DNA of 35,663 nucleotides from a virus (lineage: Duplodnaviria; Caudoviricetes). Under the pieces are notes generated by a model. The model saw nothing but the letters and a program-made list of their open reading frames with translations, did no database searches and was not told where the DNA came from. The number at the start of each line of letters is the position of its first letter. Within the stretch, counting starts at the first letter, position 1. The stretch is taken from IMG/VR virus record IMGVR_UViG_3300048998_000032, positions 1 to 35,663 of that record; one strand, 5' to 3'. The position numbers were made by a program, and so were the translations under genes. Positions 1 to 35,663 of this stretch are shown in pieces.

Positions 1-54
1 CATAGTCCCCGGACGGTGAGATGATCTCGAAGATCATCCCGTTGATGATGTGGT

Positions 55-252
55 TCAGTGGCGAGGTATCCCGGCCAGTCGCATAACGGATGCCACGATG
101 TCCTGCGGCCCCTTGAGTGTCCACCATCCGTCTTCACCTTTCACGAGAGTAAGCACGTTGTTGACCTGGTTGCTTGCAGCAACCTCCACGCGCAGTCTGG
201 CGATCTGACGACCGTTGAACTTACGCTTGACTTCGATGATGCCTCTAGGCAT
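55..252 (-). CDS. hypothetical protein, 65 aa
   Basis: ORF with GAGGGG RBS before the ATG; packed tightly with neighbouring leftward ORFs. Confidence 0.7.
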   Translation of the reverse strand: MPRGIIEVKRKFNGRQIARLRVEVAASNQVNNVLTLVKGEDGWWTLKGPQDIVASVMRLAGIPRH

Positions 253-263
253 CGTACACCCCC

Positions 264-587
264 TCAGGACGCCGGAGCGAGCTCCGAGATGTCGTCGGGA
301 ATGATCGGGTCGTGCTTACGCTTGCAGGTGTTACCGTCTTCCGTGACGGTCAGGACGGCAGTATCGTCGCCCATGCTCACAGAAACGGTGCCCGGCTTGT
401 CCCAGTCCCGGTTCAGAACATCGACCAGGCTGGGAGCCAGGTCAAGGCCGACCGACTGTTCGAGGTACAGATCGTTTGCGAACTGTGCCTGAACGGTAGC
501 CCACACAAAAGCCCAACCACCGAAGCAGCAGTTGAAGTCCTGAGTGAAGCCGTCCTGAATGCCACCGGTAATCTTTACCGTTGCCAT
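264..587 (-). CDS. hypothetical protein, 107 aa
   Basis: GAGGGAG RBS before the ATG; directly downstream of promoter element 613-677. Confidence 0.8.
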   Translation of the reverse strand: MATVKITGGIQDGFTQDFNCCFGGWAFVWATVQAQFANDLYLEQSVGLDLAPSLVDVLNRDWDKPGTVSVSMGDDTAVLTVTEDGNTCKRKHDPIIPDDISELAPAS

Positions 588-612
588 GTCTCTCCCTCGA
601 TTTGCTGTCTCG

Positions 613-677
613 GTTGGTCCTGATAGACCAACACCGCGAACCTACCATCGGCAGATTCACGATGCAAGTGCATCAGG
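613..677 (-). promoter_or_regulatory. repeated promoter/hairpin element, copy 1 (TTGCAT-N17-TAGGTT)
   Basis: -35 at 667-662 and -10 at 644-639 inside a ~28-bp imperfect hairpin, followed by a TTGGTC..GACCAA hairpin; homologous to 1724-1787 and 3224-3286. Confidence 0.75.
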
Positions 678-984
678 CGAGGTTGATTCCTTCGCTCATG
701 AGCCAGGAGAAGTGCACCGTGTACTCACGATGCTGTAGGCCGCCGTAGACGGCCATTCTCCATGTCCAGTGCTCGCCCTCGATAGGGTAGAGCATGACAT
801 CGGAGCAGGCCGGTATCTGGATGCCATCGGGCATCATTACCGGCTCAATGACCAGAGCCTTCTTGCCGTACATCTTCGGGTTATTGATCCCCTTAGGCTT
901 CTCCGCCTGGGACTCTATCCAGGCTTGGCAGTTTGTGCAACAGCCGGAACCTCCGAGATGAAGCGACGCCTGATCTACCATCAT
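673..984 (-). CDS. hypothetical protein, 103 aa, with a CxxC motif
   Basis: 4-nt ATGA overlap with upstream ORF 981-1388; GAGG RBS; CCTNC motif. Confidence 0.75.
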   Translation of the reverse strand: MMVDQASLHLGGSGCCTNCQAWIESQAEKPKGINNPKMYGKKALVIEPVMMPDGIQIPACSDVMLYPIEGEHWTWRMAVYGGLQHREYTVHFSWLMSEGINLA

Positions 985-1388
985 CTCACCTCACTGTAGT
1001 GCATCATCTTGAGCCATTCCATGTACACATTCGGAATGACTTCGATGCTGTGCCATGACGCGCCCTGATGGGCCATGTCATTGATCCCTTGGGCGTGGTG
1101 CAGAGCGTACTCGCTCAGACCGAGCCACCCTGCACCAATCAGCAGGTCCAGGGTCAGGACGCCTTGAGCGTCCCGTGAATCAGCGAGCTGATCCTCACCA
1201 TACCCCATGGCTACCATAATGGCATCCAGAAGGCGCGGTGAGCGACTGAACGGCTCTTGCTTGCAGCAGTGTTGCGCCGCTTGCATGAACCCTACATCGT
1301 CTCTAGCCATTGTGCAACCCCTCGATAGACTGAGTAGTCCGAACCGCATCCACAGGGGATCGAACCCCATGGATGCGACTCTAATCAC
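981..1388 (-). CDS. hypothetical protein, 135 aa
   Basis: ORF packed between 1397 and 984; start codon uncertain. Confidence 0.7.
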   Translation of the reverse strand: MIRVASMGFDPLWMRFGLLSLSRGCTMARDDVGFMQAAQHCCKQEPFSRSPRLLDAIMVAMGYGEDQLADSRDAQGVLTLDLLIGAGWLGLSEYALHHAQGINDMAHQGASWHSIEVIPNVYMEWLKMMHYSEVR

Positions 1389-1396
1389 TCACTCAT

Positions 1397-1699
1397 TCAC
1401 GCTGCCATGGGCAGCGGTTCGTACGGCGTCACCGTGTAGGTGAAGATCGTGGCACCCTCGGTACCCAGGTGCATAGTCCCGAAGTCCGGCAGTGCCTGCC
1501 GGGCGATGCCCATCGAGTAGTCGAACATCTCGGCCCACTTCTCGTCGGCCAGACCCTCGGCCTTGAGCTTGGACCAGCGCATTTCCAGGTCACGGTGGAC
1601 CTGGCGCCAGGCCAGCTCAATGGTCGGGTGTGAGCTTTCGCTCACCACCGTACCACCCAGGTCCGTAACGGTCAAGGTGGATTCCATCTTGCGAGGCAT
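1397..1699 (-). CDS. hypothetical protein, ~100 aa
   Basis: start moved to ATG 1699, which follows GAGGGAG; downstream of promoter copy 2. Confidence 0.75.
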   Translation of the reverse strand: MPRKMESTLTVTDLGGTVVSESSHPTIELAWRQVHRDLEMRWSKLKAEGLADEKWAEMFDYSMGIARQALPDFGTMHLGTEGATIFTYTVTPYEPLPMAA

Positions 1700-1723
1700 A
1701 TCCGTCTCCCTCATGCTCTATGC

Positions 1724-1787
1724 TTGGTTCTGATGAACCAACACCATCACCCTACACTCGGTAGAGGGATGATGCAAGACCATCAGG
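1724..1787 (-). promoter_or_regulatory. repeated promoter/hairpin element, copy 2 (TTGCAT-N17-TAGGGT)
   Basis: -35 at 1777-1772, -10 at 1754-1749; same architecture as copy 1 with compensatory changes. Confidence 0.75.
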
Positions 1788-1788
1788 T

Positions 1789-1893
1789 CTACTTGTCTAG
1801 TGGAGCCAGAAGGCTCAGCTTGTCACTGAACGGGTTAATCAGTGGAGCAATGAACCCGAACAGGACGATCAGCTCGAACAGGTGCTCTGTCAC
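1789..1893 (-). CDS. small hydrophobic peptide, 34 aa (MTEHLFELIVLFGFIAPLINPFSDKLSLLAPLDK)
   Basis: not in the ORF track; GTG overlaps the TGA of ORF 1890-2162 (GTGA); AGGAG RBS; fills the gap exactly. Confidence 0.6.
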   Translation of the reverse strand: MTEHLFELIVLFGFIAPLINPFSDKLSLLAPLDK

Positions 1894-2162
1894 CAGGGGC
1901 TCCTGACGCTGTTGTCCTTGCGGTACGTGGTCGGCTTAGGAGCGAACCACAGTTCGCCTGTGGTGTTCCTCTGCCGCAGTGAAGGCGCCTTGCTGGCCTT
2001 CACCCTACCACGTCCTCCCGTGTCCTTGGATACACCATCGTCGTATTCGAGTGACGGTGCTCCGTTGCCGACCTGCATCCGCCGTTTGGCAACAGCCTTG
2101 CGTGCCTCTCGGCCCCGCTTGCTGCCGTCCTTCGGCTTGAGCATCGGATTCTTGAGACCCAT
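1890..2162 (-). CDS. basic (K/R-rich) hypothetical protein, 90 aa
   Basis: start moved to ATG 2162 after GGAGG; the upstream part of track ORF 1890-2405 lies in structured non-coding sequence. Confidence 0.7.
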   Translation of the reverse strand: MGLKNPMLKPKDGSKRGREARKAVAKRRMQVGNGAPSLEYDDGVSKDTGGRGRVKASKAPSLRQRNTTGELWFAPKPTTYRKDNSVRSPW

Positions 2163-2169
2163 CGTAACC

Positions 2170-2606
2170 TCCGTTGGATTGCTTGTCCACCAGGACTCAC
2201 CGAAGTCTGGAATGTTGCTCCCTCCGTATTCGGTGAACCCCGGAAGACCTTCGTTCCGGCCTGTGTGCCTCACACCTTGCGGTGTGTGGCCCGTTGGCCG
2301 ATCCGAAGAATCTTGGGAGATTCTTGGATCCGAATGCCAATGAGATCCTACCCCATCGCTCATTCGTCGTGCAAGCCTAAACACGAATCTCGTCACCATC
2401 CCCAACCGTCAGTGGTCCAACGGGGTACCAGAGATGTTTACCGATCAACCGGCAAGCACTGTATCATTGCAACGCGCTGGCAGTCCAGTTCCACGTTCGC
2501 CCGGCACCGAGTGGTCAGGACTCACCTGATTCCACGGTGGGAAACCTCCCGCAAGGGAGATCGTACCCCGGTAACTCTCGCTTCCCTATCGTGCGGCACA
2601 CGCCAC
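2170..2606 (-). ncRNA. candidate large structured ncRNA or 5' leader (~440 nt)
   Basis: promoter TTGACA(2641-2636)-N17-AAGACT; long-range helix CGGGGTAC/GTACCCCG (2570-2563 with 2428-2421) enclosing several hairpins; more hairpins down to 2170, including a GCAA tetraloop. Confidence 0.5.
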
Positions 2607-2612
2607 GTGATA

Positions 2613-2641
2613 AGTCTTCACACTGTAAGCCCGCCTGTCAA
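2613..2641 (-). promoter_or_regulatory. sigma70/HrdB-type promoter TTGACA-N17-AAGACT
   Basis: consensus -35 with 17-nt spacer; -35 lies inside the TGTCAAG..CTTGACA inverted repeat (2636-2660). Confidence 0.55.
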
Positions 2642-2644
2642 GTA

Positions 2645-2850
2645 GGACGTTCCCTTGACATCGGCCGCCTAAGCGGCTGTGACCTTCGGGGCTGGTGTAG
2701 CGCTCCCTTACGTTGCCGCAAGAGTCAACCCTCATCGGACAGCTTCCCCGTGGTTTCACACGGGCTCGCAGTGTTGCATGTAGTTGGTAGGCCCGGACCG
2801 CGCCTTGCAGGGCTGGTCTGCCTGTTGCGCCAGGTTCGGCGCCTCGTTCT
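2645..2850 (-). ncRNA. candidate structured ncRNA (~200 nt)
   Basis: follows the promoter at 2885; consecutive hairpins (GCGCC/GGCGC, CCGTG/CACGG, CTCTTGC/GTAAGGG, GCCGC/GCGGC); no RBS-led ORF. Confidence 0.4.
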
Positions 2851-2856
2851 GGTGTA

Positions 2857-2885
2857 ACCCTACACCCCGTTGCCGGGGCTGTCAA
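2857..2885 (-). promoter_or_regulatory. promoter TTGACA-N17-TAGGGT with a GCAA-loop hairpin in the spacer
   Basis: near-perfect actinobacterial housekeeping consensus; spacer GCCCCG-GCAA-CGGGGT. Confidence 0.7.
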
Positions 2886-2970
2886 GCCCTGGTCTGTCGA
2901 TCCGCATCGGATGGCAGGGAACAACCTGCGTTCCCCGGTCCGACTTGGATGCCTAGCCCCAGGTGGTGAA

Positions 2971-3001
2971 ACCTTACCACACCTTGCGGTGTGTCTGTCA
3001 A
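2971..3001 (-). promoter_or_regulatory. possible promoter TTGACA-N19-TAAGGT with a GCAA-loop hairpin in the spacer
   Basis: consensus -35 but long spacer; CACACC-GCAA-GGTGTG hairpin is repeated exactly at 2271-2287. Confidence 0.45.
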
Positions 3002-3223
3002 GTCCGGATCGTTTCGACCGAAGCCGTGTGACCGAACCTAACGGTGCGAGCTTACCAGCTCCCCCCGGCTCCCGCAACTCCTGTCCTACAGCTTCCCGCC
3101 CGACGTTCCGGACGGTCCGCCAGGACCGATCATGCGGGTACCTAGGGAGCCTGTAGAGCCTGCGGTGGAGAGCGTACCACAGGTAGAGGCCCATGGGGCT
3201 TGCCTGCCTTGCACGCTGTCCGG

Positions 3224-3286
3224 CTGGTCTAGAAGACCAACACCGTCACCCTAGCATGAGCTAGGGGAACGATGCAAGTGCTCTAG
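3224..3286 (-). promoter_or_regulatory. repeated promoter/hairpin element, copy 3 (TTGCAT-N18-TAGGGT)
   Basis: -35 at 3277-3272, -10 at 3253-3248; 27-bp imperfect hairpin; followed by non-coding structured sequence rather than a gene. Confidence 0.75.
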
Positions 3287-3489
3287 CTGAACGCGTTGAA
3301 CGGGGTGGAGCGGTTCCGGCACTCGGCCAGGTTGATACCCAGGGTATCCGCCAGGTTGGAGAGCTTGAACAGGTTCTGCTCAAGCCCGATCGGGCCGGTC
3401 TGCCGTTCCATCTTCCGGGCGGTCCCGCCCATCCGGCGGGCCGCTTCCTGTGCAACCCCAAGGTAGCGCATCCCCTGCGTGCTGTCCAT
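3283..3489 (-). CDS. hypothetical protein, 68 aa
   Basis: GGGAGG RBS; own promoter at 3531-3559. Confidence 0.75.
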   Translation of the reverse strand: MDSTQGMRYLGVAQEAARRMGGTARKMERQTGPIGLEQNLFKLSNLADTLGINLAECRNRSTPFNAFS

Positions 3490-3530
3490 CGCTGGCCTCC
3501 CGGTCGGTGTGTTCGTTGCTGACAGGGATA

Positions 3531-3559
3531 ACTCTGCTCCCCTCGGGCACCCCTGTCAA
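3531..3559 (-). promoter_or_regulatory. promoter TTGACA-N17-CAGAGT
   Basis: consensus -35, 17-nt spacer; bracketed by a TGACAGGG/CCCTGTCA inverted repeat. Confidence 0.55.
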
Positions 3560-3571
3560 GGGGGTAGCCCG

Positions 3572-3587
3572 TGTGACCTAGGTCACA
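3572..3587. promoter_or_regulatory. perfect 16-bp palindrome TGTGACCTAGGTCACA, CRP/GlxR-type operator
   Basis: exact match to TGTGA-N6-TCACA, between two leftward promoters. Confidence 0.55.
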
Positions 3588-3619
3588 TCGTGTACGTGAG
3601 TAACGAAGGAACACGCGCG

Positions 3620-3648
3620 TACCTACCATGGCTGACCTAGTGTGTCAA
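3620..3648 (-). promoter_or_regulatory. possible promoter TTGACA-N17-TAGGTA
   Basis: consensus -35, 17-nt spacer; -10 lacks the final T. Confidence 0.4.
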
Positions 3649-3751
3649 TGGGTGTGGTGTGTGGTGTTGGGCACATAGTCAAAAACAGACAGACCGTTCT
3701 GTCTACCCCACCTATACAGTGTACAGTTACAGGATTATTACCCTAAAACCC

Positions 3752-3780
3752 TTGACATCAGGGCTTGACCCGGGCATACT
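3752..3780 (+). promoter_or_regulatory. rightward promoter TTGACA-N17-CATACT
   Basis: consensus -35 and 17-nt spacer, pointing toward the terminase operon. Confidence 0.55.
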
Positions 3781-3881
3781 TAACCCGGCCCCACCCCCCT
3801 GTACCTACTATCTACCCGTAAATTTCCTCCCAACGCTCTGACCTGCATGTATAGTGTGCTAGGCAAGCCATCGCACACCAG

Positions 3882-4135
3882 TTTCAAAGCTAAGGGTATA
3901 AGCTTTGAAATATACCTCCCTATATATATAGTGAGAGCTTCGCTAGAAGCTCGAACGCTTCAGCTCTCACCCTAACAGTGAGACCCTAAGGTCTCACACT
4001 CACAGCGGTTCGTTTAGCTCACCGCTGCTAGGAAGCCCCAAGGCTTCCTTTGGGGAAGCCTCGGAGCGGAATTATGGAAGCGGAGAGGCTGGGGACTTCA
4101 GTCCTGGCGGACGTTCGTCCCCTCTAGAGCGGAGG
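3882..4135. repeat. AT-rich cluster of inverted repeats (candidate origin or packaging region)
   Basis: TTTCAAAGCT/AGCTTTGAAA (3882-3910), (TA)5 at 3921-3930, GTGAGAGCT/AGCTCTCAC, GTGAGACC/GGTCTCAC, GGAAGCC/GGCTTCC. Confidence 0.55.
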
Positions 4136-4156
4136 GACTGCTGGAACGGAGCGATA

Positions 4157-6082
4157 GTGCCAAAGAGGGATTACAGGGCTAAGGCCCTGTCGGCTGATGA
4201 AGCCAAGAGGGTGTACCTCGATGGTATCGCAGCGGGACTCAGCAGACTAGACGCTCTCGCGCCTACGGGGCGCTCAAGCATTAAAACCGTTGACAACTGG
4301 ATGGCGAGTGACCGCGAGTTCGCGGAACGAGTCAAGGACATCCGCATCGGACGCACCGAGGCTAAGACCCGTGGTGTGGACCAGGACGTAGCGAACATTG
4401 GGTTCGCCGATTGGCGTAAGCAGTTCCTGGGTGTGGACACGTTCCCCCACCAGCAGGCATGGATCGACCTTCTGGAAGGTCGTGAGTACACTCCTCGCCA
4501 GGGCGAGACCTATGAGCCTTCTGACCTTAACCGCCTCATCGTCAACGTCCCGCCGTTCCATGCCAAGTCTTCTACGCTGACCATCGACTATCCGGTCTAC
4601 CGGATCTGCATGAACCCGAACGTTCGTATCATCATCGTCTCTAAGCGTCTGGACCAGGCCAAGAAGTTCCTGTACGCTATCAAGACCCGGCTGACATCTA
4701 ACCGCTTCGCTGCCCTTCAGGCAGCTTATGCACCCGAGGGTGGCTTTAAGCCCGACCGCGCTGACGGCGCGTCCTGGGGTATGGAGAAGATCTACGTCAG
4801 GGGCGTTGACTCCGGCGAGAAAGATCCCACCGTAGAAGCCCTGGGCATGGGTGGTCAGATCTATGGTAGCCGCGCGGACCTGATCATCATGGATGACTGC
4901 ATCGTGATGTCCAACGCTGGACAATCTGAGCAGCAGATTGCCTGGATTGAGTCCGAGGTTGAGAACCGAGTCCGTGACGGCAAGATCCTGATCGTAGGCA
5001 CCAGGCTTTCACCTAAGGACATGTACAAGGAACTCCGTAACGGAGACCGGTACCTGTCTGGTAGGAGCCCCTGGGGCTACCTGCGGCAGCCTGCGGTGCT
5101 GAGGTACGACGAAGACCCCGAGAAGTGGGAGACCCTCTGGCCCTACTCCACGTCTCCTATGGAGACGGGGCAGAAGCCGGACGAGAATGGCATGTATCCC
5201 GCGTGGCCGGGGCCACGGATGCACATGGAGCGCAATAAGAAGCCTCCGCGCATCTGGGCGCTGGTTTACCAGCAGGAAGACATCTCCGACGATTCAGTGT
5301 TCCATCCGACCTGTGTTGCCGGATCGGTGAACCGTATGCGCAAACCAGGGCCTATGGCCGCTGGTGCCCCTGGCCATGCCCCTAACGGCATGGAGGGTCA
5401 GTACATCATCGCCTCTATGGACCCTGCTATGACCGGAGATACGTTCTCCCTGGTGATGGCAGTGGACAAGTACGCTGATGCTGGCAAGGTTAACCGCAGA
5501 ATCCTGAACGCCTGGCTCAAGACTTCACCTACACCAGCCTACATCCGTGACCACATCAAGATGGTGACCGAGCAGTTCGGTGTAGATGAGTGGGTCATCG
5601 AGCAGAACGCATTCCAGCTATTCCTCATCCACGATGAGGACATCAACCGCTACCTTCAGCAGCGTGGTGTGAAGCTGACGCCTCACTATACCAGCCGGAA
5701 CAAGCAGGACCCGGACTTCGGTGTAGCCTCTGTGGCTCCACTGTTCGGTAACCTCATCCAACGTCCCGATGGCCACAGGAACGGTGTCGATCACGCAGGT
5801 GATCACATCATTGAACTGCCCGATCCTGACAAATCCGAGGGCATTAAGGCCCTGATCGAGCAGCTCACGTCCTGGCAGCCCGGTAAACTGGGCAAGGAAC
5901 TGAAGATGGATGGGCCTATGGCCCTATGGTTTGCTGAGCTAAGGGCTCGATCCCTCATGGGGATCGGCCGCAAGAGCCAGAAAACACACCTTGATAATCC
6001 GTATCTGTCCCGTTCCGACAGGGCCAAGCAGTCCGTCGTGACCACGGAGGCTTTTAGAAAGCTAATGGAAGAGAGATTCTAG
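4157..6082 (+). CDS. terL: terminase large subunit
   Basis: Q-motif HQQAW, Walker A-like VPPFHAKS, Walker B LIIMDD, coupling motif VGT, nuclease ASMDPA, IEQNAFQ, C-terminal DGPMALW. Confidence 0.93.
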   Translation: MPKRDYRAKALSADEAKRVYLDGIAAGLSRLDALAPTGRSSIKTVDNWMASDREFAERVKDIRIGRTEAKTRGVDQDVANIGFADWRKQFLGVDTFPHQQAWIDLLEGREYTPRQGETYEPSDLNRLIVNVPPFHAKSSTLTIDYPVYRICMNPNVRIIIVSKRLDQAKKFLYAIKTRLTSNRFAALQAAYAPEGGFKPDRADGASWGMEKIYVRGVDSGEKDPTVEALGMGGQIYGSRADLIIMDDCIVMSNAGQSEQQIAWIESEVENRVRDGKILIVGTRLSPKDMYKELRNGDRYLSGRSPWGYLRQPAVLRYDEDPEKWETLWPYSTSPMETGQKPDENGMYPAWPGPRMHMERNKKPPRIWALVYQQEDISDDSVFHPTCVAGSVNRMRKPGPMAAGAPGHAPNGMEGQYIIASMDPAMTGDTFSLVMAVDKYADAGKVNRRILNAWLKTSPTPAYIRDHIKMVTEQFGVDEWVIEQNAFQLFLIHDEDINRYLQQRGVKLTPHYTSRNKQDPDFGVASVAPLFGNLIQRPDGHRNGVDHAGDHIIELPDPDKSEGIKALIEQLTSWQPGKLGKELKMDGPMALWFAELRARSLMGIGRKSQKTHLDNPYLSRSDRAKQSVVTTEAFRKLMEERF

Positions 6083-7879
6083 ATGATCCAGGCGACTGAC
6101 CTGGGTGGTATCCCCGAAAGGGTGGCCGCCCTGCGTGCCCGCGATATGAAGCGGGACCAGAGAGTGGCTGAAGTCCAGGCTGTTCGTCGTGGTGACTTCG
6201 AGGCTATCGCCCCGGACCTCTTCTCTGACGAGTTCAAGCGACCCATCGTCGCTAACCTCATCGACACCGCAGCCCGAGACATGGCTGCCATGCTTGCCCC
6301 ACTGCCGAGCTTCAACTGCTCGGCTGCCAGTATGCTCAATGAGTCGGCCAAGAAGTTCGCGGACAAGCGGACGAAGATTGCTCGTGCCTACGTGGACGGG
6401 TCCGAACTCGAACTCCACATGCTCGTCGGTGCTGATCACTACAACACCTTCGGCATGATGCTGTTCAAGGTAGAGCCCGACTTTGAGGACGACGCTCCTC
6501 GGCTGAAGATCGTGTCCCCTGTCGGGGCCTATGTCGTCAATGACTCCAAGGGCCGCACTCAGATGGTGGCTCGGGTCTTCTACAGGGACTGGTTCAGCCT
6601 GGTGGCTGACTATCCCAACCTGAAGGGCCTTGAGAACCAGTACCCCGGTAACCTGGACAAGCTGTCCATTGAGGTCGTCGAGTACGTAGACGACAAAGAA
6701 TGCGTGATCTACCTGCCCAAGATGGGCAACGTAGTCCTTGAGCGCATGGTCAACAAGCTGGGCAAGTGCTATTACCAGGCTTCGTTCCGGCCGAACTTCG
6801 AGGACGCCCCTCGTGGGGCGTATGATGATGTGATCTGGGTGCAGCTAGCCCGTCACCGCATCCAGATGCTCCTGATGGAAGGGGTTGACAAAGCTGTCCG
6901 TGCCCCTCTGGTTGTCCCTAACGATGTTGATGATGTTGCCCTCGGTCCTGACGGCGTTATTCGGACTCAGAATGGCGCTGCGTCGGTCGGACGTGCTCGA
7001 CTTGACATGCCTGCCCAGGCGTTCAACGCTGTTGAGCAGCTCAAGTCCGAGCAGTGGCTCGGCTCCATGTCTTCTGAAGCACGATCCGGAATTACGGATG
7101 CGTCTGTAATCACCGGCCGTGGTATGCAGGAGCTTGCGGCTGGCTTCAACAGCCAGATCGCTGTGGGTCAGACGGTCATTAAAGCTGGACTCAAGAGGGC
7201 TATGGCCCTCGCGTTCAGTATTGATGAGGTGTTCTTCGGTGATCGAGAGAAGGAGATCCGTGGTAACGACTCCGGCGTCCCCTACTCGGTCAAGTACCGT
7301 GCCCGCAAGGACATCGACGGCGACCACTCGATCGACATCAGCTACGGCTTCGCCGCTGGTCTCGATCCGAACCGCGCCCTTGTGTTCCTTCTGCAAGCTG
7401 ATGGCGCTGGACTCGTGTCAAAGGACTACATCCGACGCGCTCTGCCCGTCGATCTGAATGCTGCCGAAGAAGAGAAGAAGATCTTCATCGAGCAGTCCCG
7501 CAACTCTATCATGCTCGCCTTCTCGGCTCTGTCTCAGAGCCTACCACAGATGGTTCAGATGGGTGGAGACCCCCTGGCTATCATCTCACAGCAGGCCAAG
7601 TTCATTGAGCTGCTGGGTAAGGGCAAGGATGTCGAGGTCGCAGCTCGTGAGGCGCTTACCCCGCCCGAGCCTTCGCCTGAAGCCGCAGCCCCGGCAGGAC
7701 CGGGTGCTCCCACAGATGGAGCTAGCGCGGCTGGTGGGGGCGACCTCGGCTTCGGTCTAGCGGGAGAGGGTCCTAACGGTCGTCCCGATCTGTCTCAGAT
7801 GTTTGCCGGTCTTGGGTCGGATGGCTCTCCCCAGCTTAGCGCTGGCGTCAGCCGGTACAACCCCGTCGCAGGACAGTAA
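6083..7879 (+). CDS. portal protein (podovirus-type head-tail connector)
   Basis: 598 aa immediately after terL; IVANLID...LAPLP N-terminus, helical body, P/A/G-rich tail. Confidence 0.85.
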   Translation: MIQATDLGGIPERVAALRARDMKRDQRVAEVQAVRRGDFEAIAPDLFSDEFKRPIVANLIDTAARDMAAMLAPLPSFNCSAASMLNESAKKFADKRTKIARAYVDGSELELHMLVGADHYNTFGMMLFKVEPDFEDDAPRLKIVSPVGAYVVNDSKGRTQMVARVFYRDWFSLVADYPNLKGLENQYPGNLDKLSIEVVEYVDDKECVIYLPKMGNVVLERMVNKLGKCYYQASFRPNFEDAPRGAYDDVIWVQLARHRIQMLLMEGVDKAVRAPLVVPNDVDDVALGPDGVIRTQNGAASVGRARLDMPAQAFNAVEQLKSEQWLGSMSSEARSGITDASVITGRGMQELAAGFNSQIAVGQTVIKAGLKRAMALAFSIDEVFFGDREKEIRGNDSGVPYSVKYRARKDIDGDHSIDISYGFAAGLDPNRALVFLLQADGAGLVSKDYIRRALPVDLNAAEEEKKIFIEQSRNSIMLAFSALSQSLPQMVQMGGDPLAIISQQAKFIELLGKGKDVEVAAREALTPPEPSPEAAAPAGPGAPTDGASAAGGGDLGFGLAGEGPNGRPDLSQMFAGLGSDGSPQLSAGVSRYNPVAGQ

Positions 7880-7888
7880 GGAGTAAGC

Positions 7889-8290
7889 ATGGCAAGATAC
7901 GTCTTCACACCAAGCTCCATTACCTCCACCGGCAGATTTCAGAACGTCACGTTCTGGGATCGTCAGGTGAGTGGTTCTCAGATCAGAGACCTGTACGCTA
8001 CTGATGGCTCGGACAACATCTCTGATCCGATCCCCAACGGGGTCGTCATCACGACCAATGCTATCGGTGGTATGCCGACCATCATCGGTCCCAATGAAGT
8101 CTCATCCATGTGGATGAGGGTTGGCGATAGCCCTTCTAGGGCTCGCGTCGATGCGGTTCGCCCCGTTGCTTCGTCCGAGCGTACAACCAAGCCCGCCGTC
8201 ACAGGCTCTCGGGCTGCTAATGCAGCCCTTGCCAGCCTGCTCACTGCACTTGCCAGTGCTGGCATCATCACTGATTCGACTAGCGCTTAG
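7889..8290 (+). CDS. putative virion fibre/decoration protein
   Basis: AAGGAG RBS; C-terminal VTGSRAANAALASLLTALASAGIITDST resembles the ends of actinophage fibre proteins. Confidence 0.6.
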   Translation: MARYVFTPSSITSTGRFQNVTFWDRQVSGSQIRDLYATDGSDNISDPIPNGVVITTNAIGGMPTIIGPNEVSSMWMRVGDSPSRARVDAVRPVASSERTTKPAVTGSRAANAALASLLTALASAGIITDSTSA

Positions 8291-8407
8291 TGGAACTAGG
8301 GCGCGTAGGCTGCCCAGATATTCATCGCAGCCAGCGTCCAGTCTACGGCATTACTCAATCGCCAGTCACCAGACTGGTGCAGCTTAGGCTGCTGACTTAG
8401 GAGTAAC

Positions 8408-8833
8408 ATGACTGACAATTCTAGCAACAGCGTCGTTCGGGCGTACGAGAAGCTTCACGAGAACATCCGGAACCTTCCGGCTGACGGCGTGAACTCTGCC
8501 CAGGTCTCTGGCCTGCGTGCGGATGCCGATGCTCTGAAGCAGGAGCTTGAGAACGACGGCCAGTTCGCGTTCAAGGAGCAGCGCTCCAACGGCTCTGCCG
8601 ACAAGGACGAGCCGATCGAGCACACCGAAGCGTATATGGACCGGTCGAATGACTGGCTTGGCTACGCTGCCGGTGGGCAGCTTACCCGTACCGAGAACGC
8701 GGACGAGGGCAACCTCGCCAAGCTCAAGGAGAAGGAAGCCAAGGACGCCGAGACCGACAAGCGTCTCGACTCTGCTGCTCGCGGTGAGCGCGACGAGGTT
8801 TCCAACTCCGCTGATCAGCGTAAGACTCGCTAA
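8408..8833 (+). CDS. acidic hydrophilic hypothetical protein, 141 aa
   Basis: AGGAG RBS; phage-typical codon usage. Confidence 0.8.
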   Translation: MTDNSSNSVVRAYEKLHENIRNLPADGVNSAQVSGLRADADALKQELENDGQFAFKEQRSNGSADKDEPIEHTEAYMDRSNDWLGYAAGGQLTRTENADEGNLAKLKEKEAKDAETDKRLDSAARGERDEVSNSADQRKTR

Positions 8834-8843
8834 GGACTAACTC

Positions 8844-9290
8844 ATGGCAGAACATGGTGGGTATCGCAAGCCCACGAACCCGGCTAAGACTTCGGGTCCG
8901 GGTAAGCTTGCCCGTCGAACTGACGGACAGCCTACCATGGATCTGACTGACGCCGCTTACGGTGAGAACAAAGAGTTCAGAGAACTCCAATCGGGCGCTA
9001 ACATGGCGACCGTTAATGGTGGGTCGGCCCCCTCGGCTTCGGGGGGGCTTGACCTGTCACAGTTTACCGGCCTTGGTGCGCCCTCCACACAGCCTGACAC
9101 ACCAGTGACCGATGGTGCCGAATATGGAGCAGGTGCTGGCGCTGAGGCTGTATCACCACAGACATCACCACAGATGGAAGATGCTCAGTATCTGAGCAAG
9201 TACCTACCGAATCTTATCCGGATTGCGGAGGACGACGACACCCCGCCCGGGACCAAGCGTTGGATCAGGGCTATCATCGCTAATAGTTAG
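8844..9290 (+). CDS. putative virion structural/internal protein, 148 aa
   Basis: AAGGA RBS; G/P-rich, GGYRKP..P...SGPG..ARRTDG N-terminus; lies in the virion operon. Confidence 0.7.
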   Translation: MAEHGGYRKPTNPAKTSGPGKLARRTDGQPTMDLTDAAYGENKEFRELQSGANMATVNGGSAPSASGGLDLSQFTGLGAPSTQPDTPVTDGAEYGAGAGAEAVSPQTSPQMEDAQYLSKYLPNLIRIAEDDDTPPGTKRWIRAIIANS

Positions 9291-9298
9291 GAGACGCT

Positions 9299-12200
9299 GT
9301 GGGCTGGACTGACAAAATCAGCCAGGCTTGGCACGCTTCTGGCGGAGCGATTGGTGCCACCTGGTCCTTCGTCAATGACAAGGACCCGCTTCAGGCCATC
9401 GGCCTGGATGGTGCCAGTGACGTAGCAAGCTCTGTTTCTCACGCAGCCCTGACGCCATTCAAGATGGCGGCTGAGGGCGCTGCTGGCGGCCTTGAGGATG
9501 CTGGACGCATCGTCGGTACCCCGTTCAAGTATGCAGGCCGTGGCATCTCCACCGGCCTTCAGGTGGCCGGACAGGCGCACGCTCAGGACAAGGGTCAGCT
9601 CCTGTTCTCGCAGGATGCCTGGGACCAGGCGTGGGACCGTAGCAAGAACGTGAGCCCCGGTCAGGCGTTCATGACGAACGCCGTCAGTGATCTGAACCAG
9701 GCACCGTTCGATGCTAGCGCAATCACTCAGGGCTTTCAGCCCAACCAGAATGACCTGTTCTCCGATGACCAGGCGCAGGATCGTCACGACTACTTCTACA
9801 GCACACCGGCTGGCCGGTTCTCCTCGGGGTCCATTGACCTCTGGCTGAACTTCGCCGCCGACCCCGTGGGTGCCGTTGGCGGCACAATCGCCAAGGTTTC
9901 TAAGGAGCGCAAGGCGCTCGCTACTGCCGAAGATATTGGCAAGACGGGCGGTGGCCTGCTTGACATCGCTGGCAAGCTTGGCGTCAAGGGGCCTGAGGCT
10001 CCCGATAGGACTCTCGTCATTGACGAGTCCCTGGGCTACAGCAACGGCAACACTAATGCCGAGCGCCGCGCTGGGCGGCAGCTCAGTGATCTCTATCACA
10101 AGACCGACAACCTCACCGCTGCTGAGATGAACAACCTTCCCCAGTTCCGCAACACTGCGGACTCGGGAATCCTGTCCTACTTCTTCGAGCGTGCTAACCA
10201 GATGCACCCCGACGACCAGGACCTGAGGCACGGCCTCAAGGCCGACATCATCGGTGTTGCCCTTGGCAACCAGGAGAGCGTTCAGCGTATCACAGACTTC
10301 GACACTGGTCTGGCCTCTGAACTTCAGAGGGCTGGTTCTACCATCCCCCCGAGCGAAGCGCTGAACAAGTTCACGTGGGACGATGGCGGCCGGGATATGC
10401 TCAACCACTTCAACCTGGTTGACAACGGCCCCGCTGCTCGCAACGAAGACACCATCAACAACCTTGAGCGTGAGCGCGCTCGGCTTGAGCGCCTGATGAA
10501 CCTGGACTCTGGCTACAACCAGACTGGCTCTAGCCTTCTTGAGAAGGCTGGCACCAACTTCAGGAACAACAAGCTCAACGAGACGATCATCCCGAACGGT
10601 GCGTTCGGTCGGCCCATCAGGGCCGTACTCGGCACCACGTCTACTCGGGTGCCTGGCTTCGTTCATGTCAAGGACACGAACCGTGGATACCAGGACGTTC
10701 AGTCCCTGGTGTCGAACATGCGGTACACGCCCGTGGCTACGAAGAAGGCCCTGCTCGCTCAGTTCGCCCAGTCGGCGAACGATGGTGAGCGACGCAACAT
10801 CGTTGACACCATCGAGAACCAGATGTTCTCTGATGCCGCTGTGCACTACGGCATGAAGCCTGAGGCTGCAAAGTCTATGCTGAGTGCTGTGGCTGACCGG
10901 CGTGGTGCATATATGGAGTCGCTGTCTACCAAGCTCTACTCTGCTGCTGAAGGTGACAACCTGATCAGCCATGTAGACCCCGAGGATGACATCGAGGATG
11001 TCTTCTCGAAGCCATTCCTTCAGACGCAGATCGAGTCAGCTCACGCCGTGACTGACCCAAGGGTTCTGCACAAGGCCCTGGCGTCCGGTACCAACCGGCG
11101 CCTGCTGGAAGCGTGGACCGAGGCTCGTGCAGCTAAGGCTGCTGGCACCAAGGTCCATGACATCACCGACTCTACCATGTCCTACCTGGACGACTTCGCC
11201 ACTATGGTGACTCGTCCCTGGAAAGACCTGATGCTGATGCGTGGGGCCTACCCTCTGCGTATCCAGGTCGATACTCAGATGCGCCTGATGGCGCACATGG
11301 GCCTGCTTCAGTACATGCTTGAAGCTGGTCACTCGTTCGCTGGACTTGGCAAGTACGCTCTGTCCGTCAAGGACGATACCATCAACAAGCAGATCAAGGC
11401 AGTCAGCGGAACCATCGGCCGTAAGGAAGAGGTCAACGGTTCCGAGATTACCCCTGGTCGTACTAACGATGAGATCGCTCGCGCCTGGGGCGCTGTGTCT
11501 TCCCATGGTGGCGTTATGGCAGACCTCGGAAACGATGTCCAGTCTCTCGTCGTCAAGGGCTACCGTGGCACTGGTAACTTCGGTCGCATCGACAAGAACG
11601 ACAAGCTGTGGTTCGGTCACTGGAAGCGTGCAGTCCAGCAGATTCAGGGATCGCCTACTGCGAAGCAGGCGCTCGAAACCCCGGATGTTGATGACCTGAA
11701 GCAGTGGCTCAGCGGCAACGCCGCTGGCCGTAGAGAGTTCCAGAACTTCGCTGCCGGGCGTTCGCCCGAGGAGTGGCTGGGTCTCGTCTCTGCTCATGCT
11801 AACACATACGTCCCGACGAACGACCTTCGACGCTATGTCCTGCGAGGCATGACCGATGACACGAAGGACGCTAGGAAGGCTCTCAAGGCTGATCTCAAAC
11901 CCCTGAGGCTTGATGCCATGGAGAAGCAGTCCAGGCGCCGAGAGGCGCTTCAGCGGTCTCGTGACAAGAAGGTCGAGGTTGACCAGGCGTATGATGAATG
12001 GAAGGCTGCACGGTCTGCTGTAGCTACTGCCAAGACCATGCCAGGCCGGGGCCGTAAGCCCCTCGCCAGGACGCTGGACGATGGTAGCACAGCTACTATG
12101 ACCGATGGCGAGTACAAGCGCTACAAGGTGCAGCAGGCCCAGGATCGTCTGGACACTGCGGCTACATCGGCCAAGCGGCTGAGGCTAGAGCACAAGGACC

Positions 12201-14266
12201 TTAAGGGCAAGCGGATCGTCGCTATCCAGAAGTCCAAGATTGCTAACGCCAAGGCCAGGAACGTAGCCGACCGCAAGCTTGAGCTTGAGAACGAACACAC
12301 TCAGGCCGTCGCCGATAACGACATCAGCCCCAATGAGATCACTTCGTGGTCTCATGCTCAGAAGTATTTCGAGTCGCCCATCGGGCAGGCCGACAAGATG
12401 GATGTTCATGGTGAATCCTACTCGCCGATTAACTCGGCTGGTGGTAAGATCCTACAGCAGCTCGGACAGAAGCGCAACGCCTTCTACCGCATCTTCGCCG
12501 ATATGCCCGAGACCGTCCTCGGACGGGCGCCCCTCTACTCGTTCACGTATAAGCGCTACATGCGCGATGCACTGGGCAAGATCGAGGGTGACGTTGTTGA
12601 CTCCGAACGGCTAGAGCGTATCCGCCTAGGTGCCCACAAGGCTGCAACTAAGGAGCTGTCGAACGTTCTGTTCGACACTTCCTCGGTATCCAACCTGTCC
12701 CACACGATGCGCCACCTCTCTCCGTTCTTCTCCGCGTGGGAAGACACGATGAAGAAGTGGGGCTCTATGATCGTCAAGGACCCGACGATCGGTACCACGC
12801 TGGCTAAGGCGTACTACGCCCCGAACAATGCCGGTATGGTCATCGACTCCGAGGGTAACCAGATCGACAAGTGGGGCAATCTGATCGACCCGGAGACCGG
12901 GAAGATCATGCCACGCCCGAAGGACTACGAGGGTAAGGGTGAGTATATCACCATCCCCGCGTCCTGGGTTCCTAATAAGATCGCCAGCGGATCGTTCACG
13001 ATCAACAAGTCATCTGCGAACATTCTGTTCCAGGGTGATCCGGCCTGGCTGCCCGGCACTGGACCTCTGGTCCAGGTTCCTACGAACTACATCAGCAAGA
13101 AGATGTTCCCCGACAAGGTGAGCACTGATCCGTTCCTCAAGTATGTGCTGCCTTACGGCAACCAGAGTCTTGGTGACACGGTTCTTCCGCAGTGGGTAAA
13201 GCAGGCGAGAAACGCCCTGGGTGATACTCAGGACCACGCCGCTACGTTCACGATGCTGATGGCGCAGGAGCAGACTAAGTTCGACAATGGTGATCGTAAG
13301 ACCAAGCCTACCACGGCAGAGATTGAGAAGGCGACCCGTAACTGGTTCATCCTTCGTTCTGCCATCGGGTTCGGTTCGCCAGTGTCTATGCTACCCCGCC
13401 CTGAGTACCAGCTCTACATCGACAAGGCTCACCAGTACAAGGCCAAGTACGGCCAGAACTGGACCGAGAAATACTACGAGGACTTCCCTCAGTATTTCAA
13501 GATGAGCGTCTCGCTCTCGACCAACGAGAGCGGTGTGACTGCGAGTCCTAGAGTGTACACAGCACTGAAGGACCCGAAGATCCGCGAGGCTATTTCGCAG
13601 GACCCCAGCTATGGCTGGTTCCTGCTTGGTCCGGACAACGCGGGAAGCTTTGACCAGAACGTCTACCAGTGGATGCAGGATAACGATGCTGCACCCGGTC
13701 AGAAGTTCTATGGGAAGAAGACTCCTGAGCAGGCTATTGCCGATTCCGATGAGCAGGTAGGCTGGGTTCAGTATAACAAGGGCATGGAGCTTCTAGACGA
13801 AGCGCTTCACAAGCGCGGACTCTACAGTTACCAGCTCAAGGGTGCCGAGGATCTCGCTGAGATCAAGAAGGGGTTCATCACTTCGATCGCAGACAAGAAC
13901 CGTTCATGGTTCTATGCCTACAGCCAGCGTAACGACTCCAAGGTACAGCAGCTATTCGATGTGGCCGAGAAGAACTGGAAAGCCAACCCGAAGCTAGCTC
14001 AGCGCAATGACCAGCAGGCCCTGAAGCAGTACATGCAGGGCCGCGAGCTGTTCTCTCAGGCGCTGAACCAGCGCGGGGTGACCAGCCTCGACAACCCGGC
14101 CAACCAAGACCTCGCTCAGATGTGGGGTCAGTTCATTGATGGACTCAAGAACAAGTCGCCGTCATTCGGCGTCATGTACTCTCGGGTCCTTGAAGGCGAT
14201 CAAATCAACAAGGCCGTGCTAAGTGGAGAAGGGGTGACCGCATCAGATGCCAGTACCGTACAGTGA
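9299..14266 (+). CDS. very large internal virion (ejection-like) protein, 1655 aa
   Basis: AGGAG RBS and GTG start; mostly helical; size and position fit podovirus ejection proteins; no catalytic motif recognised. Confidence 0.7.
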   Translation: MGWTDKISQAWHASGGAIGATWSFVNDKDPLQAIGLDGASDVASSVSHAALTPFKMAAEGAAGGLEDAGRIVGTPFKYAGRGISTGLQVAGQAHAQDKGQLLFSQDAWDQAWDRSKNVSPGQAFMTNAVSDLNQAPFDASAITQGFQPNQNDLFSDDQAQDRHDYFYSTPAGRFSSGSIDLWLNFAADPVGAVGGTIAKVSKERKALATAEDIGKTGGGLLDIAGKLGVKGPEAPDRTLVIDESLGYSNGNTNAERRAGRQLSDLYHKTDNLTAAEMNNLPQFRNTADSGILSYFFERANQMHPDDQDLRHGLKADIIGVALGNQESVQRITDFDTGLASELQRAGSTIPPSEALNKFTWDDGGRDMLNHFNLVDNGPAARNEDTINNLERERARLERLMNLDSGYNQTGSSLLEKAGTNFRNNKLNETIIPNGAFGRPIRAVLGTTSTRVPGFVHVKDTNRGYQDVQSLVSNMRYTPVATKKALLAQFAQSANDGERRNIVDTIENQMFSDAAVHYGMKPEAAKSMLSAVADRRGAYMESLSTKLYSAAEGDNLISHVDPEDDIEDVFSKPFLQTQIESAHAVTDPRVLHKALASGTNRRLLEAWTEARAAKAAGTKVHDITDSTMSYLDDFATMVTRPWKDLMLMRGAYPLRIQVDTQMRLMAHMGLLQYMLEAGHSFAGLGKYALSVKDDTINKQIKAVSGTIGRKEEVNGSEITPGRTNDEIARAWGAVSSHGGVMADLGNDVQSLVVKGYRGTGNFGRIDKNDKLWFGHWKRAVQQIQGSPTAKQALETPDVDDLKQWLSGNAAGRREFQNFAAGRSPEEWLGLVSAHANTYVPTNDLRRYVLRGMTDDTKDARKALKADLKPLRLDAMEKQSRRREALQRSRDKKVEVDQAYDEWKAARSAVATAKTMPGRGRKPLARTLDDGSTATMTDGEYKRYKVQQAQDRLDTAATSAKRLRLEHKDLKGKRIVAIQKSKIANAKARNVADRKLELENEHTQAVADNDISPNEITSWSHAQKYFESPIGQADKMDVHGESYSPINSAGGKILQQLGQKRNAFYRIFADMPETVLGRAPLYSFTYKRYMRDALGKIEGDVVDSERLERIRLGAHKAATKELSNVLFDTSSVSNLSHTMRHLSPFFSAWEDTMKKWGSMIVKDPTIGTTLAKAYYAPNNAGMVIDSEGNQIDKWGNLIDPETGKIMPRPKDYEGKGEYITIPASWVPNKIASGSFTINKSSANILFQGDPAWLPGTGPLVQVPTNYISKKMFPDKVSTDPFLKYVLPYGNQSLGDTVLPQWVKQARNALGDTQDHAATFTMLMAQEQTKFDNGDRKTKPTTAEIEKATRNWFILRSAIGFGSPVSMLPRPEYQLYIDKAHQYKAKYGQNWTEKYYEDFPQYFKMSVSLSTNESGVTASPRVYTALKDPKIREAISQDPSYGWFLLGPDNAGSFDQNVYQWMQDNDAAPGQKFYGKKTPEQAIADSDEQVGWVQYNKGMELLDEALHKRGLYSYQLKGAEDLAEIKKGFITSIADKNRSWFYAYSQRNDSKVQQLFDVAEKNWKANPKLAQRNDQQALKQYMQGRELFSQALNQRGVTSLDNPANQDLAQMWGQFIDGLKNKSPSFGVMYSRVLEGDQINKAVLSGEGVTASDASTVQ

Positions 14267-15149
14267 CGCAGGGCAAAAAGCTGGGACAACCTCAGATCCT
14301 AACAATCCACTTGCGGGCCTTGCGGCCCAGATTGCATCCAGTCAGGGTTCAGCTCAGACTGGTTACGACTCAGGTGGCCTAACTAATCCCCAGGTCTACT
14401 GGGGCAGGACACCGGCTCCGCAGGAGTTCAACTTCATCACGGGTAAGATGGAAGGTGGTGGGGTTCCTACCGTTGGTGGGGACCCCGTTACCAAGTCTTC
14501 CTATGAAGCTGCGTATGACATCTACGGATGGAGTGACGCAGAGAAGAAGGCTTGGGGCAATAGAGTCTATTCTCTTGGAATGACCAGCGATCCCTATGAC
14601 TGGGATGGTATGGTCAAGGCGTGGGGTTGGGCGGTCGATCAGGCCGCTGGCCTTCACGACGCCGGTAAGAACGTCACGCCCTGGGGCTTCGTCTCGATGT
14701 ACGAGAAGGAGCGAACCGACGCTGGGCTTGGGCTTAACCCAAGCACCGGCTACACCGGCCCTAGGACCCAGACTAACACGAATACTGCGGTGAATCTACC
14801 GTCCCAGTCCGATGCAGAAGCAGCGGTTACTCAGCTATTCCAGGAGCAGGTGGGCCGCAAGCCCACCGATAACGAGCTTGCTCGATACTCCTCCACCCTG
14901 ATCGGTGGGTACCGCGATCATCCGCAGACGACTACGACTACGACTACCAACACTCCCACGTCATTCGCCGGAGACGGCAGTGTCATTGATTCGGATACGA
15001 GCACTAGTAGCACGAGTACCGGAGCGTTCAATCCGAGTGGGATGCTTCAGAAGAAGGTCGAAGCCGACCCGGAGTACGGAGCCTACCAGGCTGCTACTAC
15101 TTACTTCAATGCTCTCATGCAGGTCATCGGAGCACCCGGAGGTAACTAA
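14247..15149 (+). CDS. putative internal virion protein, 300 aa
   Basis: overlaps the upstream stop; T/S-rich segments. Confidence 0.7.
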   Translation: MPVPYSDAGQKAGTTSDPNNPLAGLAAQIASSQGSAQTGYDSGGLTNPQVYWGRTPAPQEFNFITGKMEGGGVPTVGGDPVTKSSYEAAYDIYGWSDAEKKAWGNRVYSLGMTSDPYDWDGMVKAWGWAVDQAAGLHDAGKNVTPWGFVSMYEKERTDAGLGLNPSTGYTGPRTQTNTNTAVNLPSQSDAEAAVTQLFQEQVGRKPTDNELARYSSTLIGGYRDHPQTTTTTTTNTPTSFAGDGSVIDSDTSTSSTSTGAFNPSGMLQKKVEADPEYGAYQAATTYFNALMQVIGAPGGN

Positions 15150-15784
15150 TGACTCTACCCATGCCAGAGAGCCTGGGCGTTGACGCTTCAGGCGGCGTGG
15201 ACCTGGGGTCCAACAGCAACCTGGGGATGGATGCCCCGACTGAATCCAACGGACTTGAGCAAGCCAGCTACTCGGACTTCGGTTCGATGGCTGACAGCTT
15301 CAAGCCCTACGGCTTCACCGATATGATGAAAGACATCACCACCAACGCTTACGCTACTCAGCCTACCACCGCCACTGACGACGATGGCACTGAGTATCCG
15401 ACTGGCGCTGCTACTGGCAGCGCTTCTAGTCTGGTCAAGTATGCCGAGCAATTCCTCGGTACTCCGTACGTGTGGGGTGGGACGAGCCCGAACGGTTTCG
15501 ACTGCTCGGGCTTTGTCCAGTACGTGATGAAGAAGTTCGGTAAGAGCCTGCCGCGCATCAGCGCGGACCAGGCTCGATCCGGTAAGCAGATCGGCCTCAA
15601 CCAGCTAAAGCCCGGCGATCTAGTCGCTTGGGATAACAGCTCGCGGAACAACGGTGCCGATCACATCGGCATCTACATCGGCAACGGCCAGTACATTGCC
15701 GCACCCAAGCCCGGTGATCACGTTAAGATCAGCAGTCTCAAGGGCAACACGAAGGGCGCCTGGGGCGTCTCTATGGGATTTTAG
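15149..15784 (+). CDS. NlpC/P60 peptidoglycan endopeptidase domain protein (virion-associated)
   Basis: LGTPYVWGG, GFDCSGFV (catalytic Cys), LKPGDLV, HIGIYIG (catalytic His). Confidence 0.93.
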   Translation: MTLPMPESLGVDASGGVDLGSNSNLGMDAPTESNGLEQASYSDFGSMADSFKPYGFTDMMKDITTNAYATQPTTATDDDGTEYPTGAATGSASSLVKYAEQFLGTPYVWGGTSPNGFDCSGFVQYVMKKFGKSLPRISADQARSGKQIGLNQLKPGDLVAWDNSSRNNGADHIGIYIGNGQYIAAPKPGDHVKISSLKGNTKGAWGVSMGF

Positions 15785-15792
15785 GAGGATAG

Positions 15793-16653
15793 GTGCCGCT
15801 CACTAAGTCAGAGCTGGCCGAGCAGTACGGCTTCGCGCTTAGCTTCCTGAAGTCCGACAAGAGCCTGTGGAATCTTTTCCAGAAGGCGGTAGACAAGGGC
15901 TGGGAGCCCACGAAGTTCCAGGCGGAACTGAGGGACATCTCCTGGTACAAGAAGAACGGTGAAGCCGCTCGTAACTACGAGCTGCTCCGCACCACTGACC
16001 CTGCTAGTTTCAACGCCCAGCGCTCCGCTCTGCGTGCGCAGGTGCATGATGCTGCGTCTCAGATCGGTGCAACCATGAGCAGTAAGACGCTCATGAACAT
16101 CACACAGAACGCCATGAAGTTCGGCTGGAATGACGCGCAGATCAGGGACAACCTGAGCCAGTACGTCAAGATGAAGAACGGCGTGTTCGCTGGCGACACC
16201 GGCGAGGCTATGGACGCCGTGGTTAACACGGCCTACAAGAATGGCATCCGCCTCGACAAGACTACCCGAGCTAACTGGGCTAAGTCAATCGCTGCCGGTA
16301 ACAACACCGCCGACTTCTATCAGTCGCACGTTCGCCAGATGGCGAAGTCGCTGGCTCCTGGCTATGCAGACCAGCTTCAGGCTGGTATGGATCTACAGGA
16401 TATCATGTCCCCGTATATCCAGTCAAAAGCTCAGATCCTTGAGATGAACCCGGCCGACATTGACCTGTTCGACAAGGACATCCGTGGTGCCATGAGTGGC
16501 ACCGGGGCTGATGGTAAGCCAGCCAGCAAGAGTCTGTGGCAGTTCGAGCAGGATATGCGTAAGACTCCTGCGTGGCTCAAGACCAAGAACGCTCAGGATT
16601 CCACGATGTCCATTGCCAAGCAAGTCCTGACGGACTTCGGATTCAAGTCCTAG
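15793..16653 (+). CDS. putative internal virion protein, 286 aa
   Basis: AGGAGG RBS; helical; within the ejection-protein cluster. Confidence 0.7.
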   Translation: MPLTKSELAEQYGFALSFLKSDKSLWNLFQKAVDKGWEPTKFQAELRDISWYKKNGEAARNYELLRTTDPASFNAQRSALRAQVHDAASQIGATMSSKTLMNITQNAMKFGWNDAQIRDNLSQYVKMKNGVFAGDTGEAMDAVVNTAYKNGIRLDKTTRANWAKSIAAGNNTADFYQSHVRQMAKSLAPGYADQLQAGMDLQDIMSPYIQSKAQILEMNPADIDLFDKDIRGAMSGTGADGKPASKSLWQFEQDMRKTPAWLKTKNAQDSTMSIAKQVLTDFGFKS

Positions 16654-16660
16654 GAGAAGC

Positions 16661-17611
16661 ATGGCAATCAAGCCTCCGCCCAAGACCGTAACGCCCACGC
16701 CGGTCAAGCCCCCGAAGACCACGTGGCCTAAAGAGCACAAGATAAAGACTCCTCCTGGTACTGGCAAGACCAAGGACGACCCGTATGGTGGCCTAACAGG
16801 CGATGACAGGGACGCCGCTGTAGCTCTGACCAACATGTTCAACAGCTACGATCTCGGCTCCCTCTCGGGAACCATTATCAAGTACATCCAGAACGGCTAC
16901 TCCGCTGATACGATCAGCATTCTACTTCAGGATACACCGGCGTACAAGCAGCGCTTCGCTGCCAACACCGCCCGCCTGAAGGCTGGCCTTCCTGTTCTCA
17001 GCCCTGCTGAGTACATTAGCACGGAGCGCTCGTACCGTCAAGTCATGCAGTCGGCCGGTCTTCCGATCGGTTTCTATGACCAGACCTCTGACTTCCAGAA
17101 GTTCCTTGAGTCGGACGTGAGTCCGACCGAGGTGCAGTCCCGCGTAGCTACCGTATCAGAAGCCATCAACAAGGCTCCTGCGGCTACCAAAGACTACTTC
17201 AAGCAGTGGTACAGTACGGGCGATATGATCGCCTATGCGCTCGATCCCACCAAGGCAGCTCCTCTGATTGACGAGAAGATCAAGTCCGCCGAGGCGGCCG
17301 CTCTGGCCCAACAGCAGGGCTTCAATCTGTCTCGACAGAACGCAGAGCTTATCGGTAACACCGGAGCAACCCTGGACAACATCCAGGCTGGCATCGGCAC
17401 CGTGGGCGGTGACCTCGCCAACGCAACCAAGCTGGCTGGGATCTATGGCGTGGACTACAGCGAAGACGATCTGGTCAAGGAAGTATTCACGAACGACGCC
17501 GCTGCTACAAACAAGCGCAAGGGCCTTGCCTCGCAAGAGCGAGCCACCTTCGCTGGTGGAACCGGTCAGACGACCGGCTCACTCTCTAAGAATGGAGCTG
17601 GTTCGATCTAA
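16661..17611 (+). CDS. putative internal virion protein, 316 aa, P/K/T-rich N-terminus
   Basis: AGGAG RBS; helical A-rich C-terminal half. Confidence 0.7.
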   Translation: MAIKPPPKTVTPTPVKPPKTTWPKEHKIKTPPGTGKTKDDPYGGLTGDDRDAAVALTNMFNSYDLGSLSGTIIKYIQNGYSADTISILLQDTPAYKQRFAANTARLKAGLPVLSPAEYISTERSYRQVMQSAGLPIGFYDQTSDFQKFLESDVSPTEVQSRVATVSEAINKAPAATKDYFKQWYSTGDMIAYALDPTKAAPLIDEKIKSAEAAALAQQQGFNLSRQNAELIGNTGATLDNIQAGIGTVGGDLANATKLAGIYGVDYSEDDLVKEVFTNDAAATNKRKGLASQERATFAGGTGQTTGSLSKNGAGSI

Positions 17612-17673
17612 TGGGTATTCTCATCGTGGTCATCGTGGCTATCGTCATCCTCCTGGCTGTCGGTACCCTGTAA
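17611..17673 (+). CDS. 20-aa single-pass membrane peptide (MGILIVVIVAIVILLAVGTL)
   Basis: TAATG coupling to the upstream gene; no charged residues; phage-preferred codons (ATC/GTC/CTG). Confidence 0.5.
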   Translation: MGILIVVIVAIVILLAVGTL

Positions 17674-17710
17674 CACAATGGTACACGTTCTTCTAGGAAT
17701 GTGTACCCAT

Positions 17711-17782
17711 CGCGGGATGGTGTAAAGGAAACACACCTGGCTCATAACCAGGATGATATGGGTTCGAGTCCCATTCCCGCCA
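17711..17782 (+). tRNA. tRNA with anticodon CAU (Met; initiator, elongator or Ile2 identity unresolved)
   Basis: acceptor GCGGGA/TCCCGC with C1:C72 mismatch, D-stem GTGT/ACAC, anticodon arm CCTGG-CTCATAA-CCAGG, T arm ATGGG-TTCGAGT-CCCAT; CCA not encoded. Confidence 0.9.
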
Positions 17783-17783
17783 C

Positions 17784-17854
17784 GGGTTGCAAGTGTTACG
17801 GTAGCACTTCGGTCTCCAAAACCGACAGCCGAGGTTCGACTCCTCGGCAGCCCG
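17784..17854 (+). tRNA. tRNA-Trp (CCA)
   Basis: acceptor GGGTTGC/GCAGCCC, G73, anticodon arm TCGGT-CTCCAAA-ACCGA, T arm CGAGG-TTCGACT-CCTCG; 3' CCA not encoded. Confidence 0.92.
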
Positions 17855-17858
17855 CACC

Positions 17859-17966
17859 GATCCGGATCAACCGGCCCCGGGATCGCGTACAAGCACCGGT
17901 AGCAAGAGCTAGGCCAGGTCCCCCGCCTGCAACCTACGGCTTGCGCACTAACCTAACACATGGGAG
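17859..17966 (+). promoter_or_regulatory. structured leader (possible pseudoknot) upstream of the scaffold gene
   Basis: GATCCGG/CCGGGATC stem whose loop ACCGG can pair with downstream CCGGT; long GCAAG..CTTGC hairpin whose TCCCCC loop is complementary to the GGGAG RBS. Confidence 0.5.
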
Positions 17967-17973
17967 TAGCAAC

Positions 17974-18489
17974 ATGGCTGACTGGGACGACGACGACAAC
18001 TTCGAGGACGGCACCGAGCTGGTTAAGCAGCTTCGGAAGCAGCTCAAGGAGAAGACCGCAGCACTCAAGGAACGCGAGGAGCGCCTCGCTGAGCTTGAGC
18101 CGCAGGTTAGGGCTAACAGCCTTACGTCAATCCTGTCGGAACTGAACGTCAAGGACCCTCGGGTCGCTAGGCTTATGCCGAAGGAGATCGACGTGACAAA
18201 GGAAAACGTCGAATCGTGGCTGGGTGAGTATGGTGACCTGTTCAATATCAAGACCGGAGAGACCGAAGGCGCTGAGAGCGCTTCGGCCACGACTGATACT
18301 ACGAACACCGGGTCTACTGAACAGCAGGACTGGCAGCGATTCCAGGCCCAGTCGCAGGCGGCCGGTGCCGCCGCACCTGACACCGAGAGCAATCAGATCG
18401 CCATGCTTCAGCGGGCGAACGAGGCTAGCGGTGGCAATGTAGACAAATATTTTGCCATGCTTCGTGGTGAGATCCCGATCCCGAATTAA
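17974..18489 (+). CDS. capsid scaffolding protein
   Basis: start moved to ATG 17974 after GGGAG; acidic N-terminus (MADWDDDDNFED) then coiled coil; directly before the capsid gene. Confidence 0.85.
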   Translation: MADWDDDDNFEDGTELVKQLRKQLKEKTAALKEREERLAELEPQVRANSLTSILSELNVKDPRVARLMPKEIDVTKENVESWLGEYGDLFNIKTGETEGAESASATTDTTNTGSTEQQDWQRFQAQSQAAGAAAPDTESNQIAMLQRANEASGGNVDKYFAMLRGEIPIPN

Positions 18490-18498
18490 GGTTGATAA

Positions 18499-19473
18499 GT
18501 GGTTAATCAGCTTACCAGCATTGCGACGACTCCTGGTCTGGCGGATAACACCGTCAAGACCATGTATGACTTCGCAATCAACAAGGTCTTCCGTGAGACC
18601 CCGATGTTCCGTACCTGGGTGGACAAGCGTCCCGAGCAGGTCAACGGGCCGGGTCAGACTATCCAGCTCTCGAAGTACCAGTATTTCGACAGCACGACCG
18701 TGACTGCGGCTAAGACGCCGCTGAACGAAGAGACCGACGTGGACAGCACCAAGCTGCCCGCGACCCTGACCGTCAACCTGACGGTCAACGAGTACGGTGC
18801 CGCCGTTACCCGGACCAAGAAGCTTGCCTACTTCAGCTTTGCTGACGTGGACACTGCTGCGGCGATGACCATTGGCGCTCACCTGAGCGACGTGATGGAC
18901 GAGCTGGTCCAGGACTTCCTGGTGACTGGTACCCAGATCCTGCGTGCGCAGGACCGGGTGTCTACCGTGACCGTTACCTCCACCGACCTCCTGCGGGCTG
19001 TCGATGTTCGTAAGGCTGCGACCTGGCTGAAGGCCAACAAGGTCCCGACCTACGGTGGCGGCTTCTACGCGGCGGGTATCCACCCGCACGTCCTGCACGA
19101 TCTGCGCCAGGAGACTGGCTCGGGTTCGTGGCGGGTGCCGAAGGAATACGGCACCGACCAGAGTGACATCTGGTCTGGTGAGTTCGGTGAGTTCGAGGGT
19201 GTTCGGTTCGTCTCGAACACTCGTACTCGTACCGCTCTGGATGGTGCGTCCTCGGGTAAGGTCTACCGGACCTTCATCCTGGGCCGTGAAGCCATCGCGG
19301 AGAAGGTTGTCGAGGAGCCGGGCGTTGTGCTTGGCCCGGTGGTTGACAAGCTTCAGCGGTTCCGTACTATCGGTTGGTACGGCGTGCTGGGCTGGGCTCT
19401 GTACCGTAACGAGTCCCTGGTCCGCATCGAGTCGGCTTCGTCCGTCCCGACGCTTCAGACTGGTACCCCGTAA
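18499..19473 (+). CDS. major capsid protein (HK97 fold)
   Basis: 324 aa after the scaffold; LTVNEYG, YAAGIHP..LHDLR, GEFGEFEGVRFV, DKLQRFRTIGWYG; strong codon bias; followed by a terminator. Confidence 0.92.
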   Translation: MVNQLTSIATTPGLADNTVKTMYDFAINKVFRETPMFRTWVDKRPEQVNGPGQTIQLSKYQYFDSTTVTAAKTPLNEETDVDSTKLPATLTVNLTVNEYGAAVTRTKKLAYFSFADVDTAAAMTIGAHLSDVMDELVQDFLVTGTQILRAQDRVSTVTVTSTDLLRAVDVRKAATWLKANKVPTYGGGFYAAGIHPHVLHDLRQETGSGSWRVPKEYGTDQSDIWSGEFGEFEGVRFVSNTRTRTALDGASSGKVYRTFILGREAIAEKVVEEPGVVLGPVVDKLQRFRTIGWYGVLGWALYRNESLVRIESASSVPTLQTGTP

Positions 19474-19484
19474 TTAGTTGAGTA

Positions 19485-19518
19485 GGAGGGGCGGCTACGG
19501 TCGCCCCTCCCTCTTCTT
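19485..19518 (+). terminator. intrinsic terminator after the capsid gene
   Basis: GGAGGGGCGGC-TACG-GTCGCCCCTCC followed by CTCTTCTT. Confidence 0.8.
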
Positions 19519-19529
19519 GAGGAGAACCG

Positions 19530-19637
19530 ATGCAGACTATGTACATCGAGATCACCGCCGACATTCAGGCGACGGCGACTCATCCGGAGAATCTTACCGA
19601 AGAGGAACGTCGGTTCCTTGAAGAAGGGTCTAAGTAA
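19530..19637 (+). CDS. small protein, 35 aa (MQTMYIEITADIQATATHPENLTEEERRFLEEGSK)
   Basis: not in the ORF track; GAGGAG RBS; TAATG coupling to 19637. Confidence 0.65.
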   Translation: MQTMYIEITADIQATATHPENLTEEERRFLEEGSK

Positions 19638-20011
19638 TGACCGCAGGTATTAGCTCTGCTCAGATTGCAGAGTATCACAACCGCAAGCGGGCTACCGCTG
19701 CTGCGGCGTACACCCCTTACATTCAGCTTCACACCGCCGACCCTGGTGCCGCTGGCACCACTGCCGTTAGCGCTGTTACTACTCGGAACCTGGCTACCTT
19801 CGCTGCTCCGTCCGGTGCTTCTAGCACCGCGACCACCAGCGCCTGGTCGATGACCACGACCGAGACCATCACACACATCAGCATCTGGGATGCTTCGACC
19901 GCTGGTAACTTCAAGGAGTCCTGGGCGCTGAGCGCCGGTGTTCCTGTCGTGTCTGGTTCTACCTTCTCGTTCACCGCCTTCACGCTGACCTTTGGTCCGC
20001 TCGCTGCCTAA
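19637..20011 (+). CDS. minor virion/fibre-associated protein, 124 aa
   Basis: YIQLHTADPG and ITHISIWDA.TAGNF motifs typical of a small beta-rich phage structural family. Confidence 0.75.
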   Translation: MTAGISSAQIAEYHNRKRATAAAAYTPYIQLHTADPGAAGTTAVSAVTTRNLATFAAPSGASSTATTSAWSMTTTETITHISIWDASTAGNFKESWALSAGVPVVSGSTFSFTAFTLTFGPLAA

Positions 20012-20020
20012 GGGGCTTAG

Positions 20021-20314
20021 TTGATCCTCAACAATGTAGGAATCAACTGGATCGTTGATCCGGAGAATACCGACCGAATGTCGCTTGAGGTTGCCAATAA
20101 TTCCGGTGGAACCATCTGGTGGTTCACCGCCCTGATGAGTGGTACTGGACCCATCCAGTACAACAACCCAGCGGGGATTGCTGATGGCGAGACGGTTCAC
20201 CTTAGTGGCCGGTGGCCGCAGTTCGCTGCGGACCACCCGGTTGAATCAATGACCTTCGTCTGGTACAACCAGGAGAACGCTTCGCTATCCACCCAACAGG
20301 GCAACACCAAGTAA
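20021..20314 (+). CDS. hypothetical protein, 97 aa
   Basis: AAGGGG RBS, TTG start, fills the gap. Confidence 0.65.
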   Translation: MILNNVGINWIVDPENTDRMSLEVANNSGGTIWWFTALMSGTGPIQYNNPAGIADGETVHLSGRWPQFAADHPVESMTFVWYNQENASLSTQQGNTK

Positions 20315-20327
20315 CTAGGAGGTAGTC

Positions 20328-21815
20328 GTGACTACGCTTCAGGCGACTACCGACTTCACTGGCACAGATGGTGCAGCGTTTCCGACTGCGATGAATGGCG
20401 CGGTCAGCGGTGCCCTGGTGGGCACCAGGCTGATCAAGTCTAACACTGGTGAGTTCACCGTTGGCTCTGTCAACGGTAACTTCGGTGGTAACGACCGAGC
20501 GTCGGCTAACACCGCTCTGGCTAATACTACCACGGATGCCGTGGTCAGGGTCAAGTTCAGATTCATGAACACGGCCAGTGGAGGCGTTAACGCCACCAAG
20601 GACACTCTGTATCCTAGCGTGTGGGTTCGTGCCAACAGCACGATGGACTCGGCGTCCGGCTACAAGGTCGAGCTAGATCCTTTTACTACGAACTATGACG
20701 TTGCCAGGGTCCAGGCGTATGGTGGTACCAACTCCCTGGACTTTGGCACCGGTACCTTTGCCACTACAGTTGGTACCTGGTACTGGATTGTCTTCGGTGT
20801 CGTAGGTACTGCCATCAAGTTCATGATCTGGCAGGATGGTACACCACAGCCTGCTACCTGGCAGGCTCAGTATACCGACACCTTCATCACTGCTGGCTCG
20901 GTTGGTATCCAGGCTGGTAAGGCCGATGTCAACGGTGCGAAGATGCAGTGGGATGATCTCACTGTCTACTCCACGTTTGCAGAAGCCCTTCAGTTTACCG
21001 GAACTGTTGCTGGTACAGCAACTGGTTCTAGCGCCATTACAGGCCAGTCCGGTCGCAGGGGAACGGTAGCTGCTACAGCTACGGCCTCCGCTACGATCAC
21101 CGGAGCCATAAGCTCCGGGTCTGTTTCTGGTACTGCTACAGCAAGCGCTGTGATCACCGGTCAGTCTAACCGACTAGGGACCGTGAGCGGCTCTGTAACG
21201 GCCTCTAGTACCCTCACTGGTACATCTGGTCGCGTAGGCACCGTTAGTGCCACAGCGACCGGCACAGCGTCTCTGAGCGGCATTACTGGGTACCGTGGAA
21301 CCGTCACCGGTACAGCAACCGCATCAGCCAGCATCTCTGGACTTGATGCGATCCTGATCTATGGATCTGTATCTGGTACAGCGACTGCTTCGGCGGCCAT
21401 CTCTGGCTCGCCAGATAATCTGGGATCTGTCATTGGCGAGGCTATCGCCTCGGCGGAGATCCGTGGTGGGGTTGGTCTGTACTTTACGCCACCCTCATAC
21501 AAGCAACACCCACGGGACAGGCACCCACTGATTGCTCGGACCTACATCGTCGTGGGTGTAACGCTACTTAAGTTCGGGTCTTCGTACAGGACGTACATCG
21601 ACACGGACCCCGAGCTGATTGCCCAGGCTGACAAGACCTACCTGGGTGGTCACCTCTACTTCGTTGACTTCAGTGAAGTGGAAGAACTTAGGAACGCTGG
21701 CTATGGCCAGTGGCTCTCCGAAACCTATCCCACGTCCGGCAGCGGCAACTACCAGGTTATTGACTACTCGCAATACGGCGCCGGTATCTTCGGTACCGGA
21801 CCATTTGGAGCATAA
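20328..21815 (+). CDS. fibre-like virion protein: N-terminal beta-sandwich, ~20-aa repeats, C-terminal domain
   Basis: AGGAGG RBS; lectin-like beta-rich N-terminus; about eight GTVxGTATASxxIxG repeats. Confidence 0.75.
   Translation: MTTLQATTDFTGTDGAAFPTAMNGAVSGALVGTRLIKSNTGEFTVGSVNGNFGGNDRASANTALANTTTDAVVRVKFRFMNTASGGVNATKDTLYPSVWVRANSTMDSASGYKVELDPFTTNYDVARVQAYGGTNSLDFGTGTFATTVGTWYWIVFGVVGTAIKFMIWQDGTPQPATWQAQYTDTFITAGSVGIQAGKADVNGAKMQWDDLTVYSTFAEALQFTGTVAGTATGSSAITGQSGRRGTVAATATASATITGAISSGSVSGTATASAVITGQSNRLGTVSGSVTASSTLTGTSGRVGTVSATATGTASLSGITGYRGTVTGTATASASISGLDAILIYGSVSGTATASAAISGSPDNLGSVIGEAIASAEIRGGVGLYFTPPSYKQHPRDRHPLIARTYIVVGVTLLKFGSSYRTYIDTDPELIAQADKTYLGGHLYFVDFSEVEELRNAGYGQWLSETYPTSGSGNYQVIDYSQYGAGIFGTGPFGA
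20994..21468 (+). repeat. about 8 degenerate ~60-bp coding repeats
   Basis: GTVAGTATGSSAITG / GTVAATATASATITG / GSVSGTATASAVITG / GTVSGSVTASSTLTG / GTVSATATGTASLSG / GTVTGTATASASISG / GSVSGTATASAAISG / GSVIGEAIASAEIRG. Confidence 0.8.
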
Positions 21816-23635
21816 TGACAGACGGTCTCAACCTACCAGATCCAGATTCCACCCTAGATGTCTGGGGCGACCAGCTTAACGATGCCATCGAACTTGTCAA
21901 CGACAAGGTAGGGCAGGCCGAAGCTAGGATTGATGCCCTCGAAGCTAGCTCGGGAAGTACCGTTGGTACTGTCCCGCTGGCTATGCTGGGTGCGATTAAT
22001 GGCGTGGCTACTCTCGATGGTGGAGGTCAGATTCCCCTGTCTCAGACAGGGAACATCTCGCCTACCAGCATCGGTGCGGCCAACCTTCAGCATCAGCACA
22101 CTCTGGCCGATATCCCCGACATTGCCCGAACGCTGCGAGGAACTCCGGCGTTCATCATCTACAATACCACGACCAGCCAGTGGCCTACCTCTCGGGCTTC
22201 TGTGACTACCGACGTTCTGCGTCCGGTTATCTGGTTCGGTGGGACGGCCCTTCCGGCCGACGCTATCCCTGCGGTTGACGCTTGGATCAAGACTGACGCC
22301 AATCAGCTTGTAGTTACTGCGGCTGGGGCGGGGACCACAACCCCGCCTCCGTCCAGTGGAACTATTACGCTAGCCGCTCCGAGCGTTACGGTCAATGGGT
22401 CGGCGTACAATATCTCGGCCCTGTTCACCAACGGCAGTACGGCCAAGACGTTCACGTACATCCAGCTCGCGGTGCGCGGTCCGGGCGGAAGCCCGAACGC
22501 GGACACGGGATACAACAACAACGTCACCCTTGCGGCTGGTGCAACCCTTACCCTGACGGGTTCGGGCAACGCTACCGCTACTGGTGCGTGGACCGTTCGT
22601 ATCTCGTACAGTGCCGATGGCACTACGTGGGTTGATGGCCCGACTACGACCTTCACGATCGCTTCGCTGGGTGGAGGCACCACGCCTCCTCCTGCTGGTG
22701 ACACCGGGTCTCGCACCATCCCGCTGATCGGTCGTAGTGGTCTGGCCTGGAACTCCGGCGTGTTCCGTAACGCCGGTAGCCTTACTTCGGCTAACGAGTT
22801 CGCTGCGTTCCGTGGTCGTCCTCTGGACTCTATCACGTACTTCACCGGACGTACCAACCAGACGGACTTCAACCAGCTTCGCTCGGACCTGAACTCCTGG
22901 CCTGGCTACCGGATCATCTGTGTTCCTTCGCAGGTTGCCTCCCGAGGCAACTACGGCACCAACTCTAGCGACCAGGCATTCTGGGCTAACTGGGGTACGC
23001 TGGCGAAGAACCAGGGATGGAACGATGGACGAACCATTGTCCGCCTGAACTGGGAAGCCAACGGCGACTGGTATCCGTGGGCTTGGGTTAACGGTGGAGC
23101 TAGCCTCTTCGTTACCACGTACATGAACACGGTGAACGCCATCCGGAGCACCGCTCCTAAGATGCTGTTCAACCTTACCATGAACCGGAACAACGTCAAC
23201 GGCGGGGTTAACTGGAAGACTCAGATCTACCAGCCGCTGCTGAACCACTTCGACATCATCGGGCTGGACAGCTACGACGACTGGCCCAACCAGTCTACGG
23301 ACTCTGGCTTCACCTCAGCGCTAGCTAACGACCCAGGCTTCACCTCGATCGCAGCGTTCTGCCGTGCCAACGGTAAGATGATGTGGTTCGATGAGTGGGG
23401 TCCGTCGCACCGGCCGGATGCCGGTAGCGCTGCTGGTGGAGATGACCCGTACTACATCAGCCGGATGTATCAGCTCATGGCGGCCAACGCCGACGTGGTT
23501 GCTGGTGAGACGTTCTACGAGGACCGTGGCACCAACGGCCAGGACGGTAACCTGATGGCTGACGACAAGGGAGCTTCGCGCAACCCTAACAGCATCATCG
23601 AATACCGCAAGACTACTCGATGGGGTAACCAGTAA
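21815..23635 (+). CDS. tail spike/fibre with C-terminal GH26-like glycoside hydrolase
   Basis: N-terminal WGDQLN plus coiled coil, NGVATLD.GG fibre motif, Ig-like domain between TTPPP linkers, then VRLNWEANGDWYPW, DIIGLDSYD, WFDEWG. Confidence 0.82.
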   Translation: MTDGLNLPDPDSTLDVWGDQLNDAIELVNDKVGQAEARIDALEASSGSTVGTVPLAMLGAINGVATLDGGGQIPLSQTGNISPTSIGAANLQHQHTLADIPDIARTLRGTPAFIIYNTTTSQWPTSRASVTTDVLRPVIWFGGTALPADAIPAVDAWIKTDANQLVVTAAGAGTTTPPPSSGTITLAAPSVTVNGSAYNISALFTNGSTAKTFTYIQLAVRGPGGSPNADTGYNNNVTLAAGATLTLTGSGNATATGAWTVRISYSADGTTWVDGPTTTFTIASLGGGTTPPPAGDTGSRTIPLIGRSGLAWNSGVFRNAGSLTSANEFAAFRGRPLDSITYFTGRTNQTDFNQLRSDLNSWPGYRIICVPSQVASRGNYGTNSSDQAFWANWGTLAKNQGWNDGRTIVRLNWEANGDWYPWAWVNGGASLFVTTYMNTVNAIRSTAPKMLFNLTMNRNNVNGGVNWKTQIYQPLLNHFDIIGLDSYDDWPNQSTDSGFTSALANDPGFTSIAAFCRANGKMMWFDEWGPSHRPDAGSAAGGDDPYYISRMYQLMAANADVVAGETFYEDRGTNGQDGNLMADDKGASRNPNSIIEYRKTTRWGNQ

Positions 23636-23636
23636 G

Positions 23637-24317
23637 ATGAGTACATCCCAGAACGGATGGCCCGCGTACAACGACACGAAGAAGTTCGTTCGTGGTACTG
23701 CTGCGGGCTTCGGCTTCTGGGCTGCGAACGATGACGTGCGCGTCATCTTCGAGGATCTGGTCGGGTGGTTCAACAGAGTCGTTGAACCCCTGGCCGGTAA
23801 AGTCCTGGACGACTGGTCCTGGGCTAACCGGAATGTTCGCGGCTCAGACACTCAGGTGTCTAACCACGCGAGTGCGACAGCTATTGACCTGAATGCCCTC
23901 AAGCATCCACGTGGTGTAAAGAATACCTACACCAAGACTCAGCGCGCTGCTATCGACAGGCAGCTCGCCTACTACGAAGGCACCGTCCGGGCGGGTAAGG
24001 ATTACGTCAACTCGCCCGAGGATGACATGCACTTCGAGATCAACTCCGGCAAGATCGCGGTCAAGCATGTGGCCGACAAAATTCGCGCCAAGCTTAAAGC
24101 GCAGGAGGCTTTAATGGCTAAGCTCGACAAGGACGACATCAAGGCTATCGCCGAAGCGGTATGGACTATTGATATTGTCCCCAATGAGAATGCTCCGGAG
24201 GGTTCCAAGAACCCGACATGGACTCCTCGTAGTATGATCTCTGACATCGAGAATACTCAGGACAGCCACACGGAAATACTCAATCAAATCCTAGCTAAAC
24301 TGTCCGGTTCTAAATAA
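23637..24317 (+). CDS. endolysin, M15-family zinc peptidase
   Basis: SQNGWPA start, R..RG...SNHASATAIDLN (SxHxxxxAxD), DDMHFE; followed by membrane-protein genes. Confidence 0.88.
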   Translation: MSTSQNGWPAYNDTKKFVRGTAAGFGFWAANDDVRVIFEDLVGWFNRVVEPLAGKVLDDWSWANRNVRGSDTQVSNHASATAIDLNALKHPRGVKNTYTKTQRAAIDRQLAYYEGTVRAGKDYVNSPEDDMHFEINSGKIAVKHVADKIRAKLKAQEALMAKLDKDDIKAIAEAVWTIDIVPNENAPEGSKNPTWTPRSMISDIENTQDSHTEILNQILAKLSGSK

Positions 24318-24330
24318 CACGAGGTAGGAA

Positions 24331-24555
24331 ATGAGTATCCCATGGGAAAGTCTGGCATCAATAGGACCTTGGGGACTCGTTACCCTATTCGTGATCCTGA
24401 TCTTTTTTGGATTCCTGGTCCCAGGAAAACAAGTGAAGGAATGGAAGGACCTATATCTCCGAGAGAGGGAATCTCGGGAGGATATGCAGGGTCTCATGGG
24501 CCTTCTACGGAAGGCTCTGGACGCACTACCTCCCCTCAACAGGGAGGAAGAATAG
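24331..24555 (+). CDS. membrane protein (lysis cassette), 74 aa
   Basis: one TM segment (GLVTLFVILIFFGFLVP) then a charged helix. Confidence 0.75.
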   Translation: MSIPWESLASIGPWGLVTLFVILIFFGFLVPGKQVKEWKDLYLRERESREDMQGLMGLLRKALDALPPLNREEE

Positions 24556-24737
24556 TGAATTGGCTTTCCATCCTTACGCCTCTGACCAGCAGCAAGGAGC
24601 TTGCTGAGGCTAAGCGCGCAACGGAGGCAGGTCAAGAAGAAGTAAAAGAATTGACTCGTGAGCTACGAAAGATTGACGAGGAAAATCACATCGCGGCTAA
24701 GATACACGCTGCTTTTCGAGGAGAACAATGGAACTGA
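24555..24737 (+). CDS. small coiled-coil protein in the lysis cassette, 60 aa
   Basis: start moved to GTG 24555 (TAGTG overlap, GGAGG RBS). Confidence 0.7.
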   Translation: MNWLSILTPLTSSKELAEAKRATEAGQEEVKELTRELRKIDEENHIAAKIHAAFRGEQWN

Positions 24738-25015
24738 ACATCCTCGGGAACTGGCTCCTCGTTATAGCTATGATTCCCGCAGTGCTGTCGGTGCTAGTTT
24801 ACTCTAGGGTAAAGTGGTACCGATCCCAGGCTGGAATCCATCTTATGACGTACATGGCCGCAATAGCAAGTGTCTTGCTTCTCGGGGTATTGCGCATAGT
24901 GATTGCTGACTCTGAGGTATTCTACCTCATAAGAGTGTTGGCATACATTGCCGTTGTTATAGTTCTATGGTGGAGGCTCAGCTTCCTCATCAAATCCTAC
25001 AGAGAGAAGGACTAA
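24728..25015 (+). CDS. putative holin, 3 TM segments
   Basis: GAGGAG RBS; three hydrophobic segments and a charged C-terminus. Confidence 0.7.
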   Translation: MELNILGNWLLVIAMIPAVLSVLVYSRVKWYRSQAGIHLMTYMAAIASVLLLGVLRIVIADSEVFYLIRVLAYIAVVIVLWWRLSFLIKSYREKD

Positions 25016-25230
25016 TGTCTACCCTCTTCACGCGAATGCTCGCTGAGAACGTCATCGTTTCGTATCTCTACGCCGGTGTTCTGTTCCTGATCGCCAACTG
25101 GACTGGCGACATCGAGGTTAGTCTGGGCAAGGGTGCCCTGCTCGCTGGTATCCCCGCCGCTCTTGCCGTTATCAAGGGCGCTCTCGCTAGCCGGGTCGGC
25201 TCCACCGACTCGCCCCAGTTCACGGAGTAA
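25015..25230 (+). CDS. putative holin-like protein, 2 TM segments, 71 aa
   Basis: start moved to ATG 25015 (TAATG); AALAVIKG.LA..VG..DSP C-terminus resembles actinophage holins. Confidence 0.7.
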   Translation: MSTLFTRMLAENVIVSYLYAGVLFLIANWTGDIEVSLGKGALLAGIPAALAVIKGALASRVGSTDSPQFTE

Positions 25231-25232
25231 TA

Positions 25233-25535
25233 TTGCCTAGGGTCAAGCGCGGCTCTCACTGTCGTGAGGGCTGCGCCACCCGCAGCCATTCCTCGTACAT
25301 TGAATGCATGAGGGATGCTAGCATCCGGGTGGCATACACGAACTCAGCCAACGGCTGGGACAAGTCCAAGGAAGACCGCTGGACTAAAGAGAACGATCGG
25401 TACTCTGACATGCTGAAGTCTGGCATCGAGCCCGAGGGCACGACCAATGCCCAGATGGACAAGACCATGCGGAAGCATGAGAAGGCACACGCTCTGTCTA
25501 CCGCTGTAGCCAAGGGCGACTTCGACGTTAACTAG
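25233..25535 (+). CDS. hypothetical protein, 100 aa, Cys/His cluster
   Basis: GGAG RBS, TTG start; CREGCATRSHSSYIEC possible metal site. Confidence 0.7.
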   Translation: MPRVKRGSHCREGCATRSHSSYIECMRDASIRVAYTNSANGWDKSKEDRWTKENDRYSDMLKSGIEPEGTTNAQMDKTMRKHEKAHALSTAVAKGDFDVN

Positions 25536-25543
25536 GAGGGGCA

Positions 25544-26446
25544 GTGGCCTACCCGTCAGGTGATACCTTCGGGTCAATGATCACAGAGGTGATCGACAGC
25601 CTGCAAGGTTTCGGTACCAGCAACGACCAGGTATGCACTCTGACGAGCGCACTGTCCACCGCAGGTACGACGTTTCAGGTGGACGACACCAACGACATCG
25701 GTCGAGGGATCATCGAGATCGACGGCGAGATCATGTATGTCGCCAGCACAGACAATGGAAACGTGTACCTCACGCCCTGGGGGCGTGGATACAAGGGGAC
25801 CGTTAAGACTACGCACAACGCCGGTACGCCGGTGTGGATCAGTCCTACCTGGCCCCGGTCTATCGTTGGCCGCGAGATCAACAACATGGTCAAGGCCCTG
25901 TACCCCCAGCTCTTTGCTGTAGGACAGACTGAGTTCTCTGCCAGTATGTCTAACACATACCAGTATGAGATGCCCATTGACGTTGAGCGCGTGCTCAGCG
26001 TTCAGTGGAAGTGGGGTGGCTACCCCAACTATGAAACCGTGAAGGCGTGGGAGCTGGACTATGCCAGCAATCGCACCGACTACAACACGGGTAAGTCTAT
26101 CATCATCGGCGATCCGATTCCCGCAGCCGCAAGGCTGACGGTTACCTACGCAAAGTCTCCCAGCATTATGACCAACGAGTCCGACTCGTTCGCTGCTACG
26201 ACTGGTCTGCCCGCGAGCACGCGGGATGTGGTGATCCTCGGCGTTGCGCAGAGGCTCATTCCCTGGCAGGACACTGCGCGTCTGCCAGTTCAGACCGTGC
26301 CCACCGATATGGTGGACAGCCTCAAGCCGGTGGGCAATGCCCAGTCCAATGCTCAGTACATCCGAGCGCTCTACAGCGCACGGCTGCTCGAAGAGATTCG
26401 CAACCAGCAGTCCAAGTACCCGACTCGTGCCCACAAGGTGAGGTAA
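25544..26446 (+). CDS. putative head-tail adaptor (tail tubular protein A-like)
   Basis: AGGAGG RBS; IEIDGE/RGY.GT...H..G motif then YQYEMP...VLSV and helical C-terminus; position before fibre and nozzle genes. Confidence 0.6.
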   Translation: MAYPSGDTFGSMITEVIDSLQGFGTSNDQVCTLTSALSTAGTTFQVDDTNDIGRGIIEIDGEIMYVASTDNGNVYLTPWGRGYKGTVKTTHNAGTPVWISPTWPRSIVGREINNMVKALYPQLFAVGQTEFSASMSNTYQYEMPIDVERVLSVQWKWGGYPNYETVKAWELDYASNRTDYNTGKSIIIGDPIPAAARLTVTYAKSPSIMTNESDSFAATTGLPASTRDVVILGVAQRLIPWQDTARLPVQTVPTDMVDSLKPVGNAQSNAQYIRALYSARLLEEIRNQQSKYPTRAHKVR

Positions 26447-27519
26447 TGGCTAACCGCAACTACTCTAGCGTTGCTCGCGCTGTCACCATCACCGCAAGCG
26501 TGAGCGGTTCAAGCGTCAGCATCCCCGTGTCTGAGACGACCGGCTTTCCCTCCGTGCCGTACACCCTGGTCCTAGACCCTGGACGTACTGCTGAAGAGGT
26601 TATCACCGTCACTGCACAGGTTGGGCTCACCCTCACCGTTGCACGCGGCCAGGACGGCACTACGGCCGTCCCACATGATGCCGGTGCTACGGCCCGGCAC
26701 ATGGCTACCGCTCGGGACTTCCGGGATGCGGGCGATCACATCGCCCTGACCAACGGTGTCCACGGCGTGACCGGCTCTGTCGTCGGTGACATCGACGGGC
26801 AGGTGCTTGACAATAAGACCTTCAGTCCTCTCGGGACTGACCATACTGCTATTCAGATCAGGCAGGGCGTGTCGCAGACAGCGCCACTCCTCGTGTTCCA
26901 GGAGCCGGGCGGAACGCCCGTTCTCTCCTACACGAACAACGGTGGAGTTGTTATCCAGGGTACGCAGACCCTCCGGCCTGCTATCGCTGGTGCTACGCCG
27001 CTGACGGTTCAGGGTGTCAGTGGTCAGACCTCACCGCTCCTGGCCCTTCGGGACCAGGCTGGTGGTAGCCTATCATACATTGACGCTGCTGGCAAGTTCT
27101 ATGGGAACGTGCAGGGAAGTGTAACCGGTGACATCAGTGCCACCAACGTAACTACCACGAACCTTACGGCAACCAATGCCACGTTGTCAAGCCTTGCGCC
27201 AATCCTCGGAAGGGTTCCGTTTAAGATCCGAGTCGGATCTGTTCCTGCTGCAATCCTGCCAGGCACTACGTCGATTGTCGTTACGGAAGACCTGTCGTCC
27301 ACTGGGTTCACTCAGAACCCGTATGTGATTGCGACCATCTCCACGAATGAGACTGACGCCGACGCCAGGCGCGTCGGGGTTGAGCACCTCGTGCTGTCCG
27401 GTACTAGCAGCGTGCAGTTCAGGGCGTTCCAGACTGCCGGAGTTGCACTCGGAACTACGGGCAACTACTCCATCCAGTACATCGCTATTCAGATGTCCTC
27501 TTCCACCTCTGCGGGGTAA
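26446..27519 (+). CDS. tail fibre protein
   Basis: N-terminal RGQDGT.A..H.AGA...H anchor, HGVTGSVVG..D.Q.L.NKT, duplicated QGVS.QT.PLL module, beta-rich C-terminus. Confidence 0.7.
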   Translation: MANRNYSSVARAVTITASVSGSSVSIPVSETTGFPSVPYTLVLDPGRTAEEVITVTAQVGLTLTVARGQDGTTAVPHDAGATARHMATARDFRDAGDHIALTNGVHGVTGSVVGDIDGQVLDNKTFSPLGTDHTAIQIRQGVSQTAPLLVFQEPGGTPVLSYTNNGGVVIQGTQTLRPAIAGATPLTVQGVSGQTSPLLALRDQAGGSLSYIDAAGKFYGNVQGSVTGDISATNVTTTNLTATNATLSSLAPILGRVPFKIRVGSVPAAILPGTTSIVVTEDLSSTGFTQNPYVIATISTNETDADARRVGVEHLVLSGTSSVQFRAFQTAGVALGTTGNYSIQYIAIQMSSSTSAG

Positions 27520-27521
27520 CA

Positions 27522-29429
27522 ATGGCAGGTAGCTTCCTAGAGTCTGCCGTTCCTGACATCACAGAGTCGATCCCTACCCACATCTCGGCGCGCGTCGGCG
27601 CTCCGATCTATGTGGCGAAGGGGATTAAGGCTGATGTTGCCATTGCTGAACTCGCGTTCAGGTATGCCATCAGCGACTCTCTGCCGTACGTCAGGCAGAC
27701 CGCAGACTTCAGGCGTACACAGATCGACACCAGCACCGAACCAGGCGAGCAGACGCTCGCACAGTGGTGGGTGCGTGACCAGGATTCTTGGCACAAGGGT
27801 GCTGGCATTAACTACTACGAGCCCGGCTCGGACAGTGGCATCACCCGGTATCGCTACGCTAGTAGCTACGGTGTCGATGTCTGGACGCAGGGCGAGGCTA
27901 AGCTACTGCATCGCATGATGCAGGTAGAGACCAACACTGCTCCTCAGTATGCCACCAGTGCCATCATCGGTGGAGTGAACAACGTCATCGGCAACGAAGG
28001 CGGTCAGGTTTTCAGGACTGACGGCGACAACCGCACCAACTTCACCGGTGCAGCAGGGGTCGGTGAGCCCGTTATGGCGGGCTCTCGCATCCTCGTTGGT
28101 ACATCCACTGGCATCGCCTCTGGCGTAGCCTCAGGGACCACCCTGGCGGCTCTCTGGACGGGTGCTGCTGGTGTCGTCCGGCCGTGGTGGGTTAAGTCCC
28201 GCATCATTGCAGCCGTTGGCCCCTCGCTCTACGAGCTGAGTATGGTTGGCGGTACGTGGCCGACTACGCCACTGTATACCCATCCCGATCCTCTGTGGAC
28301 GTGGAGCGGTGTGGCCGAAGCGCCAGAGGCTATCATCGCATCGGGCTACTCTAGCGGATACGGCTACATCTACCGGTTCACTCTGGACTCATCTGGTACT
28401 GGCACGCCCACTCTGGGCGCTGCTAGCCAGGTTGCCGACTTTCCTCCGGGTGAAGAGGTTCGCTCTATCAAGGGCTACCTCTCCGCCTACCTGGCGATCG
28501 GGACCACTCGTGGTCTCCGTATCGGCATCCTTGATACCGATGGTTCCTTCCGGTATGGGCCTCTGCTCTTTGAGACCACACATCCCGTTGCTGCCCTCGG
28601 AGCCAGGGACTCCTTCATCTACGCTGGTGTTCAGGGCGATATCAACGGGAGAAGCGGGTGTGCCCGCGTGGACCTGTCAACTACGACAGACGACACGGGC
28701 CTGCGCTTTGCTTGGGCCTACGACGTTGCAGTCCCTGACGCCCCGCTGATCAATTCGGTGACGTTCCTCGGAACGACCGAAGGTGTTGTCCTTGCCACCG
28801 CTAACGCTGGTGTCTGGGCTCAAGACCCGGACCAGTACGAACCGGATGGTGTCCTTCTGTCTGGCCGTATCAGATACGGCACGCTTGAGGATAAGGCATT
28901 CAACCGGCTAAAGGTCCGAGCCGACATAACCGGTACCAGCTCGATCGACCTGGTAACAGTTAACTCGTCGGAGAACGAGGAGTTCATCATCGGTCTCGGT
29001 GGATCATGGGACGACTCGCAGGACATTACCCTCAAGAGCATTGCCGACGTGGGCTCTAGCCATGCGAGTATCAAGCTCGTACTTCACTCTAGCACAGACG
29101 GTACAGCTACGCCAGTGCTTCAGGGATTCCAGCTTAAGGCTACGCCACTCCCGCGTATCCAGCGGACCATCACCCTCCCACTCATCCTCAATGATATTGA
29201 GGAGGATGGGAATGGCAACAAGTCCGGACGGTACGGGATGGCCTATGAGCGCCTCGCCGCTCTCGAAGATCTTGAGCAGAGCAAGAGCGTGGTTCTCGTC
29301 CAGGATTTCACCTCGGGCGAAGCCTTTGCTGCTCAGGTGAGAACTATCCAGTTCCAACGGAACACTCCCGTCTCTAGGAATCGGAAGAACTGGGGCGGTG
29401 TGGTTCAGGTCGAGGTGCTTAAGCTGTAA
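27522..29429 (+). CDS. putative tail nozzle protein (beta-propeller-like)
   Basis: 635 aa, beta-rich; PGEQTL..WW.R.Q.SWH.GAG N-terminus; last gene of the virion operon. Confidence 0.6.
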   Translation: MAGSFLESAVPDITESIPTHISARVGAPIYVAKGIKADVAIAELAFRYAISDSLPYVRQTADFRRTQIDTSTEPGEQTLAQWWVRDQDSWHKGAGINYYEPGSDSGITRYRYASSYGVDVWTQGEAKLLHRMMQVETNTAPQYATSAIIGGVNNVIGNEGGQVFRTDGDNRTNFTGAAGVGEPVMAGSRILVGTSTGIASGVASGTTLAALWTGAAGVVRPWWVKSRIIAAVGPSLYELSMVGGTWPTTPLYTHPDPLWTWSGVAEAPEAIIASGYSSGYGYIYRFTLDSSGTGTPTLGAASQVADFPPGEEVRSIKGYLSAYLAIGTTRGLRIGILDTDGSFRYGPLLFETTHPVAALGARDSFIYAGVQGDINGRSGCARVDLSTTTDDTGLRFAWAYDVAVPDAPLINSVTFLGTTEGVVLATANAGVWAQDPDQYEPDGVLLSGRIRYGTLEDKAFNRLKVRADITGTSSIDLVTVNSSENEEFIIGLGGSWDDSQDITLKSIADVGSSHASIKLVLHSSTDGTATPVLQGFQLKATPLPRIQRTITLPLILNDIEEDGNGNKSGRYGMAYERLAALEDLEQSKSVVLVQDFTSGEAFAAQVRTIQFQRNTPVSRNRKNWGGVVQVEVLKL

Positions 29430-29800
29430 CCGTCGATCACCTGGATGTCGGCTCGTTTAGCCATGAGCATACACCCGAGCGTCCCCTTGTTTCGGCTTCC
29501 CGGCTTCGGGAAGGCTAACACCAGGTCGGGCCTGGTGTCAACCATCTCCTGATTGCGGATGGGTCCTGCGGCTTTGTCGTACAGATCCCACCGGGCAATG
29601 CGCATGTCGTATTCGAGACCTGCTTCGTCAGCCATCTGACGCAGTGCCCAGTCGGCCCCGGTGGGGCAGTCGCCCACGATGAACGATACGGCAACCTCGG
29701 GTTGCTCGGTGCGTAGCACATGAAAGAGGGCACGTGTCACCATGTTGATGGTGGACTGGTCATTCGGCCACTCTCGTGACCCCGTGATGAGGATCTTCAC
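29405..29800 (-). CDS. SLOG-superfamily (YspA/DUF2493-like) protein
   Basis: ILITGSREW, VGDCPTGAD, AAGPIRNQEMV, LVLAF, GT..C...A; start moved to GTG 29800 (GTGA overlap). Confidence 0.85.
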   Translation of the reverse strand: MKILITGSREWPNDQSTINMVTRALFHVLRTEQPEVAVSFIVGDCPTGADWALRQMADEAGLEYDMRIARWDLYDKAAGPIRNQEMVDTRPDLVLAFPKPGSRNKGTLGCMLMAKRADIQVIDGYSLSTST

Positions 29801-30174
29801 AGTCTCGGCTTTCCGCAGACGCAAGTACCCTTCTCGCCACCGGGAAACGGTGGGCGAGATTCGGTCTGAAGATTGCCCCTGGCATCCCAGACGGCAGTCT
29901 CAACGACCCGCTCTCGGCGGGGCTCAGCGCCCCAGCGAGGGACGTTGGTGTAGATGTCCGCCTGCTGGGCGATCCGGTCGGTGGCGACCCTCATGCTCTC
30001 CCTGAGCCCATCCATGTAGCGATCCATGGCTACGGGGCGAGTGGGCGGTGTGGCTCGTTCTCTCTGTGATTGGGCATCTCCCCGACACTGGCCCGGCGGG
30101 AGGGCACAGAACCTACAGTGCACATTACCTCCGCCCGAACATTGACACTCCTGATAGGCGTGACCTACTGGCAT
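29797..30174 (-). CDS. hypothetical Cys-containing protein (start uncertain: 30174 or GTG 30123)
   Basis: stop coupled to the SLOG gene; AGGAGG upstream of ATG 30174. Confidence 0.5.
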   Translation of the reverse strand: MPVGHAYQECQCSGGGNVHCRFCALPPGQCRGDAQSQRERATPPTRPVAMDRYMDGLRESMRVATDRIAQQADIYTNVPRWGAEPRRERVVETAVWDARGNLQTESRPPFPGGEKGTCVCGKPRL

Positions 30175-30598
30175 GGTTCCCTCCTGGTATAAACGAATCG
30201 TTGACGTTGGTATGACCGGTCCCGACGTTGATATAGTCCGGCGTAAGCTCGGGCTTGGTCCCGGTCCCTATGATAGCACAACCGAAAGGATGGTGGCTAG
30301 CTTGGCCCGGAGTAAAAAGATCGCCAGCAATGGCGAAGTGAATAAGGAAGTTGCCGAGCATCTCGGCCCCTCAGCAGCCGAAGCGGCTGGCCTAGGGCCG
30401 GGTTGGTATACGCGCCCCATCGAACAGATGTTCCAGGAGGGCGAAGATGTACGCGCTCTCCGTGAGCGCCTCGGTCTTGGAGACTACGATAACCGTTTCG
30501 ATGCAGACGCGGAAGCGGCAGTGCGGCGGATTCAGTCCGCCAATGACCTGCCCGTGACTGGGCTGGTCGATGAAGCTACGGCTAGGATTATCGGTTAG
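30173..30598 (+). CDS. stand-alone tandem peptidoglycan-binding domain protein (PG_binding_1-like)
   Basis: two repeats: G..G.DV..(V/L)R..LGL...(Y/F)D..(T/A)E..V...(Q)...L...G.V...(T/V)A..(I/L)G; no catalytic domain. Confidence 0.85.
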   Translation: MVPSWYKRIVDVGMTGPDVDIVRRKLGLGPGPYDSTTERMVASLARSKKIASNGEVNKEVAEHLGPSAAEAAGLGPGWYTRPIEQMFQEGEDVRALRERLGLGDYDNRFDADAEAAVRRIQSANDLPVTGLVDEATARIIG

Positions 30599-30607
30599 TA
30601 TCAGCAG

Positions 30608-30662
30608 AGAGCCCCGGCCCTCAGGTCACAAACCTGAGGTCGCCGGGGCCTTCTACTTGTTA
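30608..30662. terminator. hairpin terminator between convergent genes
   Basis: GCCCCGGC-CCTCAGG..CCTGAGG-GCCGGGGC followed by CTTCTACTTGTT. Confidence 0.7.
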
Positions 30663-30757
30663 TAGGAGCAGCATCTCGCACACCCTCCGGAGGGAGGGAG
30701 GTCCCCGTCGAGCGCACTGACGCGCTCAACTATAACGCCTGGTGCTGCAACACCAGA

Positions 30758-31054
30758 CTACATCTGCTCCCGCCTTGCTCGAATTGCCATGAGCACTTCG
30801 TAGATATCCCCGAGTCTCATGTGTGCTGCCATGTGCTGTTCCTCGTAGTCGTCAATGAGCTGGACGAGGTTCAGCAGCAGAGCCACCTTGTCGGACACCA
30901 TCCCCATTGCAGTGTAGGCATCCAGCGAGACCTGAGCCCAGGTCGCAACACCGATCGTTGCAACGTACGGGACCGACAGGTCTATCTGTGCCTGATGGAT
31001 GACCCGTGACGCCTCCTCCGGATTGCCAATGAGGGGAGGCTCGTTCTCAGCCAT
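30758..31054 (-). CDS. small helical protein, 98 aa
   Basis: start moved to ATG 31054, overlapping the upstream gene end. Confidence 0.65.
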   Translation of the reverse strand: MAENEPPLIGNPEEASRVIHQAQIDLSVPYVATIGVATWAQVSLDAYTAMGMVSDKVALLLNLVQLIDDYEEQHMAAHMRLGDIYEVLMAIRARREQM

Positions 31055-31313
31055 TGCCCAGCACCGCGTCGAGCTTTTGCAGAACCTCGTCGGTGATGTT
31101 CCAATGGATGTTCGCCGTCTCGTACGCCTCCTGAAGCGCATCGAGAGCGGAGTTCAGTTCCTGGTCCTTCTCGTCGCCGGACTCACCGGCTCCGTTGCGG
31201 AAGACGATCAGGTCCTGGACCTGAGCACGGGTGTTGTCGATGAGTGCAGCATACTCCTTGCCCGAGTCCCGGATGCGGGACGACAGGTTGCGGATGTCAT
31301 CTGCGTAGCTCAA
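31047..31313 (-). CDS. small helical (coiled-coil) protein, 88 aa
   Basis: start moved to TTG 31313 (TTGA overlap with the stop of 31310-31654). Confidence 0.7.
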   Translation of the reverse strand: MSYADDIRNLSSRIRDSGKEYAALIDNTRAQVQDLIVFRNGAGESGDEKDQELNSALDALQEAYETANIHWNITDEVLQKLDAVLGNG

Positions 31314-31654
31314 GAGATACCACCCATCTCGGCGACGAACTGCTGGATGGCTTCGATCTTCTGCTTGGTTCCCTCGGCAACCTCGCCCTTGGTCTCCCAT
31401 TCACCGGCGAGCTGAGAGGCGTACTCCTGAGCCTCTCGGATCTCGGTGTCGAGAAGGCGTGCCCGCTCGATGTCGTCCTCGATACCGGTCTGCTGGGCGT
31501 GTCCGCCGAGCTGTTCGGCACCAGCCAGTGCCAGGGACAGGCTGTGCTCAGCAGCCTGAGCTGCCGCCTGTGCCTGCTGAACGAACGTTGCGGTCTCCTC
31601 CACCTTCTCGATGGCCTCGCTGAGCGAGGTGAAGACTTCCTGAATGAACGTCAT
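31310..31654 (-). CDS. A/E/Q-rich helical protein, 114 aa
   Basis: GAGGGAG RBS; heptad pattern. Confidence 0.8.
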   Translation of the reverse strand: MTFIQEVFTSLSEAIEKVEETATFVQQAQAAAQAAEHSLSLALAGAEQLGGHAQQTGIEDDIERARLLDTEIREAQEYASQLAGEWETKGEVAEGTKQKIEAIQQFVAEMGGIS

Positions 31655-31666
31655 TGCTCTCCCTCG

Positions 31667-32167
31667 TTAAGCAGCGGGCGTTGCGCCTCGCTGATTCTGG
31701 TAATGGTTTCCCATGCTGGGATCACCATATGGTACACACCCACCGGTCACGAAGTCAAACGTGACCTGGCAGATCCTCATGCCAGGAGTGAGTTCGATAT
31801 CCCACTCCGAGTGGTTTACCATCTCTAGTGTGATCTGCCCGGAGAATCCCGGGTCGATCAGACCAGCAGTGACGTGCACCGCCAGGCCACGACGGCCTAG
31901 CGTACTCTTCCCGTGGACAGTTGCAGCGACCTCGGGTGAGAGGGTCACCACCTCAGTGGTGTGACCCAGCAGAAACTCGCCGGGCTTGATCCAGTAGTTG
32001 ATGGCATTTGTCGGACGGTAGAAGCCGACTGCGAACTCAGACCCGAGCGTCAGTTCATAACTGACGGGCTGTAGATACGGAGCCTCTCCTGTAAGCAGTG
32101 GGGGCGAACCCTCGATCTTGATTCGCCCTTGCTCCATCTGCTCCTCGATCATATGACTACCGAACAT
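31667..32167 (-). CDS. dcd: dCTP deaminase
   Basis: LQPVSYELTLG, GKSTLGRRGL, TAGLIDPGFSGQITLE, GMRICQ, YQNQRG. Confidence 0.93.
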   Translation of the reverse strand: MFGSHMIEEQMEQGRIKIEGSPPLLTGEAPYLQPVSYELTLGSEFAVGFYRPTNAINYWIKPGEFLLGHTTEVVTLSPEVAATVHGKSTLGRRGLAVHVTAGLIDPGFSGQITLEMVNHSEWDIELTPGMRICQVTFDFVTGGCVPYGDPSMGNHYQNQRGATPAA

Positions 32168-32336
32168 CGTGCAGCTCCCGGATCAGGTCGTCGATGACTT
32201 CGGTGGCGCCTTCCATGCCAGTGTCCCAGCCGTCACCGAATCTGTCGGTAGCCTGGAAATTCTGGATCTTGACGAGGATGCGGCGCTTGGCTTCCTCAAG
32301 TCCAGCAACCACGACATCAACGTATGGACTGCTCAA
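32157..32336 (-). CDS. small hypothetical protein, 59 aa
   Basis: start moved to TTG 32336, just after the stop of 32339-32524. Confidence 0.6.
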   Translation of the reverse strand: MSSPYVDVVVAGLEEAKRRILVKIQNFQATDRFGDGWDTGMEGATEVIDDLIRELHDVR

Positions 32337-32338
32337 AC

Positions 32339-32524
32339 CTACCACTGATCCTTGCCAGCGGCGGCCTGGTCCCACCCGAGGAGCCACATCTTCTCGTCGG
32401 AAGTCCTCTTCAGAAGACCGGACTTGTCACGGGCAACGCCGTTCTTGTGGGCACGCAGGCCCTCGACGTACATCTCCTTGGACCGGCCAGTGAAGCTGTT
32501 GCGGTTGATCTTACCCTTCGGCAT
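32339..32524 (-). CDS. Rmf/CrpP-like small protein
   Basis: Y.EG..A...G..RD........W..GW..A pattern resembles ribosome modulation factor; the CPY motif is absent. Confidence 0.55.
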   Translation of the reverse strand: MPKGKINRNSFTGRSKEMYVEGLRAHKNGVARDKSGLLKRTSDEKMWLLGWDQAAAGKDQW

Positions 32525-33206
32525 TGTTCCCCTTCGGTCGGTTGTCGTTCTCGATCAGGACCTTGAACATCGTGCGTCCTGCTGTATGGAATCCTACCAC
32601 ACCTTCGGGCTTGTCGAAACCCGGAGCAGCGAAGGACTTGCCTCCGTTGACCTTGAACATATTCAGGGCCATGGTTTCATTGAAGCCAGTGGTTGAACCC
32701 AGGCGGGGCACGACACCAAGACCAATGTCCGGGATGAGCGCTCCGCTCTCGGAGGCGAGCCATCCCCAGCGGTCAACATTGAACAGGCTGAACCGTCTGT
32801 GATCCAGGCCATAGTTCCGCTGGATACCACGACCCCACCACTCACCATAGTGCAGGCCAGGGCCGAGCACGTCAGCCAGGGTCATGGCGTTCTCTTTGAC
32901 CCACGAGGCGAAGCCGAAGTTGTCGGCTTTCGTGGTGAGCCATCGGTTGCGGCTACCGGCACGAACCCAGTATTCGTACTTGGGATCGAGGGTATCTTCA
33001 TCCACCTCCGTGGACGGAGGGATCACCACGGTGATGCCCTCTTTCTCCTCCCAGTCGGCGATGTCGTTGACGCCAGTAGCCATACCGAAGGGCTGCTCCT
33101 CAACGGAGACCATGCCATTGGTGCCGTCGATCTTCTCCGTCCAGATGACCTCTCGGTTCAGCCGGGGGATCTTTCCGAAGGCTGGGTATTCACCAGATTC
33201 CATCAT
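32511..33206 (-). CDS. RNA ligase (nucleotidyltransferase domain, Rnl2-like)
   Basis: motif I TEKIDGTN, GSRNR, motif III YGEWWG, IIIa FSLFN, IV PEGVV, V FKV; start moved to ATG 33206 after AGGAG. Confidence 0.88.
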   Translation of the reverse strand: MMESGEYPAFGKIPRLNREVIWTEKIDGTNGMVSVEEQPFGMATGVNDIADWEEKEGITVVIPPSTEVDEDTLDPKYEYWVRAGSRNRWLTTKADNFGFASWVKENAMTLADVLGPGLHYGEWWGRGIQRNYGLDHRRFSLFNVDRWGWLASESGALIPDIGLGVVPRLGSTTGFNETMALNMFKVNGGKSFAAPGFDKPEGVVGFHTAGRTMFKVLIENDNRPKGNNAEG

Positions 33207-33552
33207 TCGGGTTGTCTCCTTTGTCGGGGTTGATGTCCTTCTGGTATCCGAGCTGTTCGTAGTCGCTGATCTGTCGTCGGAAGTCAACGACTTCCTTGGA
33301 TCGGTCAACCTTCGAGAGAGAACCGTCGGGGTTCTCAACGATAGACGTACCGCCACCCTCCTTGATCTTCTCTCGGGTGACCTCGGTCAGCTCGGCGGTC
33401 TTCTCCGCCACTGTGGCGGTGACCTTGTTCGTGTAGTGCAGCGCTTCCGCTGCAACCTTGGTGCGCATGTTGCTACCAACAGCATACAGCACACTGGCAC
33501 TTGCCGCAATCCCTGTCCCGCCTCCGGCGAGGACAGCAGTGATGAACTCCAT
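33190..33552 (-). CDS. membrane-anchored hypothetical protein, 120 aa
   Basis: start moved to ATG 33552 after GGGAG; hydrophobic N-terminus. Confidence 0.7.
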   Translation of the reverse strand: MEFITAVLAGGGTGIAASASVLYAVGSNMRTKVAAEALHYTNKVTATVAEKTAELTEVTREKIKEGGGTSIVENPDGSLSKVDRSKEVVDFRRQISDYEQLGYQKDINPDKGDNPNDGIW

Positions 33553-33659
33553 CTTACTCCCTCTCTCTAGTCGCTCGCTAGCGCCTCCGCGCTCGCTCTC
33601 CCTGTGTGTGGCAGCCTTCAGGGCTGCCCTCCTCACTCGCTTCGCTCGTATTGTACCTT

Positions 33660-33688
33660 ACGTTAGCATGGCGGCGAACGCCATGCAA
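33660..33688 (-). promoter_or_regulatory. leftward promoter TTGCAT-N17-TAACGT with palindromic spacer
   Basis: same TTGCAT -35 as the left-arm elements; GCATGGCG/CGCCATGC inverted repeat. Confidence 0.6.
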
Positions 33689-33766
33689 GTCACTCTCATC
33701 TGGACACCGCTGAACGGTGTCCCCGTGCGAGCGAAATTCTGAAGGCGAGCACACTGTACTCGGCTG

Positions 33767-33781
33767 TGCTACACTGCAACT
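33767..33781 (+). promoter_or_regulatory. extended -10 promoter TGnTACACT giving a probably leaderless mRNA
   Basis: TACACT at 33770-33775, six nt before ATG 33782; no SD. Confidence 0.6.
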
Positions 33782-34615
33782 ATGACACAGCAGCGGCTGA
33801 GCTACTCAGCCTTCAAGCAGTATCGTACATGTCCAGAGCAGTACCGTCTAGACAGGGTGGTCGGTCTTGATGACCGACCTGGATGGTACAATGCAGGTGG
33901 TACCGCTGTCCACCACATGACCGAGGACAACGACTGGGCGTCGCTAGGCGCCCCTGTGAAGGAACACGAGGGTTGGACGTACAAGGACTACCTTGAGCTT
34001 GCAGTAGTCGAGGAGGAGAAGTCCTCCGGCTTCCCACGTGCTAGCTTTAAGACAGCAGGCAGGAAGACGAAGGCCCTCCCCAACGGGGAGGATGAGCGGT
34101 GGTGGCTCAACGAAGGACCAAGCATGGTCCGACGCTGGGACGTGTGGCGCGACAAGGTTCCGTTCGACATCTGGGTTACCCCCGATGGCGAGCCAGCCAT
34201 CGAGATCCAGTTTAGCATGGAGCACGGCGATGACGTGCTCACCCCCGGCACCATTGATCGAGTCTTCCAGTCTCGTGAGACTGGTAAGCTCATCGTGGTT
34301 GACCTCAAATCAGGCAAGCCGCCCAAGGAGAACGTTCAGCTAGCCACGTACGCCGAAGCGCTGACTCGCCGGTACTCGGTAGAGTGTAGCATCGGAGGGT
34401 ACTGGATGGCAAGAGATGGGCTCCTCACCGGGATGCACGTCTTGACCCAGGACATGGGTGCTAAGCTTGATTACGAGTTCGACACAGTAGCTAAGGCTAT
34501 CAGAGCGGACATCTTCCCCGCAACACCGTCCGGTCTGTGCAAGAACCACTGCGAGATGGCCCGCTTCTGCTACGCAGGCGGCCAGCTCTCCGACCCCCGA
34601 CACCTTCCGTACTAG
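33782..34615 (+). CDS. Cas4/RecB-like PD-(D/E)XK exonuclease
   Basis: LSYS...Y..CP..Y, GTAVH, IE, GTIDRV, VVDLKSG, QLATY, C-terminal C...C.....C (four-Cys Fe-S staple). Confidence 0.9.
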   Translation: MTQQRLSYSAFKQYRTCPEQYRLDRVVGLDDRPGWYNAGGTAVHHMTEDNDWASLGAPVKEHEGWTYKDYLELAVVEEEKSSGFPRASFKTAGRKTKALPNGEDERWWLNEGPSMVRRWDVWRDKVPFDIWVTPDGEPAIEIQFSMEHGDDVLTPGTIDRVFQSRETGKLIVVDLKSGKPPKENVQLATYAEALTRRYSVECSIGGYWMARDGLLTGMHVLTQDMGAKLDYEFDTVAKAIRADIFPATPSGLCKNHCEMARFCYAGGQLSDPRHLPY

Positions 34616-34622
34616 GAGGAAC

Positions 34623-34955
34623 ATGCCCGAAGTATTCGAGGACGCCCGAGTCGGGGTCCTCATGGATGTGAACAAGCGACTACAGCGCATCGACACCATC
34701 GCACAAGAGAACGGTGGAGTCAAGTACGGCTCCGACTGGGCGGACATCCGACCGGATGATCCGACACAGAACACTCGTCATGCCCAGGCGATCATTGCTA
34801 AATACGGCGATGTCTGGTACGACGTGATCCGTGCTAACCTGATGGTAGCTGCTAGCGCGGAGGACAAGCAGACTCTTGAGTCTGTCGCAATCCAGGTGGC
34901 TGCTCTTGCCACCGCATGGGCTGCTGACATCCGTCAGCGCCCGGTCAATGTCTGA
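34623..34955 (+). CDS. hypothetical helical protein, 110 aa
   Basis: AGGAGG RBS; C-terminal IQVAALATAW resembles MazG-like phage proteins (weak). Confidence 0.75.
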   Translation: MPEVFEDARVGVLMDVNKRLQRIDTIAQENGGVKYGSDWADIRPDDPTQNTRHAQAIIAKYGDVWYDVIRANLMVAASAEDKQTLESVAIQVAALATAWAADIRQRPVNV

Positions 34956-34969
34956 GGAGACTATACCTA

Positions 34970-35371
34970 ATGAGCGAGAACTTCAACCTTCAGGCTTCGT
35001 TCAAGACCCGCAGCGGCACGCTGATCAACCTGCGAGCGGAGTCCGAAGAGGAACTGGGCAACTACCTCGACGCCCTCGGGCGTCTCATCCCTCAAATCGA
35101 CAGCATCGAGAGCCTCATCGGTGCGATGGAGACGGTCTATGCTGTTATGGCTCCGGACAGGGGTGCTGGCGGTGGTAACCGTAGCTATGGTGGCGGTCGG
35201 CCCCAGGCCAGTGCAGCCCCTGCCGACGCTCCTGCCGGTGGTGGACACACCTGCGCTCATGGCGACATGACGTACCGTACCGGCGAAGGTAAGAACGGTC
35301 GGAAGTGGGAAGCCTACTTCTGCCCCGCCCCGAAGGGAGACCCGACTCAGTGCCAGCCCCAGTGGGTGTAA
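34970..35371 (+). CDS. conserved-type actinophage replication-module protein with CxH..C..C motif
   Basis: GAGGAG RBS; CAHGDM....G....W.AYFCP.......QC.P.W. Confidence 0.75.
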   Translation: MSENFNLQASFKTRSGTLINLRAESEEELGNYLDALGRLIPQIDSIESLIGAMETVYAVMAPDRGAGGGNRSYGGGRPQASAAPADAPAGGGHTCAHGDMTYRTGEGKNGRKWEAYFCPAPKGDPTQCQPQWV

Positions 35372-35379
35372 GCTCTGAC

Positions 35380-35565
35380 GTGAGGGTGGTCCGGTTCGAG
35401 TCTGAACCGGGCCGTCCGGCCCTTCACATCGGGTCTGCATGGCTCGTTGTGAATGGCAACCGGTTTGATGTGGTATGTTTTATTGGTGATAGCCACCAGG
35501 CTACCATCTTCTACACCGACACACAAGAGGCGGACGTTGCAGACAGGGACCCGGGCACTAGCTAA
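35380..35565 (+). CDS. small hypothetical protein, ~61 aa
   Basis: 3' part of track ORF 35305-35565; fills the gap; start uncertain. Confidence 0.45.
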   Translation: MRVVRFESEPGRPALHIGSAWLVVNGNRFDVVCFIGDSHQATIFYTDTQEADVADRDPGTS

Positions 35566-35663
35566 AGCCACCCGGTCTGTCCCGCTCCCTGAGGTGGCAC
35601 TGCTCTCTCCGCTGTATGCGGAGGGGGTGGTGCCCCGCCAGGGGCAGCTCATCACAGTCTTCG
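35537..35663 (+). CDS. N-terminus of a probable DnaB-like helicase (truncated by the window end)
   Basis: TTG start after GAGG; MQTGTRALAK...PLP...LYAEGVVPRQGQLITVF, the segment that normally precedes Walker A; the P-loop itself is outside the window. Confidence 0.55.
   Translation, partial: MQTGTRALAKATRSVPLPEVALLSPLYAEGVVPRQGQLITVF

Follow-up and report, generated by a model that had tools for sequence, protein, structure and literature searches.

A gene-free early genome end in a cluster BF-like actinophage with tandem host-type promoters that may delimit decoy RNA cassettes

Introduction

Non-coding RNA regions at the early genome end and PeSL stem-loops are both already known in phages. 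In the temperate, stoperator-containing cluster A phages L5, D29 and StarStuff, the single promoter Pleft gives rise to an RNA of ~500 nt (Dedrick et al. 2017, PMC5712189), and the RNAs made from Pleft at the right end of L5 and D29 are described as abundant and toxic; they are processed to 100-400 nt and in part cannot be deleted (PMC5712189). Similar RNAs, nc_3, are reported for Rhodococcus phage WC1 (PMC10986025). The PeSL cassettes described for T4-like phages (Comeau 2014, PMC4122927) carry a stem-loop mostly between the -35 and -10 boxes, which is reported to have terminated transcription in one tested case (Arbiol 2010, PMC2839356). In T7, promoters A1-A3 are present at the start of a genome that enters the cell by host transcription (PMC13128918; 10.1101/2021.08.23.457391). 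Abundant early-end non-coding RNAs of actinophages have been known since L5 and D29, and the leaders of the Streptomyces cluster BF phages make the question of their function concrete.

The locus analysed here is a gene-free island of 1.1 kb in a 35,663-nt phage sequence (IMG/VR record IMGVR_UViG_3300048998_000032; hereafter the window). Like Pleft, it is a non-coding region at the early genome end (the window's end being inferred), but it contains five promoters where Pleft is a single repressor-controlled promoter, and the two have no sequence similarity. With the PeSL cassettes it shares a sigma70-type promoter, a predicted stem-loop in the spacer or over the -10 box and repetition, and it may share modular replacement sites, whereas PeSL cassettes end in an SD and have ORFan cargo, and the island would carry RNA cargo, occurs in a different phage lineage and has only putative termination. 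As in T7 A1-A3, the first early genes are preceded by tandem host promoters at the end of the genome, although the island leader is longer and hairpin-rich, and no phage RNA polymerase was found among the 28 ORFs scanned in the window, which is a partial genome. The bacterial rrn leader also places structured RNA behind strong housekeeping promoters in tandem; it is directly copied in BF phages and in phage Gilson, whereas the island contains neither boxA nor rRNA sequence.

The phage and its early genome end

The window comes from an actinophage that resembles the Beephvirinae (cluster BF). Its terminase (4157-6082) is 42-44% identical to TerL of Streptomyces cluster BF (Beephvirinae) phages, which are podoviruses (PMC13097060), and is followed by portal, major head, tail fibre, RNA ligase and dCTP deaminase genes; the metagenome runs containing its DNA are from soil, and the public runs listed for it include none of RNA, which tells neither way. 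The presence of the BF right-end motif (Table 1) suggests a physical genome end near 3805, in which case leftward early transcription would begin with the island. TerL relatives, including L002, L003 and L084, gave blastn matches at 3763-3831.

Contigs of relatives from four public runs (X2-X4 from one study, X5 from another) were compared with the window over 1900-3800. The 68-aa ORF between P1 and the island is a real gene, with 8/10 of its listed changes at third codon positions; its product belongs to no PHROG family, and a homologue search returned only itself. BF phages have a boxA leader where the window has this gene. On the other side of the island, the first early gene is alike in the soil relatives, with X4 and X5 diverging just above 2166. 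Homologue searches with the two small proteins flanking the island gave no relatives.

The non-coding stretch before the terminase (3841-4140) is strongly palindromic, with z down to -7, and a similar palindromic stretch is present at the left ends of several relatives. Adjoining genes for tRNA-Met(CAT) and tRNA-Trp(CCA) are located at 17711-17855 (+), upstream of the scaffold/capsid genes.

Tandem promoters with hairpin spacers

An earlier note on this DNA had reported minus-strand -35/-10 elements at 3277, 3001, 2885 and 2641, all of which are present (P2-P5), and had used them to divide the island into segments of ~240, 80, 200 and 440 nt. The first three segments stand, but the fourth is split into ~230 and ~170 nt by a further promoter at 2374 (P6). 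The -10/start motif of P1 recurs in 10 BF-like loci and in L001 and L002. A repeat search showed P2 to be paralogous with the promoters at 1777 and 667, and the tract 3222-3289, which includes P2, is replaced by 124 other letters in three runs. A stringent pattern, defined post hoc, had nine matches in the whole window, seven of which are on the minus strand at 940-3277. The promoters are very probably active.

A stem-loop between the -35 and -10 boxes or over the -10 box is predicted for the promoters at 3277, 3001, 2885, 2374, 1777 and 667, and not for 2641; only the hairpins at 3277, 1777 and 667 are more stable than 95% of random 38-mers, and those at 1777 and 667 are accompanied by a 5' hairpin like that of P2. 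Scanning IMG/VR with the P3 -35 box and spacer gave 26 matches in 18 distinct contexts with a GC content of 36-67%. All 26 are directly followed by a TAnnnT hexamer, which was outside the search pattern and has a background of 0.016, and the GCAA hairpin is therefore a widespread phage promoter-spacer motif. The identical GCAA hairpin spacer was seen in promoters of unrelated phages (L279-L304).

No SD with an ORFan is found directly behind P2-P5, whereas an SD and ORFan are present behind the promoters at 2374 (after 170 nt), 1777 and 667. The units are not separated by any U-tract terminator, the longest T run being 3, and this makes termination of the classical kind less likely in an actinobacterium; mycobacterial RNAP is reported to require a U-tract to terminate (PMC3993855).

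Table 1. Features of the island, its surroundings and the corresponding leaders of other phages. Positions are those of the window unless preceded by a locus number (L).
Feature	Position	Strand	Remarks
BF right-end motif	3767..3805	-	motif at 3783; sits ~22 nt inside BF physical right ends
P1, first early promoter	3518..3559	-	TTGACA-17-CAGAGT; start motif is that of BF P1
68-aa orphan protein gene	3283..3489	-	between P1 and island; codon-position bias
P2	3240..3277	-	TTGCAT-18-TAGGGT; folds into long hairpin
S1	3002..3241	-	predicted; 5' hairpin 3241-3223, rod 3221-3167, 112-nt irregular rod 3160-3049
Possible UUCG hairpin in S1	3026-3015	-	predicted
P3	2971..3001	-	TTGACA-19-TAAGGT, extended -10; spacer hairpin CACACC-GCAA-GGTGTG at 2993-2978
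S2	2886..2964	-	predicted; ~80-nt rod from start site to next -35
P4	2857..2885	-	TTGACA-17-TAGGGT; GCAA spacer hairpin
S3	2642..2850	-	contains hairpin 2724-2705 behind TTGACT without -10 box, a degenerate promoter cassette
P5	2613..2641	-	TTGACA-17-AAGACT, extended -10; without spacer hairpin
S4	2375..2606	-	predicted; multi-hairpin region, stability at shuffle level
P6	2345..2374	-	TTGCAC-18-TAGGAT; hairpin over -10; absent from the earlier note
S5	2170..2338	-	strongly folded leader of first early gene; rod 2248-2185
First early gene (90 aa)	1890..2172	-	from sequence; ATG 2162, GGAGG RBS 2172-2168
Same-family promoters before small early genes	600..1790	-	at 1777, 1317, 940 and 667; pattern scan
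BF module B	L069:5208-5319	-	~110-nt covarying rod, unannotated; equivalents in 12 BF isolates
16S nt ~229-305 copy (Stella)	L077:470-578	+	inside gene-free early leader
16S nt ~229-305 copy (Omar)	L274:598-665	+	inside gene-free early leader
16S nt ~229-305 copy	L258:1261-1335	+	inside gene-free early leader
16S nt ~229-305 copy	L259:1340-1414	+	inside gene-free early leader
16S nt ~229-305 copy	L260:1-52	+	inside gene-free early leader
16S nt ~229-305 copy	L261:1644-1689	-	inside gene-free early leader
16S nt ~229-305 copy	L262:1118-1187	-	inside gene-free early leader
16S nt ~400-428 copy (RosePharie)	L072:1411-1439		early leader
16S nt ~400-428 copy	L259:1313-1339		early leader
Phage helix-11 stretch	L275:1501-1548		unrelated phage
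Phage helix-11 stretch	L276:1501-1548		unrelated phage
Phage helix-11 stretch	L277:1501-1543		unrelated phage
Phage helix-11 stretch	L278:1501-1543		unrelated phage

Absence of protein-coding genes from the island

The region 2170-3243 contains no credible RBS-led ORF, which bears out its earlier description as gene-free. SD-like letters precede 11 of its starts, and by reading none of these has a canonical, well-spaced SD. The island is almost certainly non-coding. Translation of ORF 2586-3194 (202 aa) or of small leaderless ORFs, with the RNA folding as a side effect, is highly improbable, even though the 202-codon frame stays open in the window and leaderless mRNAs are in use among actinobacteria. 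The soil relatives, which are ~93-96% identical, carry a 1-nt deletion at 2802 that breaks this ORF in 3/4 runs (X3, X4, X5) and a 106-to-74-nt replacement at 2863-2970 that disrupts it in 3/4 runs (X2-X4). Its 18 listed substitutions are distributed 6/5/7 over codon positions 1/2/3, showing no bias, and it has neither an RBS nor a PHROG family; it is not a conserved gene. The 40 substitution rows examined, of a total of 135, include 18 in the island, most of the variants in 2133-2660 and the 28 changes of X5 in 2761-3015 lying outside them.

Predicted folding of the segments

Folding was better than in shuffled controls in S1 (z -3.0, 3243-3002), S2 (z -2.2, 2966-2886) and S5 (z -5.1, 2339-2170), but no better in S3 (z -0.75, 2851-2642) and S4 (z -0.5, 2607-2375). 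The segments had been described as nearly continuously base-paired, which is not the case, their paired fraction being 0.61-0.69 compared with 0.56-0.66 in shuffles. Over stretches of 120 nt, mean z is -1.8 for the island (n=18), -2.5 for the early genes beside it (n=27) and -1.1 for the remainder of the window (n=78), so that the island does not exceed those genes in folding; for 541-2220 the mean is likewise -2.5, compared with -1.1 elsewhere. Early protein genes are unusually fold-prone on their sense strand (541-2160 and 3241-3480, minus strand).

The tetraloop hairpins noted earlier on the minus strand are in excess, with five GNRA/UNCG-capped hairpins found and 0.8 expected (1000 shuffles, p=0.001), compared with two on the plus strand (p=0.14), but most of this signal belongs to the promoters. 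Three are located behind TTGAC in promoter-type spacers, a fourth duplicates a spacer hairpin as an orphan, and 1/5 is independent of this motif. A search for repeats and inverted repeats located an orphan copy of the P3 spacer hairpin in S5 (2286-2271).

Global folding did not show the segments as self-contained domains, a test that is weak because the BF examples are negative too. The best ungapped long-range leader-trailer helices were of 13-14 bp including G.U pairs, which is nothing striking for a comparison with no null run. A 23-nt imperfect repeat with a 7-nt core occurs on the minus strand at 3097-3075, 2748-2726 and 2586, and an 11-mer is present twice, at 2526 and 2201; short repeats of this kind, common to several segments, are possible protein-binding sites.

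Sequence variation among soil relatives

Variants in the relatives give real but thin support for RNA structure. The earlier note had named covariation in homologues as a check, and one hairpin does covary, although the evidence comes from one contig of one run: in X4, hairpin 2724-2705 changes a C-G pair to U-A, a U-A pair to G-C and a U.G pair to C-G while keeping all 8 pairs (P=0.005 for five random changes). Because no -10 box accompanies this hairpin, its covariation is not accounted for by a role in a promoter; a local scan for the hairpin matched 0/304 loci. Among changes at pairs with P>=0.8, 8/10 preserve pairing and 2/10 break it when taken singly (3096, 3159), and 3159 adjoins two indels which, by reading, re-pair the rod base. 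Within the rod 3160-3049, two changes retain pairs and two, taken singly, disrupt them. A further four changes are at less certain pairs, three of them disrupting the top-ranked pair, and four more are at mainly unpaired sites. S1 is ~96% conserved among the relatives, and S2 is replaced in X2-X4 and retained but diverged in X5. Both replaced tracts, 3222-3289 and 2863-2970, include promoters.

The corresponding region of BF phages

Gene-free right ends of 1.39-1.75 kb were found in 5/5 BF records measured, and one of 1.31 kb in phage Omar. Among further BF records, 6/7 have no gene at the right end, and Stella has two opposite-strand calls. The BF leader is laid out as P1, boxA, P2, rod, P3, branched module, boxA, module and RBS. 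The rod (module B) spans the interval from the P2 start to the P3 -35 box, adopts an irregular rod fold in each of 12 isolates and has invariant loop letters. In an unfitted alignment, two-sided changes were present at 12/22 of its pairs, compared with 0/500 shuffles and with 3-5 pairs in slid controls. The fitted alignment gives 15/25 pairs, but it is biased towards the model, and one of its rows is probably false. A covariance model built from four isolates matched the other eight BF isolates (six in full, E<=3e-6, and two in part) and also matched further IMG/VR loci; the rod was not found in Rfam in scans of 8 BF loci. TerL relatives at 50-70% identity often have short leaders, such as that of ~250 nt in L084. 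Other TerL relatives have gene-free leaders of their own, L006:800-1077 (-) with internal repeats and L001:1-450 (-) with several TTGAC promoters and a boxA-like motif.

The BF leaders and the island have the same position, a homologous first promoter and tandem TTGACA promoters with hairpin spacers, and both the BF rod and, by prediction, S2 pair their start with the nucleotides that immediately precede the next -35 box. BF leaders contain the rrn boxA and in some cases 16S rRNA helices, whereas the island has neither: boxA had no match with <=3 mismatches in the island and none in the window, and the best scores for segments derived from 16S, 23S or 5S rRNA were at shuffle level, with one Streptomyces rrn as reference. 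The BF rod models R1 and R2 gave nothing below E=4 in the island, the best match being at S2 (E=4.2), R1 being uninformative as it is built on a poor RNAalifold consensus. With no boxA, rRNA match or significant rod match, the link between the window and the BF phages is one of position, first promoter and design only.

The earlier note could match the island to no RNA family that it knew, and an Rfam covariance scan with all families, including GOLLD, ROOL, 6S, SRP and rRNA, agrees, its best matches having E values of 1.6 and 6.9. No homologue was found by blastn in 50,697 phage records or among TerL-neighbour loci from IMG/VR and JGI (24 + 23 loci), and pattern scans found no island-like loci. 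Several candidate likenesses were rejected. A helix-11 look-alike at 2983-2964 (16/20 letters, E 2.6) was equalled in 7% of shuffles and 12.5% of 112 genome controls, and neither a 23S-like stretch near 2430 nor an h44-like reading of BF module C was supported by rRNA comparison. Homology of the S1 5' rod to BF module B is suggestive by eye and not significant, nhmmer with the BF modules matching 3239-3187 at E=0.02 on 4.2 kb and 0.17 on the window, with five modules tried.

Ribosomal RNA elements in BF-like leaders

The motif that we take to be boxA is present in 18/20 BF-like leaders and lies 150-200 nt upstream of 16S in 10/10 Streptomyces loci checked, of 120 returned. A sense-orientation copy of 16S nt ~229-305, presumably helices 11-12, was found in 6/20 BF-like leaders, two of which (L260 and L261) appear to be one sequence, and in Omar. 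The copies of nt ~400-428 would correspond to what we take to be helix 16. The Stella copy scores 85 bits with the SSU model, above the Rfam cut-off, and joins model positions 106-311 into a mini-domain from which ~97 middle positions are removed. The same Rfam scan detected 16S pieces in 3/10 relatives' loci. Phage Gilson carries ~150 nt copied from the Streptomyces rrn leader, boxA included (L078:2395-2548, E 1e-14). Gilson is a large Stanwilliamsviridae phage that is gene-free at 1135-2897, and MeganTheeKilla and Francob match likewise. A literature search covering few subscription papers returned no account of BF leader RNAs and no report of phage-borne 16S helix 11.

Possible roles of the island

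We tentatively interpret the locus as a gene-free early-promoter end where five tandem host-type promoters, most of them folded into a hairpin, would delimit RNA cassettes that may be decoys for host RNA-binding proteins. The host sigma-A/HrdB polymerase would start at P1-P6 as soon as the DNA has entered, in the manner of T7 A1-A3, and the hairpin in the next promoter would attenuate the upstream RNA or protect its 3' end in the way of PeSL stem-loops. The products would be RNAs of ~80-260 nt, together with read-through into the early genes. S1, S2 and S5 would form stable rods, and the cassette RNAs would accumulate early in infection, as do those of L5/D29 Pleft, and titrate host translation or ribosome assembly factors or defence RNases. 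The production of discrete stable RNAs is fairly probable, and their action in trans as decoys is somewhat less likely than not. Since the relatives fill this slot with rRNA parts, the best functional guess is a decoy for ribosome-related or rRNA-attacking proteins. The 16S fragments in those leaders thus offer indirect support for the decoy idea of the earlier note, although none is detectable in the island; its proposal of a multi-RNA cassette expressed by host RNA polymerase is partly upheld, by the non-coding character, the host-type promoters and some selected structure, but not in the two segments that fold at shuffle level.

The layout of the island also fits an ordinary genome-end early-promoter array (T7 A1-A3, L5 Pleft). 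A cis-acting array of the T7 type, which loads polymerases, pulls the genome in and drives the early genes, is a somewhat doubtful explanation that has the T7 precedent of entry by host transcription; PeSL-like hairpins would tune read-through and act as recombination linkers, and the RNAs would be stable by-products or nested leaders with no role in trans. It accords with the generality of the spacer hairpin in phage promoters (26/26), the fold-rich nature of the entire early region, coding parts included, the frequently short leaders at 50-70% TerL identity and the inclusion of promoters in both replaced tracts, and it would make the island ordinary if it alone holds. It does not account, however, for the retention of the 112-nt S1 rod at ~96% identity, for covariation in a hairpin that has no -10 box, for the invariant loop letters of the BF rod or for the 16S helices that occupy this slot. 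It is unlikely that the folded RNA instead acts in cis on the elongating polymerase in place of the BF boxA signal, whether as a nascent-RNA antiterminator like HK022 put, a two-stem RNA that modifies RNAP, or by masking the sites at which Rho would load on an untranslated leader of 1 kb. Such a role would suit the presence of boxA in most BF-like leaders and its absence from the window, the 5' hairpin directly after the start common to the promoters at 3277, 1777 and 667, and a leader with G>C (0.33 vs 0.28), G>C RNA being a poor Rho substrate. The base composition of the island is nevertheless that of the early genes, there is no likeness to any Rfam antiterminator family, and rods of 100 nt are not needed for antitermination.

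Helix 11 in unrelated phages

Beyond the decoy reading, it is conceivable, though rather unlikely, that the first transcript of lytic actinophages is a modular array, bounded by promoters, of RNAs that mimic the ribosome. Relatives would use literal 16S modules (helices 7+11+12 and helix 16) and the rrn boxA, and the window phage sequence-diverged structural equivalents; on entry, the RNAs would flood the cell and sequester ribosomal proteins, assembly factors or the defence nucleases that cleave rRNA. The window, having the cassette design without rRNA letters, marks how far the design can drift. Phage-borne 16S helix 11 is the more surprising part, but it is seen in the relatives and not in the window. 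Ribosomal protein uS17 binds 16S helix 11. In the culturable BF phages Stella, Immanuel3 and Manuel, and in Omar, the slot holds covarying RNA modules, rrn boxA and 16S helices, turning the question of function into specific tests, such as the binding of uS17 or of a nuclease to the helix-11 module.

The stretch 16S nt 235-277/282 is also present in unrelated Jedunavirus, Yersinia and Shewanella phages, where it is 93-95% identical to a Streptomyces 16S, which suggests repeated capture of one rRNA helix. If the ribosome-mimic view is true, the capture of helix 11 by mutually unrelated phages of Streptomyces, enterobacteria and Shewanella would point to one host target that has gone unrecognised. 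The helix-11 copy of phage ZCEC13 lies inside a stretch of ~550 nt that contains only tiny ORF calls and ends in a U-tract terminator.

What the first reader, a model, noticed from the sequence alone, without database searches (positions are those of the whole stretch)
2170..2606. Largest segment: ~440-nt multi-domain RNA fused to a very basic small ORF
Seen (minus strand): helix CGGGGTAC/GTACCCCG closes a ~150-nt multibranch domain containing CTCCC-TTGC-GGGAG, TCAGG-TGAGT-CCTGA, CTGG-ACTG-CCAG and AACGTG/CGCGTT. It is followed by GATCC-AAGAATCT-CCCA-AGATTCTT-CGGATC, CACACC-GCAA-GGTGTG, CCGGAA/TTCCGG and TTCACCGAA/TTCGGTGAG, ending at the GGAGG RBS of the K/R-rich 90-aa ORF 1890-2162. GGTGAGTCCTG occurs twice (near 2191 and 2517). 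Inference: a ribonucleoprotein pair (RNA plus basic RNA-binding protein) or a large regulatory leader.
Basis: partly seen in the sequence, partly recalled or inferred. Interest (0 to 1): 0.7.

Follow-up and report, generated by a model that had tools for sequence, protein, structure and literature searches.

The report
Large structured early RNA of actinophage
A gene-free stretch at the head of the predicted early genes of an uncultured soil phage, likely of Streptomyces or a relative, keeps its predicted hairpins through compensating changes in a related strain and matches no Rfam family, so it is likely a new large phage RNA made right after infection; its function and any partnership with the neighbouring basic protein are untested.

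Summary
The window is an 84%-complete Beephvirinae-like actinophage. 2163-2606 (minus) lies between a predicted promoter (2641-2613), the last of six tandem leftward promoters, and the RBS of an orphan 90-aa basic gene. Folding energy alone is weak evidence: z -4.3, but 5 of 42 control windows of this genome fold as well. A related strain gives the real support: all 6 changed stem pairs are kept (4 two-sided), the long 3' hairpin has a swapped stem around an unchanged loop, the 253-nt core has 1 change against 5.2% around it, and the extended ORF has a stop. No Rfam match, no ribozyme core, no homologue beyond near strains. Cultured Beephvirinae carry non-homologous 440-730-nt structured leaders in the same place; cluster A mycobacteriophages make an abundant, stable ~500-nt RNA there. 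Best reading: a Pleft-like stable early non-coding RNA whose 3' hairpin sets its end and throttles the basic gene (0.45). The RNP idea is untested. New variant of a known kind; interest 0.45.

The parts
2163..2606 (-). Predicted structured early RNA / leader, about 444 nt (5' end inferred from the promoter)
   Evidence: strain variation
2613..2641 (-). Predicted promoter TTGACA-17-AAGACT; same pattern (TTGACA-17-AAGAGT) heads the leader in 3 of 11 Beephvirinae examined; 0 changes in 2562-2680 in run X6
2593..2606 (-). 5'-terminal hairpin at the predicted start
   Evidence: P 0.52, 0.99
2543..2562 (-). Hairpin A: 5 pairs changed in the related strain, 5 kept (4 on both sides)
2291..2543 (-). 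Near-invariant core: 1 change in 253 nt (G-U to A-U at 2353); hairpins 2535-2511, 2500-2469, 2455-2438, 2386-2367, 2366-2331, 2330-2300
2258..2299 (-). CACACC-GCAA-GGUGUG hairpin; stem kept, 3 of 4 loop positions changed in the related strain; 17-nt copy at 2978-2994 in a promoter spacer
2185..2248 (-). Long 3' hairpin, stem letters swapped but pairing kept in the related strain; candidate processing or termination site; no U-tract follows
2209..2225 (-). Unchanged apical element GGAGGGAGCAACAUUCC (SD-like, purine-rich) in both strains
2168..2172 (-). GGAGG ribosome-binding site, kept in the related strains although the flanks differ
   Evidence: (table 7)
1890..2162 (-). Orphan 90-aa basic protein (pI 11.0); homologues P0003 98%, P0004 64%
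2607..2850 (-). Possible 5' extension when transcribed from the promoter at 2885; own domain 2774-2620 whose closing helix runs through the 2641 promoter spacer
2857..2885 (-). Predicted promoter TTGACA-17-TAGGGT
2971..3001 (-). Predicted promoter TTGACA-19-TAAGGT
3049..3077 (-). Predicted promoter TTGCGG-17-TAAGCT
3248..3277 (-). Predicted promoter TTGCAT-18-TAGGGT (repeat family with 1749-1777 and 639-667)
3531..3559 (-). Predicted promoter TTGACA-17-CAGAGT, first of the leftward array

Best explanation
The stretch is likely an abundant, stable non-coding RNA that host RNA polymerase would make from the phage's predicted tandem early promoters just after DNA entry: a folded, nearly invariant core that likely binds a protein partner during host takeover, framed by exchangeable hairpins, the last of which would set the RNA's 3' end (processing or weak termination) and let only part of the transcripts carry on into the basic gene. 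Shown: position, promoter-like sites, conserved pairing in three hairpins, strand, conservation of the core, absence of a conserved upstream reading frame. Inferred: transcription, both ends, stability, the role of the 3' hairpin, action on a protein. The analogy is the ~500-nt Pleft RNA of cluster A mycobacteriophages.
For: Actinophage context: terminase 42-44% identical to Streptomyces Beephvirinae, portal, capsid, lysis genes rightwards. Eight leftward promoter-like sites in 1-4200 against 9 on the same strand in the other 31 kb. Related strain, 2243-2606: 15 substitutions, 10 in stems, 6 of 6 changed pairs kept; 0 of 100,000 random placements broke no pair; on the plus strand 2 of 5 pairs break. 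3' region with 14 substitutions and 12 indel positions folds at -40.5 against -36.2 kcal/mol; 27 of 2000 random edits do as well. Core 1 of 253 against 119 of 2286 in seven flanking pieces, binomial P 2e-5: more constraint than plain hairpins need. 11 of 11 Beephvirinae examined have 474-766 nt from the last TTGACA to the first gene; 8 of 8 folded have z -3.0 to -6.3 and 29 of 93 consensus pairs show two-sided change. PMC5712189 (passages): ~500-nt stable RNA from Pleft, about 90% of transcripts end before gene 89 without a canonical terminator, processed, toxic; one part could not be deleted.
Against: Only two haplotypes span the RNA; runs X2, X3, X5, X6 are one study and the changes cluster in three hairpins, so they may be two or three recombination events, and the invariant core could be a recently shared block. 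The whole genome folds more than shuffles. The -10 box at 2618-2613 lacks the first T and its spacer lies in a strong predicted helix of the longer transcript, so the 5' end may be 2850. No terminator-like site between RNA and ORF. No sequence or covariance-model homology to the L5 Pleft RNA or to the Beephvirinae leaders: the analogy is positional only.
Confidence: 0.45

Rival explanations
1. A purely cis-acting leader: it stabilises the early mRNA and gates translation of the basic gene, by RNase III-type cutting of the long hairpins, ribosome loading on the SD-like loop, or a long-range helix over the RBS, possibly with feedback by the basic protein.
For: No terminator before the ORF. CCGUUGGA (2423-2416) pairs with 2178-2171, overlapping the RBS, at P 0.5-0.9, or alternatively with 2297-2291. 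Beephvirinae leaders keep a pyrimidine tract in 11 of 11 predicted to pair with the RBS in 8 of 8. SD sequences stabilise SP82 phage mRNA (PMC7509114, passage).
Against: The RBS-side arm is changed in the related strain, and the best anti-leader stretch (2560-2547) is hairpin A, which that strain replaces. A 250-nt invariant core 130-380 nt from the RBS is more than such control usually needs (inference).
Confidence: 0.25
2. RNA and basic protein form a ribonucleoprotein pair, for instance an N-like arginine-rich antiterminator with its binding hairpin, or a scaffold with its protein.
For: Adjacent in the window and in the related strain (X3 contig 2133-2543). Predicted single basic helix 15-30 in a disordered chain, basic positions kept in P0004. 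First gene behind a long leader, as lambda N is (recalled). A GNRA hairpin occurs twice.
Against: The GNRA loop changes at 3 of 4 positions in the related strain. No family, structure or atlas hit at a useful score. No boxA-like match. Beephvirinae leaders occur without a detectable relative of this protein.
Confidence: 0.12
3. No dedicated RNA: hairpins reflect the genome-wide folding bias and DNA palindromes of a promoter array, and the pattern of variation reflects mosaic exchange.
For: 5 of 42 control windows fold as well. Promoter spacers at 2885 and 3001 contain inverted repeats and one duplicates the CACACC hairpin. Hairpin A has a GNRA loop on the plus strand in both strains.
Against: G-U pairs appear on the minus strand and mismatches on the plus strand; 444 nt are kept free of a conserved ORF; the core is about 13-fold less variable than flanks that include genes.
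Confidence: 0.13
4. A ribozyme or self-splicing intron, used with the phage RNA ligase (32511-33356).
For: Multi-domain fold; RNA ligase gene in the genome; hammerhead-like CCGAUGA at 2738, outside the finding.
Against: No Rfam match at gathering score or at E up to 10 apart from four chance hits elsewhere; no hammerhead, group I, group II or T-loop motif inside 2163-2606 (motifs recalled); no interrupted gene: the ORF has its own RBS.
Confidence: 0.04

Closest known systems
Pleft early non-coding RNA of cluster A mycobacteriophages (L5, D29, StarStuff; PMC5712189, passages read) and nc_3 of Rhodococcus phage WC1 (PMC10986025, passages read)
   Same: Actinophage; right end of the genome ahead of the first leftward early gene; about 450-570 nt; no conserved ORF; strongly folded (L5 z -4.7); no canonical terminator at the 3' end.
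   Different: No sequence or model homology; six tandem promoters instead of one repressor-controlled promoter; no stoperator array found; expression, stability and toxicity not shown here.
Unannotated early leaders of Beephvirinae (Streptomyces cluster BF: Manuel, Abafar, FlowerPower, Treat, Stella and others)
   Same: Closest cultured phage group; tandem TTGACA promoters, then 440-730 nt of folded, covarying leader, then the first gene.
   Different: Not homologous by nhmmer profile or by models R1/R2; their invariant anti-RBS pyrimidine tract is absent here; different first gene.
GOLLD and ROOL RNAs (PMC12286853, passages read)
   Same: Large, multi-domain, phage-borne, function unknown.
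   Different: No Rfam match; not beside tRNA genes (those are at 17711-17855); shorter; no pseudoknot or multimer contacts shown.
Lambda pL-nutL-N leader and T7/SPO1/SP82 RNase III-processed early leaders (recalled; SP82 from a passage of PMC7509114)
   Same: Tandem early promoters, long leader, long hairpin just before the RBS of a small first gene; small basic protein as with N.
   Different: No conserved boxA/boxB; no protein homology; host is an actinobacterium; a large invariant core that those leaders are not known to have.

Membership tests
Cluster A Pleft ncRNA | Lies between the early promoter at the right genome end and the first early gene, without a conserved ORF | tested here: met
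   extended ORF broken in the related strain
Cluster A Pleft ncRNA | Sequence or structure homology to the L5 RNA | tested here: not met
   best R1 5.5 bits, R2 5.7 bits, outside the L5 RNA; no nhmmer hit at E 10; models rest on one sequence
Cluster A Pleft ncRNA | Very abundant, stable, processed transcript; toxic to the host | not testable with these tools
   no RNA holder listed
Beephvirinae early leader | Homology to the conserved core | tested here: not met
   profile of 11 leaders has no hit in the window at E 10; R1/R2 no hit below E 0.04
Beephvirinae early leader | Invariant pyrimidine tract complementary to the first gene's RBS | tested here: not met
   best anti-leader stretch is hairpin A, replaced in the related strain
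GOLLD / ROOL / OLE / raiA and other Rfam families | Match to the covariance model | tested here: not met
GOLLD / ROOL | Near tRNA genes | tested here: not met
   nearest tRNA 15 kb away
GOLLD / ROOL | Homo-multimeric RNA cage | not testable with these tools
   needs mass photometry or cryo-EM
N-type antitermination | Conserved boxB GNRA-like hairpin and boxA | tested here: not met
   loop changed at 3 of 4 positions; no boxA-like match (motif recalled)
N-type antitermination | Small disordered protein with an arginine-rich helix | tested here: inconclusive
   helix 15-30, mean pLDDT 57; no family hit
Self-cleaving ribozymes, group I/II introns | Catalytic core motifs or Rfam match | tested here: not met
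rRNA mimic | Significant likeness to 16S/23S rRNA | tested here: inconclusive
   15 of 16 letters match E. coli 16S 532-547 at the 3' hairpin loop, E 0.07; 1 of 60 shuffles and 1 of 160 genome windows score as high; one of 18 comparisons; shortened in the related strain; RF00177 does not ring in the genome

The most novel reading that the evidence does not exclude
Beephvirinae-like podoviruses open infection with a cassette of large, independently evolved folded RNAs that act as decoys for host ribosomal or RNA-binding proteins; this RNA is one of them, its unchanged loop imitates a ribosome-related site, and the basic protein behind it is its dedicated partner in a host-takeover ribonucleoprotein. 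The 109-nt piece of 16S rRNA that phage Stella carries in the same region would be a captured, still recognisable case of the same strategy.
Probability: 0.12. Interest if true: 0.78.

Novelty: new variant of a known kind. Interest (0 to 1): 0.45.

Why it matters
Abundant early non-coding RNAs at the genome end of actinophages have been seen since the L5/D29 work, one part apparently needed for lytic growth, and their function is unknown. This adds a new, unrelated fold in the same slot, with a clear split into invariant core and exchangeable hairpins, and it led to a covarying leader family in cultured Streptomyces phages where the question can be tested directly. By itself it is a rare RNA from an uncultured phage with two haplotypes and no expression data, which caps its interest.

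Tried and rejected
Homologue searches that found nothing: blastn against 50,697 phage records (none; two 20-nt chance matches); tblastn of the protein; the search for related loci with P0002, P0004, A1 or the gene at 1400-1702 in viral, metagenome and genome contigs; patterns in viral contigs (51 loci: 35: 0: 7) and genome contigs (2), none extending beyond the pattern or its hairpin; single-sequence models R1 and R2 on 39 and 78 sources and on 15 whole records (one 67-nt hairpin hit in G004 rejected). These tools may leave out records very near the window's genome, and one-sequence models are insensitive, so absence is not shown. P0005 is a repeat-driven chance hit. P0006 is the same gene called from an upstream GTG. 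No longer or fused form. Atlas scores 0.77-0.81 are within what shuffled proteins get. No RNA holder listed. Kissing loop between hairpin A (UUGC) and the GCAA loop: complementary in the window but the two loops do not change together. CACACC palindrome as operator: loop changes in the related strain. SD-like loop plus AUU as an upstream start: in frame in the window only. Long-range helix 2809-2793 / 2488-2468 in the 690-nt form: P about 0.7 in the window, lost from the list when the one-base deletion at 2802 seen in X2 and X4 is applied alone; the other changes there were cut from the output, so it stays open. TGGACA-17-TACGAT at 2189-2161: would start inside the ORF; rejected. No complex prediction was run (no protein pair is claimed). 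Earlier-findings look-ups by place and by sequence were empty. D29 region not fetched; L5 used instead.

Full report
Context. The window is the whole held record, a linear virus record put at 84% complete. The terminase at 4157-6082 is 42-44% identical to those of Streptomyces Beephvirinae; portal, capsid, tail and lysis genes follow rightwards, with dCTP deaminase, RNA ligase and exonuclease at the far end and two tRNAs at 17711-17855. Left of the terminase the small genes run leftwards. A promoter pattern of my own (recalled consensus) finds eight leftward sites in 1-4200 (3559, 3277, 3077, 3001, 2885, 2641, 1777, 667) against nine on that strand in the remaining 31 kb. This is read as the early region, by analogy with the right genome end of Manuel. 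The finding runs from just behind the 2641 site (predicted start near 2606) to the RBS of ORF 1890-2162.

Observation. The listed sequences are present. The minus strand folds at z -4.29, the plus strand at -2.02. A control lowers the weight of this: 237 windows of 150 nt average z -1.6 on both strands, and 5 of 42 control windows of 444 nt (21 places, both strands) beat their shuffles by as much.

Strain variation. Six soil runs hold part of the stretch; X1 is probably the source sample and was left out. Contigs of X2, X3, X5, X6 (one study) were laid on 2140-2680. Between 2243 and 2606 they list 15 substitutions: 10 in predicted stems, 5 unpaired. Six pairs change and six are kept, four on both sides; 0 of 100,000 random placements of the same changes left all pairs intact; on the plus strand 2 of 5 pairs break. 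For hairpin A alone the chance that nine random letters keep five pairs is 0.013. In 2163-2245 run X3 has 14 substitutions and 12 indel positions, yet the long hairpin re-forms around an unchanged GGAGGGAGCAACAUUCC element (-40.5 against -36.2 kcal/mol; random edits -29.6 +/- 4.4; 27 of 2000 as good). Loose ends of X2 and of X4 (another study) show the same kind of variant. The core 2291-2543 has 1 change in 253 nt, a G-U to A-U, against 119 in 2286 in seven longer X2/X3 pieces around it (P 2e-5), and 2562-2680 has 0 in 119. Limits: effectively two haplotypes; clustered changes may be two or three exchange events; three indel rows were cut and most rows; contigs are of low depth (2-5).

The protein. 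90 aa, 22 K+R, pI 11.0. Relatives: P0003 (98%) among 5.8 billion clusters and P0004 (64%, same start) among 1.84 billion representatives. No PHROG, Pfam or PDB match. AlphaFold on three sequences gives mean pLDDT 57 with one helix at 15-30. The extended frame 1890-2405 has an in-frame stop 22 codons before the ATG in X3, so the leader is not a conserved coding extension. Nothing here tests binding to the RNA.

Homologues of the RNA. None beyond near strains; no Rfam family. Terminase relatives at 70% identity differ: L002 has no such block; L001 has tandem leftward TTGACA sites but ends too soon.

Positional analogues. Manuel's right end has tandem promoters and an ORF-free stretch before its first gene (z -4.6). 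Of 33 Streptomyces phage records matching it I examined 11: all have 474-766 nt from the last TTGACA to the first gene and an invariant pyrimidine tract; 8 were folded, z -3.0 to -6.3, tract predicted to pair with the RBS, 29 of 93 consensus pairs with two-sided change (no phylogenetic control). Their profile does not hit the window, nor R1/R2 them. In cluster A mycobacteriophages the ~500 nt behind Pleft are the most abundant RNA, stable, processed, toxic, about 90% ending before gene 89 without a canonical terminator (PMC5712189, passages); WC1 and D29 data agree (PMC10986025 and bioRxiv 10.1101/2025.11.21.689395, passages). The L5 RNA is not homologous. I came to this comparison through an earlier scan note (e1-6080673), a lead and not support.

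Mechanism. I commit to a Pleft-like stable early RNA (0.45): shown are place, strand, conserved pairing in the flanking hairpins and the constrained core; inferred are transcription, ends, stability, the 3' hairpin as processing or termination site (no U-tract follows it; that actinobacterial terminators may lack one is recalled, with only search listings seen) and a protein target for the core. Rivals: cis leader (0.25), folding by-product (0.13), RNP with the basic protein (0.12), ribozyme (0.04). The 5' end is open: from the 2885 promoter the RNA would be about 690 nt with a further domain at 2774-2620. A 15-of-16 match of the conserved loop region to E. coli 16S 532-547 is borderline (E 0.07; 1 of 60 shuffles; 1 of 160 windows; one of 18 comparisons) and is only a lead.

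Novelty. Not in Rfam 15; paper searches listed no description of this RNA or of Beephvirinae leaders, within a library that lacks most subscription journals. PMC10690425 (abstract and outline only) lists 10,006 viral candidates in supplements I did not see. PMC12286853 and PMC9241854 were read as passages, PMC7509114 likewise. Other notes of this scan describe similar unclassified early RNAs in other actinophages, with no shared words to this one. Verdict: a real, probably new structured RNA in a known but unexplained slot of actinophage genomes; new variant of a known kind; interest 0.45.

Noticed in passing
L124:470-578 (+), Streptomyces phage Stella, OP751154.1: A 109-nt miniature of 16S rRNA (RF00177, 85.4 bits, E 3e-23, model positions 106-311 with about 97 left out; 38 of 40 letters identical to E. 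coli 16S 243-282) lies among the early promoters at the right genome end; not annotated as RNA. Candidate decoy for ribosomal proteins or rRNA-directed nucleases in a cultured phage.
   Followed up: partly
L076:13626-14176 (-) and L115-L124: Cultured Beephvirinae carry an unannotated 440-730-nt covarying leader RNA with an invariant pyrimidine tract complementary to the first gene's RBS (11 of 11); no Rfam match in the 5 loci scanned apart from the Stella piece.
   Followed up: partly
window 2677-2745 (-): Hammerhead-like arrangement (CCGAUGA, a stem, CGAAGGUC, closing stem GCUGU/ACAGC) but without room for stem III; inside a folded domain 2774-2620.
   Followed up: partly
window 3763-3831 (+): Element shared with related phages: 69 nt at 83% in L002/L003, its first 11 letters in 8 of 114 loci, always near the terminase gene; many soil contigs share only this part. 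Candidate genome end, packaging site or late promoter.
   Followed up: partly
whole window: Genome-wide excess of predicted secondary structure on both strands, coding genes included (mean z -1.6 per 150 nt; -16.5 kcal/mol per 444 nt; peaks near 1501-1650, 3901-4050, 20700-21143, 23701-23850).
   Followed up: no
window 614-677, 1724-1787, 3234-3278: Three copies of a promoter module (TTGCAT-17/18-TAGGGT/TAGGTT followed by GGTGTTGGT) ahead of early genes.
   Followed up: partly
window 2857-2885, 2971-3001, 2636-2660: Inverted repeats inside or across promoter elements: hairpins with GCAA loops in two spacers, and TGTCAAG/CTTGACA pairing the -35 box of the 2641 site with a rightward TTGACA.
   Followed up: no
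window 32511-33356 (-), 17711-17855 (+): RNA ligase gene and tRNA-Met/tRNA-Trp; the tRNAs overlap the start of ORF 17701-18489 as listed.
   Followed up: no
L114:1600-1720 (-), L5 Pleft RNA 3' part: Contains a T-arm-like hairpin within a tRNA-like segment in the printed fold; this is near the part reported as not deletable.
   Followed up: no
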